DNA from: a virus
Lineage: Duplodnaviria; Heunggongvirae; Uroviricota; Caudoviricetes
Direction: 5' to 3' (one strand)
Virus record (IMG/VR): IMGVR_UViG_637000265_000001
DNA: 64,000 bases
In this document: piece by piece, positions 1 to 64,000 of the stretch
Numbering within the stretch: position 1 is the stretch's first letter
Layout: every line of letters begins with the position of its first letter
The notes under the pieces: generated by a model
Database searches by the model: none
The model's input: only the letters and a program-made list of their open reading frames with translations
What the model was told of the DNA's origin: nothing
Program-made: the position numbers and the translations under genes

Positions 1-55613: not shown

Positions 55614-57039
55614 TTTTTATGCGCCGCCCCATAGCATCGAGGCAGAGCAGGCGGTGATTGGTGGATTGCTTCTGGATGATGACAGCAGTGAGCGCGTCCA
55701 GAAAGTTCTGGCGATGCTGAAGCCTGATTCATTTTACAGCCGACCACACAAAATCATTTTCGAAGAAATAACCAGAATGCACCGTGAGCAAAAGCCAGTA
55801 GATGGCCTGACGCTTTTCGATGAACTGGAGCGTAAATCGTTAACGGCTTCTGTTGGCGGTTTTGCTTATATCGCTGAGATCGCAAAGAACACGCCAAGCG
55901 CAGCAAATATCGTTGCCTATGCAATGCAGGTTCGTGAAACCGCAATGGAACGCTACGCCATCAACCGCATGACTGAAGCGACGGAATTGCTCTATTCCCG
56001 CAACGGAATGACTGCAACGCAGAAGTACGAAGCTATTCAGGCGATTTTCACGCAACTGACAGACCATGCAAAAACCGGATCGCGTCGCGGCCTTCGCTCA
56101 TTTGGTGAGGTCATGGAAGACTGGGTTAGCGACCTTGAGAAGCGATTTGACCCGTCAGGTGAACAACGAGGAATGAGCACAGGGATCCCATCGCTGGACA
56201 GGATGCTGTCACCGAAAGGTCTGGTGAAAGGCTCTCTGTTTGTCATTGGCGCTCGCCCTAAGATGGGGAAAACGACGCTATACAGCCAGATGGCAATCAA
56301 CTGCGCAGTGCATGAGAAAAAGCCCGCTCTTATGTTCAGCCTTGAAATGCCAGGTGACCAGATACTGGAAAAACTGGTAGGGCAGAAGTCTGGTGTTAAC
56401 CCGAATATTTTTTACCTTCCGGCGACAAATGACGCTGATGACGGCTATCAGGGTGATTACGATGGTGACTTCAACAGGGCGATCGAAACAGCCAATCGCT
56501 TGAGTGAAATCGACCTGCTTTACATCGACGACACGCCGGGATTATCTCTGGCTCAAATCGTCAGCGAAAGCCGTCGAATCAAGCGAGAAAAAGGATGTGT
56601 TGGCATGATTCTGGTCGATTACCTGACACTAATGACCGCTGAGAAGGCCGATCGCAACGACCTTGCTTACGGCATGATCACCAAAGGACTGAAGAACCTT
56701 GCCAAAGAGCTTGATTGCGTTGTTGTGCTTCTGACACAGCTTAACCGCGCACTGGAAAGCCGAACCAATAAACGCCCATTACCAAGTGACTCACGAGATA
56801 CAGGGCAGATTGAACAGGATTGCGATTATTGGGTTGGGATCCATCGGGAAGGTGCTTTTGATGACAGCGTTCCTCCTGGTGAAACCGAACTAATCCTTCG
56901 TCTCAATCGTCATGGCAATACCGGCACGGTGTATTGCATTCAGGCAAATGGCGCTATTTATGACACAGACCAACAGTCTGCTGAAATGCGCCGCCGTGAA
57001 CGCGAGGAACCGCAGTCCAAGAAGAAAGGAGGATTCTGA
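55603..57039 (+). CDS. DnaB-family replicative helicase
   Basis: 478 aa; N-terminal DnaB-like domain and Walker A GARPKMGKT; GAGGGTGA RBS. Confidence 0.85.
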   Translation: MTDNFYAPPHSIEAEQAVIGGLLLDDDSSERVQKVLAMLKPDSFYSRPHKIIFEEITRMHREQKPVDGLTLFDELERKSLTASVGGFAYIAEIAKNTPSAANIVAYAMQVRETAMERYAINRMTEATELLYSRNGMTATQKYEAIQAIFTQLTDHAKTGSRRGLRSFGEVMEDWVSDLEKRFDPSGEQRGMSTGIPSLDRMLSPKGLVKGSLFVIGARPKMGKTTLYSQMAINCAVHEKKPALMFSLEMPGDQILEKLVGQKSGVNPNIFYLPATNDADDGYQGDYDGDFNRAIETANRLSEIDLLYIDDTPGLSLAQIVSESRRIKREKGCVGMILVDYLTLMTAEKADRNDLAYGMITKGLKNLAKELDCVVVLLTQLNRALESRTNKRPLPSDSRDTGQIEQDCDYWVGIHREGAFDDSVPPGETELILRLNRHGNTGTVYCIQANGAIYDTDQQSAEMRRREREEPQSKKKGGF

Positions 57040-57115
57040 TGACCATCTACATCACTGAGCTTGTAACAGGCCTGCTGGTAATAGCAGGCCTTTTTATTTG
57101 GGGGAGAGGGAAGTC

Positions 57116-57556
57116 ATGAAAAAACTAACCTTTGAAATTCGATCTCCAGCACATCAGCAAAACGCTATTCACGCAGTACAGCAAATCCTTCCAGACCCAA
57201 CCAAACCAATCGTAGTAACCATTCAGGAACGCAACCGCAGCTTAGACCAAAATCGGAAGCTTTGGGCTTGCCTTGGTGACGTCTCTCGTCAGGTTGAATG
57301 GCATGGTCGCTGGCTGGATGCAGAAAGCTGGAAGTGTGTGTTTACCGCAGCATTAAAGCAGCAGGACGTTGTTCCTAACCTTGCCGGGAATGGCTTTGTG
57401 GTAATAGGCCAGTCAACCAGCAGGATGCGTGTAAGCGAATTTGCGGAGCTATTAGAGCTTATACAGGCATTCGGTACAGAGCGTGGCGTTAAGTGGTCAG
57501 ACGAAGCGCGACTGGCTCTGGAGTGGAAAGCAAGATGGGGAGACAGGGCGGCATGA
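57116..57556 (+). CDS. ninB: NinB recombination protein
   Basis: 146 aa [21 protein letters not shown]... Confidence 0.75.
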
Positions 57557-57729
57557 GACGACAGCGACGAAGCATCACCGACATAATCTGCGAAAACTGC
57601 AAATACCTTCCAACGAAACGCTCCAGAAATAAACGCAAGCCAATCCCAAAAGAATCTGACGTAAAAACCTTCAACTACACGGCTCACCTGTGGGATATCC
57701 GGTGGCTAAGACATCGTGCGAGGAAATGA
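57553..57729 (+). CDS. small basic nin-region protein
   Basis: ATGA overlap with ninB stop; 58 aa Arg/Lys-rich with CxxC. Confidence 0.4.
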
Positions 57730-58133
57730 CAATGCTTTTAATTCAACCTGGATTTGGACTTAGCATCAAAAAAGGCCACATGTTTGGCGAGAAAGAGTCA
57801 CAACGAAAAATGGTGTCTATCCGGTTGCCATTTATCAGTATTTATTGGCTAAACAGGGAGGCAACAAATTATTGGTATACATGCGCCAGAGCAGCATTTA
57901 ACGACCCTGACTGGTTTGTGAAAAACCACCACGCAGTTCGTCAGGCAAAGAGAAAGGCCAACCTGACATACATAAAGGCGTATCAAAAAGCATGGAAAGA
58001 ACACCGCGATCGATACCAACAAGACATGGAAAAGCTTGAATCAGAAAACATGGAATTAAGACGAAAGCTCGGTGAAGCAAAACGAGACATTGATGCTTAC
58101 AAGCGACTTTTTAATGGTGAAAGCCATGCTTAG
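57690..58133 (+). CDS. nin-region hypothetical protein (YbcN-like position)
   Basis: 147 aa ORF with coiled-coil C-terminus. Confidence 0.4.
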
Positions 58134-58302
58134 CCCATCCCAATCCATTCAATACCAGAAAGAAAGCGTCGAGCGGGCTTTAACGTGCGCTAACTGCGGT
58201 CAGAAGCTGCATGTGCTGGAAGTTCACGTGTGTGAGCACTGCTGTACAGAACTGATGAGCGATCCGAATAGCTCAATGTACGAGGAAGAAGACGATGAAT
58301 GA
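58126..58302 (+). CDS. NinF-like protein
   Basis: 58 aa [40 protein letters not shown]. Confidence 0.5.
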   Translation: MLSPSQSIQYQKESVERALTCANCGQKLHVLEVHVCEHCCTELMSDPNSSMYEEEDDE

Positions 58303-59017
58303 GTTAATAAATGGCAATGTCATCAAAATGACAAGCATTGAAATCGCTGAGTTGGTGGGTAAGCGTCATGACAATGTGAAACGTACCATCGAAACGCTGG
58401 CTAAAAATGGTGTTATCCGGCTTCCTCAAATTGAGGATTGTGGAAGAATCAATGGGTTAGGCTTAAATCAAAGTTTTTGTGTGTATGTATTCGAAGGCGA
58501 ACAAGGAAAGCGAGACAGTATTGTCGTTGTAGCCCAGTTGTCGCCGGAATTCACCGCTCGTCTTGTTGACCGTTGGCGAGAGCTTGAAGAATCTGCGGTT
58601 AATATCCCAAAAACGCTACCAGAAGCGTTGCGCCTTGCTGCTGACCTTGCTGAGCAGAAAATGCAACTGGAAAACCAGCTCGCAATTGCCGCACCTAAAG
58701 TTGAGTTTGCCGATCGCGTTGGCGAGGCCAGCGGAATTTTGATTGGAAACTTTGCAAAGGTTGTCGGTATTGGTCCAAACAAACTGTTTGCGTGGATGCG
58801 CGATCACAAAATCCTTATTGCTTCAGGTACCCGGCGCAATGTGCCAATGCAGGAATATATGGATCGCGGCTATTTCACAGTGAAAGAAACAGCGGTCAAC
58901 ACAAATCACGGAATACAGATATCGTTCACCACAAAAATCACCGGGCGTGGTCAACAGTGGCTGACCAGAAAGCTGCTCGATAACGGAATGCTGAAAGTAA
59001 CAGGGGAGGCTGCTTAA
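58295..59017 (+). CDS. Rha-family regulatory / antirepressor-like protein
   Basis: N-terminal MTSIEIAELVGKRHDNVKRTIE motif typical of Rha; C-terminal KilAC/ORF6C-like region. Confidence 0.65.
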   Translation: MNELINGNVIKMTSIEIAELVGKRHDNVKRTIETLAKNGVIRLPQIEDCGRINGLGLNQSFCVYVFEGEQGKRDSIVVVAQLSPEFTARLVDRWRELEESAVNIPKTLPEALRLAADLAEQKMQLENQLAIAAPKVEFADRVGEASGILIGNFAKVVGIGPNKLFAWMRDHKILIASGTRRNVPMQEYMDRGYFTVKETAVNTNHGIQISFTTKITGRGQQWLTRKLLDNGMLKVTGEAA

Positions 59018-59307
59018 TGGCTAATCTACGCAAAGAAGCACGCGGCAGAGAATGCCAGGTACGTATTTACGGCGTATGCAATGGTAATCCTGAAACTACA
59101 GTTCTGGCACATTACCGGATGGCTGGAATTTGCGGAACGGGAATGAAGCCTGACGACATGATCGGCGCATGGGCTTGTAGCGCGTGTCACGATGAAATCG
59201 ACCGACGCACCCATAATATCGACAACAAAGACGCCAGACTTTACCACCTCGAAGGCGTAATCAGGACGCAGGCGGTATTGCTGAAGGAGGGGAAGGTTAA
59301 GTCATGA
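59017..59307 (+). CDS. YbcO-like (DUF1364) protein
   Basis: 96 aa Cys/His-rich protein immediately upstream of rusA, as in DLP12. Confidence 0.5.
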   Translation: MANLRKEARGRECQVRIYGVCNGNPETTVLAHYRMAGICGTGMKPDDMIGAWACSACHDEIDRRTHNIDNKDARLYHLEGVIRTQAVLLKEGKVKS

Positions 59308-59666
59308 ATGAATATCGGTTTGTGCTTCCATACCCGCCGTCGGTGAATACCTACTGGCGAAGACGGGGAAGCCAATATTACATCAGCGATAAAGGTCAGA
59401 AATACCGAAAAGACGTTCAGCAAATCATCCGCCAACTTAAGTTAGACATTTTCACCAAATCACGACTCCGCATCAAAGTCATCGCAGACGTTCCAGACTC
59501 CCGCCGCCGCGACCTCGATAACATCCTGAAAGGTTTACTCGACTCCCTTATCCACGCCGGATTTGCGGAAGACGACGAGCAATTCGATGACATTCGCGTA
59601 ATTCGTGGTGTGAAAGTACCAGGCGGACGGCTTGGAATAAAAATCACCGAACTGGAGAACGTATGA
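59304..59666 (+). CDS. rusA: RusA Holliday junction resolvase
   Basis: 120 aa with motif DRRRRDLDN and overall similarity to E. coli RusA. Confidence 0.8.
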   Translation: MNEYRFVLPYPPSVNTYWRRRGSQYYISDKGQKYRKDVQQIIRQLKLDIFTKSRLRIKVIADVPDSRRRDLDNILKGLLDSLIHAGFAEDDEQFDDIRVIRGVKVPGGRLGIKITELENV

Positions 59667-59851
59667 ACGCCACAATTCAAACGATACCAGAGCTTCTTAT
59701 CCAGACACGAGGCAATCAGACCGAAGTGGCGAGGATGCTTTCCTGTGCAAGAGGAACAGTGCTCAAGTACAACCGAGACAGCAAAGGTGAGCGTCACGTA
59801 ATAGTTAACGGCGTCCTGATGGTCAAACAGGGCAAGAGGGGTAGACCATGA
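59663..59851 (+). CDS. NinH-like small HTH protein
   Basis: 62 aa with GNQTEVARMLSCARGTV.KY motif. Confidence 0.5.
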   Translation: MNATIQTIPELLIQTRGNQTEVARMLSCARGTVLKYNRDSKGERHVIVNGVLMVKQGKRGRP

Positions 59852-60471
59852 GACTCGAAAGTGTAGCTAAATTTCATTCGCCAAAAAGCCCGATGATGAG
59901 CGACTCACCACGGGCTACGGCTTCTGACTCTCTTTCCGGTACTGATGTGATGGCTGCTATGGGGATGGCGCAATCACAAGCCGGATTCGGAATGGCTGCA
60001 TTCTGTGGTAAGCACGAACTCAGCCAGAACGACAAACAAAAGGCTATCAACTATCTGATGCAATTTGCACACAAGGTATCGGGGAAATACCGTGGTGTGG
60101 CAAAGCTCGAAGGAAATACTAAGGCAAAGGTACTGCAAGTGCTCGCAACATTCGCTTATGCGGATTATTGCCGTAGTGCCGCGACGCCTGGCGCAAGATG
60201 CAGAGATTGTCACGGTACAGGCCGTGCGGTTGATATAGCAAAAACAGAGCAGTGGGGGAGAGTTGTTGAGAAAGAATGCGGAAGATGCAAAGGTGTCGGC
60301 TATTCAAGGATGCCAGCAAGCGCCGCATATCGCGCTGTGACGATGCTAATCCCAAATCTTACCCAACCCACCTGGTCACGCACTGTTAAGCCGCTGTATG
60401 ACGCTCTGGTGGTGCAATGCCACAAAGAAGAGTCAATCGCAGACAACATTTTGAATGCGGTCACACGTTAG
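59848..60471 (+). CDS. Q: late antiterminator Q (lambda-type)
   Basis: 207 aa MRLESVAKFHSPKSPMMSDSP... matches recalled lambda Q. Confidence 0.9.
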   Translation: MRLESVAKFHSPKSPMMSDSPRATASDSLSGTDVMAAMGMAQSQAGFGMAAFCGKHELSQNDKQKAINYLMQFAHKVSGKYRGVAKLEGNTKAKVLQVLATFAYADYCRSAATPGARCRDCHGTGRAVDIAKTEQWGRVVEKECGRCKGVGYSRMPASAAYRAVTMLIPNLTQPTWSRTVKPLYDALVVQCHKEESIADNILNAVTR

Positions 60472-60513
60472 CAGCATGATTGCCACGGATGGCAACATAT
60501 TAACGGCATGATA

Positions 60514-60542
60514 TTGACTTTTTGAATAAAGTTGGGTAAATT
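60514..60542 (+). promoter_or_regulatory. late promoter pR' (-35 TTGACT, -10 TAAATT) with qut region
   Basis: Sequence matches recalled lambda pR'. Confidence 0.7.
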
Positions 60543-60673
60543 TGACCCAACGATGGGTTAATTCGCTCGTTGTGGTAGTGAGATGAAAAGAGGCGGCGCT
60601 TACTACCGATTCCGCCTAGTTGGTCACTTCGACGTATCGTCTGGAACTCCAACCATCGCAGGCTGAGAGGTCT

Positions 60674-60732
60674 GCAAAATGCAATCCCGAAACAGTTCGC
60701 AGGTAATAGTTAGAGCCTGCATAACGGTTTCG
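60674..60732 (+). terminator. tR' terminator (end of 6S late leader RNA)
   Basis: AATCCCGAAAC...GTTTCGGGATTTTTT hairpin with U-tract. Confidence 0.7.
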
Positions 60733-61139
60733 GGATTTTTTATATCTGTGTAACAGGTAAGAGCATTCTCCCTTATGGGGCTTGGCTTAAATGCACCGAG
60801 TGCTCTTTCCGTTGTGCTGAATTAAGCGAATACCGGAAGCAGAACCGGATCAACAAATGCGTACAGGCGTCATCGCCGCCCAGCAACAGCACAACCCAAA
60901 CTGAGCCGTAGCCACTGGCTATCCTGAATTCATCAGTAATAGTTACGCTGCGGCCTTCTACACATGACCTTCGTGAAAGCGGGTGGCAAGAGGTTGCGCT
61001 AACAACCTCCTGCCGTTTTGCCCGTGCATATCGGTCACGAACAAATCTGATTACTAAACACAGTAGCCTGGATTTGTTCTATCAGTAATCGACCTTATTC
61101 CTAATTAAATAGAGCAAATCCCCTTATTGGGGGTAAGAC

Positions 61140-61463
61140 ATGAAGATGCCAGAAAAACATGACCTGTTAGCCGCCATTCTCGCGGCAAAGGAACAAGGCA
61201 TCGGGGCAATCCTTGCGTTTGCAATGGCGTACCTTCGCGGCAGATATAATGGCGGTGCGTTTACAAAAACAGTAATCGACGCAACGATGTGCGCCATTAT
61301 CGCCTGGTTCATTCGTGACCTTCTCGACTTCGCCGGACTAAGTAGCAATCTCGCTTATATAACGAGCGTGTTCATCGGCTACATCGGTACTGACTCGATT
61401 GGTTCGCTTATCAAACGCTTCGCTGCTAAAAAAGCCGGAGTAGAAGATGGTGGAAATCAATAA
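61140..61463 (+). CDS. S: holin S (lambda-type, dual start MKM)
   Basis: 107 aa [34 protein letters not shown]... Confidence 0.9.
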
Positions 61464-61924
61464 TCAACGTAAGGCGTTCCTCGATATGCTGGCGTGGTCA
61501 GAGGGAACTGATAACGGACGTCAGAAAACCAGAAATCATGGTTATGACGTCATTGTTGGCGGAGAGCTATTTACCGATTACTCCGATCACCCTCGCAAAC
61601 TTGTCACGCTAAACCCAAAACTCAAATCAACAGCAGCAGGACGTTACCAGCTTCTTTCCCGTTGGTGGGATGCCTATCGTAAGCAGCTTGGCCTGAAAGA
61701 CTTCTCTCCCAAAAGCCAAGACGCTGTTGCGCTGCAGCAGATTAAGGAACGTGGCGCTTTGGCCGATGATTGATCGCGGTGATATCCGTCAGGCAATCGA
61801 CCGTTGCAGCAATATCTGGGCTTCACTGCCGGGTGCTGGTTATGGTCAGTTCGAGCATAAGGCTGACAGCCTGATTGCAAAATTCAAAGAAGCAGGCGGA
61901 ACGGTCAGAGAGATTGAGGTATGA
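61447..61924 (+). pseudogene. R: endolysin R (lambda-type transglycosylase), frameshifted
   Basis: Split into 61447-61773 and 61727-61924; stop created at GCTTTGGCCGATGATTGA. Confidence 0.7.
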
Positions 61925-62358
61925 GCAGAGTAACCGCGATTATCTCCGCTCTGGTTATCTGCATCATCGTCTGTCTGTCATGGGCGGTTAATCATTACCG
62001 TGATAACGCCATGACCTACAAAGAGCAGCGCGATAAGGCCGCATCCACAATCGCTGACATGCAGAAGCGTCAACGTGATGTAGCAGAACTTGACGCCAGA
62101 TACACAAAGGAGCTTGCTGATGCTAACGCGACTATCGAAAGTCTCCGTGATGATGTTTCTGCTGGGCGTAAGCGGCTGCAAGTCGCCGCCTCATGTGCAA
62201 AGTCAAAGACCGGAGCCAGCGGCATGGGCGATGGAGAAAGCCCAGGACTTACAGCAGATGCTGAACTCAATTATTACCGTCTCCGAAGTGGAATCGACAA
62301 GATAACCGCGCAGGTTAACTACCTGCAGGAATACATCAGGACGCAATGCCTGAAATAA
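61921..62358 (+). CDS. Rz: i-spanin Rz
   Basis: 145 aa with N-terminal TM, shares N-terminus with the Rz at 1792-2274. Confidence 0.8.
62150..62305 (+). CDS. Rz1: o-spanin Rz1, embedded
   Basis: Lipoprotein-like [10 protein letters not shown] and Pro-rich body in +1 frame within Rz. Confidence 0.55.
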
Positions 62359-62559
62359 TTTTTTTGCAAATCACAAAGTCCATTTAATGAGCCTCACGAT
62401 GCGGGGCTTTTTGCAATAAATGCGTACCGCAACGCATGTTTTTTACACCGAACCTGCCCCTTTGGAATGGGCCTTTGAGGATACCAGTTAGTGCTGGCGA
62501 GCCTCGGTGGGCTGGTTTTCTGTGCGGCAAAGGTTCATTTCAAATGGTAGGTAAACGTT

Positions 62560-63081
62560 ATGAATATCGTGCCACTTAATTACAAAGGTGAAATTGTCAG
62601 TTTCAACACTGATGGTTGGATCAACGTCACAGGTGTTGCTGAGAGATTTGGGAAACGCATTGATAACTGGATGAGTTTGGCAGAAACGCTTGAATACGTT
62701 CGTGCTTTAGACGAAGCGTTGACCGGGAAAGAATCTCAAATTTTACATCCCTCACAATCGAGGTATGTAAAAACCAGCAAGGCACGAAAGGACAGGGGTG
62801 GTGGTACGTGGCTACATCCAAAACTTTCAGTTGCATTTGCCCGTTGGTGTGATGCTCGTTTTGCTGTGTGGTGCGACCTGCACATTGATAGTCTGCTTCG
62901 CGGTGAACTGACTGAGCAGCAGAAATATGAGCAAGCATGTCGCATTCGCGATGACCGGAAATCAAAAGCCAGCAATGGGGCAAGAGAGATGGCTCGCTGG
63001 CGATGGGATAAGCCGGTTATTGAAGCAAATGTCGAGTACTGGCGCGAGCAACTGCAGTTGACTCTCGATATCGCTTGCTGA
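62560..63081 (+). CDS. KilA-N domain protein
   Basis: 173 aa with KilA-N-like N-terminus (FNTDGWINVTGVAERFGKR). Confidence 0.65.
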   Translation: MNIVPLNYKGEIVSFNTDGWINVTGVAERFGKRIDNWMSLAETLEYVRALDEALTGKESQILHPSQSRYVKTSKARKDRGGGTWLHPKLSVAFARWCDARFAVWCDLHIDSLLRGELTEQQKYEQACRIRDDRKSKASNGAREMARWRWDKPVIEANVEYWREQLQLTLDIAC

Positions 63082-63533
63082 TGGCAAACGCAAAACTGCG
63101 TTATCGGAAAAATCAAAGCATTACGAGAACTGAGCAACAGCTATCCATTACAAAGCCCATCAATGGGTGAGCTTGATAATGAAACCGGAATTTATTCTGG
63201 GCAACCAGTTACGGCAGTACCGCGAAACAACCCAAGCCAGTAAGTGGGGAAATAACACTGGCAGCCACTGAAAGATGAACCTCCTGCCTTATGGCAAAAA
63301 AGATTCTTTGTGGTGGCGGACTGATGGAAAGACATCCTAATTTCAGCCAAACATTGAAGAAGTTGTTATGTCAGCAGAAGGTTTCAATAACCCATCAAAA
63401 TTCCGGGATGAGTGGGATAGCAGCGTAAAGAGTAAGTGATGCCATCACAAAAGCCATTCCCTACAGAGTGGCTTTGATAATGGCTTATACCCTACACGGG
63501 ATATCTTAACTGATATCCCTTTTAACGGATAAA

Positions 63534-64000
63534 TGAGGTAGCCTGAGTTTAACGGACACTCCTTCCTGAAATAGAATGGCATCAGAAGGAGCTAATAATG
63601 AGCAGAAAAACCCAACGTTACTCTAAAGAGTTCAAAGCCGAAGCTGTCAGAACGGTTCTTGAAAATCAACTTTCGATCAGTGAAGGCGCTTCCCGATTAT
63701 CTCTTCCTGAAGGCACTTTAGGACAATGGGTTACCGCCGCCAGAAAAGGGCTCGGTACTCCTGGTTCCCGCACGGTGGCTGAACTGGAATCTGAAATTCT
63801 GCAACTGCGTAAGGCGTTAAATGAAGCTCGCCTTGAGCGCGATATATTAAAAAAAGCAACAGCGTATTTTGCACAGGAGTCGCTGAAAAATACGCGTTAA
63901 TCGAACAATGGCGACAACAATTTCCCATTGAAGCGATGTGTCAGGTATTTGGTGTATCCAGGAGCGGTTATTACAACTGGGTACAGCATGAACCCTCAGA
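63534..64000 (+). mobile_element. IS600-like (IS3 family), runs off window end
   Basis: Left end TGAGGTAGCCTGAGTTTAACGG identical to the copies at 20680 and 22916; orfA present, orfB begins. Confidence 0.8.
63598..63900 (+). CDS. IS600-like OrfA
   Basis: 100 aa identical to the ORF at 22550-22852. Confidence 0.8.
   Translation: MSRKTQRYSKEFKAEAVRTVLENQLSISEGASRLSLPEGTLGQWVTAARKGLGTPGSRTVAELESEILQLRKALNEARLERDILKKATAYFAQESLKNTR

Follow-up and report, generated by a model that had tools for sequence, protein, structure and literature searches.

The R gene of the lambda-type lysis cassette near the right-hand end of the 64,000-nucleotide stretch of DNA analysed here (the window) contains a single extra G, and we consider it very probable that R is a pseudogene which arose by spontaneous duplication of that base, which is inherited in the serotype 5 lineage of Shigella flexneri and which lies within a decaying, cryptic lambdoid prophage. 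The duplication shifts the reading frame after Leu105, and a stop is reached three codons later.

The evidence for the lesion comes from the reading frames and from alignment. In the list of open reading frames of the window, the R frame starts at 61447 and meets a premature TGA at 61771-61773, giving a product of 108 amino acids with the C-terminus ...IKERGALADD; an ORF in the +1 frame, containing MIDRGDIRQAIDRCSNIW...TVREIEV, extends to 61924. The downstream remainder of R, 52 codons from Met107 to Val158, is open and undamaged in this second frame. A tblastn search with lambda R recovers residues 1-105 in frame 1 (61447-61761, 99% identity, E=8e-69) and residues 88-159, including the stop, in frame 2, where the match runs to 61924 (E=1.6e-33). 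When lambda S-R-Rz is aligned at the nucleotide level (reference J02459, with S at 45186-45509, R at 45493-45969 and Rz at 45966-46427), there is a single indel inside R, at which the window has GCTTTGGCCGATG and lambda has GCTTT-ACCTATG. The E. coli EC19 prophage and Salmonella phage epsilon34 have GCTTTGCCGATG (Ala-Leu-Pro-Met) at the position where the window has GCTTTGGCCGATG and lambda GCTTTACCTATG. Relative to these closest intact alleles, the lesion is a change of G to GG at 61761/61762, a one-base duplication at the boundary between the codons for Leu105 and Pro106. An earlier note, made from the letters alone, had described R (61447-61924) as frameshifted near its 3' end by an insertion of 1 nt relative to lambda, and this is confirmed; it had also placed the stop correctly, and its estimate of roughly 50 codons in another frame was close to the 52 that are found.

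Removal of one G restores a protein of 158 amino acids with 100% identity to R of EC19. Apart from the extra base, the window and EC19 genes differ at five nucleotides, two of them downstream of the lesion; all five differences are synonymous and none is non-synonymous. The frameshift is probably recent, because R has no other amino-acid change. The repaired protein is identical at 156 of 158 residues to lambda R and to the crystallised lambda lysozyme (PDB 1AM7, residues 1-158, E=2.6e-105), and the part in the +1 frame retains 51 of its 52 residues as in lambda. Neither fragment matched a family in a Pfam scan. In the phrog_90 endolysin profile, the 108-residue ORF occupies positions 651-762 (E=2.7e-41) and the +1-frame remainder positions 763-812; since the two ranges adjoin, the ORFs can be regarded as halves of one domain.

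The catalytic Glu19 is kept in the 108-residue ORF (...LAWSE19G20TD...). In lambda lysozyme, for which Glu19 is the catalytic residue and residues 128-141 form the upper lip, Asn122, Ile123, Ala125 and Phe135 form hydrogen bonds with the saccharide, which Trp124, Ser126, Tyr132 and Gln134 also contact (PMC6916166). The upper lip and all of these sugar-contact residues are encoded 3' of the frameshift. Residues 106-158 are absent from the truncated product, and with them the upper lip and the majority of the residues that bind saccharide; the ability to degrade murein would therefore be lost. It is very unlikely, judging from the structure, that a protein lacking a third of its length and half of its substrate cleft is active. 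R retains its homology to the family, its catalytic glutamate and its genomic position (flanked by a class I holin gene, S, and by the spanin genes Rz/Rz1, with Q and pR' upstream), but the gene no longer forms a single unbroken ORF of about 158 codons with the upper lip and the contacts at 122-135 inside it; thus, on the sequence, R is to be classed as a pseudogene of the lambda R-type endolysin family.

The other components of the late module are given in Table 1, together with the remaining features of the window, and the lesion in R appears to be the sole defect amongst them. S keeps the Met1-Lys2-Met3 dual start, and Rz agrees in length with the Rz annotated in epsilon34 and with the 'lysis protein' of EC19. 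The supposition of the earlier note that S, Rz and Rz1 have remained intact is borne out by their lengths, by identity to lambda and epsilon34 and by the Pfam matches. The stretch 3' of the late promoter resembles lambda 6S RNA/tR', which we presume it to represent. In lambda, when the holin of an S+ R- cassette is triggered, the cell stops respiring and dies, but lysis does not follow. If the present cassette were expressed, the same classical outcome would be expected, i.e. holin-mediated death without lysis; by analogy, only the endolysin step would be lost and the holin would still be lethal.

Table 1. Coordinates of the lysis genes, prophage genes and insertion sequences discussed in the text.
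Feature	Position	Strand	Description
Rz, second cassette	1792-2274	-	
Rz1, second cassette	1833-2039	-	lipobox VVGC
GH24 endolysin, second cassette	2256-2789	-	177 aa
ORF between second holin and endolysin	2855-3442	-	195 aa; phrog_1085
Holin, second cassette	3489-3704	-	71 aa
Integrase of R-bearing prophage	41942-43102	-	adjoins att core; SfV homology ends at 41945
IS1 (InsA/InsB)	48855-49552	+	leftward early region; Zn_ribbon_InsA, HTH_Tnp_IS1, DDE_Tnp_IS1
SieB	50234-50788		PHROGs
IS4-family transposase	52850-54196	-	between 434-type cro and cII; Nterm_IS4, DDE_Tnp_1
cII	54268-54606		phrog_191
Q, late-gene antiterminator	59848-60471	+	207 aa, apparently intact; phrog_127 anti-termination protein Q-like, E=6.6e-83
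pR'-type late promoter	60514-60542	+	TTGACT-17-TAAATT; promoter scan; identical to annotated PR' of epsilon34
S, holin/antiholin	61140-61463	+	107 aa, intact; 106/107 identical to lambda S; Phage_holin_3_1, E=2.4e-30
R endolysin, 5' part	61447-61773	+	residues 1-105, then out-of-frame A-D-D and TGA; phrog_90
Lesion, GG	61761-61762	+	single G in intact alleles
R endolysin, 3' part	61766-61924	+	+1 frame, Met107-Val158 and stop; phrog_90
Rz, i-spanin	61921-62358	+	145 aa, full length; Pfam Phage_lysis, E=7.4e-35
Rz1, o-spanin	62120-62305	+	61 aa, lipobox VSGC; +1 frame within Rz; length and position as annotated epsilon34 Rz1
KilA-N ORF	62560-63081	+	last phage gene before IS; Pfam KilA-N, E=3.2e-21
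IS600, left end and OrfA	63533-64000	+	continues past window; HTH_Tnp_1; phage homology stops at about 63533-63536

A second lysis cassette, of another type, is present on the minus strand at 1792-3704, and it looks intact by ORF length. Between this left-hand cassette and a DUF6971 ORF (5700-6155) is an ORF of 405 codons with a TTG start (4459-5676, minus strand), for which searches of Pfam and PHROG returned no match. An ORF at 324-1229 is presumably OrfB of an IS2 element, which it resembles.

By its sequence, the window corresponds to SHI-O/thrW in an S. flexneri of serotype 5. SHI-O of strain 8401 has been described as containing an SfV remnant of about 15 kb with IS-mediated inversions, and the searched passages of that genome paper make no mention of the R gene (PMC1550401). 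A module of SfV type, with head, tail and gtr genes that match SfV, SfI and SfII, occupies 22918-41945 (SfV coordinates 1873-20655). Towards its right-hand end, at approximately 41884-41928, an att core consisting of the 3' part of tRNA-Thr lies between gtrA and the integrase gene; gtrA, the core and the integrase gene are contiguous (41318-43102), as at an attP-like junction. A tRNA scan found no tRNA gene in the window, and an intact thrW lies just outside it. From the integrase onward, the DNA is not of SfV type and makes up a second lambdoid prophage, which is similar to HK633, HK542, mEpX2 and Sf6. Its ORFs include some that we take, from their translations, to be counterparts of lambda N and of phage 434 cI and cro; the cI-like ORF matches only HTH_3 and Peptidase_S24 in Pfam. 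Searches also identified SieB, cII, a DnaB-type helicase, genes of the nin region, RusA, Q and S-R-Rz/Rz1. The organization fits two prophages in tandem at thrW, of which the SfV-type one would have lost its int gene together with its early and lysis regions; the R-bearing prophage, with 434-type immunity and a lambda-type N, Q, pR' and S-R-Rz/Rz1, would sit beside a serotype-converting partner. Directly downstream of cI is an ORF of 158 codons (51417-51893, minus strand) with a hydrophobic N-terminal segment, whose sole match is phrog_2651, a family of unknown function. The slot downstream of cI is typical of lysogenic-conversion or exclusion morons.

The R-bearing prophage has been damaged in several places. 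An IS1 element lies in the leftward early region and an IS4-family element in the cro-cII interval, where nutR and tR1 are expected, and the two insertions should impair the transcription cascade from early to late genes. At the right-hand side, an IS600 element cuts the prophage off at the point where the packaging genes would come next. The full copy of this element is found in another contig (L002) and shows 99.9% identity to the IS600 annotated on pCP301; after it, to the right of the window, an integrase gene is represented by a 3' fragment, and an att core, the intact thrW, proA and proB follow, so that a second int/att copy is present (9352-9800 of the contig). A partial IS600 at 22080-22917 is in inverted orientation, and the intervening 40.6 kb (22918-63532) is therefore bracketed by inverted copies. 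The lysis genes are oriented towards proA, opposite to what would be expected of a normal thrW lysogen. These features suggest an IS600-mediated inversion of the bracketed segment.

Portal, scaffold, coat, DNA-stabilisation and injection proteins are encoded in a P22-like block of packaging and virion genes at 7437-20679. Its large terminase gene is 5'-truncated, the match to Terminase_6N beginning at profile position 68, and abuts an OrfB of the IS3 family; an 85-bp IS600 end lies at the right edge of the block (20680-20764). In phages such as APC_JM3.2 and IME10, P22-like virion genes are contiguous with a lysis cassette of the present type, in contrast to their displaced position in the window (8006-20679), and the block probably represents the virion module of the R-bearing prophage, moved away from its cassette. 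This prophage is thus defective for several independent reasons. The conclusion that the right-hand cassette is probably non-functional, also drawn in the earlier note, stands as far as the endolysin step is concerned; however, the frameshift is neither the only nor the main bar to phage release, because IS1, IS4, IS600, the separation from packaging and virion genes and the IS600-bracketed rearrangement all intervene. Since the prophage is cut from its virion genes and riddled with insertion sequences, the frameshift in R can be seen as one more event of decay, presumably neutral. Selection for lytic function would already have been lost, or be in the process of being lost, in a prophage hit by IS1, IS4 and IS600.

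There is a very small chance that the lesion is functionally meaningful and not neutral, either as a selected disarming of the endolysin in a late operon that can still be induced, in an intracellular pathogen, or because the overlap at GATGATTGA permits an attenuated endolysin in two pieces. The first of these proposals, which we regard as highly improbable, is that loss of R was selected to stop lysis of the host upon SOS induction, for example during intracellular life, with the holin, the spanins and other genes of the prophage retained. The lesion is indeed the sole defect in a cassette whose other parts are perfectly conserved, and the serotype 5 strains seen are fixed for it, as might be expected of a selected change. 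However, the holin alone is lethal, as is known from lambda genetics, so that loss of R does not rescue the cell; the IS4 element between cro and cII and the other insertion sequences already compromise late-gene expression; and the apparently intact second cassette (1792-3704) remains. The single lineage at hand also offers no sign of parallel events.

The second proposal starts from the overlap between the Met107 ATG (61766) and the premature stop (GATGATTGA), which makes reinitiation and an enzyme of two fragments conceivable. Ribosomes that terminate at the TGA would restart at this ATG, and the resulting fragments of 52 and 108 amino acids would associate to give residual activity. The arrangement of start and stop (G-ATG-AT-TGA) is like that of translationally coupled genes, and the break may fall between helices, although this last point is a guess. 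Against this, there is no Shine-Dalgarno sequence 5-10 nt before the ATG, the nearest AGGA being about 17 nt upstream, and the N-terminal piece ends in three foreign residues. We know of no report of fragment complementation of lambda lysozyme. Moreover, helices from both fragments form the upper domain of the enzyme (PMC6916166), and a non-covalent assembly would have to rebuild the core of that domain. A working split enzyme is extremely improbable on these grounds.

One-base indels are the commonest assembly error, and the GG is found in none of the best-listed complete E. coli genomes or phage records, as would be the case if it were an artefact of sequencing or assembly. An R homologue occurs in 2,768 of 5,426 complete E. 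coli genomes; the best 40 of the 2,780 matching records all span 477 nt, i.e. have an intact single ORF, and none of them is identical to the window. Likewise, all of the best 40 of 121 matching phage records have a single ORF over 477 nt, again with no record identical to the window, and the two contigs from GTDB species representatives that match the site both carry the intact allele, in a collection that holds one genome per species and is silent on spread within Shigella. Amongst these listed E. coli, phage and species-representative sequences the intact allele is the rule, and the lesion appears to be the derived state.

However, the 108-residue product is itself found in public records. 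At least 12 contigs of public assemblies, of which three exceed 1 Mb, encode it in exact form, and the databases list it as the 'putative endolysin' of S. flexneri 5 strain 8401 (ABF02555.1, UniRef Q0T7S1); the same protein has been deposited for S. flexneri 5a strain M90T (EID60881.1) and in a third record (SUI54378.1). The S-R-Rz DNA of five contigs, four from Logan assemblies of separate SRA runs and one from a JGI metagenome, is 100% identical to the window, with the same GG. An IMG/VR prophage contig from another genome has the same locus with the GG and differs elsewhere, by a single SNP over 6.8 kb. The sequence context is a run of 2 nt and not a long, error-prone homopolymer. Because an identical GG recurs in so many independent assemblies (three deposited genomes, four de novo Logan assemblies, the JGI contig and the IMG/VR contig), the lesion is not a sequencing error, a possibility that the earlier note had raised; we regard an extra G absent from the actual chromosome as exceedingly unlikely. 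The G duplication can accordingly be treated, from these comparisons, as a genuine and inherited mutation of the S. flexneri serotype 5 lineage (8401, M90T). A contig of 6.9 kb labelled 'MAG: Collinsella sp.' (JAIHTM010000136.1) carries an enterobacterial lambdoid Q-S-R-Rz region that is 96-97% identical to the window; this Collinsella-binned contig is most likely mis-binned or a contaminant.

Recoding, by which programmed +1 ribosomal frameshifting or transcriptional slippage would still yield full-length R, has a next to negligible probability and is rejected, for although the downstream frame is wholly open with 51 of 52 residues as in lambda, the +1 shift would have to take place inside GCT TTG GCC GAT GAT TGA, where there is no shifty site of the CUU-UGA/AGG type, 61756-61773 offers no cognate +1 re-pairing, no well-spaced stimulatory Shine-Dalgarno sequence and no long A/T run, and R is a single ORF in every relative examined, so that the two-frame layout is not conserved.

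Pseudogenisation of R by an inherited G duplication is ordinary prophage decay, and nothing about it is mechanistically new. Point pseudogenes are commonplace in cryptic Shigella prophages, and the truncated ORF of 8401 and M90T is already in GenBank and UniProt. The value of the finding is chiefly for annotation, in that the 'putative endolysin' of 108 amino acids should be relabelled as a pseudogene with a frameshift; a further use of the GG allele could be as a marker of the lineage. Studies of prophage induction or lysis in M90T should take into account that this cassette is probably without a working endolysin and that the second cassette (1792-3704) looks intact.

Among the closest known systems is that of lambda itself (R structures PDB 1AM7 and 3D3D), with which the prophage shares the gene order Q-pR'-S-R-Rz/Rz1 and 96.4% nucleotide identity over S, R and the 5' stretch of Rz, in addition to the near-identity of the repaired protein (156/158) and its Glu19. 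Unlike lambda R, the gene in the window has an insertion after codon 105, encodes 108 amino acids and has residues 107-158 in another frame. The closest intact alleles, among the matches listed, are those of the EC19 prophage (WP_000229392.1; 98.7% identical) and of epsilon34 (gp65; 97.7% identical, with a single G and an ORF of 158 codons), and the cassettes of these two share the Rz/Rz1 type of the window (145 and 61 amino acids). More generally, intact R alleles of lambdoid and P22-like members (EC19, epsilon34, HK620, Sf6 and HK97) are 96-99% identical to the window in nucleotides across R, but all have GCTTTGCCGATG and one ORF of 158 codons. R is a lytic transglycosylase, and NCBI annotates it in related genomes as a glycoside hydrolase family 24/104 protein.

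SfV (NC_003444) also has an R of 158 amino acids within an S, R, Rz, Rz1 cassette, and the same neighbourhood of gtrV/gtrB/gtrA and thrW att. Its cassette differs from that of the window, with about 84% identity over part of R only and with another S and Rz. The idea that the cassette in the window is SfV's own can be rejected, as the early and lysis regions differ and homology to SfV is limited to the head, tail, gtr and att part at 22918-41945. Cryptic lambdoid remnants are familiar from E. coli K-12 (DLP12, Rac and Qin), where decay has proceeded by IS insertion, deletion, inversion and point pseudogenisation, and the phage remnants in S. flexneri SHI-O resemble the window in showing IS-mediated decay with some genes still intact. 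In contrast to the K-12 and SHI-O remnants, the lysis cassette described here is complete save for one base in R.
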